Below, piece after piece: positions 1 through 64,000 of a DNA stretch of 64,000 bases. Location of the stretch: contig CATNEN010000007.1 of NCBI GenBank assembly GCA_950097015.1, positions 8,494,001 to 8,558,000 of the forward strand, given 5' to 3'. Both the position numbers and the translations under genes were made by a program. Source of the DNA: Macrostomum hystrix. Its lineage: Eukaryota > Animalia > Platyhelminthes. Numbering within the stretch: the first letter of the stretch is position 1; each line of letters begins with the position of its first letter. The notes below the pieces were generated by a model that saw only the letters and a list, made by a program, of their open reading frames with translations, was not told where the DNA came from and did no database searches.

Positions 1-1
1 G

Positions 2-1207
2 CGGGCCAAGGAGGGCCCGGCGCCCATCCGGACGGCTGCCCGGCCCGAAGGAGAAGCGGAGGCGGAGGGCCCTGTGCCCACCGCCGACGCAGATCCCGAG
101 GGTGGGGACGCCAACGGACAGGGCCCGGGACCACAAGCTACCTACGCCGCCATCGCACGTAGGCAACCTGCCGTCATCATCACCGGCAGAGACGGGAAAA
201 GGCTGAGCAGCGAACAGCTCAGCGACATTTGCCGCAACATAGATGCTATGTTGTGGCAACTTCAACTGAAGGGCGAGCCCCTGGCGGTCGGCGCAAGCGC
301 TACCAGGGAATCGTGCTTCGTCGTCTGGCCCGGCGATGCGGAATCGGGGCGGCGGCTCCTCGAGTTGCTGCCCACGCAGAGCTGGGCGGCTGGCCTCGAG
401 TTCCTACGGGAGAACGAGCCACCAAAGACCAAGCGACACCGTATCTTCGTCCCGGCGAAAAGTGTCGTCACCAGCGCTGAGGACCTCCGCAGGGGCCTCA
501 TCGCGATGAACCGGGAGCTGCCGACAGCGGGCCTGATCGTGCACCGCACGATCCTGCGCCCCGACGGCACCGGTTTCATCGCCATTATGGGCCTGTCCAA
601 GCAATGGACACGCCGCTACCCAGATGGCGCCAACATTTGCATTGGTCTGTGGAAGACCAAAATCTTCGCCTTCGAGGCGGATAAAACCCGAGGTCAGACC
701 GGGCCCACCACCGTACCGGCCAATGAAGGGTCCTCGGACCCCAAGGCTGGGACTGGGGGCAGGGCCCAGTCGTCCCGCCAAAAAAGGCCAGAGCGTGCCA
801 TCGCTGGCAGCTCTGAGCGTCGCCCCGCGCGTGTCACAAAGCGCCGGGGCCTTCTCCAGCGGGCCTCCGAGGTGGTGCGAACCGCCAAGATGGCCCAGCT
901 GCGCGCTGAGATGCGCGGTGGCCCACCGGGGCAGGCGCCGCAACCAAGGGCTACGGGGGAGGCCTCAGAGGTGCCCAGCTCCATCGAGCAGGGCCCTTCG
1001 AGCGCCCCTCCCACGGCCCAGGGAGCGGTGTCGGCTCCAGTTGAGGGCGACTCTGGGCCTGGGCTCGGGGCCGGGGGCGGGGACTGGGCGGCTGACGCCG
1101 TCGAGTTCCCGTCTCCGGCTCGGGGCCTGGGCACGGAGGAGCCCATGGCTACCGACATCGACCCGGAGGAGGAGGACCGCCTTCTGGCTGGGTCCCCCTC
1201 CAAGTAG
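2..1207 (+). CDS. LINE ORF1 protein (5' partial)
   Basis: Frame is open from base 2 to TAG at 1205-1207, 12 nt before the ORF2 ATG. Low-complexity Pro/Gly/Ala/acidic tail; no CCHC knuckle seen. Confidence 0.75.
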   Translation, partial: RAKEGPAPIRTAARPEGEAEAEGPVPTADADPEGGDANGQGPGPQATYAAIARRQPAVIITGRDGKRLSSEQLSDICRNIDAMLWQLQLKGEPLAVGASATRESCFVVWPGDAESGRRLLELLPTQSWAAGLEFLRENEPPKTKRHRIFVPAKSVVTSAEDLRRGLIAMNRELPTAGLIVHRTILRPDGTGFIAIMGLSKQWTRRYPDGANICIGLWKTKIFAFEADKTRGQTGPTTVPANEGSSDPKAGTGGRAQSSRQKRPERAIAGSSERRPARVTKRRGLLQRASEVVRTAKMAQLRAEMRGGPPGQAPQPRATGEASEVPSSIEQGPSSAPPTAQGAVSAPVEGDSGPGLGAGGGDWAADAVEFPSPARGLGTEEPMATDIDPEEEDRLLAGSPSK

Positions 1208-1219
1208 ACCTCTGCCTGC

Positions 1220-4200
1220 ATGATGATCCCCGGAATATCATGTCTGCAAGTTAACACCCAGCACTGCGTGGCAGCATCAGTCAATCTGATGCGCACGACA
1301 GAGCGCATGATGCCGGGCCTTGTACTTGTGCAGGAGCCCTGGCTATCAAAGAACAAGCCAAGCAACATTCCTGCTGGCTATGACTGCTTCTGCATGGCAG
1401 ACTCTGTCCGCCCTAGATCACTGATCTATGCCGCAAAAGCCTTAAATGCGTGGATGAGACCCGATCTCTCTAACGGGGACATCTGCGTCATCCAATCTGC
1501 ACACATTGTGCCTAACAAGTTGACCCTCGTGGCATCCGCCTACCTGGCAGGCGACGCCCCCGTGGTTAGCGATACCCTCGTCGCCCTCTGTGAATTCGCC
1601 AGGGCACGAAACTTCGAGCTGCTCCTCGCGGGAGATGTAAACTCGCATCACACCCACTGGGGTAGCTCAAAAATCAATGACCGCGGCGAAGAGCTCCTGG
1701 CCTTCGTCAGCGGCACGCCTCTAAACTTCTGCAATGTGGGCAACACGCCCACTTTCGACAATGGGCGGTGGGCTGAGGTGCTTGACGTCACCCTGGCCTC
1801 ACCCGGCATCCTCCCAAGGATGCTGGGGTGGGAGGTGTGGGAGACCGAAAGCTCGCTCTCGGACCACCGTTTCATCCGTTTCAACATCGGCACCCCCGAT
1901 AAGAAGCAAAAGCCTATTTGGAGGCGTAATGTCAGAAATACCGACTGGCCCGCGTTCAGCCAAAAGCTGCATGAGGGCCTTCGGGATTCTGACCCCTCCA
2001 TGGCCATGGAAACCACGCAGGACCTGGATGGAGTGGCTGCCCTGCTGGGCGGCGCCATCACAGAGGCCTACGAAATGGCTTGCCCGCTCAAAGCCTACAA
2101 AGGCAAAAAATCGGCCCCCTGGTGGAACCCCGAGCTCGGAGTCCTAAGACGCCGAGCTAAGGCTCTCCAGAGGAAGCTGAAAACCTCGCACGACCCTGAT
2201 GACAAAGAGGCCTATACTCGCGCCATCCATGAGTTTAAGGGCCGGGTCAGAAGGGCAAAAGCGGACAAGTGGCGACAATACTGCGAAGGGCTTGAGGGCT
2301 CGCGGCCCACGGCCCGCGTGGTAAAGGCGCTCACCAACGACCGCTTCTCCAAGCTCTCATCGATTAAAAAGCCGGACGGCTCGATCACTGAGCGCCCGGA
2401 GGAAACGCTCGAGCTTATGCTAGGGCATTTCTTCCCGAGTGTACCGGCGCACTTCGGCCCAGACGACCACTCGCGTGGAGGTCAGGGCCTGGCTCAGTCA
2501 CTCGTTACGAATGACCGCATCGTTCGCGCGGCTAAGTCATTCAATCCTTTTAAAGCACCTGGGCCAGATGGTATATATCCGGCCTTTCTGCATGAAGCGG
2601 TTAAAAATGGCCGCTTCCTCCATCTCCTCTGCAGACTTCTACGGGCCTGCATCGTGCTGGGCTACGTACCAGCGCGGTGGCATGAAGCCCGGGTCGTCTT
2701 CATCCCGAAGCCCGCCAAAGGCGACTATCGCTCGGTCAAGTCTTATCGCCCGATAAGCTTGACTTCCACCTGCCTCAAGCTCATGGAAAGACTGGTGCTC
2801 TGGCGCCTTCTTACTGTAGAGCTAGGGCGGGCCCCGCTCTCACCAAACCAGCACGCCTTTCGGGCGGGCCGGTCCACGGAGAGCGCCCTCCACTGCATTG
2901 TGGAGACTCTCGAGAAGGCAGTGCTGGGCAGCGGTTTTGCCCTGGCTGTTTTCCTTGATATTGAGGGGGCCTTCGATAACGTTATTTTCGAAGCCTTTGA
3001 GAAGGCCCTGGTTTCCAGGGCCACTCACCCCCACCTCGTCCGTTGGGTCATGTACATGATCCGGAATCGCCACGTGGTGGCCCACCTCGAAGGCAGAGTG
3101 CTCTCGGCACCTGTCCTAAAAGGAGGGCCCCAAGGTGGCGTCCTCACCCCACTGCTGTGGAATCTCGTCATGGATGAGCTGCTAAAAAGCACTCGGCCTG
3201 ACCCAGTCCTGAAGGTGGGATATGCCGACGATGTGACCGCCATCTGCGCGGGCCCCTCGGCGGAAACCACCAGGGACCTCATTCAGGGCTTTATCAACAG
3301 GGCGGTGCGCTGGGCGGACCAATGCGGGCTCCGACTCTCTGAGTCCAAGACCGTTGCGGTTATGTTTACCAGCAGGCTGCGCTGGACCATTGAGCCTCTG
3401 ACTCTCTATGGCAAGAATATTGCCATGGAAAAGCAGGTCCGGTGCCTTGGTATCCTGCTAGACCATAGGCTTAACTGGACCCCGCACATTACCACAAAGG
3501 CCAAGAGGGCCCTGGCCATTCTGGCGCAAGTCAGGCGAGCCGTGGGCACCACTTGGGGGCTTACCCCCAAAAACCTTTGGTGGATTTACACGGCGATCAT
3601 TAGACCGTCAGTCGCTTACGCTGGCCTCATCTGGGCCAGTGCCATGAGCATCCAGAAAAACCTGGAGGCGCTTTATAGGGTGCAGGGCAGAGCCTGTCGC
3701 ATGACGCTGGGCGCCCCACCCTCCACTCCCTTTGAAGGCATGAACGCTTTCCTCAACGCTACACCCATTGACATTTTTGTTAAGGGGGAAGCGGCAAAGT
3801 CCACCCGTCGTCTCCTTGATGCGGGTGTATCCTTCCAGAATTCGCGAGCCTTCTCGAAGCGCTCCCTTCTGCCCCACTCTGACCTCTGCCTGAAAACTCT
3901 GGGCGAGTGCGGAGGGCTCACCATCCTTTCGGACGGGGCCCCGGCCACTTTACTCCGGAGCCACAGGTACAAAGTCAGCATCTTCCCTCGTAATGAGGTA
4001 AAGGACTGCTGGGATGACCCCGCAGTCCACTGTTACACTGACGGCTCCCTGATGAACGGTAAATCGGGATTCGGGGTGTGCGTCGCCTCGGGTGGCGAGG
4101 TCCTCTGGACCCACTCCCAACACTGTGGCAAGAGCTCAAGCGTTTTCCAAAACGAAATGCTCGCCATCAGTTTCTGTGCGGCTGAGCTGCGCCAGAGGCA

Positions 4201-4924
4201 GCTGGCTGGTCGGAGGATCTTTTTTCACTCCGACAGTCAAGCAGCCCTCAAGGCCCTCAGTCGCTGCACCTCTCGCTCCAGAACCACCTTGGACTGCAAC
4301 ACCCAGTTAAACGGTTTGGCGCAGTCTAACAAGGTGGAGCTGATGTGGATCCCTGGGCACGCCGGGCTCACAGGGAATGAGATGGCGGACGAGCTTGCAA
4401 AGGCTGGAGCAGCCAGCTCCCTGATGGGCCCGGGCCCGGAATCCCCGATCCCCGCCTCCGTTGTCAACTCCAGCATCAACCACTGGATGGAGACCCAGCA
4501 CCGGAGGAGGTGGTCCAGCACCCTGAACTGTCGCCAGTCCAGGGCTGCGGTGCCAACCCCCTCTAGTAACCTGCGTAAGGCCTTACTCAGGCTAAACCGC
4601 AGAGACCTGAGAGCAGTCACCATGGCCCTTTCGGGACATGGCTGCTTCACCAGACACCGCTACCTCCAAGGCCACGTGCCTGAGGAAACGTGTCCTTTCT
4701 GCTGCTCCGGCCGTGAAAACGCCGAGCATTTCATTTGCCACTGCCCGGCCTTCACCCGGGCTAGGCTAAAACACCTCGGGCCGGCACCGACTCTTGCCGA
4801 AGCCTGCTCGCCCGAGAACATCCCTCAGCTCGCCCACTTCCTCCGGGATACCGGCCGAGCTGATTTCTTCCCAGCCTATGGCGAGGAAGATCGCGCGGCG
4901 GAACCGACCGACGGACCACCCTGA
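1220..4924 (+). CDS. LINE ORF2: AP endonuclease, reverse transcriptase, RNase H, C-terminal Zn knuckle (1234 aa)
   Basis: APE motifs LVQEPW, GDVNSHH, LDVT, SDHRFI. RT motifs [34 protein letters not shown]. RNase H motifs [39 protein letters not shown] knuckle. Confidence 0.97.
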
Positions 4925-5044
4925 GCGGCACCGCCTCGCTGGAGGCCGTCTGGCTGCCAGGGGTTAGCGATATGGGCGGCAACAGCCGCCTCCTCGCTGC
5001 GTCCGTCATGGAGGCCCCCTGCCGCTAAGTCAAGTAAGTCAAGT

Positions 5045-5201
5045 GGAGGTTGGCCCTCATGGGCGCGTCAATTGCACGACAAGCCACCAAACCTTCTCTC
5101 TGCAACTGCACCCTAAATGAATGTGGCCTCGCCATGGAATCGAGCTCAGGGACCTTGGTGCAAGAGGCAAACGCGTCAGACCGCTCTGCCACTCACCCCC
5201 C
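5045..5201 (-). mobile_element. tRNA-derived SINE family A, 5' part, cut by the LINE
   Basis: Minus strand begins GGGGGTGAGTGGCAGAGCGG (A box) followed by GAGCTCGATTCC (B-box-like). Aligns by eye with copies at 15.7, 18.9, 48.6 and 54.8 kb. Confidence 0.8.
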
Positions 5202-5449
5202 TTATATATTTGGCACCATTGAAGGAACTTAAATGCCCCAATGCACTTATAGCCATAACTGTTTCTTGATCACTAGGATTATAAATATATACAGGTTACA
5301 GGTAATATTCACTTTTTGTTGTCGGCACAACAGTTATTTCATTCTTAATCTGTTTTTGTCAGTCACTTTTGATCAGCATAATTGTTTGATATCAAGCTGC
5401 GAGCGTATTGTGAAGCAAGGAGAATCGGCTTTAAAGGAATCTACCCTAA

Positions 5450-5855
5450 GAGATAATCGCTCCAAGGGAATCGCAGCAGAGTCGAAACAATGGATTTGCC
5501 CCAAGAGAATCGCCTCTTCGGAATCGCCGAAGGGGTATTGTCCCGAGAGAATCGCCACAACGGAATCGCCACAAGATAATCGCCTCAAGAGAATCGCCTC
5601 AAGAGAATCGCCTCAAGAGAATCGCCTCAAGAGAATCGCCTCAAGAGAATCGCCTCAAGAGAATCGCCTCAAGAGAATCGCCTCAAGAGAATCGCCTCAA
5701 GAGAATCGCCTCAAGAGAATCGCCTCAAGAGAATCGCCTCAAGAGAATCGCCTCAAGAGAATCGCCTCAAGGAAATCGCCTCAAGAGAATCGCCTCAATG
5801 GAATCGCCTTAAGGGAATCGCCTCAAGAGAATCGCCACGGGAGAATCGCTCAAGA
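5450..5855. repeat. 14-bp minisatellite (TCAAGAGAATCGCC)n with degenerate flanks
   Basis: Perfect core from about 5578 to 5770; degenerate units on both sides. Confidence 0.95.
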
Positions 5856-6998
5856 AAATGGCCTCAGCCGAACTAAGAAGGTTCCACCTGTTTTTATTTC
5901 AATCTGGCCTGCAGCTATTTGCATAATCTTCGCACAGACAATAATCTCATCAAGGAAATTCAGCCTCAGGATGGTGGAGTGCTCTAGGCTGGGTGGCGCA
6001 GATAGAGATTTGACATCGGTAGCTGTTCCGTGCAGCTCTGCCGCTTGCGTGCCGCGCAGCCAGTTTCCCCATCGGTGCATTCGGCAAGCGGCTGCTGCTG
6101 TTGATCCCTGCAGCCCACTTGTCTGATGTCTGGAATAGCTAACCAGCATCCCGCCCCATCGCCCAGAGACATTGCTGCGAACTGGGATGACAGCCCGGAA
6201 TTGAAAGTGAATCGAGCGAATTGAGTCTATTTTTTCCATTGATGTACTCAAATTATAGAATTTCAGCTCGGGTGAAGCTAATCAAATATGATTTATCGTT
6301 CCGTTTTTTCAAATGTAACTTCAGACCTCTTCCGTCCTATTTGGAAATTTGCTGCCCTAAAGTCCAGCTTACGCTGGCCACTACGGTTTGGTTAGTGAGT
6401 TTCGTGCCACCAGGTGCTTGAATGAATCCAATCACGCGCATCCAGGGCCGTTAAATTGCCTCGAGATTCTGAGATTTCTGAGATTTCACACCCGTGTTTG
6501 GCCACAGAATTGTAATATGTTCTCCAAGCCACTGAAAATGCAATTTCTGCCGTCATATTAGGGAGCAGATGAGTTACAGAGTCTCGGAGTCGATCAAGAG
6601 GCGAAATTTCCTCTTTCTAGCCCACCTAGGCAATCAGCCGGGGACTGGGATCCCATCCCATATTTGGTCGGGAATGAAATGTGGGTGTTTAGAGGAAAAA
6701 GGGAGGGACGCAGCTCAATGTGGGGTGGCGGCGGTATCGTTGGGGAAGCTGGGTTGATCAGGGCAGCTCAAATCCCATTCTGCTGGTCTCGGATCCCTCG
6801 CCAAGCTCGCAGGCCAATGGGGAAGGAAGCTTAATGCAGAACCAATCGCAGCGCCTCGCTCACAAGTCCTTGGCAGGATGAAAATCGCTGCGCTCGACTG
6901 TTTTCAGAGCGCCGCTTGTTTTCAAATTGACACGACGTAAGAAGGCTTTCAGACAAGGCGAATATCCGAAACAGCTAATCCACAGCCACCCGTCAGGT

Positions 6999-9900
6999 AT
7001 GCAGGCCAGCACTGCGACTTCCACTGAGCTCACAACCGAAGGAGCGCCTGCGAATGCGAGCACGACTCAAGACGCGAATGTGAGTCCAATTAATATTCTC
7101 ATTGTCATGCCGAGTAGTGTAGCAACAAGCTCATTGTCCGTGCCATACCGAGTAGTGTAGCAACAAGCTCATTGTCCGTGCCATACCGAGTAGTGTAGCA
7201 ACAAGCTCATTGTCCGTGCCATACCGAGTAGTGTTGCAACAAGCTCATTGTCCGTGCCATACCGAGTAGTGTTGCAACAAGCTCATTGTCTGTGCCATAC
7301 CTAGCAGTGTTGCAGCAAGCTCATTGTCTGTGCCATACCGAGTAGTGTTGCAGCAAGCTCATTGTCTGTGCCATACCGAGTAGTGTTGCAGCAAGCTCAT
7401 TGTCTGTGCCATACCTAGCAGTGTTGCAGCAAGCTCATTGTCTGTGCCATACCGAGTAGTGTTGCAGCAAGCTCATTGTCCGTGCCATACCGAGTAGTGT
7501 TGCAACAAGCTCATTGTCTGTGCCATACCTAGCAGTGTTGCAGCAAGCTCATTGTCTGTGCCATACCGAGTAGTGTTGCAGCAAGCTCATTGTCTGTGCC
7601 ATACCGAGTAGTGTTGCAGCAAGCTCATTGTCTGTGCCATACCGAGTAGTGTTGCAGCAAGCTCATTGTCTGTGCCATACCTAGTAGTGTTTTAACAAGC
7701 TCATTGTCTGTGCCATACCGAGTAGTGTTGCAACAAGCTCATTGTCTGTGCCATACCTAGCAGTGTTGCAGCAAGCTCATTGTCTGTGCCATACCTAGTA
7801 GTGTTTTAACAAGCTCATTGTCTGTGCCATACCGAGTAGTGTTGCAGCAAGCTCATTGTCTGTGCCATACCTAGTAGTGTTGCAGCAAGCTCATTGTCTG
7901 TGCCATACCGAGTAGTGTTGCAGCAAGCTCATTGTCTGTGCCAGTCAGTTTTCGGTTCTTTTCCAGAAGCCTGTTGACTTTCAGCTTAGTCTCGCATCGA
8001 TCAAGTTGATTTTTTGTCGCGCCGTCATCCCAGATGATGGCCCACATGCGTCAGCGCGAAGTACGCAAGCTGGCAGGGCGAGTCAATTTGGCAAATTGCT
8101 GCCTCAAATCGACGGCTGCCTCTGCCGAGGTACCTGTATTGCGGACCGGGTGGAGACAGAGTGCTTTTTAATGTGCAGCTTAGCGATTTGCAATTTAATT
8201 TTTTCAGCGCCCACCGGTAGAGCAATATCCACCACCCTGAGCTTGGGGCTGCGCCAGCTAAAGCCACTACTGACTCAAACACTCCATCCTATACCGCTGC
8301 TTATACCACTGCTGCTTGCCTGAAGTGCTTAAGGTAGACCGTGTTGTGTGCGTGTGTTGAGCAGAACTCAAACTAGCTTCTGCCATGCAGCGGGCGGACT
8401 CCATCATCTTTCGCAGCCTCCGTTCTCCTCCCTTCCGGTTGCCGCCGCCAACTTTCCCAGCCGATCCCGCATCATAGCCAGCCTTGCACTTCCAGACTGC
8501 CCCCGCGCCTGCTCACCGCAGCGCAGCTTCTCACTCGGCTCCTCTTAATTTCGCACATTTCTGCCGGCCGCCACCACACGGCCTACAGTTCAGTTCTGCT
8601 CAATCGACGAGATTTCCTTTGCCGCTCGGGTTTCATTTCGCATCAACTTTTTGCCTCTCACCGTCTCCGGCGCGCCCGCAGCTTGTCAGTCTCGGATCAG
8701 TTCCCTGAACTTGAATTTTGGTCGGGGTGGAGCCTCCGAGCAGCTCACGGCGGCAGTTGAGGATCTGCCCGATCGAATCAGCGGCACAAAAGCCGGCCAG
8801 ATTAATCGGAAAATGAACTTTGCTCTCCGCCCCCTCCCGCGCAGCCGCGCAACTCCCGCGAGCCTCCAGTCATCGGGCTGGAAAAAATGGAATTGCTGGA
8901 CTCGCGGCGAGGAGAGGCGCACTTAATGCGGACTGGGCAATGCAATATTGCTTAAACCGAAAGCCTTGACAGAGAGCTTGGCTGCTTGCCCACCAAAAGT
9001 ACAATTTGATAGGTCTATCGGTACATACGTCAATTTAGAATTTCAATTTGAGGTACTTTAGGCGGCTCTGCTTCGTCTCTAGACCCAGTCATCTTGGTTT
9101 GTGATTCCTAGTATTTTGAGTCTTCACCCGTCTCGATCTAGGACTTGCAGTCCAGTAATAAGTCAGCACCAATGAGATAAGTGAGGTTCACAATCCAACC
9201 TTCGAGTTGGTCCCAGATGTAAGGAGGGTAGAGCTGAGAATCCATCTGATAGTGTGAGGACAAAGAAGCGAAATGTGAAGTAGGCTCCGAATAAGGACTA
9301 CTAAGGTAGCTAACTAGTAACCACTAGTGGTCTTTGTCGATTATATTTGGTACTCAGTGGTGACCATGCACAGGGCTCGTGATAGGCGCAGATGTACATT
9401 AGACATTCATGTATATCAACGCACACAACGCTATAACTCAGGGCATACAACTAACACGACTGAAAGAATGAGCGCCTACCCTATAGTGACTCGCGTCAGA
9501 GCTGCCTGCACACTCGCGAACTCCAGGGCCTCGCAATCAGAGCTTGAATGTCTGCAGCGAGAAAGGCGGCTTACCGAACTGACACATCGATGACGGGCCG
9601 TTGATTGCTTTGGCCGCTGGAAAACCAAGCCCCTTGCGCGGCAACTTCTTTTTCCTGGAAATCGACTTGTTTGTTGACCCAGGCCACTTTTTTCTGGCCC
9701 ATGTTCCGGCCCTTTGGCAGCCTCGTTCTATTTTAATCCAGATCTTGCTCTGCGATTCTTGGCTCATCACTGACAGAACTGATGCCACACTAAATATCAA
9801 ATACCTGCGTGATTGTGTACCTGCATGCGTGCGTGTCTGTGATTAGCGGAATGTGCGTGCAAAATTGCCTCCTCGCTGGCTTTGGGTCGCCAAAATGATG

Positions 9901-12900
9901 CAACATAAAACATAGCACATGCAAAGCAACAGTTTTTGAATCTTGTTAAAAACTGCAGCAATTAGTTGTATACCACGAATCGATTTGGTGCTGCCAGTCA
10001 TTCTCACTGCCAAACCGCACCGTCACAACCAACTCTCCAGCAGCTGAACCAGCTGGGCTACTTCCTGTCGCTGTCGCTGAACCTGGTGCTCATTGTGGCC
10101 GGCAACGCCGCCCTGCTTGTGAGCGTCGCCAGGCGTCAGAAATGCCGCATGACCTGCTTCATCACCAACCTGGGCGTGGCGGGTGAGCTGGGGTCATTGA
10201 GCTCGGTCAGATGTGGCTGGTGGTGGTGTGGCTGGTTGGCTACAGGACTTCCAAGCGGAGCTGGACTGTTGTCCGACTATTGCACTTTAAGAAGGCACAA
10301 TTTTCACAAAGTCATTCAATATGAGAATGTCATTTCACATTGCTAACTCTAAGCTTAGACACTGGCTTAAAACTTACCTTTTGATTTTATGAAACGATGC
10401 TCTGCGATCTAGCAGGCCAAGCTGTCACAGGCACGGATGCTAGCAGGCCAAGCTGTCACAGGCACGGATGCTAGCAGGCCAAGCTGTCACAGGCACGGAT
10501 GCTAGCAGGCCAAGCTGTCACAGGCACGGATGCTAGCAGGCCAAGCTGTCACAGGCACGGATGCTAGCAGGCCAAGCTGTCACAGGCACGGATGCTAGCA
10601 GGCCAAGCTGTCACAGGCACGGATGCTAGCAGGCCAAGCTGTCACAGGCACGGATGCTAGCAGGCCAAGCTGTCACAGGCACGGATGCTAGCAGGCCAAG
10701 CTGTCACAGGCACGGATGCTAGCAGGCCAAGCTGTCACAGTCACTGCCTAAGTGCCAGAGATCTCCAAAGCCAAAGCGTATTTTCAGTATAGCTCGGAAA
10801 CAATAGACTGATTTGAATAAAAATATATTCGTTTTACCCCTTTCAGAAAACCCAATGAATGGCGACTAAAATGACTTAAATGCGGGTCGGCAATTTTCTA
10901 AAATGCTTTCGATCTGGTTATTGCTGCCCTTTTATTCTAAACGACACGTGAATATCGCAGTCTGCTTCAGCCCAGACCATGAACAATGACTTGCCTGAAA
11001 ACCATATTTGAGCATGAATCGGGTATACTGAATGGGACACAAATAATATTATAGTCAGGGGAATTTAAGAACTGGATGCGAATTCAGATTCAATTCCAGT
11101 TTTGAGCTTGAACATCGGCTCACCTGGTCCGGGTTCATTGGATTCATAAATATTTGTCATAGGCGCACCCGACCTCCCTACTCAAACAGACTCTTAATTA
11201 GTTCCTTTTTCAAAATTAGAGAGTAGGCCACTGTACTCAGCATTTTAATGAATCAGAGAGTCAGATATCCTAATTAGGCCACTAAGGGAGAAATGACTTT
11301 TTCAATCGCAGAAAGTTACTTTGGAAAATCCTGCAACACCGGCCTTTAAAATGTGATTGACACGGTCGCCTGGTCTCCGGGGCACGTGCTTTCGCTTCTT
11401 GACTTCATTTTTTTTCTTGCGTGCCCGCTAACTCTCTCATCATCTTCTTTGGGTCCATAGATTTCAATCTCCGTTGTCAATAGATAAATTGCGCACGTCA
11501 CATTAGGTGCTATTTTCTGCTTAATCTGAAGCGAATTTAAAGTTATTTGATTCCCGAAAGAGACTAAAACACACTTAAAAGCAAAAGGTTATAAGAATGG
11601 AATATTAAAATATATTGACAAATTTAAGTTAAAGATTGATAGCCAGATGTACAGTACACCATCCATAAGATGTGTACAGGTGTTCAGTCCGTGGACTGGG
11701 GAGGCCGCCATTCCATTCGAATTTCTCAATCGCGCCGACCCAACCCCTCTTGCTCTGTTGCTACCCAGGAATCCAGGTCACATTGCGAGTTGTCTGTCGC
11801 GCAGCATTCTAAGCAGACAAACTTTCACCCCACCTAACCTAGCTGGGCGGCTCATTGCATCACAATGGTACAACAGAACAAAGGCAGCGGAGATAATGGA
11901 TGAAAATTCTCTTTCTAGCCACCCTTTGAAGTGAGCCGCCAACAAGTAAAAGTACAACCATTAGCGCCGAGTTGGCGGTCAATATTATCAAGCTCTGCAT
12001 GAAGACAACATTATCTACTTCGATAGGCAAATAAAGCATTTTAAGTTCCCTTTAAAGAAGGCCAGTCCAGAAGCACTTGACGCTCAGACATCGGGCGCTA
12101 ATGTACTGGGCATGAATAATTCTCACTGGCTGCAGAAACGTAAAAAAAACATTTCCGCATTTCCCACTTTGATTAAATCCGCCGGGATCCTCTTGTTTTC
12201 GTCGGCCACTTCAAAAGTAGAAAGAGAAATAGTCTCGGTTGGCTTTGGTAGACCGCGGCCGCCTCAGAAGGACAGCCGAGGCGGACTCCGTAGCCCCACA
12301 GAAGCAGGGCCAAATCGAATTTGCCTGCATGACTTCGGGAAAAAATTGGATTATGCCCCGGCCGAGAGCAGCGCAACATTTCTTGGAAAGTTGCAGTGGG
12401 ACTCCCAGTTCAGACTAACTGCCAAATGGTGGCGCATTACCATAGACAATCCAGTTCAACGCACTGGCAGGGTCACTGCGAAGGTTTTGCAATGGATCTC
12501 AACCGTAGACAATGCCATCTGGAAGTTTGATACAACAGCCGGCCTTTGTAAAGCAGTCTTAATTTCAAAGCTAATCATTCTTTAGTTTAGAAAAATGGAT
12601 CCCCTACCCACAGACCTCATGGTCGGCCTATTCCTGGTGCTGCCGCAGATTATTGAGAGACTGATGGTGCAGTTCTACGGGCCTGAGTTTCTCTGCAAGA
12701 TGAAATTCTTTTCTCAGGTAAGTTTGCTAACACATTTGCTGTACTCTTGGCAGCTCCATCAGGCAGACAAATTGCCTGGACCAGTTGAATTGTACAAGCC
12801 TTTTTGCGGACCAATCAGGTCAAGACCAGTGTGACATCCCAGTGACATCCTGGTGTCTAGAGACATCCCAGTGTCTAGTGACATCCCAGTGTCTAGTGAC

Positions 12901-15900
12901 ATCCCAGTGACATCCCAGTGACATCCCAGTGACATCCCAGTGACATCCCAGTGACATCCCAGTGAGATCCCAGTGACATCCCAGTGACATCCCAGTGACA
13001 TCCCAGTGACATCCCAGTGTGTTCTAGTAGCATTGCAGCGCCCATCACAAATTGCTTTCAAACGCTGCCTTCCCTCCAGCACCTGATTGCATACGCGGCA
13101 GCCCACGCCCTGGTTGCGCTCAGCATCGACAGAGTCGACGCCATATCCAATCCGCTGCGAACCTCGACGTCCAAGAGAGGTGAGGAGCAAGGGCTCATTG
13201 TGGCCATGCTTTATATCGGGAAAGCTTCCTAGATCCTACAGTAAATCCTAGAGTGGAGCGTGCTCAGAAATTGTGAGAGTTTTCAAGAACGCCTCTCTTT
13301 AGCGTCAGTTAGATCAGCAGTCTGAAATGCAAAAATGCGACTCAGATTTTTCAATAATTTAATAAAAGTACAATGGCAGAGATAGAAATTCCACGAGTTG
13401 CGCCCCATGAATAGACAGAGGCACAGCCGCAGCGATTATTCGGCGCCCCATGAATAGACAGAGGCACAGCCGCAGCGATTATTCGGCGCCCCATGAATAG
13501 ACAGAGGCACAGCCGCAGCGATTATTCGGCGCCCCATGAATAGACAGAGGCACAGCCGCAGCGATTATTCGGCGCCCCATGAATAGACAGAGGCACAGCC
13601 GCAGCGATTATTCGGCGCCCCATGAATAGACAGAGGCACAGCCGCAGCGATTATTCGGCGCCCCATGAATAGACAGAGGCACAGCCGCAGCGATTATTCG
13701 GCGCCCCATGAATAGACAGAGGCACAGCCGCAGCGATTATTCGGCGCCCCATGAATAGACAGAGGCACAGCCGCAGCGATTATTCGGCGCATCCAGAGGC
13801 CGCGTACAACTGTTCAGTCCATGGACTGAGGCCGCAACATCCAAATTAAAGTGTCTTGCTCAAGGACAAAAATAATTCTCCTGGACTGAGTCAAACACCA
13901 GACCTTACAAGGCTACAGCCTACCCCGGAGCACTGAGCACAAAGAGTATAATGAGTGGCAGCTTGGTGAGGCCTAGTGTCTGGCATTCGAGCTAAATCAT
14001 TTTCAGTCGCGCGCCACAAATTTTCTGAAACAATGGTTTCCGATGCACTTTTAGACTTTTTAAAACAATAAACAATGAAAACAATATTGCGCTTTTTAAA
14101 TGCTGCACGGACTGAATGCACTGAGCACTGAGCACTGAGCATTTCATTGTCTGCTGTGTGAGCCCGGCTGCTTTGACTGCAGCTCCATCTATGGCGACAG
14201 TCGGGCTGCTGTCTGCAAGTCATGCCCGACTGCCAGCCTGTGCAAGGCAGAGCAGCTCTCAATAGAGGGAAGCAGGAAGCCGGTGGCCGTCCTTATTTTG
14301 GTTTTGAATTCGATTGCAGAGCATCAAATTTGTTGAAAGCATTCAAAATAATAATTATTATTGTAGGAGGGATATGTAGGCAAACGCGCATCATCTGGTG
14401 ACAGTAGCTCGTAGACCCACAGCCGTAGGCAATGGCACATCATTTGGTTGACAGTAGCTCGTAGACCCACAGCCGTAGGCAATGGCACATCATTTGGTTG
14501 ACAGTAGCTCGTAGACCCACAGCTGTAGGCAATGGCACATCATCTGGTGACAGTAGCTCGTAGACCCGCAGCCGTAGGCAATGGCACATCATCTGGTGAC
14601 AGTAGCTCGTAGACCCACAGCTGTAGGCAATGGCACATCATCTGGTGACAGTAGCTCGTAGACCCGCTGCCGTAGGCAATGGCACATCATCTGGTGACAG
14701 TAGCTCGTAGACCCACAGCTGTAGGCAATGGCACATCATCTGGTGACAGTAGCTCGTAGACCCACAGCTGTAGGCAATGGCACATCATCTGGTTGACAGT
14801 AGCTCGTAGACCCGCAGCCATAGGCAATGGCACATCATCTGGTGACAGTAGCTCGTAGACCCGCAGCCATAGGCAATGGCACATCATCTGGTGACAGTAG
14901 CTCGTAGACCCGCAGCCATAGGCAATGGCACATCATCTGGTGACAGTAGCTCGTAGACCCACAGCCATAGTCAATGGCACATCATCTGGTGACAGTAGCT
15001 CGTAGACCCACAGCTGTAGGCAATGGCACATCATCTGGTGACAGTAGCTCGTAGACCCGCAGCCGTAGGCAATGGCACATCATCTGGTGACAGTAGCTCG
15101 TAGATCCACAGCCGTAAACAATGGCACATCATTTGGTTGACAGTAGCTCGTAGACCCACAGCTGTAGGCAATGGCACATCATTTGGTTGACAGTAGCTCG
15201 TAGACCCACAGCCGTAGGCAATGGCACATCATTTGGTTGACAGTAGCTCGTAGATCCACAGCCGTAGGCAATGGCACATCATTTGGTTGACAGTAGCTCG
15301 TAGACCCACAGCTGTAGGCAATGGCACATCATTTGGTTGACAGTAGCTCGTAGACCCACAGCTGTAGGCAATGGCACATCATCTGGTGACAGTAGCTCGT
15401 AGACCCACAGCTGTAGGCAATGGCACATCATTTGGTTGACAGTAGCTCGTAGACCCACAGCTGTAGGCAATGGCACATCATCTGGTTGACAGTAGCTCGT
15501 AGACCCACAGCTGTAGGCAATGGCACATCATTTGGTTGACAGTAGCTCGTAGATCCACAGCCGTAGGCAATGGCACATCATCTGGTGAGTGTAGCTCGTA
15601 GCCCGCAGCCAGCGAGTTGCAATCCTGGCCGTTTCGCTGACTCTTGAGCACACACTCACAGAGGTGTCTTCATCTGCCCTCAAATTTTTCATCGTCAGGT
15701 AGAGTACAATTTCACTGTACTCTTGAGGTTGACCCTAATGGCATAAATTTTACGTCAGTCCCAAAGTAAGTCAAATAAATGTTGCCTACCCGCGGAGTCC
15801 AGCTCACGGATTTCAGTGTCAGCGGCAAACACGTTCGACTGCTCTGCCACTCACCCCCTGTTAAAATAATTTATACATTTGATTATTTCGAAAGTTTTAA

Positions 15901-18454
15901 AAGCGACATGAAAAACAAATCGAGGTCCTAATCTCACCGATGACGCAGTATTTTGCCGCAAAACATCAGGCACGCAGCCGCACTAATGTGTACATCTGTT
16001 CTGCCTTCTCAACGTTAGTCGCTGAATGTGCTCACCCACTGTGGGTTGGGTATTGGTCCTCCTCGTGTGTGTGTACGAGCCTCGTACATGAGCCTGACCA
16101 TTCAAACCTTCTCTACACTGCTGCAGGTACCACGATTGACTAATCGCGCGGATACGAACTCAGGACCCTTAGTGCCAGTTAATCGCCTACCTCCTTCTCT
16201 TACCCTTCTACCCCTTTGTCTCCTCCCCTTCTACCCTTTTCCTTTCCTATCCTCTTCAATTCAGGCTTCCAGACGGGCTGCATCATAGCCGGCAGCTGGG
16301 TGCTGAGCGGCCTGTACAGCTGGCCCATCCTGCTGTGGACGCACGTGAGAGAGCACCCCAGGTTCGGCCGGCAGTGCATGATCATCTACGGACTGGGCCG
16401 CAATGTCACGCGGCGCGAGACCCAGGCGTTCTGGCAGGTGAGGCCTGAAGTAGGACAAGCGACAGCAGAAAATACCACAGGAACAGCGGGAAATGTATTT
16501 AGCATTGTGGCTGTGCTCACAGCTCAGCTGAACGTCGCTTAACCACCCTCAGGTGTACGTCACGGCCAACATGGCGACCATTTTCGTCGTACCCGTCATC
16601 ATTGTTGCCATCTGCCACATCATCTTGATTGTGATCATCTGCCGCTCGAGCCGAGGCTCCCACCTGCCCTTGTCGAGCAGCCACCGCAGAGGCAAGCAGG
16701 AGCAGCAGCAGCAGCAGCCAAAGCATAAGCACAAGCCGCAGCAGCACACTGCATCGAGCACAGTGACTCGAGCCAAGATCAAAACCGTTAAAGTTACCTG
16801 CACCATTGTTTCAGGTGAGCTTTTCTCATTCTCCAGATGGGATGCGGAAATGGGACAAGCACAGAAAGCAAAGACGGATACGCCAGTAGGATTGACTCGT
16901 TGGTTATCGTGAAGGATGAATAGTGAAATAAATATTTCACTATTGAGGGGCCTTCTGACAATGACAGTAAGCAAACAGCCGTGCGCGCGGATGAGCTGGC
17001 CTGGGAGCAAGGCAAACATGTGATCCAGGCCAGGCCTCTTAATCATTCCAATCACCTGGCCAGAGCAGTGCGACAAAAATCTGCTTTTAGTCACTGGAGC
17101 TCAAATGAAGGGGATTCGTTTTAGGATTAGAAACGCTTACCAGATTGGGAGGACTCCGCGACGAGATGCGGCAGCATGGACTGACCTGGGAAACACTGGC
17201 GCTTGGCAAATAGCAAAGCAGTGGAAGACGGATTGTAAAGAATCGAGAAGGATTGCGTAGGACCGATATGAACATTGTTGAGTGGATTTGGGTTGGACAG
17301 TGCTGATTGGACACCGCTGATTGGGCAAGGATTGGGGAGCGCTGATTGGACAAGGTTCGGACAGCGCTGATTGGACAAGGGTTGAACATTGATTAATGTA
17401 CAACGGTTGGTGGGACCAAGATGAACATTGTTGAGTGGACTTGGATTAGACAGGGTGGAGTGTCTGTCTGCATACTTATCCATATGCCTGTTCGCTCAAG
17501 AGTCAGCGAAGTGGACAGAATTACCTCCTCACTGGCTGCGGCTCTAGTGTCACCAAATGATGTGCCAGAGCCCACAACCCTCCTGGAAATAAAAATATTA
17601 CGAGTATTTAAGGGTTGGACAGCGCTGATTTGACAAGGGTTGGGCAGTGTTGAGTAGACAGTATTCAGTTGCTAGTGATTGGACAGGGCCGCATAGAAAT
17701 TAAAATCTGGTCAGGTAGGTCTGGTCAAGAACGCAGAAGATATTGGCAACAGCAATAATGAGCTGCTCATCGTGATACCTGCCCGCAGTGTTCATCCTGT
17801 GCTGGCTGCCCTACACAATCGGGAACTTCCTGGACGTCTACAAGACTGCGTCGTGGTCGAACGGCGCTCGGGCCTTCATCCAGGTGATGTTTGTTAAATT
17901 TCATGCCAATAATTGCAGCGTCAGTAACAGAGGTGCTAACCCACCTGGCACATTGCAGACCCTGGGAACACTGAACTCAGCAGCGAACCCAATCATATTT
18001 CTAGTATTCAACTACAAGTGAGTCAAATGCGGCCTCTGTAAGGACAAAGGTTTAACAGGATTTTTAACGCTATTTGAGTTTAGAGGGACAAAGGTGACCC
18101 CGCTGTGATTCCAGCCAGTGCTGCCGCCGTCAGCGGGGCCCCAACGGGGACCGAGGCGATCCGCAGTCGCGCAGCGGTCAGCGCTACCATCGGGTTATAC
18201 TTCGCCTGGAGCCGATGGCGAACGGCCGGGAGGCTCGAGGCCGCACCCGTGGAGGCGGTGGAGTAGCGGCCGGCGCCGGTGGCGGTCCCGGTGGAGGCGG
18301 CTGTGTCGGCGCGAGCACCATTGCCAACGGTCGGCGACGCCTGACGCCGCAGCCGCAGCGCGCCGGTGAACTATTGGACGACGCGGCCCGCTCCAGCTTT
18401 GGTAGCATCACCAGTCAAGTGCAGCTGGCTGGCACCTTTGACCAAGGACGATGA
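6999..18454 (+). CDS. Rhodopsin-class neuropeptide GPCR, CCAP/neuropeptide S receptor-like (vasopressin/oxytocin superfamily), about 451 aa, 9 exons
   Basis: Exons 6999-7079, 10041-10182, 12614-12717, 13080-13179, 16265-16437, 16553-16814, 17789-17883, 17959-18017, 18115-18454. All junctions are GT-AG and phase-consistent; total 1356 nt. Motifs GN (TM1), NLGVAD (TM2), LVALSIDRVDAI, RAKIKTVKVT, FILCWLPY, LNSAANPIIF, CC after helix 8, N-terminal NAS sequon. Exon 1 is the least certain. Confidence 0.88.
7101..7942. repeat. 38-bp minisatellite, about 22 copies, GPCR intron 1
   Basis: Unit ATTGTCYGTGCCATACCGAGTAGTGTTGCARCAAGCTC; begins about 20 bp after the exon 1 donor. Confidence 0.95.
10409..10740. 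repeat. 31-bp minisatellite, about 10.7 identical copies
   Basis: Unit GCTAGCAGGCCAAGCTGTCACAGGCACGGAT. Confidence 0.97.
11640..11720 (-). mobile_element. SINE family B fragment
   Basis: TGTACAGGTGTTCAGTCCGTGGACTGGGGAGGCCGCC resembles CGTACAGCTGTTCAGTCCACGGACTGGGGGGACGCC in the full copy at 43.06 kb. Confidence 0.55.
12831..13019. repeat. 11-bp minisatellite (GTGACATCCCA)n
   Basis: Direct tandem copies in GPCR intron 3, with 18-bp variant units at the left end. Confidence 0.95.
13400..13905 (-). mobile_element. SINE family B remnant with internal 43-bp tandem array (9 copies, 13400-13790)
   Basis: Unit GCGCCCCATGAATAGACAGAGGCACAGCCGCAGCGATTATTCG runs into GCGCATCCAGAGGCCGCGTACAACTGTTCAGTCCATGGACTG...AAGTGTCTTGCTCAAGGAC, collinear with the 43-kb SINE. 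Confidence 0.8.
14346..15858 (-). mobile_element. SINE family A copy expanded by an internal 49/50-bp tandem array (about 24 copies, 14390-15605)
   Basis: (AAT)n tail followed by TGTAGGAGGG at 14346-14370, then the array of GGCACATCATYTGG(T)TGACAGTAGCTCGTAGACCCRCAGCYGTAGGCAAT, then SINE body and tRNA head ending CTCTGCCACTCACCCCC. Confidence 0.85.
17265..17690. repeat. Degenerate ~24-bp repeats (GCGCTGATTGGACAAGGGTTGG-like) in GPCR intron 6
   Basis: Several diverged units, plus a duplicated ATGAACATTGTTGAGTGGA. Confidence 0.6.
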
Positions 18455-18724
18455 GGCGACTGCCGTGATAATGGCCCTCTCAACTCAGCGCTTTGCTAAT
18501 TTTTTGAAATTTTTATTTCAAACAATTTTTTATGGTTGTCCCGCTGTCTGTGTGATGAAAATATCCAGCACTGTAAGAGCACAGTCTCATTCCCTGAGAA
18601 TTCCAAACTTATTTAAATTGGACCAGAACAGTTAATATCGATGGAACTCTGAAGGCTCACAAAAAATGGACAATAGGCCAAGGAACAATGAAGATTCGTC
18701 AGGTAACACCACGTCTGCCGTAAC

Positions 18725-19026
18725 AACGGCACATCATTTGGTGACAGTGGACCAACAGCCAGCGAGAGCCGATTCTGCCCGTTTCGCTGATTCCTAAACA
18801 CACACGCAAACTGGTGTGTACATCTGCCCAGACTTTCTCATCGTCAGGCAGTGTACACTCTCACTGAGCCTTGGAAGATGGCCCTCAAGAGCGTCAATTG
18901 CGCGACAAGCCCTCAAGCCTTCTCTCCACGGCTGCGCCCAAAATGAATCCGATACCGCCGCGGAATCGAGCTCAGGGACCTTGGTGCGATAGGCAAACGT
19001 GTTAGACCAACTCTGCTTTTCACCCC
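18725..19026 (-). mobile_element. SINE family A copy
   Basis: GGCACATCATTTGGTGACAG...TTTCGCTGA...CATCGTCAGGCAG...GGAATCGAGCTCAGGGACCTTGGTGC; collinear with the other copies. Confidence 0.85.
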
Positions 19027-20758
19027 GGAATCTTCTTCTTACTGAAAGACTGCTTTATCGAGCATATTAATTTCATTCCGAACCGTCTCTGTCAATTTAA
19101 TGAATTTTGCGTAGATTTCGCCTCTGATGGCTGTAAGCAAGCAAGCTGATTGCAATCTTACGTATCTCAGAGCAGCAATATCACTGCTGTTTTTTGTTAT
19201 TTCTCGTAAATAAAATTAGAATTGAACAGAACACATAACTCGCTGCAAGGCATGATTGTCCTGGTTAGAAAGCTGCGGTTTAGAAAGCAATCCCCTTTAG
19301 TACTCCAACAGCCCACTGGCCGCAGCTGAGCCTAGACTAAAAAGCTCCGCCATCTCACAGTTTGAGCACATCCGCAGCAGTTTTATGAGCTCGGGCTTGT
19401 GATAAGATTTACTTCCCCGAGGCTGCTTAACGGTCGTACATCAAAGCCGAGGCGCCTGGACCCCGCAGTTCTGCATTGCAAAACAGCCTCCCAGTGTCAG
19501 CCGCGTTTATCACTCTCTCCAGAGTCGCCCCAAAGTCGCAGGACGCGCAGACGATACATCACGCTTAGTGGGGCCTGTTGAAAACTTTGAGAGTACGGCG
19601 TGAGACTCTGGGGGCAAGCAGCGGGCCTCGAGTTCTATGACTTAGACTCAAGTCTGTGAATAATCAAAATCTGTGTAGATTTCACAGTATATGGGAATCA
19701 GGCAAGTCCTCCCTTCCCCTCGATAATGACTGTTCACACCACGGATTTTCGGTATTTTAATGACCAAAGTACATTTGGGCTGTGTTTAGCACATGCCATA
19801 CACGCGCATCACACACTCATTTGGGTCGCAGCGGATGCATTTGTGATGCAACGCAGCGACCTTCTAGAAGCTATAGTGGCCCTGGCTGCTGCTTAGGCTT
19901 GACGGTAGCAAGACTTGGACTATTCAAAACCAAACCAACTAGCTTGATTACTGGCTTCAGTTGCTGAGCCGAAAAACACCGGCTGCCTCACAGCTGAAGT
20001 TCGTTCGAGTAATGGGGAGCAGGAGGCAATCGCCAGTTCTAAAGAGTGCTTTGAAGTGCGTATCGAACTGATCAAGAATCTGCATTCATGACCAGGCCAT
20101 TTTGTGCACAATGTCAGGTAGCAGCAGGTGCAAACATTAATTAGTGCATCTAGCTGGCCATGCATTCTGCCTGATTGCTATAGCCGCTCTCAGACCCCGC
20201 CGGCGGTTTGACAATGAGATAAAGAGCAGCCGGGGGACCATTGCGCGAAGCCTTCAAGATAGGATTCACATTGCAGACTACTTGCCAGTAGGCATGCTGC
20301 GGTGAGCTGCGGTGGCTATTGATCAGCGGTAAAAGCTGGTGCTGACTTCTGTTAGGATGTTTAGCTGGGCTGAAAGACGAACCCTAAGCTTTTATTACGA
20401 GATGATTTCCAAATGTCGCGCCGCAAGCTGGTTTGCTTACCCAGTTGCCATCACTGAAGAACTGAATCCAAGGCACAGACAACAGACGTGTCCAAAGCCA
20501 AGCAAGCTTCCTTCCGCTCAGCCTCGCAGGCAAGCCCAGCGAGGAATAACAGAGACTCCATCGCAGATCCGGCTTGCATTGTCTGCAGCTTTTTACGGTT
20601 GCCTCGCTATTGCCCGACTACCAGGTGAAAAAACACACTGCTAACATTCAGAGTCTTCAACACAGACGCGCTTCAGTATGAGCGTGTGGGCTCTGACACT
20701 AGAAGTCTAAAGCCGGACAAAAAACGTTAGAGTAGGACAAAAGAGTTTTTAATCAATA

Positions 20759-22688
20759 CACCTTTTCCGTTCAATTTCAACAAAACTCGCATTCAATTTC
20801 GGCAAGCCGGCAATCCAATTCGTCAGTTTATATTTTGTCTGACGAATCAACATTCAAATTCAGCAAACGCATATTCAGATTCAACAAGCAACATTACAAT
20901 TTCGGTAACTGGCATACGATTTCATACCGTCGCAAAAGCTATTGTCCTGTCTATGGTAAAAGGGGGTTGTAGCGTGTAGAACTCTCATTCGATTTCGGCA
21001 TCTTGCATTCAATTTCAACCACAGATATCCCAATCACATCCAAGACCATACAAGAGAAAGCCCACAGAAGCCAACTTTCTGACACGTATGCTTTCTACAC
21101 GACCCTCTCAAAGAGACAATAGAGCAACGGCTATGATCGACGAGGAAATCTTCGAAGAAGAGGGCGATGAAGAAGAGGAAGAAGAAGAGGAAGCCCGAGG
21201 GCCATGCGGAAGAGTGTCCAACGGAGATAGAGCCCGCCTTCTTGATGCCCATGAGAGCGGGCAAGACTATGTCAGTCTTGCAAGACTCATGAATATCAAT
21301 AGATCGACTGCATATTCCATCGTACGATCAGGTCGTCGCGAACGGCGACCCAAGGGCGGAAGGACGCACGCAAAGTTTGACGAGCAGATGTTGCAACAGG
21401 ACGATAATCCTGTTCTTACCCTCGTCGAGATGAAAGACCGTTTGCGTGCCCGGTTCCCAGACAAGCCGAATGTCTCGGTGACAACACTAAGCCGACAACT
21501 GGATAGTCTCGCATACACCGTCAAGCTTGTTCGTGACGTACCGGCGGAAAGGAATTCCCCGGCAGTCTTGGCTGAGCGAGTTGCCTATTGCAACTGGTGG
21601 TGCTCTGTCGAAGTTGTGAATGCTCCCAAAGTGTTCATCGACGAGTTCGGCTTCGATCGCTGGATGCGACGTTAGCAAGGAAGAGCGCTTCGAGGTCAGA
21701 GAGCGTACCGAACAGTTGCTGGCCAGAAGGGCAATCGCATCACGATCTGCCTTGCCGTTTCACCACAGATTGGCGTGATTCACTATCAGTCATACGATCG
21801 CGGGATGACAAAGGAGAGGTTGGCTGAATTCCTGCAAATAGTGATAGGCAATGCTCAAATGGCTTGGCCGCACCAAAGGGCGTACATGATTTTTGACAAC
21901 GTCAGCAGCCACAACAACGATGAACTGCAAGAGGCCATTGGAGGCGCAGAATTTCGTCGATTGCCGCGATACAGCCCCTTCCTGACACCTGTCGAAAGCG
22001 CAATCTCCGGGTGGAAGGCTACCATCAAGAGGGAACTGAGTGGAAACCACGACGTTTTTATCAATCCATCTGCTGAGGCGCGTGCTGGACGTTCGTTTGC
22101 AGCTTATCGCAAGGACGAACTGCAGCGCTTCGCCGACATGACGTTGAACCAGAGCATCTCGCAAGACAAGTGTATGCAGTGGTACAACCACCGCTTCAGC
22201 TTTGTACCCATGTGTCTGGCCAGGATGGAGAACAATGGCGATTAACTGACAAGAAGCAAGCATCTGTCGGAGAACATGCGGTTTGACTGTCGCGTACATT
22301 TCAATTACATTTGGTCAAACAAAAGATTGTGTTCGTTTTCGTTGTGTGCGTGTTCGTTCCGCTCCGTTCTATTTGATGTGTTTTGTGTTTTACCTGATAT
22401 ATACATGTTGAAATTGAATGCAAAATGCCGAAATCGAATTAGAGTTCAACACGTTACAACCCCCTTTTACCATAGACAGGACAATAGTTTTTGCGACGGT
22501 ATGAAATTAAATGCCAGTTGCCGAAATTGGAATGTTGCTTGTTGAATTTGAATGTGCGTTTGCTGAATTTGAATGTTGATTCGTCAACATTCGTCAACTC
22601 GTCAACAAGCTAAATATAAACTGACAAATTAGATTGCCAGCTTGCCGAAATTGAATGCGAGTTTTGTTGAAATTGAACGGAAAATGTG
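20759..22688 (+). mobile_element. IS630/Tc1-superfamily DNA transposon with ~260-bp imperfect TIRs
   Basis: 20759-21019 is the reverse complement of about 22407-22688 (e.g. TTTTCCGTTCAATTTCAACAAAACTCGCATTCAATTTCGGCAAG and its complement). TA lies to the left of the left TIR. Confidence 0.92.
21088..22245 (+). pseudogene. DDE_3-type transposase with one in-frame TAG (21673-21675)
   Basis: ORFs 21088-21675 and 21775-22245 are in the same frame and bridged by QGRALRGQRA..GNRITICLAVSPQIG. HTH region NINRSTAYSIV; catalytic FIDEFGF, IFDNVSSH, LPRYSPFLTPVE. Confidence 0.9.
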
Positions 22689-23083
22689 TTGTCTTTTCGC
22701 TCAGTGGTCGAACTTTTGTACTCAATTGAAGAACCGATGCCCAAGTCCTTTCAGTGGTTAGAAACTTGTCTATGGTAATTCCATGTTTTTTAACATAGCA
22801 CAGCAATGTAAAACATTCACTGGAAGTTCGAGGTCTCCGGCCGAAGGGAACGAAGAAAGTTGACGAGCGATGTTAACGCTGGCGACTGCCTACTGCACGT
22901 TGGCTTCCTGATCAAGACTATAACCGCAGCACGCTGACAGGTCTTTCTCGATCTCGCTACAAGGCCCCCTAGTCCCCATTTTAAACCCTACGGAGCCAGC
23001 CATTAGCTGTGTTAAGACCAGCATCGATTCAACAACTGGGCGATCTGCTGACTGCGCAGTCAGCACAGCCGCCAGTCGACATA

Positions 23084-23515
23084 CGAGGGTCAGTCAAAAA
23101 GTAATGATAATATTATTGTCACGAGCTTCAAGCTTCACGAGCTTGACGAGCGTGGCATCTTCCACGGATTCTCGGCCTTCCTTAAAGGCTTGAATCCAGC
23201 GGTAAAGCGTCGGATCAGATGGCGCAGTATCACCATAGACCTTCTTGAAGGCCTCGATAATGTCGGCTGGCTTCCAGCCAAGTTTCACTAGAAACTTTGC
23301 ATTGATGCGAGCTTCGATTTTTGAATTTTCCATGGCTGAAGGGGGTATACTGTGTTTAGAGCTTCACCAAGCAGACATATATCATTCTAGAGTGACCAAA
23401 ATTCTATTAAATAAAGAGGAAAAGACTATTTTTCAAATGAAACCAGTTTCACTTCGATGCACCATATATTTTAGGAATTACAACAGTATTATCATTACTT
23501 TTTGACTGACCCTCG
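23084..23515 (-). mobile_element. Internally deleted mariner element (432 bp) retaining the transposase N-terminal HTH
   Basis: Perfect TIRs CGAGGGTCAGTCAAAAAGTAATGATAATA with TA on both sides. Minus ORF from 23333, MENSKIEARINAKFLVKLG..KVYGDTAPS..TLYRWIQAFKEGRESVED, is mariner HTH-like. Confidence 0.93.
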
Positions 23516-24411
23516 TACTTCAAGTATTACAATTCTAGAAAATTGTGATATTCATTTTGCTGATTCAATTTTAGTCCAACAGACTGTCGAGTCAAGAATT
23601 TAGACTGATCCGTGTTCAATCAAAAACACCATTCCTTCAACGATACCACTATAGTTGATCATGCTTATTGCCTTCTCGGAGTCAAATCAATTTCAAGCAT
23701 GTCTGTTTACTCTCTTCCCATCCCTAGAAAAATCTAGAAAGCATTCTCTATGGTGTTCCACTTGAAAGTGTTGCATGACAATCGACTCAAGAGCAATGGA
23801 AGAGCTCATGCTCAATATAACGGAGTTTTCTGAATCGGGTGAGACAGACCTGCTGGAGATTGCTAATTTGGAGAGGGCCTCCGTTTTAAAATCCACAGAG
23901 AAGCAGGTGGAAATCAATGCTGGAAGAAAAACGGGGTCAGCGTTTCATCGACATGAAAGCTCACACGAGCGTGACAGCTGAATTGATTCCAGGGGCTCAG
24001 CACTGGTAAATAGTAGTTTTTTCGCTTTCTGTAAACGACACGTTCTTTAAGAGATGCGTTGATCACATTTTACTATTTATACCCACCAAGAAAAGGTGAT
24101 AGAACAATATAACATTCATTCTATGCAACAAAGTTCTAATGCCAATTCATTTCGTCCGTTTCATCGCTGGGGCCATTGTAGTTTTTTGCATTTTCAACAC
24201 ATATTATACTTCAGTAGCACTGCCGATGACGAAATACGTTGAAATTAAAAGTTAGTTACGTCCACTACTTGAAGTAGGTTTCATGGTCATTACCGTTCAT
24301 GTTCTAACTGACCCAAACAGTTTACTTTTCAATTGAAGAGGCCTTTCCCTCTGCTGGCTACTGAGAAGCTGCTGTTTCGCTTCATCGAGCTTCCGTCTCA
24401 ATGCACCCACG

Positions 24412-25218
24412 TCAAATGAAGCCGTAGGCGGTCACCTCGCAGATCGTCAGAATGTCAGTCAGCCGGCTGGTCAGTCGGAGCCTTCGGCCGCGACGGTTGC
24501 AGGTGAAGTTCCGCACAGAGAAGGCAGTCGCCGTGGTGAAGTCAACGCAGGTGACGCCGTCTACCTGGATGATGAAGTTGTTCAGCCGCTGCTGGCAGCA
24601 CTCAGCCCGGTTGTACAGCGTGACCTCGGTGATGAAGGCCTCGTCTTGTGTGACAGATTCCCACCACTGGTTCGAACCGCTGGCAGTGCTGAAGCAGCTC
24701 GTGTACACCTGGCTTGAGTTGCCGTCCATGGCCTTGCCGCAGAGGTTGCTGAGCGACCAGATGGTGCTCTGGCTGCAGCCGGACATGGACAGCGCTCCCT
24801 TGCCTGACAGAAGATTCAGTATGGAAGAGGTTTGAAAGATCAGAGCTCTGTGCTTTGCCAACTCGAATGTGTTCATTTTCATATTATGTAACCTAGCCCA
24901 TGCATCATCGGTCATCACTGGCGCCTGACCTGCGAATTCCAGCTTCCGGTGCGCTCGCTGAACCGGCCCAGTGATAGAGGTCGCGACCTCCTCGGGCAGC
25001 AGCAGGTGGCACTCGGAGCCCGTGAACCGAGCGCTGGCGCACCAGCCCCTGGCAGCGCACATGGACAGACAGTGCGCGAGACGGCGGCTGCTCAGCAACA
25101 GCTCAGAAGCCAGGTTTGCGGCTGGCAAGGTGGCCACCAGTTTGCTGCTTTGTCTCTTTGCTTCTGCCGTCAGTACCAGCAGAAGCAGGAGAGCCGCGGC
25201 TGACGTCTCAATTCGCAT
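24412..25218 (-). CDS. Secreted protein: signal peptide + PAN/apple-like domain + F-type (fucolectin, F5/8C-like) lectin domain, about 226 aa
   Basis: Exons 25218-24930 and 24803-24412 (126-bp phase-1 intron, GTCAGG..TGTCAG). CLSMCAARGWCAS..F..SECHL apple pattern; SQST..KAMDGN..QWW..LYNRAECCQQRL..LTICEV F-lectin pattern. Confidence 0.78.
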   Translation of the reverse strand: MRIETSAAALLLLLVLTAEAKRQSSKLVATLPAANLASELLLSSRRLAHCLSMCAARGWCASARFTGSECHLLLPEEVATSITGPVQRAHRKLEFAGQAPVMTDDAWARLHNMKMNTFELAKHRALIFQTSSILNLLSGKGALSMSGCSQSTIWSLSNLCGKAMDGNSSQVYTSCFSTASGSNQWWESVTQDEAFITEVTLYNRAECCQQRLNNFIIQVDGVTCVDFTTATAFSVRNFTCNRRGRRLRLTSRLTDILTICEVTAYGFI

Positions 25219-25599
25219 GAGTAAACAAATTCGGTGCAATATTTGAGCAATTTTTGATGTTGGAGCCTCGTGGAAGCTGTGCTGTCGGCTTTTATTCGGT
25301 TTCTGACGCCCGGTCGACCAATAGGCGGTCCACCAATCAGCTCTAGTTAAATATTACAAATTTGAACTCCATGACAAGGAATGGCTAGTTACTAATAAGT
25401 AGTCTGGTGCGCACGTGGTTCAGTTTGTCAAGCTTGTCTTTTTCTAAGCTTTTAACAGTGTAAACTCCAAGTAGTATTTTTCACTGCCAACGTTCGCAAC
25501 GATCTAGTTTGACAACGAGTTCGTTTTTGAGAAGCAAGCCTAGCAAAGATCTGGCTCAGGCTGTTGCCTCCGCTACAAGTTTGTCCTAAAAAATGCTTT

Positions 25600-26433
25600 G
25601 ATGTGCTGTCAGGGTGTGATGTCGGGGTGTATGATGTCAGGGTGTGATGTCAGGGTGTGTGGTGTCATTGTGTGTGGTGTCAGGGTGTGTGGTGTCAGGG
25701 TGTGTGGTGTCATGGTGTGTGGTGTCAGGGTGTGTGGTGTCATGGTGTGTGGTGTCATGGTGTGTGGTGTCATTGTGTGTGGTGTCATTGTGTGTGGTGT
25801 CAGGGTGTGTTGTGTCAGGGTGTGTGGTGTCAATGTGTGTGGTGTCAGTGTGTGTGATGTCAATGTGTGTGGTGTCAGTGTGTGTGATGTCAATGTGTGT
25901 GGTGTCAGGGTGTGTGGTGTCAGGGTGTGTGGTGTCAGGGTGTGTGGTGTCAGGGTGTGTGGTGTCAGGGTGTGTGGTGTCAGGGTGTGTGATGTGAGTG
26001 TGTGTGATGTCAATGTGTGTGGTGTCAGTGTGTGTGATGTCAATGTGTGTGGTGTCAGTGTGTGTGATGTCAATGTGTGTGGTGTCAGTGTGTGTGGTGT
26101 CAGGGTGTGTGGTGTCAGTGTGTGTGGTGTCAGGGTGTGTGGTGTCAGGGTGTGTGGTGTCAGGGTGTGTGGTGTCAGGGTGTGTGGTGTCAGGGTGTGT
26201 GGTGTCAATGTGTGTGGTGTCAATGTGTGTGGTGTCAGTGTGTGTGGTGTCAGTGTGTGTGGTGTCAGGCTGTGTGGTGTCAAGGTTTGTGGTGTCAATG
26301 TGTGTGATGTCAGGGTGTGTGGTGTCAATGTGTGTGATGTCAATGTGTGTGGTGTCAATGTGTGTGGTGTCAATGTATGTGGTGTCAGGCTGTGTGGTGT
26401 CAGTGTGTGTGATGTCAAGGTTTGTGGTGTCAG
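25600..26433. repeat. 15-bp GT-rich minisatellite (GGTGTCAGGGTGTGT)n
   Basis: About 55 units with variant positions. Confidence 0.97.
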
Positions 26434-26589
26434 CTGAGTCACTACTTTACTCACATTCATCAGTTATAGTGAAGAAGTTAAAATGGCAATAGTTTAGTAC
26501 AGGGGTCAGCAATCGTATTACCTAGCGGGCGGGCCAAAGAGAGAACCTAAAAGACAACAGTGGGCCGCATTGACTGTACAAATATGAGA

Positions 26590-27221
26590 AAAGGGAAAGA
26601 TGAGAGAGAGAAGAGATGACAAAGGGAGATGAGACTCAGGATAGATGAGACACGGGAGAGATGAGACAGGAGAGGGATGGGACACAGGATACATGAGACA
26701 CAGGATACATCAGACACAGGAGAGATGAGACACGGGATAGATGAGACACGGGAGTGATGAGACACGGGATAGATGAGACACGGGAGTGATGAGACACGGG
26801 AGTGATGAGACACGGAATAGATGAGACACGGAATAGATGAGACACGGAATAGATGAGACACGGAATAGATGAGACACGGAATAGATGAGACACGGAATAG
26901 ATGAGACACGGAATAGATGAGACACGGAATAGATGAGACACGGAATAGATGAGACACGGGATAGATGAGACGCGGAATAGATGAGACACTGAATAGATGA
27001 GACACGGAATAGATGAGACACGGGATAGATGAGACGCGGAATAGATGAGACACGGGATAGATGAGACGCGGAATAGATGAGACACGGGATAGATAAGACA
27101 CGGAATAGATGAGACACGGGATAGATAAGACACGGAATAGATGAGACACGGGATAGATGAGACACGGAATAGATGAGACACGGGATAGATGAGACACGGA
27201 ATAGATGAGACACGGGATAGA
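26590..27221. repeat. 16/17-bp minisatellite (GATGAGACACGG(G/A)ATA)n
   Basis: Degenerate GA-rich left end grading into homogeneous units. Confidence 0.95.
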
Positions 27222-27249
27222 TTTAAAGTTATCTAATTGGACAACCAGC

Positions 27250-27335
27250 TGCACAGTCGCACTGCAGCTTATTGCGCAGAGAATCCAAAGGCTGCGTACG
27301 GCTGTTTAGTCTGAGGACAGGGAAGGCCGCCTGAC
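27250..27335 (-). mobile_element. SINE family B fragment
   Basis: AAGGCTGCGTACGGCTGTTTAGTC matches AAGGCTGCGTACAGCTGTTCAGTC at 43.05 kb. Confidence 0.55.
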
Positions 27336-27418
27336 CCACAGTAATTTCTAACTCAGCTGAAGTTGTTACAAATTTTTCAGCCTAGCCCACGCATCATCGG
27401 TCATCACTGGCGCCTGAC

Positions 27419-27708
27419 CTGCGAATTCCAGTTTCCGGTCCGCTCGCTGAACCGGCCCAGTGACAGAGGTCGCGACCTCCTCGGGCAGCAGCAGGTGGCA
27501 CTCGGAGCCCGTGAACCGAGCTCTGGCGCACCAGCCCCTGGCAGCGCACATGGACAGACAGTGCGCGAGTCTGCGGCTACTCAGCAGCAGCTCAGAAGCC
27601 AGGTTTGCGGCTGGCAAGGTGGCCACCAGTTTGCTGCTTTGTCTCTTTGCCAAAGCAGATGCCATCAATAGCAGCAGCAGCAGCAAAAGCACTCATCTTG
27701 ATTTTCAT
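27419..27708 (-). pseudogene. Duplicated exon 1 of the PAN/F-lectin gene, with ATG out of frame by 1 nt
   Basis: Nearly identical to 24930-25160 including the GCAG/GTCAGG donor. ATG at 27708 (MKIKMSAF) is not in frame with LLLLMASALAKRQ. No private exon 2 is seen. Confidence 0.7.
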
Positions 27709-28643
27709 TGAGCAGTTAGCTTAGACGCGAAGTGTGGACTTTTAGTCGCGAACCTGGTTTAAGAGGTCTCTGGATTAGCGCGCACAGCCAATCAGAACAA
27801 AGCCTGCAGTCTAATTCATTCCCCAGCTACAAATGACATCCAATAGAAGTTCCAATGGAAATCTCAAAGGTCGTGTCCATGGACACGGGGAACGATCATA
27901 TAGCCACACTGACAATTAGACGACCAACAGAAAATCGATATTAAATAATCAAGTAGCGAAAGCATTCAGTGCCACTGAAACCTGCCGTTGGTTTTGCCTT
28001 GAAGCATACGCGACTCGAAATTTCACTTTATTTCTTGGCTGGCTAAGAGTACTATTTGAATTTAACGAAAATAGCTAGACATGGGATAAAATGGGTTACA
28101 GAAGCAATGGCGGGCAGTGCGGGACCGGACCGGCGCTTATCTCAGTCCATTGCTGTGATCTCCAATCATTTGGCAGCGCGAATTCAAATGACACACACGA
28201 AAGAATGAATGAGGCGAGTGACAGACTGTGGGATAGCCAGCATGCGGAATAGTAACTGCTACCTGAACAATTTAACTTGGTACCAGCATCCTGTCTTTAT
28301 AGCTTCATCAACACCAGGTGAGTCGCATTTTCAAAATTTTAGTCTCCTAACTGAATCTCCTTGAATCTCAAATAATCCAGTAATTAAGTCCAAAATAATA
28401 CTCCGGTTTTGAATCCTAATCCCAAATCACAAATACTAAATTAATCTTCCCGATCCAAAATCCCAAAATTATTCCGAGGTAAACCAGTTCCCTAAGCCAC
28501 CCAGGCCCTGTTATCAAATAATGCTGGAGCTCAACGATTCGCTCTGCTCTCAAATACCGCCAACAGATTTCCAGACAAACGGAATCAGCCTTTGGAACCA
28601 AGTTAACCAGAGCGTTGCTAAATTGTGTCCAAGCATCGGCCCG

Positions 28644-31574
28644 CTACTGCAGCCGCTGCAGCCGCTCGGCCAGCTGACGGAGCTCCTCGGCCACTGGAGG
28701 CGGCAGGTCACGGTTCAGCTGGCTGGTGAAGTAGGCCTCCAGCTCCTTGCACTCGTTCAGCCAGAAGTCGGTGGGCACCGAGAAGAGCGCGTCCAGGTTG
28801 ACCGGCTCCTCCAGGCCGTCCAGGTTCAGCGAGTCCGGCTTGGGCAGGCGGCCGATGGGCGAATCGACGGCGCAGTCCTCGTTGTCGACGCGGCGACAGA
28901 TCCAGTCGAGGACGCGGCAGTTCTCGCCGAAGCCGGGCCACAGGAAGCGGCCATCCTCGCCTTTGCGGAACCAGTTGACGTGGAAGACCTTGGGCAGCTG
29001 CAGGCCGGGCTTCTCCTCGAAGCTCAGCCAGTGGTCAATGTAGTCGGCGAAATTGTAGCCGAAGAATGGCCGCATGGCGAACGGGTCGTGCATGATGGCC
29101 TTGGTCTTGTGCTCTGCCGCAGCCGTGGCCTCCGAGCGCATCGCGGCGCCCAGGAAGACGCCGTGGCGCCAATTGTTGGCCTCGAACACCAGCGGCACAC
29201 CGGCTGGCCGGCGGCCGCCGAAGATAATGGCGCTGATGGGCACGCCGGCGGGACTCTCCCAGTCGGGATCCATGGAGGGGCATTGGGAGGCCGGAGCGCA
29301 GAAACGGGAGTTAGGATGTGCGGCCAGGATGCGGTTGTGTGGAGTCCACATCTCGCCCTTCCAGCTGGTCACGCCAACGGAGGTGTCCACCTGGTAGAGA
29401 GCGGCGGGGCAGATAGGTCGTACAACTATATATCAGATTCGATCCTACCAAAGCTAAGGAGGGTCTGCGGACAGTGTCCCGCGCGCTAAAATCTCACACT
29501 CGATAATTAGATGACGAAGAATTTAATAACTCAGATGTGGATTGAATTTTTACTCCCGCCATTTACCCAACAGTCAAAAAATGATTTTTTAGATTCCAAA
29601 CGATGTTTATAAAAGAATGCTGCTAATCTCAATTAAATAAAAAAGCACTCTTGATCTCAGATCCCAAAATAATCGACATCTGAATGATCTTAAGTTGCTA
29701 ATGAATCCTACGATCTCAAATCTAAAAAGAATCCTTTCCTGATCCCAAATCCAAACAGAATCCTTTCTTCATCCCAAATCTAAATAGAATCCTTTCCTGA
29801 TCCCAAATCCAAAAAGAATCCTTTCCTGATCCCAAATCCAAAAAGAATCCTGCTGATTTTACAAAACTTCAGCGACGCTAGCGCTCACCTCCTTCTCCAG
29901 GCCTTCCCAGAAGACGCCGCCATCGTCGGTCTCGGCCACGTTGGTGAAGATGGTGTTCCGCTGGATGGTCTTCATAGCGTTCGGGTTGGTGTGGCTGCAG
30001 GTGCCCGGAGCAACACCGAAGAATCCGGCCTCCGGGTTGATGGCCCGCAGGACGCCCTCTGAGTCGAACTTCATCCAGGCGATGTCGTCACCGACGCACT
30101 CGACCTGTCCGCGAGGAAAGTGGACAGGCGAGGTGTGAATCACCTAGCTGCTTGACTGGCTCATGGGCCCCTCTTAACTTGTCAATAGATTTGGAATACT
30201 GTACAGTGCTCGTAAAACGCAATCAATAAATTTTTTTTATTAGTTTTTGGGGATCCAAGATAACAATGGGAAATTGAAATAGGGCCTGTACGATCACAGA
30301 TAATGGAAAGGGGGTGAGTGGGATCGCATTTTAGGAGCATCTCAAGCATCAGTTTTATTATTTGTCACAAAAAATGTTTCAGTGCTTTTAGTGCATACAT
30401 CCAAATTATTTTTTTAATTCTGAACTAGCAAATATATTTGTACAATGCTACATATTTGGACACTGTAGAATTAAAAATTAATTAAAAAATTAAATTAATG
30501 CATTCTTTATTAAATGAGAACTTACCATTATGATTATATTTTATTTATGTAGGCTTATACTATGGCTTGTAGGCTAGATAAATATACATTTGCAAAACTG
30601 GCAACACTCACCTTATAGCCAGGCAGTGTGGGCTGAAGCATGGCCAGGTTTGTCTTGCCACAGGCAGAAGGAAAAGCAGCAGCTACATACTTCTTCTTGC
30701 CCTGGGGATTGGTGATGCCAAGGATAAGCATGTGCTCAGCTAGCCAGCCTTCCCTCTTGGCCAGGATGGAACCGAGGCGCAGGGCAAAGCATTTCTTGCC
30801 AAGAAGAGAGTTGCCTCCATAGCCGGAGCCAAAGCTGGCAATCTCATTGCGATCAGGGATGTGGGAGATGAGGATCTTGGATGGATTGCAGGGCCAGTTC
30901 TGAACCAGCGGCTTGTACACACCACCAGTGAATGGCAGGCCCACCGAGTGCAGGCACTTGACGAAGTTGTCGCCCTGAATGGCGTCCAGCGCATCCTTGC
31001 CCATGCGGGTCATAATGCGCATGGAGGCCACAACATAGGGCGAGTCTGTGACCTGAATGCCCACCTTGCTGATGGGGCCGCCTATTGGTCCCATGGAGAA
31101 TGGGATGATGTACATGGTGCGACCCTCCATGCAGCCGGGAAATCGATCTCGCAGCGCATTCTCCAACTCGGCTGGTGACAGCCAGTTGCCTAGTTGACCC
31201 TTCACGCCCTCTTTGGGCACTGGCACAGTTTCGCGCTTGTCGGAGGTGCTGATGACGGTTTTGCTCTCGACGCGGGCGACATCAGCGGGATCTGTGCGCA
31301 CCAGCCAGCAGTTGTCCATCTTGCGCAGCGGCTTGGCGATGCCAGCACGGCGCATGATCTCCAGGAAGCGCTTGTTCTCCTCTTCGGAGCCGTCGCAGAG
31401 GTACACGTCGTCCGGCTGGCAGATATTAGCTTTCTCTTTAACATAGTTGCGCGCAATGGTGGGCAAGCTGCTTAGAGTTGTCGGTATATCTGCCAGGCCT
31501 CGGCAGGGTGTCAGTTTTACTTGCAGGCTGGCGCCAAGCAGCCGACAGATTCCGGGTCGAAATATCCCAGACAT
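28644..31574 (-). CDS. PCK: Phosphoenolpyruvate carboxykinase (GTP), 641 aa, probable mitochondrial presequence
   Basis: Exons 31574-30612, 30104-29889, 29390-28644 (1926 nt). Motifs [53 protein letters not shown]. Arg/Leu/Ser-rich N-terminus without acidic residues. Confidence 0.97.
29715..29851. repeat. 29-bp repeat, about 4 copies, PEPCK intron 2
   Basis: AATCCTTTCCTGATCCCAAATCCAAAAAG units. Confidence 0.85.
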
Positions 31575-31647
31575 GCTGACTTGCTTTCCGTAACTTCTAT
31601 CTGTGGTGGTTTAGACAGTGCGCAAGCGTTCTGCAGGCAGGCCTGGC

Positions 31648-31750
31648 CTTTTAATTTAAATTTCCGACTCCGCTCCTCAGCAGGGCATGGGGTGGGGCGG
31701 GGTTAGAAAACGTAAATGTACACAAACGAAGCCCTGCCCCTCCCGCCCTG
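31648..31750 (-). promoter_or_regulatory. Putative PEPCK core promoter
   Basis: AT-rich TTTAAATTAAAA about 80 bp upstream of the ATG; GC boxes GGGGCGGGG (31694-31702) and CCCGCCC (31742-31748). Confidence 0.35.
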
Positions 31751-32706
31751 TCTCCCCTTCTGTGTCCTTCGGGGTTTTGGTGAGGAGGAAGGATAAGCGC
31801 GCTAAAGTGTACATTCAAGATTTTAATCGGAACGTACATTTATCTTTATGGTGCGTCCAGCTGAGCGAAGTCAACACCTCACTTGTTTGGAATAATTCTG
31901 TGCAGTTTGAGGAGTGAGTGAGTGCACAACACACCCCCATAGCTTGAAGTTGAGGTAGTTGCTTGTTGGGGCCAAAATGTTGTTTTTCTCTTTATGCTTC
32001 CAGATAAGAAATAACGAAATGTATTGGCAACTCGGTTTTAGGCAGATCCAGCAGGGGGATTAGCCGGTCAAGGTCTTCGCTCCCCTCCCCATTTCTATTT
32101 CCACGACGGATTCTTATTCTTTATTACTTGTAAAATTCACGCTTTGTCAGAAATGTATCAGCCAACACACCGTAAACAGGAATGGTAGAAATACCCCTGC
32201 TTGTCGTTTGTCGCTTACACATTGGGGACAAGAAATGGCTAGAGAGTAGAACCTATTGGGCTCAATAAGATTACCCAATAGCTGTGCAAATCAATTTATC
32301 CATCCATACTTTCGTATTAAACACGAGTTTTATGCTTCAAAATATTACACTACTTCACTTTGAAAGTCTGCAAAACTACCAAATTCGAACTTTAGGTAAA
32401 AGTGCACAAAAGTGCCGGAATCTTTGAATTCCGGCTCTTTAGCAAGTCGCGGCCTTAGGATTGGGCCATTGGCCATAGACAGTTTTCTCGGCTACTTGAA
32501 GGCGCGCCATGGGACTCATAGACAATTTTGCTTCGCTAAGTAGTACAGTCGCCCGTGGTTTTTTCATCACTTCTTTCCCCGCAAGAATAAAGTAGCGGCT
32601 AGCTTTCGCTGTCAGCCAACTAAACTATAGCTACTACCCAGTCGGAGCTCGCTCGCGATTGCACTTAGCCAATCTAGTTCAAGCCATCAACTAAGCTAAG
32701 TCCGCC

Positions 32707-33771
32707 ATGTTTCCCTGGGCTGCGCCAAAGGAGCCACCAGCTGAGTCTGTGCGCAACAACTGCCCCGCAGTCTGGGGCAACGGCCTCGACAATGGGGACA
32801 ACAGTATCACTATAGACGAGATTGAGGCGCGCTTCCGCAACAAGCAGGTTATCGTGCTCAGCCGCTTCAACGAGAAGGAGCGCCGCACCTACAGAAACCT
32901 GGCGATGAAGTCCAAGCGTGTTGTGGAGGTTCTCACTGGCGAGTACCTGGGCATTTCTCACGATGTAAGCTCTCTGAAATTGCCATGAACAATCAATATA
33001 ATTTATATCCGTAATCTGCAAAGCGGCCTGATAATTTCTCCCCTTCGATAATTTCATAATGATAATTTCTCCTCTTCGCCCAGATGTCCATCGAGAAGGA
33101 GAAGAACACTCCGTCTTGGATCGCCGTCGGTGCCTGCCGCTTCCGCGATGGCAAGAAAGGCTACGAATGGATGGACAGTGACCCTAACTTCATGGGCAAC
33201 GACCTGCTGAGCCACACCCACGAGGCCTGGCTGATCAAGCTGGACGAGGCCGAGGCGACTAAAGACGGTAGGCAGCCTTCATATTTCATATTTATATTTA
33301 ATTAATTAATTAACAGCATTCATATTTAATGGATGCTACTTTTATTAAGTAGTACAGTTAAAAACACAAAAACTGTTCACGAATGCCATCCGAACAGGCA
33401 ACAACATCTGGTTCCTCAACAACGTGTTCTGCAAGCGCGAGGACGTCCCATCTGCCATTGAGAAGCTGAACGGCCTCAAGCGGGGCATCCAGAAGTTCAG
33501 CGGTCGCGTGGTTGCCAACAACAATCTGGGCCTGCGCATCAAGGGAAACAGTACGGCTCCAGAGTACATCATCCTCATCCAGTTCCGCAGCTTCCAGTAC
33601 TACAGTGAGTGGATGAAATCCCAGGAGGGCTTCGAGTTTCTGGATGTCGTCAACCCACTGGGCGATCGCGAGTCGCTGCTATTCGCTCTCTGCCCCGATT
33701 TCCCGTCGCCCGCTGAGTGGAAAGCGAACGACGACCTAGCCGACTATATCAAGATGCACGGCCAGGACTGA
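32707..33771 (+). CDS. Uncharacterised 271-aa protein with two DUF1330-like (dimeric alpha-beta barrel) repeats
   Basis: Exons 32707-32964, 33084-33267, 33398-33771 (816 nt, phase-consistent). Good Kozak context GCCATG; AATAAA at about 34119. FSGRVVA..PEYIILIQFRS..EW.KS resembles DUF1330; the domain call is inference. Confidence 0.8.
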
Positions 33772-35330
33772 AGCATGCAATGATGCAGTGCACACGGGGC
33801 ACTGCGTCAGTGGAAGATCCACCCTTCAAAAGTGATCGTTATAATGATTTTGTCCAGCAAAGCGTTCACTAAACTGCATTAGGAGGTACATTGCTTTGTT
33901 TAATTTTTAGTTAGCGTATAAAATGCGTACTTTTTTTACCTGTGATTGCAACCTTAGAAACAAAGCTGCTTTTCACTTTACATTACTTACGCGCACCCCC
34001 CGCTCTCATGCTTCAAACTCACTGCGCAGTGTGCAACTATAGAAAACAGTTCAGCCGAAGCTCAGCGTGGAATTCCTGCCGCCCCTTCGACAAAACCATA
34101 GCTTCCGTATTTTGTCTGAATAAAATACTGATTTTTACACATTAGTGCATTTAAACTGTATCTGCTCCCTGAGCTGGTCTTATCACTCAGTTGTTTTGCT
34201 GACGTGGCAGCCAGATGACAATTAAGAAGCAAGAGTGAGATTTCGCTGAATATTTTTCAATAGGCAAAAATCATAACATTTTTTGTAAAGCCAGTGAGGT
34301 TTCTAAGATAGCAAAGGGCTTGAATACGCTCGAAGGTCAACAGCTTCTAAACAGGCAACATGAGTTCCCGTCCAGGCAGTTTTGTTTCTTGAGAAGCACT
34401 GATTTCTTACGTGTCTCCTCTTCATCTTGAGAATAAAGTCGTGTCAGTTCAGTGATGCCTCTGTAAGCATGTTGCATTAAAGCACATTGAAATGCATCAC
34501 GGATTTTTGCTGCATTCGTCGCAGAGTTGAGTACATTGGGTAATAAAAAAACACCAAGCTAGTCGGCCAGTGGCATAAATTATTAACTATGGCAGCCTCC
34601 ATAAAAGCTTCGGTTTACAAAAGAAGCTTTACAAAAGCTGTACAAAAGACTGCGCACGTACAGCTGTGTGTTTTATGCGTGAAACTAAGATTTCGAAAGC
34701 ATCTCTCGAAACTGCAATTAAATAATGTTAGAAAACATGGCATTAAGTACAAGCAAGCCACAATATCAATGATTTATTAAGCCAGCACTGGCTGTCGCTG
34801 CTACTGTACTGCAATTAGGTTATCAGCATTACAACATGATATATTAATAAGTTAAATTGCAGTTCACATACTCAGTCTCACTAGCTAGTTGCTAAGGGGA
34901 GCAAAACGATGAGGAAATAGGGACTCCGCCCAAATACGAGTACGAACGGGTGTGCTTTTTACACAAGAGCATGGCGGGCATGAGCTGTAAAAACATTGCT
35001 TCTAACAAAAATTCTAACCGGGAGCGTCTCAGTGAGCAGACAGTCGGGAAAGCATTGAGTAAGCGCAAATGAAGGTGGAAATTGTACTTAGCATGGCGAG
35101 ATTAATTACTCATAGAGCAGCTGCAAAGGGCAGAGAGAGTTGAGAGTTCAGCAGGTGCGCGCAGTATTATGTAATCTGGGCAAGCAACAATGCTCGCCAA
35201 TCTCCATGCTGTGAGAAACTCGCGAGGTCCAAAGAAGAACAGAGGTGATAGACAGAAGATTAACGAGCTGGCAGTAGCGAAACAATGCCGCAGCCTAGCA
35301 GGAAGAATTTGAGAATGTCTCAAGCTGCCT

Positions 35331-41147
<5,817 letters not shown>

Positions 41148-42938
41148 TTATGACTAAAAGTTTGTAAAATGCGGTCTGAGCTACTGTTGTCCTAGTAGGC
41201 TGGTGAGACTTGACTGACAAGAACATAAATCGAATTGCTGAAAACTGAGAACTAAGAACTCAACAAGGCGTACCTCCGCTACCTTGAGTCCTTGCTTTTG
41301 ATCAATACCACTTTACTTTTCAAAAACTCTAAATCTATACGATTTTATATATAGCTACTAAACTAGGAACAAAGAGGCGTCGAAAAAATAAGCTACTGAA
41401 AAGAAAACATTTCTCGTACATTTGGTTTGCAATATATTAGTAGCTACTAGCTAGCAATACGAACAAGCTAGTCCTGTTTACCTATTTAGCAACTGCTTAT
41501 TGGAGGTTTGGGTAAAGCTTTGGTTAAAAACTTTCAGTAAAATATACTTTGTAAAGTGCAAGATTGCAAATCAGTAATATGCCTAGAACTGCAATAGTCT
41601 GTCTAACTCGATTAGGAATGTCTCAACTTTAAAGCCTAAGGTCGATCAATATACGAGCTAATTGAAATACAAATAGCTAATCTGCTATGAATACAAAATA
41701 AACTAACTGAAAATATACTATACTAAAAGAAATACGAGATCAAGTGCTTGCCTCACCTTTCTCCGATTTAGAGCCTGAAAGAAAATATTTCTTTTTAATC
41801 GTGTCCGCTTCTTCCTAGACTGGAGCTGTTAAAAAGCCGGTTTACAAGTTTTGCGAAACAGGAGCAAAAGCAGGAAAATAGGCCTGATTTAGCAAGATCG
41901 CTGACCGTCTGGCGTCTAGCTTTGGAGTGAGGGAAGGGGAAGGGGTGGAATGACATATATGCAGAGAGCTGAGGCTGCCCCGATGGCTCGGGGTGGCTGC
42001 AGGGTAAGGAATGAGGGCGCCGGCTATCTTAATGGTCTGAATCACACTGGAGTAAAGTGTAGTCGCGGCCGGGGGTAATTAACATATGCAAATTAGGCTA
42101 TGACTGACTGGCTGAAGAGAGAAAGATATCGCATCTCGCGTAGGGCTAGGGCTGTTTTGGGGGGTTGGGGCGGGGGTGTGAGGGCCGCACTAAGAATCGA
42201 CCCAAGGGGACGGGGGAGGCCTAACACCCACCCCACAGAGCGAATCCTCGCGTCACAAGTTATCACGTGACTATGATTAGTTCCAATTTGGCCGGAACAG
42301 GGGGCGTACAAAGAAAAGTGAGAGAGGAGGAGAAGGACATTCCAAAACTCCTTCCCACAAGCGACCATCCCCCCAAATCTGCTTTTAGCAGTTCCTAAGG
42401 CTTAAAATAAAAATGGAGCGCACCCGCAGCCCATCGATCGGTGCCGAGGTTTTGTCAACTGGAAATTTTTGGACTGGCGGGGGTTCACCTTGCGATGATG
42501 GCTCGGCTCCCACGCTTTGACAGGAGGACAAGCAATGCTATCAAACTGCAAAGCTCAGTCACACATAGGATGCTTCCAATGGATTTCATTGGAGCAGCAT
42601 AACTGCTAGAAATCCGGTCAGTGCCAAAAATTAAAAAACTAAAAAACACGCTAAATTGACAAAGCAATCAGAGAAACTTTGCAAATTATGTACAAAGCGA
42701 AAGCACAAAATTTAAATATAAATCAAGAAGATATATATTTTTTGTATAACACAGAAGTATATATTTTAGTGTAATAATGCCTGCATGCAAAAAAATCAGT
42801 AGCCAGAATCGTAGCGGAATCGCAGCAAGAGTCGAATTCAGAATCGCAGCAGAAGCCGGATAGCAGCAGCAGTCGTATTCTGAATTGCAATAAGAGCCGT
42901 AGCCAACTAGGGGGCACACAAGAATCCCTTTATAGATC

Positions 42939-42939
<1 letters not shown>

Positions 42940-42978
<39 letters not shown>

Positions 42979-43268
42979 TGATTACACCTGCCCCAATTGG
43001 GTCAGATGTGCAGCCGACAGCACAGCCGCAGCTAATGCGCGGCGCATCTGAAGGCTGCGTACAGCTGTTCAGTCCACGGACTGGGGGGACGCCACACCCA
43101 CCTTCAATTATCCCAGCTGATGCTGGTACCCATTTAACAGCTGGGTGAACTGAAGCAATGCAGAGTTAAGTGTCTTGCTAAAGGACGCAAATTGTTCCAG
43201 TGGAGTCGGGAATCGAACCCCCGACCTTCAAGTCGTGAGTCGGACGCCTTAACCACTAGGCTACAACC
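42940..43268 (-). mobile_element. tRNA-derived SINE family B, full-length
   Basis: Minus strand: GGTTGTAGCCTAGTGGTTAAGGCG (A box), GGGTTCGATTCCCG (B box), CORE-like CTTTAGCAAGACACTTAAC, CACCCAGCTGTTAAATGGGTACC, a 3' CAGATG..CATCTG stem and an (ATT)n tail. Confidence 0.9.
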
Positions 43269-44081
43269 TCTAGATCTAAAAAATATTATAGAGCGTATTT
43301 TTCTCAGTCTTAAATCCACCGTCGCCGTGGTACGTGGTAATTCCACCGATAAAGTGAACTTCGTCAGTAGTAGGAATTCAATTCTAGGAAAGTTGACGAA
43401 TTAGGCAAGTAAACCTGCTTTATGTAAATTCTATTAACAAGTGTGGTTTCACTTACCAAATCGACTACTAGTAAGTAGTAAGGAAGGACTACTAGTAAGG
43501 AGCGCTTTTGTATGTTTTAATGTTTGAGTAATCGTTTAAACTACACACCCACTATTCAAATCACAGATCCCAAACAAAGAAATAAGCAAAACAAAAAATT
43601 ATACCTTAGCAGGCCTGGCTTGAATGTCCTAGCATCTGACGGCATGCACGAATTTGATAACTGAAGAACTCATGTATATTATAGCAAATCTGAGACAAAG
43701 GCAGTTAGCCGCAGCGGGTGGGTAAAGCGGGTTTTTCGATTCTAACACTGCAGAGTGGTGATAGTGTGGTCACTCACAACTGCTGTTGGAGTTAGTGCGA
43801 AAACTATTGAATTATATATTGGAGCGAAATCTCAGATAAATCTCACAGATGACATTTATCACACCCAGTCTAAATACTCATTTAACAGAAGACGCAGCCT
43901 CAAAAAACTGCGAATTTCATTCAATCTTGTAATAATTATGACCTTTGGCATTTCAAGAAGCTGAGGATAAGTAGATGAAAAAAATATATAAAAAATAACT
44001 TAGAATTTAGAACTTAGGGATTTCAGGGATTTATAACAGGTGAAATCTCGTGAAAAGGGAGCCCCAGAATACCTGATAATT

Positions 44082-45450
44082 TGGGGACATTAGGACAGCT
44101 GGTTATTAGGGATTTAGGACAACTGGTTATTAGGGGATTTAGGACAGCTGGTTATTAGGGGATTTAGGACAGCTGGTTATTAGGGGATTTAGGACAGCTG
44201 GTTATTAGGGGATTTAGGACAGCTGGTTATTAGGGGATTTAGGACAGCTGGTTATTAGGGGATTTAGGACAGCTGGTTATTAGGGGATTTAGGACAGCTG
44301 GTTATTAGGGGATTTAGGACAGCTGGTTATTAGGGGATTTAGGACAGCTGGTTATTAGGGGATTTAGGACAGCTGGTTATTAGGGGATTTAGGACAGCTG
44401 GTTATTAGGGGATTTAGGACAGCTGGTTATTAGGGGATTTAGGACAGCTGGTTATTAGGGGATTTAGGACAGCTGGTTATTAGGGGATTTAGGACAGCTG
44501 GTTATTAGGGGATTTAGGACAGCTGGTTATTAGGGGATTTAGGACAGCTGGTTATTAGGGGATTTAGGACAGCTGGTTATTAGGGGATTTAGGACAGCTG
44601 GTTATTAGGGGATTTAGGACAGCTGGTTATTAGGGGATTTAGGACAACTGGTTATTAGGGGATTTAGGACAGCTGGTTATTAGGGGATTTAGGACAGCTG
44701 GTTATTAGGGGATTTAGGACAGCTGGTTATTAGGGGATTTAGGACAGCTGGTTATTAGGGGATTTAGGACAGCTGGTTATTAGGGGATTTAGGACAGCTG
44801 GTTATTAGGGGATTTAGGACAGCTGGTTATTAGGGGATTTAGGACAACTGGTTATTAGGGGATTTAGGACAGCTGGTTATTAGGGGATTTAGGACAGCTG
44901 GTTATTAGGGGATTTAGGACAGCTGGTTATTAGGGGATTTAGGACAGCTGGTTATTAGGGGATTTAGGACAGCTGGTTATTAGGGGATTTAGGACAGCTG
45001 GTTATTAGGGGATTTAGGACAGCTGGTTATTAGGGGATTTAGGACAGCTGGTTATTAGGGGATTTAGGACAGCTGGTTATTAGGGGATTTAGGACAGCTG
45101 GTTATTAGGGGATTTAGGACAGCTGGTTATTAGGGGATTTAGGACAGCTGGTTATTAGGGGATTTAGGACAGCTGGTTATTAGGGGATTTAGGACAACTG
45201 GTTATTAGGGGATTTAGGACAGCTGGTTATTAGGGGATTTAGGACAGCTGGTTATTAGGGGATTTAGGACAGCTGGTTATTAGGGGATTTAGGACAGCTG
45301 GTTATTAGGGGATTTAGGACAGCTGGTTATTAGGGGATTTAGGACAGCTGGTTATTAGGGGATTTAGGACAGCTGGTTATTAGGGGATTTAGGACAGCTG
45401 GTTATTAGGGGATTTAGGACAACTGGTTATTAGGGGATTTAGGACAGCGA
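44082..45450. repeat. 25-bp minisatellite (GGGGATTTAGGACAGCTGGTTATTA)n, about 54 copies
   Basis: Nearly perfect array with an occasional G>A variant (GACAACTGG). Confidence 0.98.
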
Positions 45451-45921
45451 ATTAGGACAGAATAATGGGTTTTTAAATAGCTGACGATAAGGGATTTAGA
45501 ACAGTTATACAGGAATTAAGGGATTTTAAGTTACGGAATAGGCTGATTCGGAGTTAGCGAATAAAAAACAGCAGAGGCAAATTTGATTTAACGTGAACCA
45601 ACTGAGAGGCAATACTTTTTCCCGAACTAGAAACAAGAAGCAAAAAGGCAGAGGAGCCAGGCAGAAATGCATTTGAGCCAGGGGCACAGGGCAGAACTTT
45701 TCAAGTGAGAACAAGATGTGCCAGACCGAATAAGGAAAACTTTTCAATAAATTGCAACAAAGGCCTCCGCTTTCATATAGATACACAATGATGGGGATTA
45801 AAGAGCAGCTCATAGACGGCCATTGGGTTGTGCAAGAAACAGAACAATCAGTGCAAGCAGAGAAATTGGGATCCTAACACAAACCAACTGAAACGCAGAA
45901 AGCGCAGACGGAAATCACTCG

Positions 45922-47277
45922 ACCTCTATTCCCTGGCCTAGAACAGAGGGAGCTAATCTGACACCTCTATTCCCTGGCCTAGAACAGAGGGAGCTAATCT
46001 GACACCTCTATTCCCTGGCCTAGAACAGAGGGAGCTAATCTGACACCTCTATTCCCTGGCCTAGAACAGAGGGAGCTAATCTGACACCTCTATTTCCTGG
46101 CCTAGAACAGAGGGAGCTAATCTGACACCTCTATTCCCTGGCCTAGAACAGAGGGAGCTAATCTGACACCTCTATTCCCTGGCCTAGAACAGAGGGAGCT
46201 AATCTGACACCTCTATTCCCTGGCCTAGAACAGAGGGAGCTAATCTGACACCTCTATTCCCTGGCCTAGAACAGAGGGTGCTAATCTGACACCTCTATTC
46301 CCTGGCCTAGAACAGAGGGAGCTAATCTGACACCTCTATTCCCTGGCCTAGAACAGAGGGAGCTAATCTGACACCTCTATTCCCTGGCCTAGAACAGAGG
46401 GTGCTAATCTGACACCTCTATTCCCTGGCCTAGAACAGAGGGAGCTAATCTGACACCTCTATTCCCTGGCCTAGAACAGAGGGTGCTAATCTGACACCTC
46501 TATTCCCTGGCCTAGAACAGAGGGTGCTAATCTGACACCTCTATTCCCTGGCCTAGAACAGAGGGTGCTAATCTGACACCTCTATTCCCTGGCCTAGAAC
46601 AGAGGGAGCTAATCTGACACCTCTATTCCCTGGCCTAGAACAGAGGGTGCTAATCTGACACCTCTATTCCCTGGCCTAGAACAGAGGGTGCAAATCTGAC
46701 ACCTCTATTCCCTGGCCTAGAACAGAGGGAGCTAATCTGACACCTCTATTCCGTGGCCTAGAACAGAGGGTGCTAATCTGACACCTCTATTCCGTGGCCT
46801 AGAACAGAGGGTGCAAATCTGACACCTCTATTCCCTGGCCTAGAACAGAGGGAGCTAATCTGACACCTCTATTCCCTGGCCTAGAACAGAGGGAGCTAAT
46901 CTGACACCTCTATTCCCTGGCCTAGAACAGAGGGAGCTAATTTGACACCTCTATTCCCTGGCCTAGAACAGAGGGAACTAATCTGACACCTCTATTCCCT
47001 GGCCTAGAACAGAGGGTGCTAATCTGACACCTCTATTCCCTGGCCTAGAACAGAGGGAGCTAATCTGACACCTCTATTCCCTGGCCTAGAACAGAGGGAA
47101 CTAATCTGACACCTCTATTCCCTGGCCTAGAACAGAGGGAACTAATCTGACACCTCTATTCCCTGGCCTAGAACAGAGGGAACTAATCTGACACCTCTAT
47201 TCCCTGGCCTAGAACAGAGGAAGCTAATCTGACACCTCTATTCCCTGGCCTAGAACAGGGGGAACTAATCTGACACC
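45922..47277. repeat. 41-bp minisatellite, about 33 copies
   Basis: Unit ACACCTCTATTCCCTGGCCTAGAACAGAGGGAGCTAATCTG. Confidence 0.98.
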
Positions 47278-47652
47278 CGGCCATCCTGGCCTACACGCAG
47301 CCATCACAGGTAATCGAAAAGTGACAACAAAATCGTTAGAAAATATTACAATATAACGGAATGCTAACTCATATAGCAAATCAAAGTGTCAAAACACACA
47401 CACAATAAATCAAAAACCAAACAAAGCATACAGTTATCGATAATTACAAGTACACACAGTAGACTGGTGCCGGGAGAATTGAGTAGTACTTTATGTGATA
47501 TTCAGACAAAAATAAATTTTATCTAAAAAATATGATAATCAAAACAGTGTTCGCTAGCAAAGCGACGTTCGGCAATGCAATTTAATGGGTGAGTCGGAGA
47601 AGGCGAAATCACGCACTCACAGTCATAGTGCTGCACAACAAGGATAAAAAAT

Positions 47653-49960
47653 CTATCTGGCCGGTTGCAGGACCAGAGCCCGGACCTGGGCGTTGGAGAT
47701 CAGGTGAATGAAAATCCGGCATCGAGTGATAAATTTAGTGTTGTTTGCGAAGCGTTTGAAAGACTTGTGAGCATGGAGTTCCGTGTTGGATCACTGAGGC
47801 CGTGGCCTGCTGTGGGGGTCAGCCGAACTCGGCGAGTCGGGATCGGCAGCATACATCAGACGAGCTTCTGGAATGGGGAGTGAGGGGCTTTGAAGCGATC
47901 GAAGAATCATTCTCAAAGGATTGAAGATCGATTCTTAAGGGATTGAAGACCGATTCTCAAGGGATTGAAGAGTTAGAATCCCTTGAGAATTTCTCATTTT
48001 CTCATTCTCATTTGGATCAAACAGACTGGCAGTGTCTTTTGCAGTCATTTCCCCCAAGCCGGTGGGCTTCAAGGGGATTGAAGATCGATTCTCAAGGGAT
48101 TGAAGATCGATTCTCAAGGGATTGAAGATCGATTGTCAAGGGATTGAAGATCGATTCTCAAGGGGTTGAAGATCGATTGTCAAGGGGTTTAAGATCGATT
48201 CTCAAGGGATTGAAGATCGATTCTCAAGGGATTGAAGATCGATTCTCAAGGGATTGAAGAATCATTCTCAAGGGGTTGAAGATCGATTCTCAAGAGATTA
48301 AAGATCGATTCCCAAGGGGTTGAAGATCGATTCTCAAGTGATTAAAGATCGATTCTCAAGGGATTGAAGATCGTTTCCAAGGGGTTGATAGGCATAATAT
48401 AAATATAAAAATAATTCAAATAAAAAATCATATTAATAATAATTGCAGGAGGGCTGCGGGCACTGGCACATCATTTGGTGACACTAGACCCGCAGCAAGC
48501 GAGGAGGCAATTCTGCCTATTTCGCTGACTCCTGAGCACACACGCTCACAGATACTGTACGTAGGCATACGCTCACACAGGTGTGTACATCTGCCCTGAT
48601 TTTATCATCGTTAGGCCGAGTAAACTTTCACTGTGCCTTGGAGGTTGGCCCTCAAGGGCGTAAATTGCACGACAAGCCCCCTCGCCGCGGATCAAACTCA
48701 GGGACCTGACGCGAGAGGCAAACGAATTCACCGACCCCAAGGATTGATAGGCAATGGAAACGATTGATTGTCAAGACGGTAGCACTCACAGCCCTGCGCA
48801 GAATCTGGGTCTCGGGAATCTCCACGGAGATGAAGTACACCAGCTGGCGGTCCTGCACGCGGCTCACTGTGTACTGCAGGCTGTTCAGGCCGTCGGTGCG
48901 CCAGCGCTTCTTGCCGAGCTTAATGAGCTTGAAGCTGCAGAGCGGGGTGGGGTGGGGTGGGTGACGGTTTGGGCCTGGGTGGCGCATCTCCTGCCAGCCG
49001 TGCAAACTAGCGATGGCAAACGGAAGCTCAATGTGACCACCGTTCTGCTCCCCATCCTGTTCATTCACGATTTTATTAGATAAAAATTATTTTTTTTCGC
49101 CTCTTCTCAGAAACTTATTTTTATAATCGAATCCTATCTTAATTACCGTCAATTAATCTGAATAGTTTCCCATTAGGGTATGGGAAGCCTTCCCCCTCAC
49201 CTGGCCTCCTCTCTCTCACCTGGCCTTCTCTCTCTCACCTGGCCTTCTTTTTCTCACCTGGTCATCTCTCTCCCACCTGGCTATCTCTCTCACCCGGCCT
49301 TCTCTCTCTCTCACCCGGCCTTCTCTCTCTCTCACCCGGCCTTCTCTCTCTCTCACCCGGCCTTCTCTCTCTCTCACCCGGCCTTCTCTCTCTCTCACCC
49401 GGCCTTCTCTCTCTCTCACCCGGCCTTCTCTCTCTCTCACCCGGCCTTCTCTCTCTCTCACCTGGCCTTCTCTCTCTCTCACCTGGCCTTCTCTCTCTCT
49501 CACCCGGCCTTCTCTCTCTCTCACCCGGCCTTCTCTCTCTCTCACCCGGCCTTCTCTCTCTCTCACCCGGCCTTCTCTCTCTCTCACCCGGCCTTCTCTC
49601 TCTCTCACCCGGCCTTCTCTCTCTCTCTCACCCGGCCTTCTCTCTCTCTCACCCGGCCTTCTCTCTCTCTCTCACCCGGCCTTCTCTCTCTCTCACCTGG
49701 CCTCCTCTCTCTCTCACCTGGCCTTCTCTCTCTCTCACCTGACCTTCTCTCTCTCACCTGGCCTTCTCTGTCCCACCTGGCCTCCTGTCTCTCTCACCTG
49801 GCCTTCTCTCTCTCTCTCTCACCTGGCATTCTCTCTCTCTCACCTGGCATTCTCTCTCTCTCACCTGGCCTTCTCTCTTTCTCTCACGTGGCCTTCTCTC
49901 TTTCTCTCACGTGGCCTTCTCTCTTTCTCTCACCTGGCCTTCTCTCTTTCTCTCACCTGG

Positions 49961-49994
<34 letters not shown>

Positions 49995-52900
49995 TGGCCT
50001 TCTCTCTCTCTCTCTCACCTGGCCTTCTCTCTCTTTCTCTCACCTGGCCTTCTCTCTCTCTCTCTAACCTGGCCTTCTCTCTTTCTCTCACCTGGCCTTC
50101 TCTCTCTCTCTCTCTCTCTCACCTGGCCTTCTCTCTCTCTCTCTCTCACCTGGCCTTCTCTCTCCCACCTCGCCTCCTGTCTCTCTCACCTGGCCTTCTC
50201 TCTTCCAACAGGCATTCTCTCTCTCTCTATTTTCAAGGATGTTTTGTCTACCGCATCAGTTGTTATCTACCGCAACAGTGCCCGGGATTGGAGTTGCTCT
50301 ACTCTCTATCCCTGGTTTATGTTGCTAAGCGATCCCAGAGCCTCACCGCAAGGGGTTGGGCTTGTTCTTCTCCTCAGTCTTGTGCTTGATCATGGTGTAG
50401 CGGGCGATTGACAGGGGGTAGCGGCTGATCTTGAAGCCGGCCCAGACCACCCGGTTGGCAAAGTCGTCGTCTTCGCCGCCCCAGCCGAAGAACAGATTGG
50501 AGAAGCCGTTGATGGCCTCGAAGTGCGCGGGCGTGAGGGCGCAGGCACCGCCGAAGATGGTTTCGTAGGGAAGGCGGTATTTGAATTTGTCCACGGCCGC
50601 ACTCATATGCCTGGGGTGGGCGCCGCACCTGTACATGTTGTGGTCGTGCTCGGGCAGCAGGTCAACGTCGTGAAACACGAGGCAGTTGGGCTGGAACATT
50701 CGCATGGCCTCCCTGTAGCCTATGTTAAACAGCATGGCCCGATTGAAGCGAGTTGTTCCCGCCTGTTGTCATGGAGACGGAGGGTGGGGAGGCGAATGTG
50801 TGAAACATTTGGATCAAACAGACTGGCAGTGTCTTTTGCAGTCATTTCCCCCAAGCCGGTGGATGCATTAGTTACCATGGCAACTGATCACTAGAGTACA
50901 CAGGCTGGGCTGCAATGGGATCGATGCGCTTTGCAAATAGTGGCAGGCTCAAATATCCACCGAGGTTTAATACAATAAAAGGGCGGGGCCGCTCTATGAA
51001 GCAGCTGCAGGCTGGGGCAGACTTAGCAGAATGAAGTTGCGTGGGCTCAGCACACACTGAGCAATGCGAGGCGCGCACTGCCTCTTTAAGGCGAGCAGTC
51101 ATGAGTGTTAGAGCTAATGTTACCGTAGCACAAGGCCCACGGTAAAAAGAAGCCTTTGTTGAGTAACAGACTGCGTTTCTAGTCACAATGATCCATACTA
51201 GCCCACTAATCGATAATTAATGCGACCCAACACTGAATCAAAACCAGTACAGTCTTGCTGAAAGATTGCCGGTACGGGCTCGTATAAATTGCCGGCAAAA
51301 CTCTTTAGTAAGGCAGGCGGAAAAAATACAGGCTGAAGGCTCGTTAGCACCCATTAAAAATTGCAGGTAAAGCAAAACTGAAACGGTATGCGTAGCAGGA
51401 ACTCAACACACGTCTGCTGATTGTGCGCATTTTAAACTCTGGGTGAAAAATTTGTATATAGAATTAAAGCCGTCTGCAAATGTCAGGTCTGTTTTCACTG
51501 TGCTAATTCTCCATTCACTGTCCTGATTCTCCATTCACTGTGCTGAGTCTCCATTCACTGTGCTGATTCTCCATTCACTGTGCTGATTCTCCATTCACTG
51601 TGCTAATTCTCCATTCACTGTGCTGATTCTCCATTCACTGTGCTGATTCTCCATTCACTGTGCTAATTCTCCATTCACTGTGCTGATTCTCCATTCACTG
51701 TGCTAATTCTCCATTCACTGTCCTGATTCTCCATTCACTGTGCTGATTCTCCATTCACTGTGCTGATTCTCCATTCACTGTGCTAATTCTCCATTCACTG
51801 TGCTAATTCTCCATTCACTGTGCTAATTCTCCATTCACTGTGCTAATTCTCCATTCACTGTGCTAATTCTCCATTCACTGTGCTGATTCTCCATTCACTG
51901 TGCTAATTCTCCATTCACTGTGCTAATTCTCCATTCACTGTGCTGATTCTCCATTCACTGTGCTAATTCTCCATTCACTGTGCTAATTCTCCATTCACTG
52001 TGCTAATTCTCCATTCACTGTCCTGATTCTCTATTCACTGTGCTGATTCTCCATTCACTGTGCTGATTCTCCATTCACTGTGCTAATTCTCCATTCACTG
52101 TGCTAATTCTCCATTCACTGTGCTAATTCTCCATTCACTGTGCTAATTCCCCATTCACTGTGCTAATTCTCCATTCACTGTGCTAATTCTCCATTCACTG
52201 TGCTAATTCCCCATTCACTGTGCTAATTCCCCATTCACTGTGCTAATTCTCCATTCACTGTGCTAATTCCCCATTCACTGTGCTAATTCCCCATTCACTG
52301 TGCTTATTCCCCATTTCACTGTTCTGATTCTCCATTCACTGTGCTAATTCTCCATTCACTGTTCTGATTCTCCATTCACTGTGCTAATTCTCCATTCACT
52401 GTGCTAATTCCCCATTCACTGTGCTAATTCTCCATTCACTGTGCTGATTCTCCATTCACTGTGCTAATTCCCCATTCACTGTGCTTATTCCCCATTTCAC
52501 TGTTCTGATTCTCCATTCACTGTGCTGATTCTCCATTCACTGTGCTGATTCTCCATTCACTGTGCTGATTCTCCATTCACTGTGCTGATTCTCCATTCAC
52601 TGTGCTAATTCTCCATTCACTGTGCTGATTCTCCATTCACTGTGCTGATTCTCCATTCACTGTGCTAATTCTCCATTAACTGTGCTAATTCTCCATTCAC
52701 TGTGCTAATTCTCCATTCACTGTGCTAATTCTCCATTCACTGTGCTGATTCTCCATTCACTGTGCTAATTCTCCATTCACTGTGCTGATTCTCCATTCAC
52801 TGTGCTGATTCTCCATTCACTGTGCTGATTCTCCATTAACTGTGCTAATTCTCCATTCACCGCCACCCGCACCTGTTCGATAGCGAATATTCGAAAGTGC

Positions 52901-53571
52901 AGCTGTTGCCTCAGTAGCATGGGCAACAGGTTGGCCAGGAAGAGACGCAGGTGGGCGTCCCGGTTCCTGTAGGGCACCACAATGGCCACGCGCTGTCTGG
53001 CCCGACAGTCTGCTGGCCGGGCGCCACCGTGCCGGACATCCGGAAACTTAGCGACCAGCTCCGACCAATCGAGGGCCCGGGCCGGGTCCGCCTGAATGTC
53101 GGCTTTGGCCACCAGGCCGCGCAGACCGGGCGGCACGTTTGGGCACAGCGGCAGCTGAAGGGCGCCGTCGCTAGCGTCTACCTCGATGCTTTCCGTCGTC
53201 GTTGCTAAAGTCCCATTGACATCGACTTGCCGCACCTCGATGTTGCGGCCAGCTGCCTGTGCCAGTCTTATCAGCGTCACGAAGCTCGTGGCGTTGACAG
53301 CCAGAATTCGGCTGTCCTTGCCCACAGCTGAGCTGCCGGCGCTCGTGTATTCGGACGGCCGGGTCTGGCTGAACAGGTGTGAGCACAGCAGGCTAGAGTT
53401 GATGAGCAGCTGAGTGCAGGCAAACAGCGCCAGCACGCAGCAGGCGCTGCGGTAGGGGTGGCCGCGAGCCTGGACGGCAAGCCGGCGAAACCAGATGCTA
53501 GGCTGTGGGTGGTGCATGCGCAATGAGTCTATAAACCCATGCGGACCAGGAGACTCGCTTTCTAATTGCAT
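47653..53571 (-). CDS. Beta-1,4-galactosyl/N-acetylgalactosaminyltransferase (GT7), about 430 aa
   Basis: Exons 53571-52873, 50762-50347, 48934-48790 and probable 47685-47653. Type II TM, VAIVVPYRNR, FNRAMLFN, FHDVDLLP, GWGGEDDD, DGLNSL. Start codon and last exon are less certain. Confidence 0.9.
47890..48388. repeat. 22-bp minisatellite (GATTGAAGATCGATTCTCAAGG)n interrupted by an insert
   Basis: Near-palindromic unit; array broken at about 47971-48070. Confidence 0.92.
48434..48738 (-). mobile_element. SINE family A copy
   Basis: (AAT)n TGCAGGAGGGCTGCGGG...CCCGCAG...CCTTGGAGGTTGGCCCTC...CTCAGGGACC. Confidence 0.85.
49195..50228. repeat. Pyrimidine-rich compound repeat, (CT)n-CACCYGGCCTT, about 21-bp period
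   Basis: Direct inspection; lies in GT7 intron 2. Confidence 0.95.
51495..52860. repeat. 20-bp minisatellite (TGTGCTRATTCTCCATTCAC)n, about 68 copies
   Basis: Begins 12 bp from the GT7 exon 1 donor. Confidence 0.98.
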
Positions 53572-54612
53572 ACCATGAAGCCAGGCGATCGAATGTCACC
53601 CCCATGCGAAACAATATGCGTTATTCAGCAAGCTCAATTCTTTTAACTTAGACAGATTTAAGCTGTTTTTGGACGGGCCGCGCATTAACTGCCGCTGTGG
53701 CACTGGCTAGGAATCTGTGCCGAATATACATTATTTTTTTGCAGCAGGCAAGTGGCTGGTACTGTGGTACTAAATATACACTAAATATACCCGCTCTGGC
53801 AATGCTGAGATCTGAGTCGACTACAGTAGTTCCAAAGCAGTTCTGTAAGCAGACGCAAATACCAGCTACGCCTTGCTCTCTTCCATGTGTATTCTGAGTT
53901 AGATGTGCTCTAATTGATCAGTTAAGCAAACAGAATTAAGGTGAGGAGAAGTTATTAAAAGAATTTTCTCGTCTCTCATAAAGCTAGCTTTAAGTGGCAT
54001 ATTGTCATAAAAGGTTGAAAATTCATTATAGCAAGATCTAGAATGGAAATGCGAAATACCATCTGCAAGATGGGCCTAGCAGTTTATACTAATAATATGT
54101 AAGGATTTCTGATAGTATTGAACAAAATCAGTAACATAATTCACAGTAATATTGATAATTGCATCATCAATACCTAGACCCACACACACATGAGACTCTA
54201 AATTTATAAAGCTCAGCTCAGTTAATATTTATAATTTGTATATTCAGAAGTTGGCATCTGGCCAAGCCAGTGCTGGGACAAACAAGTCTTCTTGCTTCTA
54301 AAAATTTAGTTCACCTGCTAATAACCAGGTGAGCTATTAATAGCTTTTTGTACTTTAAGACAGTAAGCTAGTAATGAGTAAAAAACTTCAGGATTGAGTT
54401 TAGCAGCAGAAAGGCACAGATAGAATGATTTCATAGAAATAACAGTAATAATTAAGTATAAGTACAGGAGACAAAAATGTATTTTTACCCTATCTCTTAA
54501 ATGCATTAAAATTTTTGTTATCTGAAAAATAAAAATAGGAATTTAATATGTTGACAAAAAATTTGATCAAATATTGACAATAGATATTTTAAAATGTTAA
54601 TAGTCTATTGAA

Positions 54613-54981
54613 GTATTATAATAATAATAATAACTGCAGGAGGGCTGCAGGCGATGGCACACTATTTAATAACACTAGAACCAGAGGCAGCACTGAAGCA
54701 ATTCTGCCCATTTCACTGACTCCTGAGCACATATACACATAGATACTGTACACAGACATATGTTCACACAGGTGTACTCTACATCTGCCATCTTTCTCAT
54801 TGTCAGGCAGTGTACATTTTACTATGCCTTGGAGGTTGGCCCTTAAGGGCATAAATTGCACAACAAACCCCAAGCCTTCTCTCTGTGGCCATATCCAAAT
54901 AAAAGTATTCTGGCGACAGAGTTGAACTTAGGTACCATAGTTCAAGAGGCAAATACATTAACTACTATGCCACCAACCTCC
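54613..54981 (-). mobile_element. SINE family A copy, CpG-decayed
   Basis: Collinear with the other family A copies, from the (AAT)n tail to the tRNA head. Confidence 0.8.
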
Positions 54982-57559
54982 TAGTCTAATAATATATTGG
55001 ATAAAGCATAGTTTTAGAAGCCTATTTAAATTGGTTATAGTATAGAGGAAAATTACAATGGTAGTGATACTGTTAACATTGCCATCAATATGGCTCACTA
55101 CGAAAAAATCTAGGGTAGTCTTGGTATTATTAATTATATTATCTAATAGTAGCCTAGCCACATATGTCTCTAGGCTTCCTATGACTTTTGGATTCACAAA
55201 ATGAAATATATTAAAGATTAAAAAATTATAAGAGAAATTTCTTTGAGAAATTATAAATCAGAGACATTGCTTTTTGTTTAGGCAGAGCTTATTCCCATGG
55301 TCCTGTGCCAATAATTTTCTGCTCATCCACATGGCAGCTTGTATGAATAGGTCTACAACTCTATATAAATATGCCGTGCCATTAATTTCAATCTTATCCA
55401 CATGGTTCTGTTCTTTGAAACAAGGCCCTTTTGGGTTTGAAGGTTTTGTTGAACCCTTGAGCCAATAGATTGACAAAGTTGCCAATGTGTTACGACAGTG
55501 TTCTACATTTTGACCTACACATTCATTAACCAACATTAATGTCATCCTTTTTAATTATTGTAACAACAACTTACTAAATCTTTTGTCATCATTACGTGCT
55601 TTCATTCGAATTGTATTGACTTAAAAAGTAAGAAGTCTATCAAAGAAAATCATACGAGTCAACCAGCAGAATTCTAGTCAGCACCAAACTTGTCACACAT
55701 ATTATACATCATTGTTATTCTTTTACACTATGCATTGATAGTGTACACTATACACTACTCTGAAGCAGAAGCCTTATGCTCAGAGAAGAATAGGTAGGGA
55801 CTTGAAAGTAGACCTATTCATACAAGCTGCCACGTGGATAAGCAGAAAATTATCGGCATGGATCCATGTGGATAAAATTGAAATTATCGGCATGGGACCA
55901 TGGGAATAAGCATTTCCTTTTGTTTAACTTGAAAATGAAACAGGCCTAGTATTACCTTCATTCTATTATAAAAAAGTTGGTCTAAAGAAGTATGAGTAGT
56001 TACTAAAGTATTAGTAGGGCCTAGGTAGGCCTAGAGACAATTCAATCACAGTTACACAGTAGTCTAAAAGCAGCCACTCATTAGGGCCTATCTGACTCTG
56101 TATGTCAAAGGTGATACCTTTGAAACCTTTATAGGCCCTAGGCCTACTCTTTGAGATAAGCTTTGAGACTCTATGACATGAGACATACAAATTTAATAAA
56201 ATGTAATAAATATTTTAATTAATGACATTCGTTAAATCCTTGTTTCCATAAATATATTATTACAGTTACACTTTTAAGCCCATTTTACAACTGAATATGG
56301 CCATCAATGCATCAACCACCAAGTCCATGATACCACATACAATTTGTCAAGTAGATCCTAAAAGTCTAACTAAACACATGAAGAAAATAATGATGATAAA
56401 GTCAAGTCTTCGACTTGCACTTAAAGAAGAACTTCTAGTCTCATTTTTGTCTTGACCCTACGGCATAAGATTGTGTGAAAAATCATTCAGCAACTTATTA
56501 TTCTGGGTTGAAAAAAGTTTAAGGAAGTGAAAAAGTAAAAAGTATAATATGTCTATTCTATTTTAGGCATTTTAGAATTTGAATAACGAATGAAGAAGGA
56601 TAGTTATTCTTTAGTTAACATAAAGTAGAAGAAACAAAAGACTTGGTAAAAAGAGTACACTCAATCAGTACATATGCCTAACGATATCGTCACGTTCTTA
56701 GACAACTTCTACGGGGTTTTAAATTGTTGAGGAAGTGCGGCTTGCAAAGGCTGCTAATAAAACTAAATATATATCGTCCCCAGTCTTTAGATTCACTCAA
56801 CTAATAATAAAAAATATGAATTTTCTTAGCAAACAATTTTTATTAATAATATGTTCGCAAAGCAACTTATTAAGCAAGCAAAGCAAGACGTTCAAATATA
56901 CTGCGAAAATTATCTCGAACTATTCGCATATTGTATCGATAACTACAAGCAGACGCAGTTAATTATCCTAGAAATTTATACAAGCGCTATGGAGTTCGAA
57001 ATAAATTAAACGTCAGCAGACAGCAAAGGATTAAGGTGTTAATTAATTATAGTCAGTCTAAAACCCAAGCATCTCCATTCACAAATATAATATACCTGCT
57101 CGATTTAAACTCGTCAATAGTGAGTTCAAATTCGTCAGCCATCGCAAGTTCAATACACTAGCTCTGCAGCCGCGGCCCAGTAGTTTATGGCTGGCTGGCT
57201 CAGAAAGTGAGTTTGAATTCGACAGAGTAATGTGAAATTCTTCAGTTCAAATACAGCCCGATCAGAAAATATCTTTGCTTTGTCAATGGAAAAAATATGG
57301 TGGCTATGATAAATGTAATTAAAAAGTAAGTGAATTTCGTTTGTGGAAAACTAGCCCAGATTCTTGAAATTTTCGTCCTTTAATTGTCATTAGAAATGGC
57401 CTAAAAACGCTCTAGACTCGTGCGATGTTTCCAACAAGGACGCGACTGTAGACTACTCGCACTTAAGCTGAATATCAAGAGGACAACTGCGAATTAAATC
57501 GTCTGGAGATATTGAAGAGGGTAGAATTTATCTTAATTTTCTGAGGGGATGCTCTATGC

Positions 57560-59100
57560 GTTGACAAGTTCTGTGGAAGAGAAGCCGAAGGAAGACGTCC
57601 ACGCCCTGCAGGCCGACAGCGACAGCTCAGCGGCGGAGGACGGCGTGTTCTGCAGTTGATCAGAGACCACGTGAAGCCATCCAGTAGAGTCGGTTCAGCC
57701 AGTCAGGAGCAGCTGATAGCTACTATGGAGAATGGCGCTCTCACATTCAGGAAGCAGGAGCCAAAACTGGCTAGCATCTCGGTTGGTCAATGGATAGCCG
57801 CTAACTCCATCATCCTGCAAGAGATGATCAGAAAGAAGTTACAGCCGGCTTCCGAAGACACTGGTCTCCTGACTGATGTACTTGGCTATCTTGACTACAA
57901 CCGGAAGATTGGAGAGCTGCTGGATGCTGATTACCCCAATCCGTGATCTGGGAGTTTGATGAAGACTATCGAAAAGCTGCTGAGTCAGACTTGCAAGGAG
58001 AATCGGCTGCACGTGCGCTCTGCTCAGAAGTTAATTGGAAAGCTCGGCTGGTTCTGCCAGATTGTTCCGCAGGTCAAAGTCTTCATGCGCCCGCTTTTCG
58101 ACTGGTTGATCACTGCTGTTGATGGCAAGGTGTCGATGACTGATGATAGCCGGGCCAATCTGTCCTGGTGGCTTCGAGCCCTGGCTTGGCTACCCCCTGT
58201 TGCTCTTTGGCCGCGCTTCAATGAGGAGTTCGCCATGGAGACCGACAGCAGGTCGTATCCTGGACATCCTGGAGGTCGTATCTCTGCCAGCTGCGATCCT
58301 GGGAAGCTTTCTGTGCCAACGCCGGCCGCCCTTCATCTCCAGCGGACGATGATCTCCTGTGCCGCTACATCGCGCACCTGGTGATCACGCGCATCCGGTC
58401 GTTCTCCAGCCTCCGAGCCTATGTCCATGCCGTCCCGGTTAAAGCCTTTGCTGTTCAACTGGCCCTTCGTGGTGCAAAGCGCCTCCTTGGCCTGCGCTGC
58501 AAGCAGGCAGAACTGTTTACTCAGGAGCACATCAGAAGCATCCATCAGCAGCTCTCGCGCACCATCACTCGGCTTGACCTCCAGGCAAGCCTGGAGGTGG
58601 TTTTTATTGCTTCTCAAGTGCAAGTTAGGCAGGCCGCCTGCCTGTAACTGCTCATCACATTTTTATCCCCTTCCCCATCGTTTGGGGGTTGGGATCTTGT
58701 GTTCGGCCGCTGCCTGCCTTTTCGCCCTTTTGCACTCGCTGTCTTCCTCGCTTTTGGTCCCTCCGGTGTGTTTAATTCGTTCGTTACTATCTGAGTAAGG
58801 TGTGTTAGACACACCGGGGGGTGGCGCTCTGTGCGTGCGTGCGTGTACTCTGGAGGCGGTGGGGGCGTGGGGTGGTTGGCTGCGTCGGCTCGTTTTAAGC
58901 CCCCACACTCCTGCCGTCTCACCTCTGCCGCGATTTGTTTATATTTTTTTCTAAATCTGTTTAAATTCTCTGTTTTAATTCTCTGATTCGCCAAATATAC
59001 TCCGCATTCGTTCCGATCCATTGGGGATCTTTTGTTCGGCCGCTGCCTGCCTTTCGCACTCGCTGTCTTCCTCGCTTTTGGTCCCTTCGGTGTGTTTAAT
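57560..59100 (+). mobile_element. Internally deleted DIRS/Ngaro-like tyrosine-recombinase retrotransposon remnant
   Basis: Fragments in order: gag-like (KLASISVGQWIAANSII), RT-connection/RNase H (KLIGKLGWFCQIVP..FMRPLF..LSWW..ETDS), YR N-terminus (SSLRAYV..LALRGAKRLLG). Followed by a ~80-bp direct repeat at 58691-58776 and 59024-59100. Confidence 0.65.
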
Positions 59101-59328
59101 GTCCCTTATTTACCGGTAAGCGCTGCATTCGTGTCTTTCCTTTCGGAGTGACAGGCCTGTACGGAGTACTGTATCTTACTTAGTACTGTACTGTGTGATT
59201 ATAGTGATTATTCGTATTATACTTAATAGTACTGTAGGACAGGGATTTTGGGGGACCACAGTCACTACAAAATATTATCGTCAATGATCTACGAGGCTTC
59301 AACGGGCGTGGCTATTGGTTTGCTGCAT

Positions 59329-60713
59329 ATGTCGCAAGGGGACGTCGTAGGCGCGTCTGCGTCTGAGATTGATGAACGTTACCAGCATGAATGCAAGGCA
59401 TGTTGGATGATCTGGCTCAGTTAGATTTGAATGAAATCGAGGAGCTGTTACTCGGTCGGGATCCGGATCGAGATCTGCTCAATGAGATGGATCTAAATTC
59501 TAATGCAGTTGGACAATACGCCAGTCTGTTCTATTGCAGGAAAAGTGGGTGCTTTGCAAGTTTAGTGAGGTACTGTCAAGCAAGAACTACTCTTGCTTTC
59601 TGGAGACAGCCAATATTCAACAGTTGGTCACTGGCCTGCGCATGCTTTTCTTCTATGCTTTTCTTCTATCTTCTATGCTTTTGTTCGCAAGATCGATGGC
59701 GGATTCCATGCACCAGCTTCTTTGATTACCGCTCGAGCTGGTGTATCCCGTTATTGCTTCGTTTCCGTGGAGTAAATATCATCGAGGATCAACGCTTCGC
59801 AAGGCCAAAGACACAGCCGCCATGTTCATTAAGTCAGGCGGCGCCGCGAAGCAGTTCTGCGCATTGGAGACGGAGGACCTAGAAAAGCAGTGCATATACT
59901 TTGACAGAATTAATCCGATCAGTTTGTACCAAGAGGTGTACTACGTGTACACTTCGGATTGCGTGGACGCGAATGGTTCCGTAAATGACTACAGATTCCA
60001 TTATGAGACGCACCATCAATGGGCGACGTGCATTCAAGCTGGCATCAATGGAGACCAAGCATGTACGAGGAAGTTTAGAGTCGCGGACGTCTGAAAATCG
60101 AGGCAGAATGTGATTATCGAAACGTTCGAAAGGGGATGTCCATATGAGTGCATTGATTACTATCGCAAAAATATCAACGAGGCCAAGAGCAAAGAAGTGA
60201 CAAGCTCAGTGATGTTCCTACGTCCTCGAGTGCGCGGATTGGCAGAGTCGTGGTACTTTGCTAAGCAGGTAGTAGGCGTCAACTCGCTTGGGAACATGAT
60301 GCGTGTCATCTCCCAAGCGGCCAATTTGAGCAAGTCGTATACTGGCCACTGCCTAAGAGTCACCCTGGCAACGGAGCTGAGCGCATCCGGAGTGTCTCTG
60401 TAGGATATCGGCGCTGTAACGAGACATAAATTAGAGACCGCTGCGCAGAGATACATTCGAAGCAACAGAAAGCGTGACGTAGAGATGGCTGCGCTGTCTA
60501 CAAAGATCAGTTCCATTGGCCAGAAAAAGAGCGCCACGAAAGAGAGCCCTCACGACAAGTCGCGTGTGCTGACGTGACGTCCGACACGCATTTGGAGAGC
60601 AGCGCTCAGGCCGCCATGCAACAGCAGTCATGGAGATGCAAACGGTGGCTTCTGCGATATCCGGAACATTCCAAAACTGCCACTTCCACGTGCATATTAC
60701 TAACAAGACGTGA
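59329..60713 (+). pseudogene. Crypton-like tyrosine recombinase 1 (multiple frameshifts and stops)
   Basis: FYAFVRKIDG..SLITARAGVSRY, WYFAKQVVGVNSLGNMM..ISQAANLSKSYTGHCLRVT..L..SGVSL*DI.AVTRHK, and a C-terminal FQNCHF. Confidence 0.72.
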
Positions 60714-61017
60714 AGTTTCCTGATGTCTGAGAACAACTTGGACGGATTACTGACTCTGTTGATGAGCTCGTGACAGTAGGACATGGGTGTACGAGCCGTA
60801 TTCGGATTGGGTCCATAATATTATTATATTAATAATAATAAATTAATATAATATATAATATATAATATATAATTATATAATATATTTCTACAGCGTGTGC
60901 CCTATTCTGCATCAATGAATTTACGTATTACAAATCCGCTAGTTGACTATACCGACGATTTCATCGGTGGATTCGATCCCAATGTATTGCTTCAATCTGA
61001 CATCGACACTGTGTTAA

Positions 61018-62097
61018 ATGCTGGGTGACCTTCGCAGCCACCGTGACATCGTCAGAATAATTGGAGCTGCGGCAGCAGAGGAGTCGAATGGACCGAATGG
61101 GCCGAGTGCCAACCGCTTTGACCCGCCTTTGACGTTCAACGATGCCATGGTGCTTAACAGCAGCACAAATTCGAAGAAGACCGGAGAAAAAGACAAGTGG
61201 GCCAGTAACGTTTTCAGCGCGTGGGTGACTGCCCGATTCCCCCAACTTCCAACAACAGTGGGTGAACTGAGCCACGACCAACTGCGTGAGTTGCTGCCGC
61301 TCTTTTTTCACGAAGTGTGCAAACAAAATGGAGAGCGCTATCCTGCTGGGTCGCTCGTCTCTCTCGCGGCTGGACTACAGCGTGGTGCGAGTAGCTCCAG
61401 TAGTCGACCTCCGGTCGACTTTTTTCGTAGTCCCGACATTAAAATGATTACGGAGTCCATTGATGCTGCAATAAATATTTCTACGAAGGAAGGAAACGAC
61501 TTAAAGCGCAAGAGTGCTGAACCAATTTCTTTAGACGAGGAGGCTCAACTCTGGGAGCAACAACTAGGTGACAAAACACCTGACCAACTGACTCGAACCC
61601 TGTTCTATCTCAACAGTCTACATTTTGCGCTACGGGGCCGCGATGAGCATTGTAATCTCACTGTGGAATTTCGTGTGGAAATCAGGGGCGGTTCCGAGTG
61701 CTTAATTTACCAAGAAAGAAACTCTAAGACCTTTACTGGAGGCCTGAAGGACAAGCGTGTTACTCCCAAAGAGGTTGTACACTTCCCTGACGTGGCTGAC
61801 CCCAGCCGCAATCATGTTGCACTCTTCAAGAAGTTTATTAGCGTGCGCCCGGCCGACATCAGTCGGTTCTACCTACAGGGGATTCGCAATCCTAGTGCGA
61901 AATGCTAATATACCAAGCGTCCACTTGGTAAGAACACCCTGTCGACCATGGTGAAACGTCTGTGTGAGGAGTCCGGCATTCAGGGTAACAAACGCAATCA
62001 CAGCCTGCGAGCCACGAGACTGTACCGCGCTGGAGTCGATGAGCAACTTATCATGGAGACAAATGGTCCCAGAAGCATCGTCGGCGTGCGTCAGTAC
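61018..62097 (+). pseudogene. Crypton-like (DUF3504-type) tyrosine recombinase 2, in-frame stop at 61906-61908, truncated by the LTR insertion
   Basis: LHFALRGRDEH, ERNSKT..GGL, *YTKRPLGKNTL, NHSLRAT, RLYRAGVDEQLIME..G.RS..GVRQY. Confidence 0.85.
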
Positions 62098-62393
62098 TGT
62101 AGCGACTTTTGGTTACGCGATTTGTTTGTACTTGCTCTGATTGTGTCCCTCTTTTCTAAATCGCTGCAACCCCCTCCTTCCCCCTGCCCCTGCTACTCTC
62201 CACGGCTGTACCCCAACCCCCCTTTCGTCTCTTTCCTTCGTCTGCCTATGTACATCTGAGGCGGGGTTTAACCCTATCCCTACTATCGATCGCTTCTCTC
62301 CAGCCGCTAGTGTTTAAGTTCAAATATAACGTCTGGCCCTCTGGGCCTTTGTGAGTCATCCCCCATTGCGCTCTCTGTCTCGGTTGAGGTTTG

Positions 62394-62438
62394 GCCGTAA
62401 AGACGGTGTCTTACTGCGAAGACTCAATTTATTGCATG
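62394..62438 (+). other. Flatworm spliced-leader exon-like sequence inside the LTR
   Basis: GCCGTAAAGACGGTGTCTTACTGCGAAGACTCAATTTATTGCATG. It has the 5' CCGT/ACGG hairpin, TTAC and terminal TTGCATG typical of flatworm SLs. It differs by one base from the Macrostomum lignano SL as I recall it. Confidence 0.8.
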
Positions 62439-63062
62439 GCTTCAACTCGCTTCGCTTCGTAAATCGTTATCACTTGAAGTAAAGACATGGCGCACGAACG
62501 AAAATAAATAAGCCCTCTAGAAAAGTAAGTCGTCTGTCAGTCGTCTTCTCATCGATTCGGTCGAAGTTGCCGGCGGCCTCGCTCGCCTCTTCGTATGCTG
62601 CCGGTCTCGCTCGCTTCTTCATCTGCCTGCCGGCTTCGTTCGCTCTACCGTCTACTGGCTCACGCCTGCCGGCCTCGCTCGCTCCCTCGAATACCGGCTG
62701 GTGTCTGTCTCCCTATTTCGTGACTGTCTCATCAATTAACTGAACTGTCGAGATAAGTAATAATAGATTTTACTGATCGCAATCCTATATTTATCATCTG
62801 TACTCGCTGGCGTTATTTTTACGTGTTTTCTCGTTATCTTGTAACTCAAACGTGTGCTTTTTTCTCTCTTATTGTTATTTTGTTCTTCACGCATCTTCTC
62901 AAAGCTAAAATTATTCTGTTGCTTTCTCTGTCCTTTGAGTCTTTCTCTGCCTTTTTTTCTTCGCCACTTCTTCTGGTCTTGCTGTATCCGCTTGCGGCAT
63001 CCGTTGCGCTCTTCTCCTTGGGGTTCCGATCTTAGCCAGACTCACTTTCGCCAAGGTGGTCA

Positions 63063-63969
63063 ATGGATGAAGCCATCAGAAAGAGAGCGGCCATTCGGTC
63101 CGTTGTGACAAAGACCATAAATTGAGCAGAGAAGTGGCTGTCAGCTGGAAGTGGACGTGATGACAAAATAAACGCTGAAGCTGAAGCATGCATTGATACT
63201 CTGAAGCAGAAACTGGGATTGATGGAGGAATTGGACCTGGACATTCAGAGTCAGATGGAAGAGGAAAAGCTGAGTCGTGAACAAGAAGAAGCTGATGAGT
63301 ATGCCTTCAGGTGTCGGAAGTACGTCAGATTGTTAGAGAAATAATTATCAAATGCGACTAAGTCTGTGACATCTGGACCTCAGGTCAAACTGCCGAAACG
63401 TCATATCACTAAATTTGACGGAACGGTGACGTCATGGCTAACGTATTGGGATCAGTTCTCCTCGTCAATCGTTTCGAATAATCAGCTATCGGACATCGAC
63501 AAGTTTAATTACCCTTTGGGATTCGCTCTCTGAATCAGCCAAGTCCTGCATTCGTAGACTGAGTGTTACTTCAGCTAATTACAAGGTAGCCATCGATCTT
63601 CTAGATCAACGCTTTGGTAAATCAGATCTGGTAATTCTAATGAACCAACTGTCAGATATTCACCTATCAGATGTGTCATTAGCAGGCTTACGTTCGTTTC
63701 ACGATGACATAGCTGCTGCCGTTCGAAGCTTGGAAGTTCAGGGAGTAATTTCGTCGGCTTATGAGGCATTACTGTTGCCTAATCTGCTTCGTAAGTGTCC
63801 AAGTGAATTTCGTCTTGACCTGATGAAGTGCGCGAGCCTGTCGAAGAAAGAAATCAACAACATGGCTGTTCTGCTGGAGTTTCTACAGACGGAAATTCAA
63901 GTTCGAGAGAACGCAGCAGTGGGCGGTAAGAAATCGAGCAACTCAAAAGCTGTAGTCGACATTGCCTAA
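63063..63969 (+). pseudogene. BEL/Pao gag (DUF1759-like), with stops and a frameshift
   Basis: MDEAIRKRAAIRS.., VKLPKRHITKFDG..SWLTYWDQF, LSDIDKFNY, NYKVAIDLL.QRFG, LRSFHD...VRSL. Confidence 0.85.
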
Positions 63970-64000
63970 GTCTTCGCTTACAACGTTAACCGTGCAGTCC

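What the first reader, a model, noticed from the sequence alone, without database searches (positions are those of the whole stretch)
62098..62500. Spliced-leader exon built into the LTR of a BEL/Pao retrotransposon
Seen: 62394-62438, GCCGTAAAGACGGTGTCTTACTGCGAAGACTCAATTTATTGCATG, lies in sense orientation 49 nt before the LTR end and PBS, roughly where R/U5 would be. It forms two hairpins (CCGT/ACGG and GTCTT/AAGAC). It is followed by GC rather than a GT donor, no U-rich Sm site is visible, and its ATG opens only MASTRFAS-stop. Known: flatworm SLs have this 5' hairpin and end in ATG. From memory it is one base from the M. lignano SL, and SL-like LTR sequences have been noted in some nematode BEL elements; both need verifying. 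Inference: the element hard-codes the host leader so that its RNA mimics a trans-spliced mRNA (cap, translation, or escape from silencing). It may have been acquired by reverse transcription of a trans-spliced genome or by capture of an SL RNA gene, and solo LTRs would scatter SL-headed promoters.
Basis: partly seen in the sequence, partly recalled or inferred. Interest (0 to 1): 0.9.

Follow-up and report, generated by a model that had tools for sequence, protein, structure and literature searches.

The report
Spliced-leader relic inside a retrotransposon LTR
A dead BEL/Pao jumping gene of the flatworm Macrostomum hystrix carries a DNA copy of the worm's own 45-nt spliced leader in both terminal repeats; this is most likely a heritable scar of a trans-spliced element RNA that was reverse-transcribed, not a proven disguise as host mRNA.

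Summary
Window 62394-62438 is the host spliced-leader (SL) exon with one changed base. It lies 49 nt before the end of a 390-bp BEL/Pao LTR, with no donor site, no Sm site and no SL-gene promoter.

- **Host SL genes.** The genome is the M. hystrix assembly. Its real SL RNA genes sit in the rDNA repeat.
- **The G variant.** It is a private mutation. This element's own 3' LTR has the exact SL.
- **This copy is dead.** It is old and broken: the LTRs differ at 3% of aligned bases, the reading frame shifts several times, and the integrase end is missing.
- **Spread.** The SL block is in every LTR of the family. It is also in a non-coding partner family with the same PBS and PPT, and in an unrelated Ty3/gypsy lineage.
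- **Origin.** Homology stops exactly at the exon ends, so the block came from a spliced RNA 5' end, not from an SL gene.
- **Against exact mimicry.** The recently active subfamily has 7 of 45 SL bases changed. The TATA/initiator spacing predicts a start 36 nt upstream of the SL.
- **For some function.** The block is a conserved island across diverged gypsy LTRs.
- **RNA data.** The available runs gave no verdict on the transcription start.

This scan has already found the same phenomenon on other DNA of this genome. A 2025 paper briefly notes similar loci in parasitic flatworms.

The parts
61018..62097 (+). Crypton-type tyrosine-recombinase-like ORFs (DUF3504, then a Phage_integrase-like C-terminus) that the BEL/Pao element interrupted. 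The coding frame runs straight into the LTR start.
   Evidence: Pfam: DUF3504 E=1.7e-15; Phage_integrase E=2.5e-5, below the curated cut-off. ORF list.
62093..62097 (.). 5-bp target-site duplication AGTAC. Its partner directly follows the 3' LTR, outside the window at C7:8561476-8561480.
   Evidence: Flanks printed.
62098..62487 (+). 5' LTR (390 bp, TGT...ACA) of a BEL/Pao element. The matching 3' LTR is at C7:8561106-8561475, beyond the window end.
   Evidence: At least 25 genomic copies, many in pairs. Alignment. The LTR pair of this element has 11 substitutions in 370 aligned bases plus 20 gap columns.
62322..62329 (+). TATA-like box AAATATAA, conserved as AAATAT in every aligned family A LTR and as AAATATAA in all but one (L010).
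   Evidence: Read from the sequence; function not tested.
62356..62358 (+). Initiator-like TCA, with its A 33 nt after the TATAA. This is the predicted transcription start, 36 nt upstream of the SL block.
   Evidence: Spacing read. Family C has the same TATA-to-TCA geometry, but there the TCA ends 2 nt before SL base 1. Prediction only.
62394..62438 (+). SL block: a DNA copy of the complete 45-nt host spliced-leader exon, with 44 of 45 bases identical.
   Evidence: M. lignano SL in PMC8629364.
62408..62408 (+). Private C-to-G change at SL position 15. It is absent from this element's 3' LTR and from all other copies.
62436..62462 (+). Short upstream ORF opened by the SL's ATG (MASTRFAS-stop).
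62439..62487 (+). 49-nt tail of the LTR after the SL block (rest of R and/or U5), ending AGTAAAGACA.
62488..62500 (+). Primer-binding site TGGCGCACGAACG, one base off the family's TGGCGCCCGAACG. Families A, B and C share the same PBS.
   Evidence: The primer tRNA gene was not identified.
62501..64000 (+). Leader and broken gag region of the element, which runs off the window. The whole element is about 5.4 kb, against 7.2 kb for intact-looking sister copies.
   Evidence: 94.7% identity to sister copy L034. The polyprotein matches in five pieces that change frame four times, and the last ~620 aa are missing. DUF1759 remnant at 63640-63966, E=6e-4.

Best explanation
The block is a heritable relic of a trans-spliced RNA 5' end that has become part of the LTR's transcribed R/leader region.

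Inferred origin: an RNA of an ancestral element received the host SL by trans-splicing. The tRNA-primed minus-strand strong-stop cDNA copied it up to SL base 1. A non-standard first-strand transfer then fixed the block between U3 and the remainder of R-U5. From that point every replication cycle regenerated it in both LTRs.

Inferred present role: the block is transcribed as part of the 5' leader and of the 3' R, and lies in the stretch where strand transfer and template switching occur. Its exact identity to the host SL is not needed, so it drifts in active lineages.

The window copy is an old, broken element. Its G at 62408 arose after insertion.

Shown: exon-only homology; presence in both LTRs and in all copies; presence in two superfamilies; decay in the young subfamily; the private mutation.
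Inferred: the trans-splicing event, the transfer step, and the position of R.
For: 1. The real SL RNA genes lie in the 11.6-kb rDNA repeat, next to a U1 gene. They have a GTAAGA donor, an unpaired AUAUUUUUAG Sm-like site and a three-hairpin fold with z = -4.3. The LTR matches only the 45-nt exon, with nothing upstream or downstream.
2. The element's own 3' LTR has the exact SL, and a 5-bp TSD (AGTAC) flanks both ends.
3. Of 56 genome matches with up to 3 mismatches, 17 are rDNA SL genes. A further 31 lie in three verified LTR families, 4 in LTR-like repeats, and 4 elsewhere.
4. Family A is BEL/Pao and family B is Ty3/gypsy. Their LTRs share only the SL.
5. Family C is a 2.15-kb non-coding element with the same PBS, PPT and LTR termini as A. 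It has a TATA box 33 nt before SL base 1, and its LTR ends 13-17 nt after the SL.
6. Young A copies and typical C copies share an identical derived first 19 nt of the SL, although their U3 regions do not align. That 19-mer has 49 genome hits, none at an SL RNA gene. This fits template switching between co-packaged RNAs within R.
7. Within families the SL changes faster than U3. In A it is 7/45 against 18/276 (p = 0.06). In C it is 7/45 against 5/295 (p = 2e-4).
8. The SL's ATG has become ATA in several lineages (family B, L048, L049, and family C copies including L046). Selection against an upstream AUG in a transcribed leader would explain this.
9. A published note proposes the same origin for SL-like loci in LTR and LINE elements of parasitic flatworms (PMC12582326).
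Against: - No RNA evidence. The transcription start, the poly(A) site and therefore R are not mapped.
- A simple strong-stop model leaves the SL complement as an unpaired 3' flap, so fixation needs a rare illegitimate transfer that is not demonstrated.
- In family A the predicted start is 36 nt upstream of the SL, so the block is not at the predicted RNA 5' end there.
- Across the diverged gypsy lineage the SL is far better conserved (87-91%) than its flanks (37-73%). A pure relic would not predict this; it points to some function.
- All 7 changes in the young A subfamily fall outside the two small stems (p = 0.034, uncorrected). One old copy shows a compensatory-looking C3-G12 to T3-A12 change.
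Confidence: 0.6

Rival explanations
1. Functional mimicry. The element hard-codes the host leader so that its RNA looks like a trans-spliced mRNA. This would gain translation, stability or escape from silencing, and the block would be kept by selection.
For: - The SL block is a conserved island in the gypsy lineage B/L049/L044: 87-91% identity against 37-73% in the flanks, p = 1e-3 to 4e-10.
- It is the only alignable LTR part between families A and C besides the termini.
- It was captured or kept in two superfamilies.
- In family C the predicted start coincides with SL base 1 within about 3 nt.
Against: - The recently active A subfamily and typical C copies are only 84% identical to the invariant host SL.
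- The ATG is lost in several lineages.
- In family A the predicted start is 36 nt upstream of the block.
- Without an Sm site the transcript would not be expected to receive the trimethylguanosine cap of true SL RNA (established knowledge).
- The gypsy conservation could also come from an RNA-structure or strand-transfer role.
Confidence: 0.2
2. DNA-level promoter element. The SL sequence would act in the LTR as an intragenic or initiator-proximal promoter element. This follows the reported requirement for the 22-nt SL as an internal promoter element of the Ascaris SL RNA gene (own knowledge, not checked here).
For: - The block sits next to TATA-like motifs in families B and C.
- It is conserved in the gypsy lineage.
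Against: - The distance from the TATA-like motif to the block differs widely: about 70 nt in A, about 33 nt in C and about 13 nt in B.
- U3 has no similarity to the SL gene's upstream region.
- The sequence drifts in active lineages.
- No evidence that flatworm SL genes use an internal promoter.
Confidence: 0.07
3. DNA-level capture of an SL RNA gene or pseudogene by recombination or insertion next to it.
For: An isolated match to the SL intron half exists outside the rDNA, at C1:16047948. SL gene fragments therefore do move.
Against: - In all LTR families homology ends exactly at SL base 1 and at the exon's last base.
- No donor site, intron, Sm site or promoter is present.
Confidence: 0.03

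Closest known systems
SL-like loci associated with LTR and LINE elements in parasitic flatworms (PMC12582326, Mol Biol Evol 2025)
   Same: Leader-only sequence without SL RNA features, lying in retrotransposons. The authors propose integration of retrotransposon transcripts that had received the SL by trans-splicing.
   Different: That paper gives one paragraph about 597 discarded loci with 'partial leader sequences' and no anatomy. Here a complete 45-nt SL sits at a fixed place in both LTRs and is inherited through many cycles. It occurs in BEL/Pao, in its non-coding partner and in Ty3/gypsy, in a free-living macrostomid.
Relict spliced leaders in dinoflagellate retrogenes (PMC5585692, PMC6050394; identified by title and abstract only)
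   Same: A DNA copy of a trans-spliced leader marks a sequence that passed through a spliced RNA and reverse transcription.
   Different: Those are host retrogenes, where the relic sits at the 5' end of a retrocopy. Here it is inside the terminal repeat of an autonomous retroelement and is propagated by the element itself.
Cer1 (Ty3/gypsy) of C. elegans (PMC3315495)
   Same: An LTR retrotransposon whose RNA is a substrate for SL trans-splicing.
   Different: In Cer1 only the spliced 2.4-kb mRNA receives SL1. The 8-kb genomic RNA does not, and no SL is encoded in the LTR.
R region of retroviral and LTR-retrotransposon LTRs (textbook reverse-transcription model)
   Same: A short repeat present at both RNA ends that mediates minus-strand transfer. 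It tolerates sequence drift and is a site of inter-template exchange.
   Different: That the SL block is R, or part of it, is inferred here and not mapped. Its origin from a host snRNA exon is unusual for an R region.

Membership tests
BEL/Pao LTR retrotransposon | Terminal repeats TG...CA flanked by a target-site duplication | tested here: met
   LTRs at 62098-62487 and C7:8561106-8561475, with a 5-bp TSD AGTAC on both sides.
BEL/Pao LTR retrotransposon | PBS directly after the 5' LTR and a polypurine tract directly before the 3' LTR | tested here: met
   TGGCGCACGAACG at 62488. GGGGGAG lies before the 3' LTR. The primer tRNA gene was not found.
BEL/Pao LTR retrotransposon | Polyprotein with DUF1759 gag-like domain, RT, Pao peptidase A17 and integrase with DUF5641 | tested here: met
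   Sister copy L034, a 1777-aa ORF: Peptidase_A17 6e-47, DUF1759 7e-31, DUF5641 2e-13, Integrase_H2C2 and RVT_1. The window copy is 94.7% identical but frame-shifted and lacks the integrase end.
SL RNA gene | GT splice donor directly after the leader | tested here: not met
   GC follows at 62439-62440. The true genes have GTAAGA.
SL RNA gene | Intron half with an Sm-binding site and terminal hairpins | tested here: not met
   The intron half has 19 genome matches, none in an LTR. LTR homology ends at the exon.
SL RNA gene | Tandem, rDNA-linked genomic organisation with its own upstream region | tested here: not met
   True genes lie in the 11.6-kb rDNA unit beside U1. U3 shares nothing with that upstream region.
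SL relic of a reverse-transcribed trans-spliced RNA | Homology limited to the exon, starting at SL base 1 and ending at its last base, in sense with the transcript | tested here: met
   Families A, B, C and four further repeats all begin at SL base 1 and end at base 44/45.
SL relic of a reverse-transcribed trans-spliced RNA | The relic marks the 5' end of the retro-copied RNA | tested here: inconclusive
   Promoter geometry puts the start at the SL in family C but 36 nt upstream in family A. No RNA data.
   The young A subfamily, with 100% identical LTR pairs, has 7 of 45 changes. Typical C copies also have 7 of 45. The gypsy lineage does keep 87-91%.
   The only runs holding the sequence are contigs of unrecorded type.

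The most novel reading that the evidence does not exclude
The SL block is a selected module and not a passive scar. LTR retrotransposons of two superfamilies in Macrostomum would have captured the host leader from trans-spliced RNA independently. They would keep it as the start of R and the 5' leader, where it serves strand transfer and/or host-like translation. Because the block is shared, it would also let an autonomous BEL/Pao element and its non-coding partner exchange R segments.
Probability: 0.25. Interest if true: 0.8.

Novelty: new variant of a known kind. Interest (0 to 1): 0.5.

Why it matters
If the block is only a scar, it still shows that LTR-retrotransposon genomic RNAs are trans-spliced in flatworms. 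It also shows that reverse transcription can write a host snRNA exon into a terminal repeat and then propagate it for many cycles. That gives a natural marker for RNA 5' ends and for template switching.

If the block is functional, it would be a case of transposons from two superfamilies converging on the host's universal mRNA leader.

There is a practical consequence as well. These LTRs create about a hundred or more SL look-alikes: 39 dispersed matches with up to 3 mismatches plus 49 hits of the derived variant. They can be mistaken for SL RNA genes or for trans-splice sites when Macrostomum genomes are annotated.

Tried and rejected
- **RNA evidence.** These run from the PPT through the LTR into the PBS and leader. 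The unique flank is uncovered, and the 31-mers in the SL region are only about 5 times deeper than the LTR. This fits low-coverage DNA as well as RNA. No verdict on transcription, start or poly(A) site.
- **Shared breakpoint as a U3/R marker.** Two LTR deletion derivatives both resume at 62359/62360. Both deletions join C-runs, and 62360-62364 is the only run of four or more C's on that side. The coincidence is therefore forced by microhomology. It is compatible with an R start there but does not prove one.
- **Hairpins as a signal.** The fold is not better than shuffles. The stem-sparing pattern in the young subfamily (p = 0.034) is not seen in other families, several of which break the stems.
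- **A second host SL variant as the source of the shared 'ATGA..G' version.** Rejected. No intron-bearing SL gene carries it.
- **Primer tRNA.** ARAGORN found no tRNA in two loci that match the PBS complement.
- **Further genomic context for four other SL-bearing repeats.** Their LTR status rests on similarity to family B (L049), a PBS-like motif (L048) or shared junction motifs only.
The plain pattern was used instead.
- **Rfam** has no family matching this SL RNA at gathering score.
No supporting paper found.

Full report
**1. The observation**

The 45-mer is at window 62394-62438 on the + strand. It occurs once in the window and never in 100 shuffles.

The window is C7:8494001-8558000 of a 220,453,370-bp assembly in 42 contigs. 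These figures equal those published for Macrostomum hystrix (PMC10468722).

The surrounding repeat is a 390-bp LTR (62098-62487, TGT...ACA). A primer-binding site follows at 62488, and the LTR is flanked by the 5-bp duplication AGTAC. The partner LTR lies 5 kb downstream, beyond the window end.

**2. The host's real SL**

Exact copies of the SL exon recur every 11.6 kb on contigs C15, C17 and C42. One unit holds 18S, 5.8S and 28S rRNA, a U1 snRNA gene and, just downstream of it, the SL RNA gene.

There the exon is followed by GTAAGA. An unpaired AUAUUUUUAG and a terminal hairpin come next. The 110-nt RNA folds into the usual three-hairpin shape (-34.7 kcal/mol, z = -4.3).

The published 35-nt M. 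lignano SL equals positions 11-45 of this exon (PMC8629364). The window copy differs from the host exon only at position 15 (G at 62408).

**3. What the LTR shares with the SL gene**

It shares only the exon. BLAST of the LTR against the rDNA unit matches 49 nt, made up of the 45 exon bases plus chance neighbours.

The bases before SL base 1 and after its last base are unrelated to the gene's flanks. No donor, Sm site or intron hairpin is present. The intron half of the SL RNA has 19 matches in the genome, none in an LTR.

The block therefore derives from a spliced leader at an RNA 5' end, not from SL gene DNA.

**4. This copy**

The element's 3' LTR carries the exact host SL (C7:8561382), so the G is a mutation that arose after insertion.

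The two LTRs differ by 11 substitutions in 370 aligned bases plus 20 gap columns. Young sister copies have identical LTR pairs.

The polyprotein of an intact-looking sister copy matches this element in five pieces that change frame four times, and the last ~620 residues have no counterpart.

The element interrupted a Crypton-type tyrosine-recombinase-like ORF.

It is an old, dead copy.

**5. The family and beyond**

- **Family A (this LTR)** has at least 25 LTR copies. It is BEL/Pao: Peptidase_A17, DUF1759, DUF5641, RT and integrase zinc domain. Every copy has the SL block.
- **Family B** has 690-bp LTRs with the SL at LTR positions 334-378, and its LTR pairs are 99.3-100% identical. It is Ty3/gypsy. 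It shares nothing with family A LTRs except the SL.
- **Family C** has at least 40 LTRs and is a 2.15-kb non-coding element. Its PBS, polypurine tract and LTR termini are the same as in family A. A TATA box lies 33 nt before SL base 1, and its LTR ends 13-17 nt after the SL.

Of the 56 genome matches with up to 3 mismatches:

| Location | Matches |
|---|---|
| rDNA SL genes | 17 |
| The three LTR families A, B, C | 31 |
| Other LTR-like repeats | 4 |
| Elsewhere | 4 |

A further 49 sites carry the derived variant of the first 19 nt.

**6. Is the block conserved?**

The answer depends on the timescale.

*Within families it changes faster than U3.*

| Comparison | SL changes | U3 changes | Fisher p |
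|---|---|---|---|
| Old A versus young A | 7 of 45 | 18 of 276 | 0.06 |
| 'Perfect' C versus typical C | 7 of 45 | 5 of 295 | 2e-4 |

The young, recently mobile A subfamily is only 84% identical to the host SL. The SL's ATG has become ATA in several lineages.

*Across the diverged gypsy lineage it is a conserved island.* In B, L049 and L044 the block keeps 87-91% identity, against 37-73% in 300 nt on either side (p = 1e-3 to 4e-10).

Exact identity to the host leader is therefore not maintained, but the segment is not free of constraint either.

**7. Exchange between families**

Young A and typical C copies share the same four derived bases (positions 7, 8, 9 and 14), so their first 19 nt are identical, while their U3 regions cannot be aligned. 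A C-like copy (L046) shows an intermediate state with only positions 7 and 14 changed.

No SL RNA gene has this version.

The simplest reading is template switching within the block between co-packaged RNAs of the autonomous element and its non-coding partner. That is expected if the block lies in R. This is an inference.

**8. Where transcription starts**

This is not known.

In family A the conserved TATA-like box (62322-62329) and a TCA 33 nt further on (62356-62358) predict a start 36 nt upstream of the block. In family C the same geometry puts the start 1-3 nt before SL base 1.

Two LTR deletion derivatives resume at 62359/62360. Both join C-runs, so the coincidence is forced by microhomology.

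The only public runs holding the sequence are contigs of unrecorded type and give no verdict.

**9. Reading**

The best explanation (confidence 0.6) is a heritable relic of a trans-spliced element RNA that now forms part of R and the 5' leader.

The gypsy conservation keeps some functional role open.

A promoter-element role (0.07) and DNA-level capture of an SL gene (0.03) are less likely.

**10. Known or new**

A 2025 study of parasitic flatworms set aside 597 SL-like loci associated mainly with LTR and LINE elements and suggested the same origin (PMC12582326). It gave no anatomy.

The detailed M. lignano LTR-retrotransposon study contains neither the word 'leader' nor 'trans-splic' (PMC12801592). 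The M. lignano SL study has no occurrence of 'retrotranspos' or 'LTR' in its main text (PMC8629364).

Cer1 of C. elegans receives SL1 only on a subgenomic mRNA (PMC3315495).

Other agents of this scan reported the same phenomenon on other pieces of this genome. I re-tested the points I use here.

Noticed in passing
L031 (C17:14000-23999); also arrays on C15 and C42: The SL RNA gene is part of the 11.6-kb rDNA repeat, directly downstream of a U1 snRNA gene. The unit order is 18S, 5.8S, 28S, U1, SL. 17 exact copies are assembled.
   Followed up: partly
G000:C1:16047948-16048012: A 100% match to the intron half of the SL RNA lies outside the rDNA arrays. No SL exon match within 3 mismatches lies beside it. 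A second, 97% copy at C42:73764 also lacks an exon match.
   Followed up: no
L040 (C7:9274918), L047 (C8:2276134), L041 (C37:188178), L045 (C3:7909516): Four SL-like copies lie outside LTRs. Two are followed by what looks like coding or retrocopied sequence. One is followed by GTACAG and may be an SL pseudogene. One lies about 36 nt from a sequence that by eye looks like a tRNA gene on the opposite strand (not run through a tRNA finder).
   Followed up: no
L036 1518-1537, L064 1852-1870, window 62488-62500: The BEL/Pao family, its non-coding partner and the unrelated Ty3/gypsy family all use the same primer-binding site (TGGCGCCCGAACG...). The matching tRNA gene was not found in the two loci tested.
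   Followed up: partly
window 61018-62097: A Crypton-type tyrosine-recombinase-like gene (DUF3504 plus a weak Phage_integrase C-terminus) is cut by the BEL/Pao insertion just after ...GVRQY.
   Followed up: partly
L025-L030 (C7:5516295-5520154 and C41:1770627-1777494): Two elements carry independent U3 deletions in both of their LTRs (LTR positions 139-262 and 88-261). Each joins runs of C and removes the TATA-like box.
   Followed up: yes
L034 268-590 and 7833-8501; L035 1-539 and 7760-8301: Two young family A copies with identical LTR pairs sit inside tandem repeats. Self-match offsets are multiples of about 64 bp in L034 and about 20 bp in L035.
   Followed up: no
L033 5076-5237 and 6717-6878 (beyond the window end): A 162-bp perfect inverted repeat links the 3' part of the window element with DNA about 0.7 kb downstream of its 3' LTR.
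   Followed up: no
L039 (C3:9792961) versus typical family C LTRs: The C copy with a perfect SL reads ...GCATGCATAAG, where typical copies read ...GCATAAG. The apparent ATG-to-ATA change in family C is therefore probably a 4-nt slippage deletion between GCAT repeats.
   Followed up: partly
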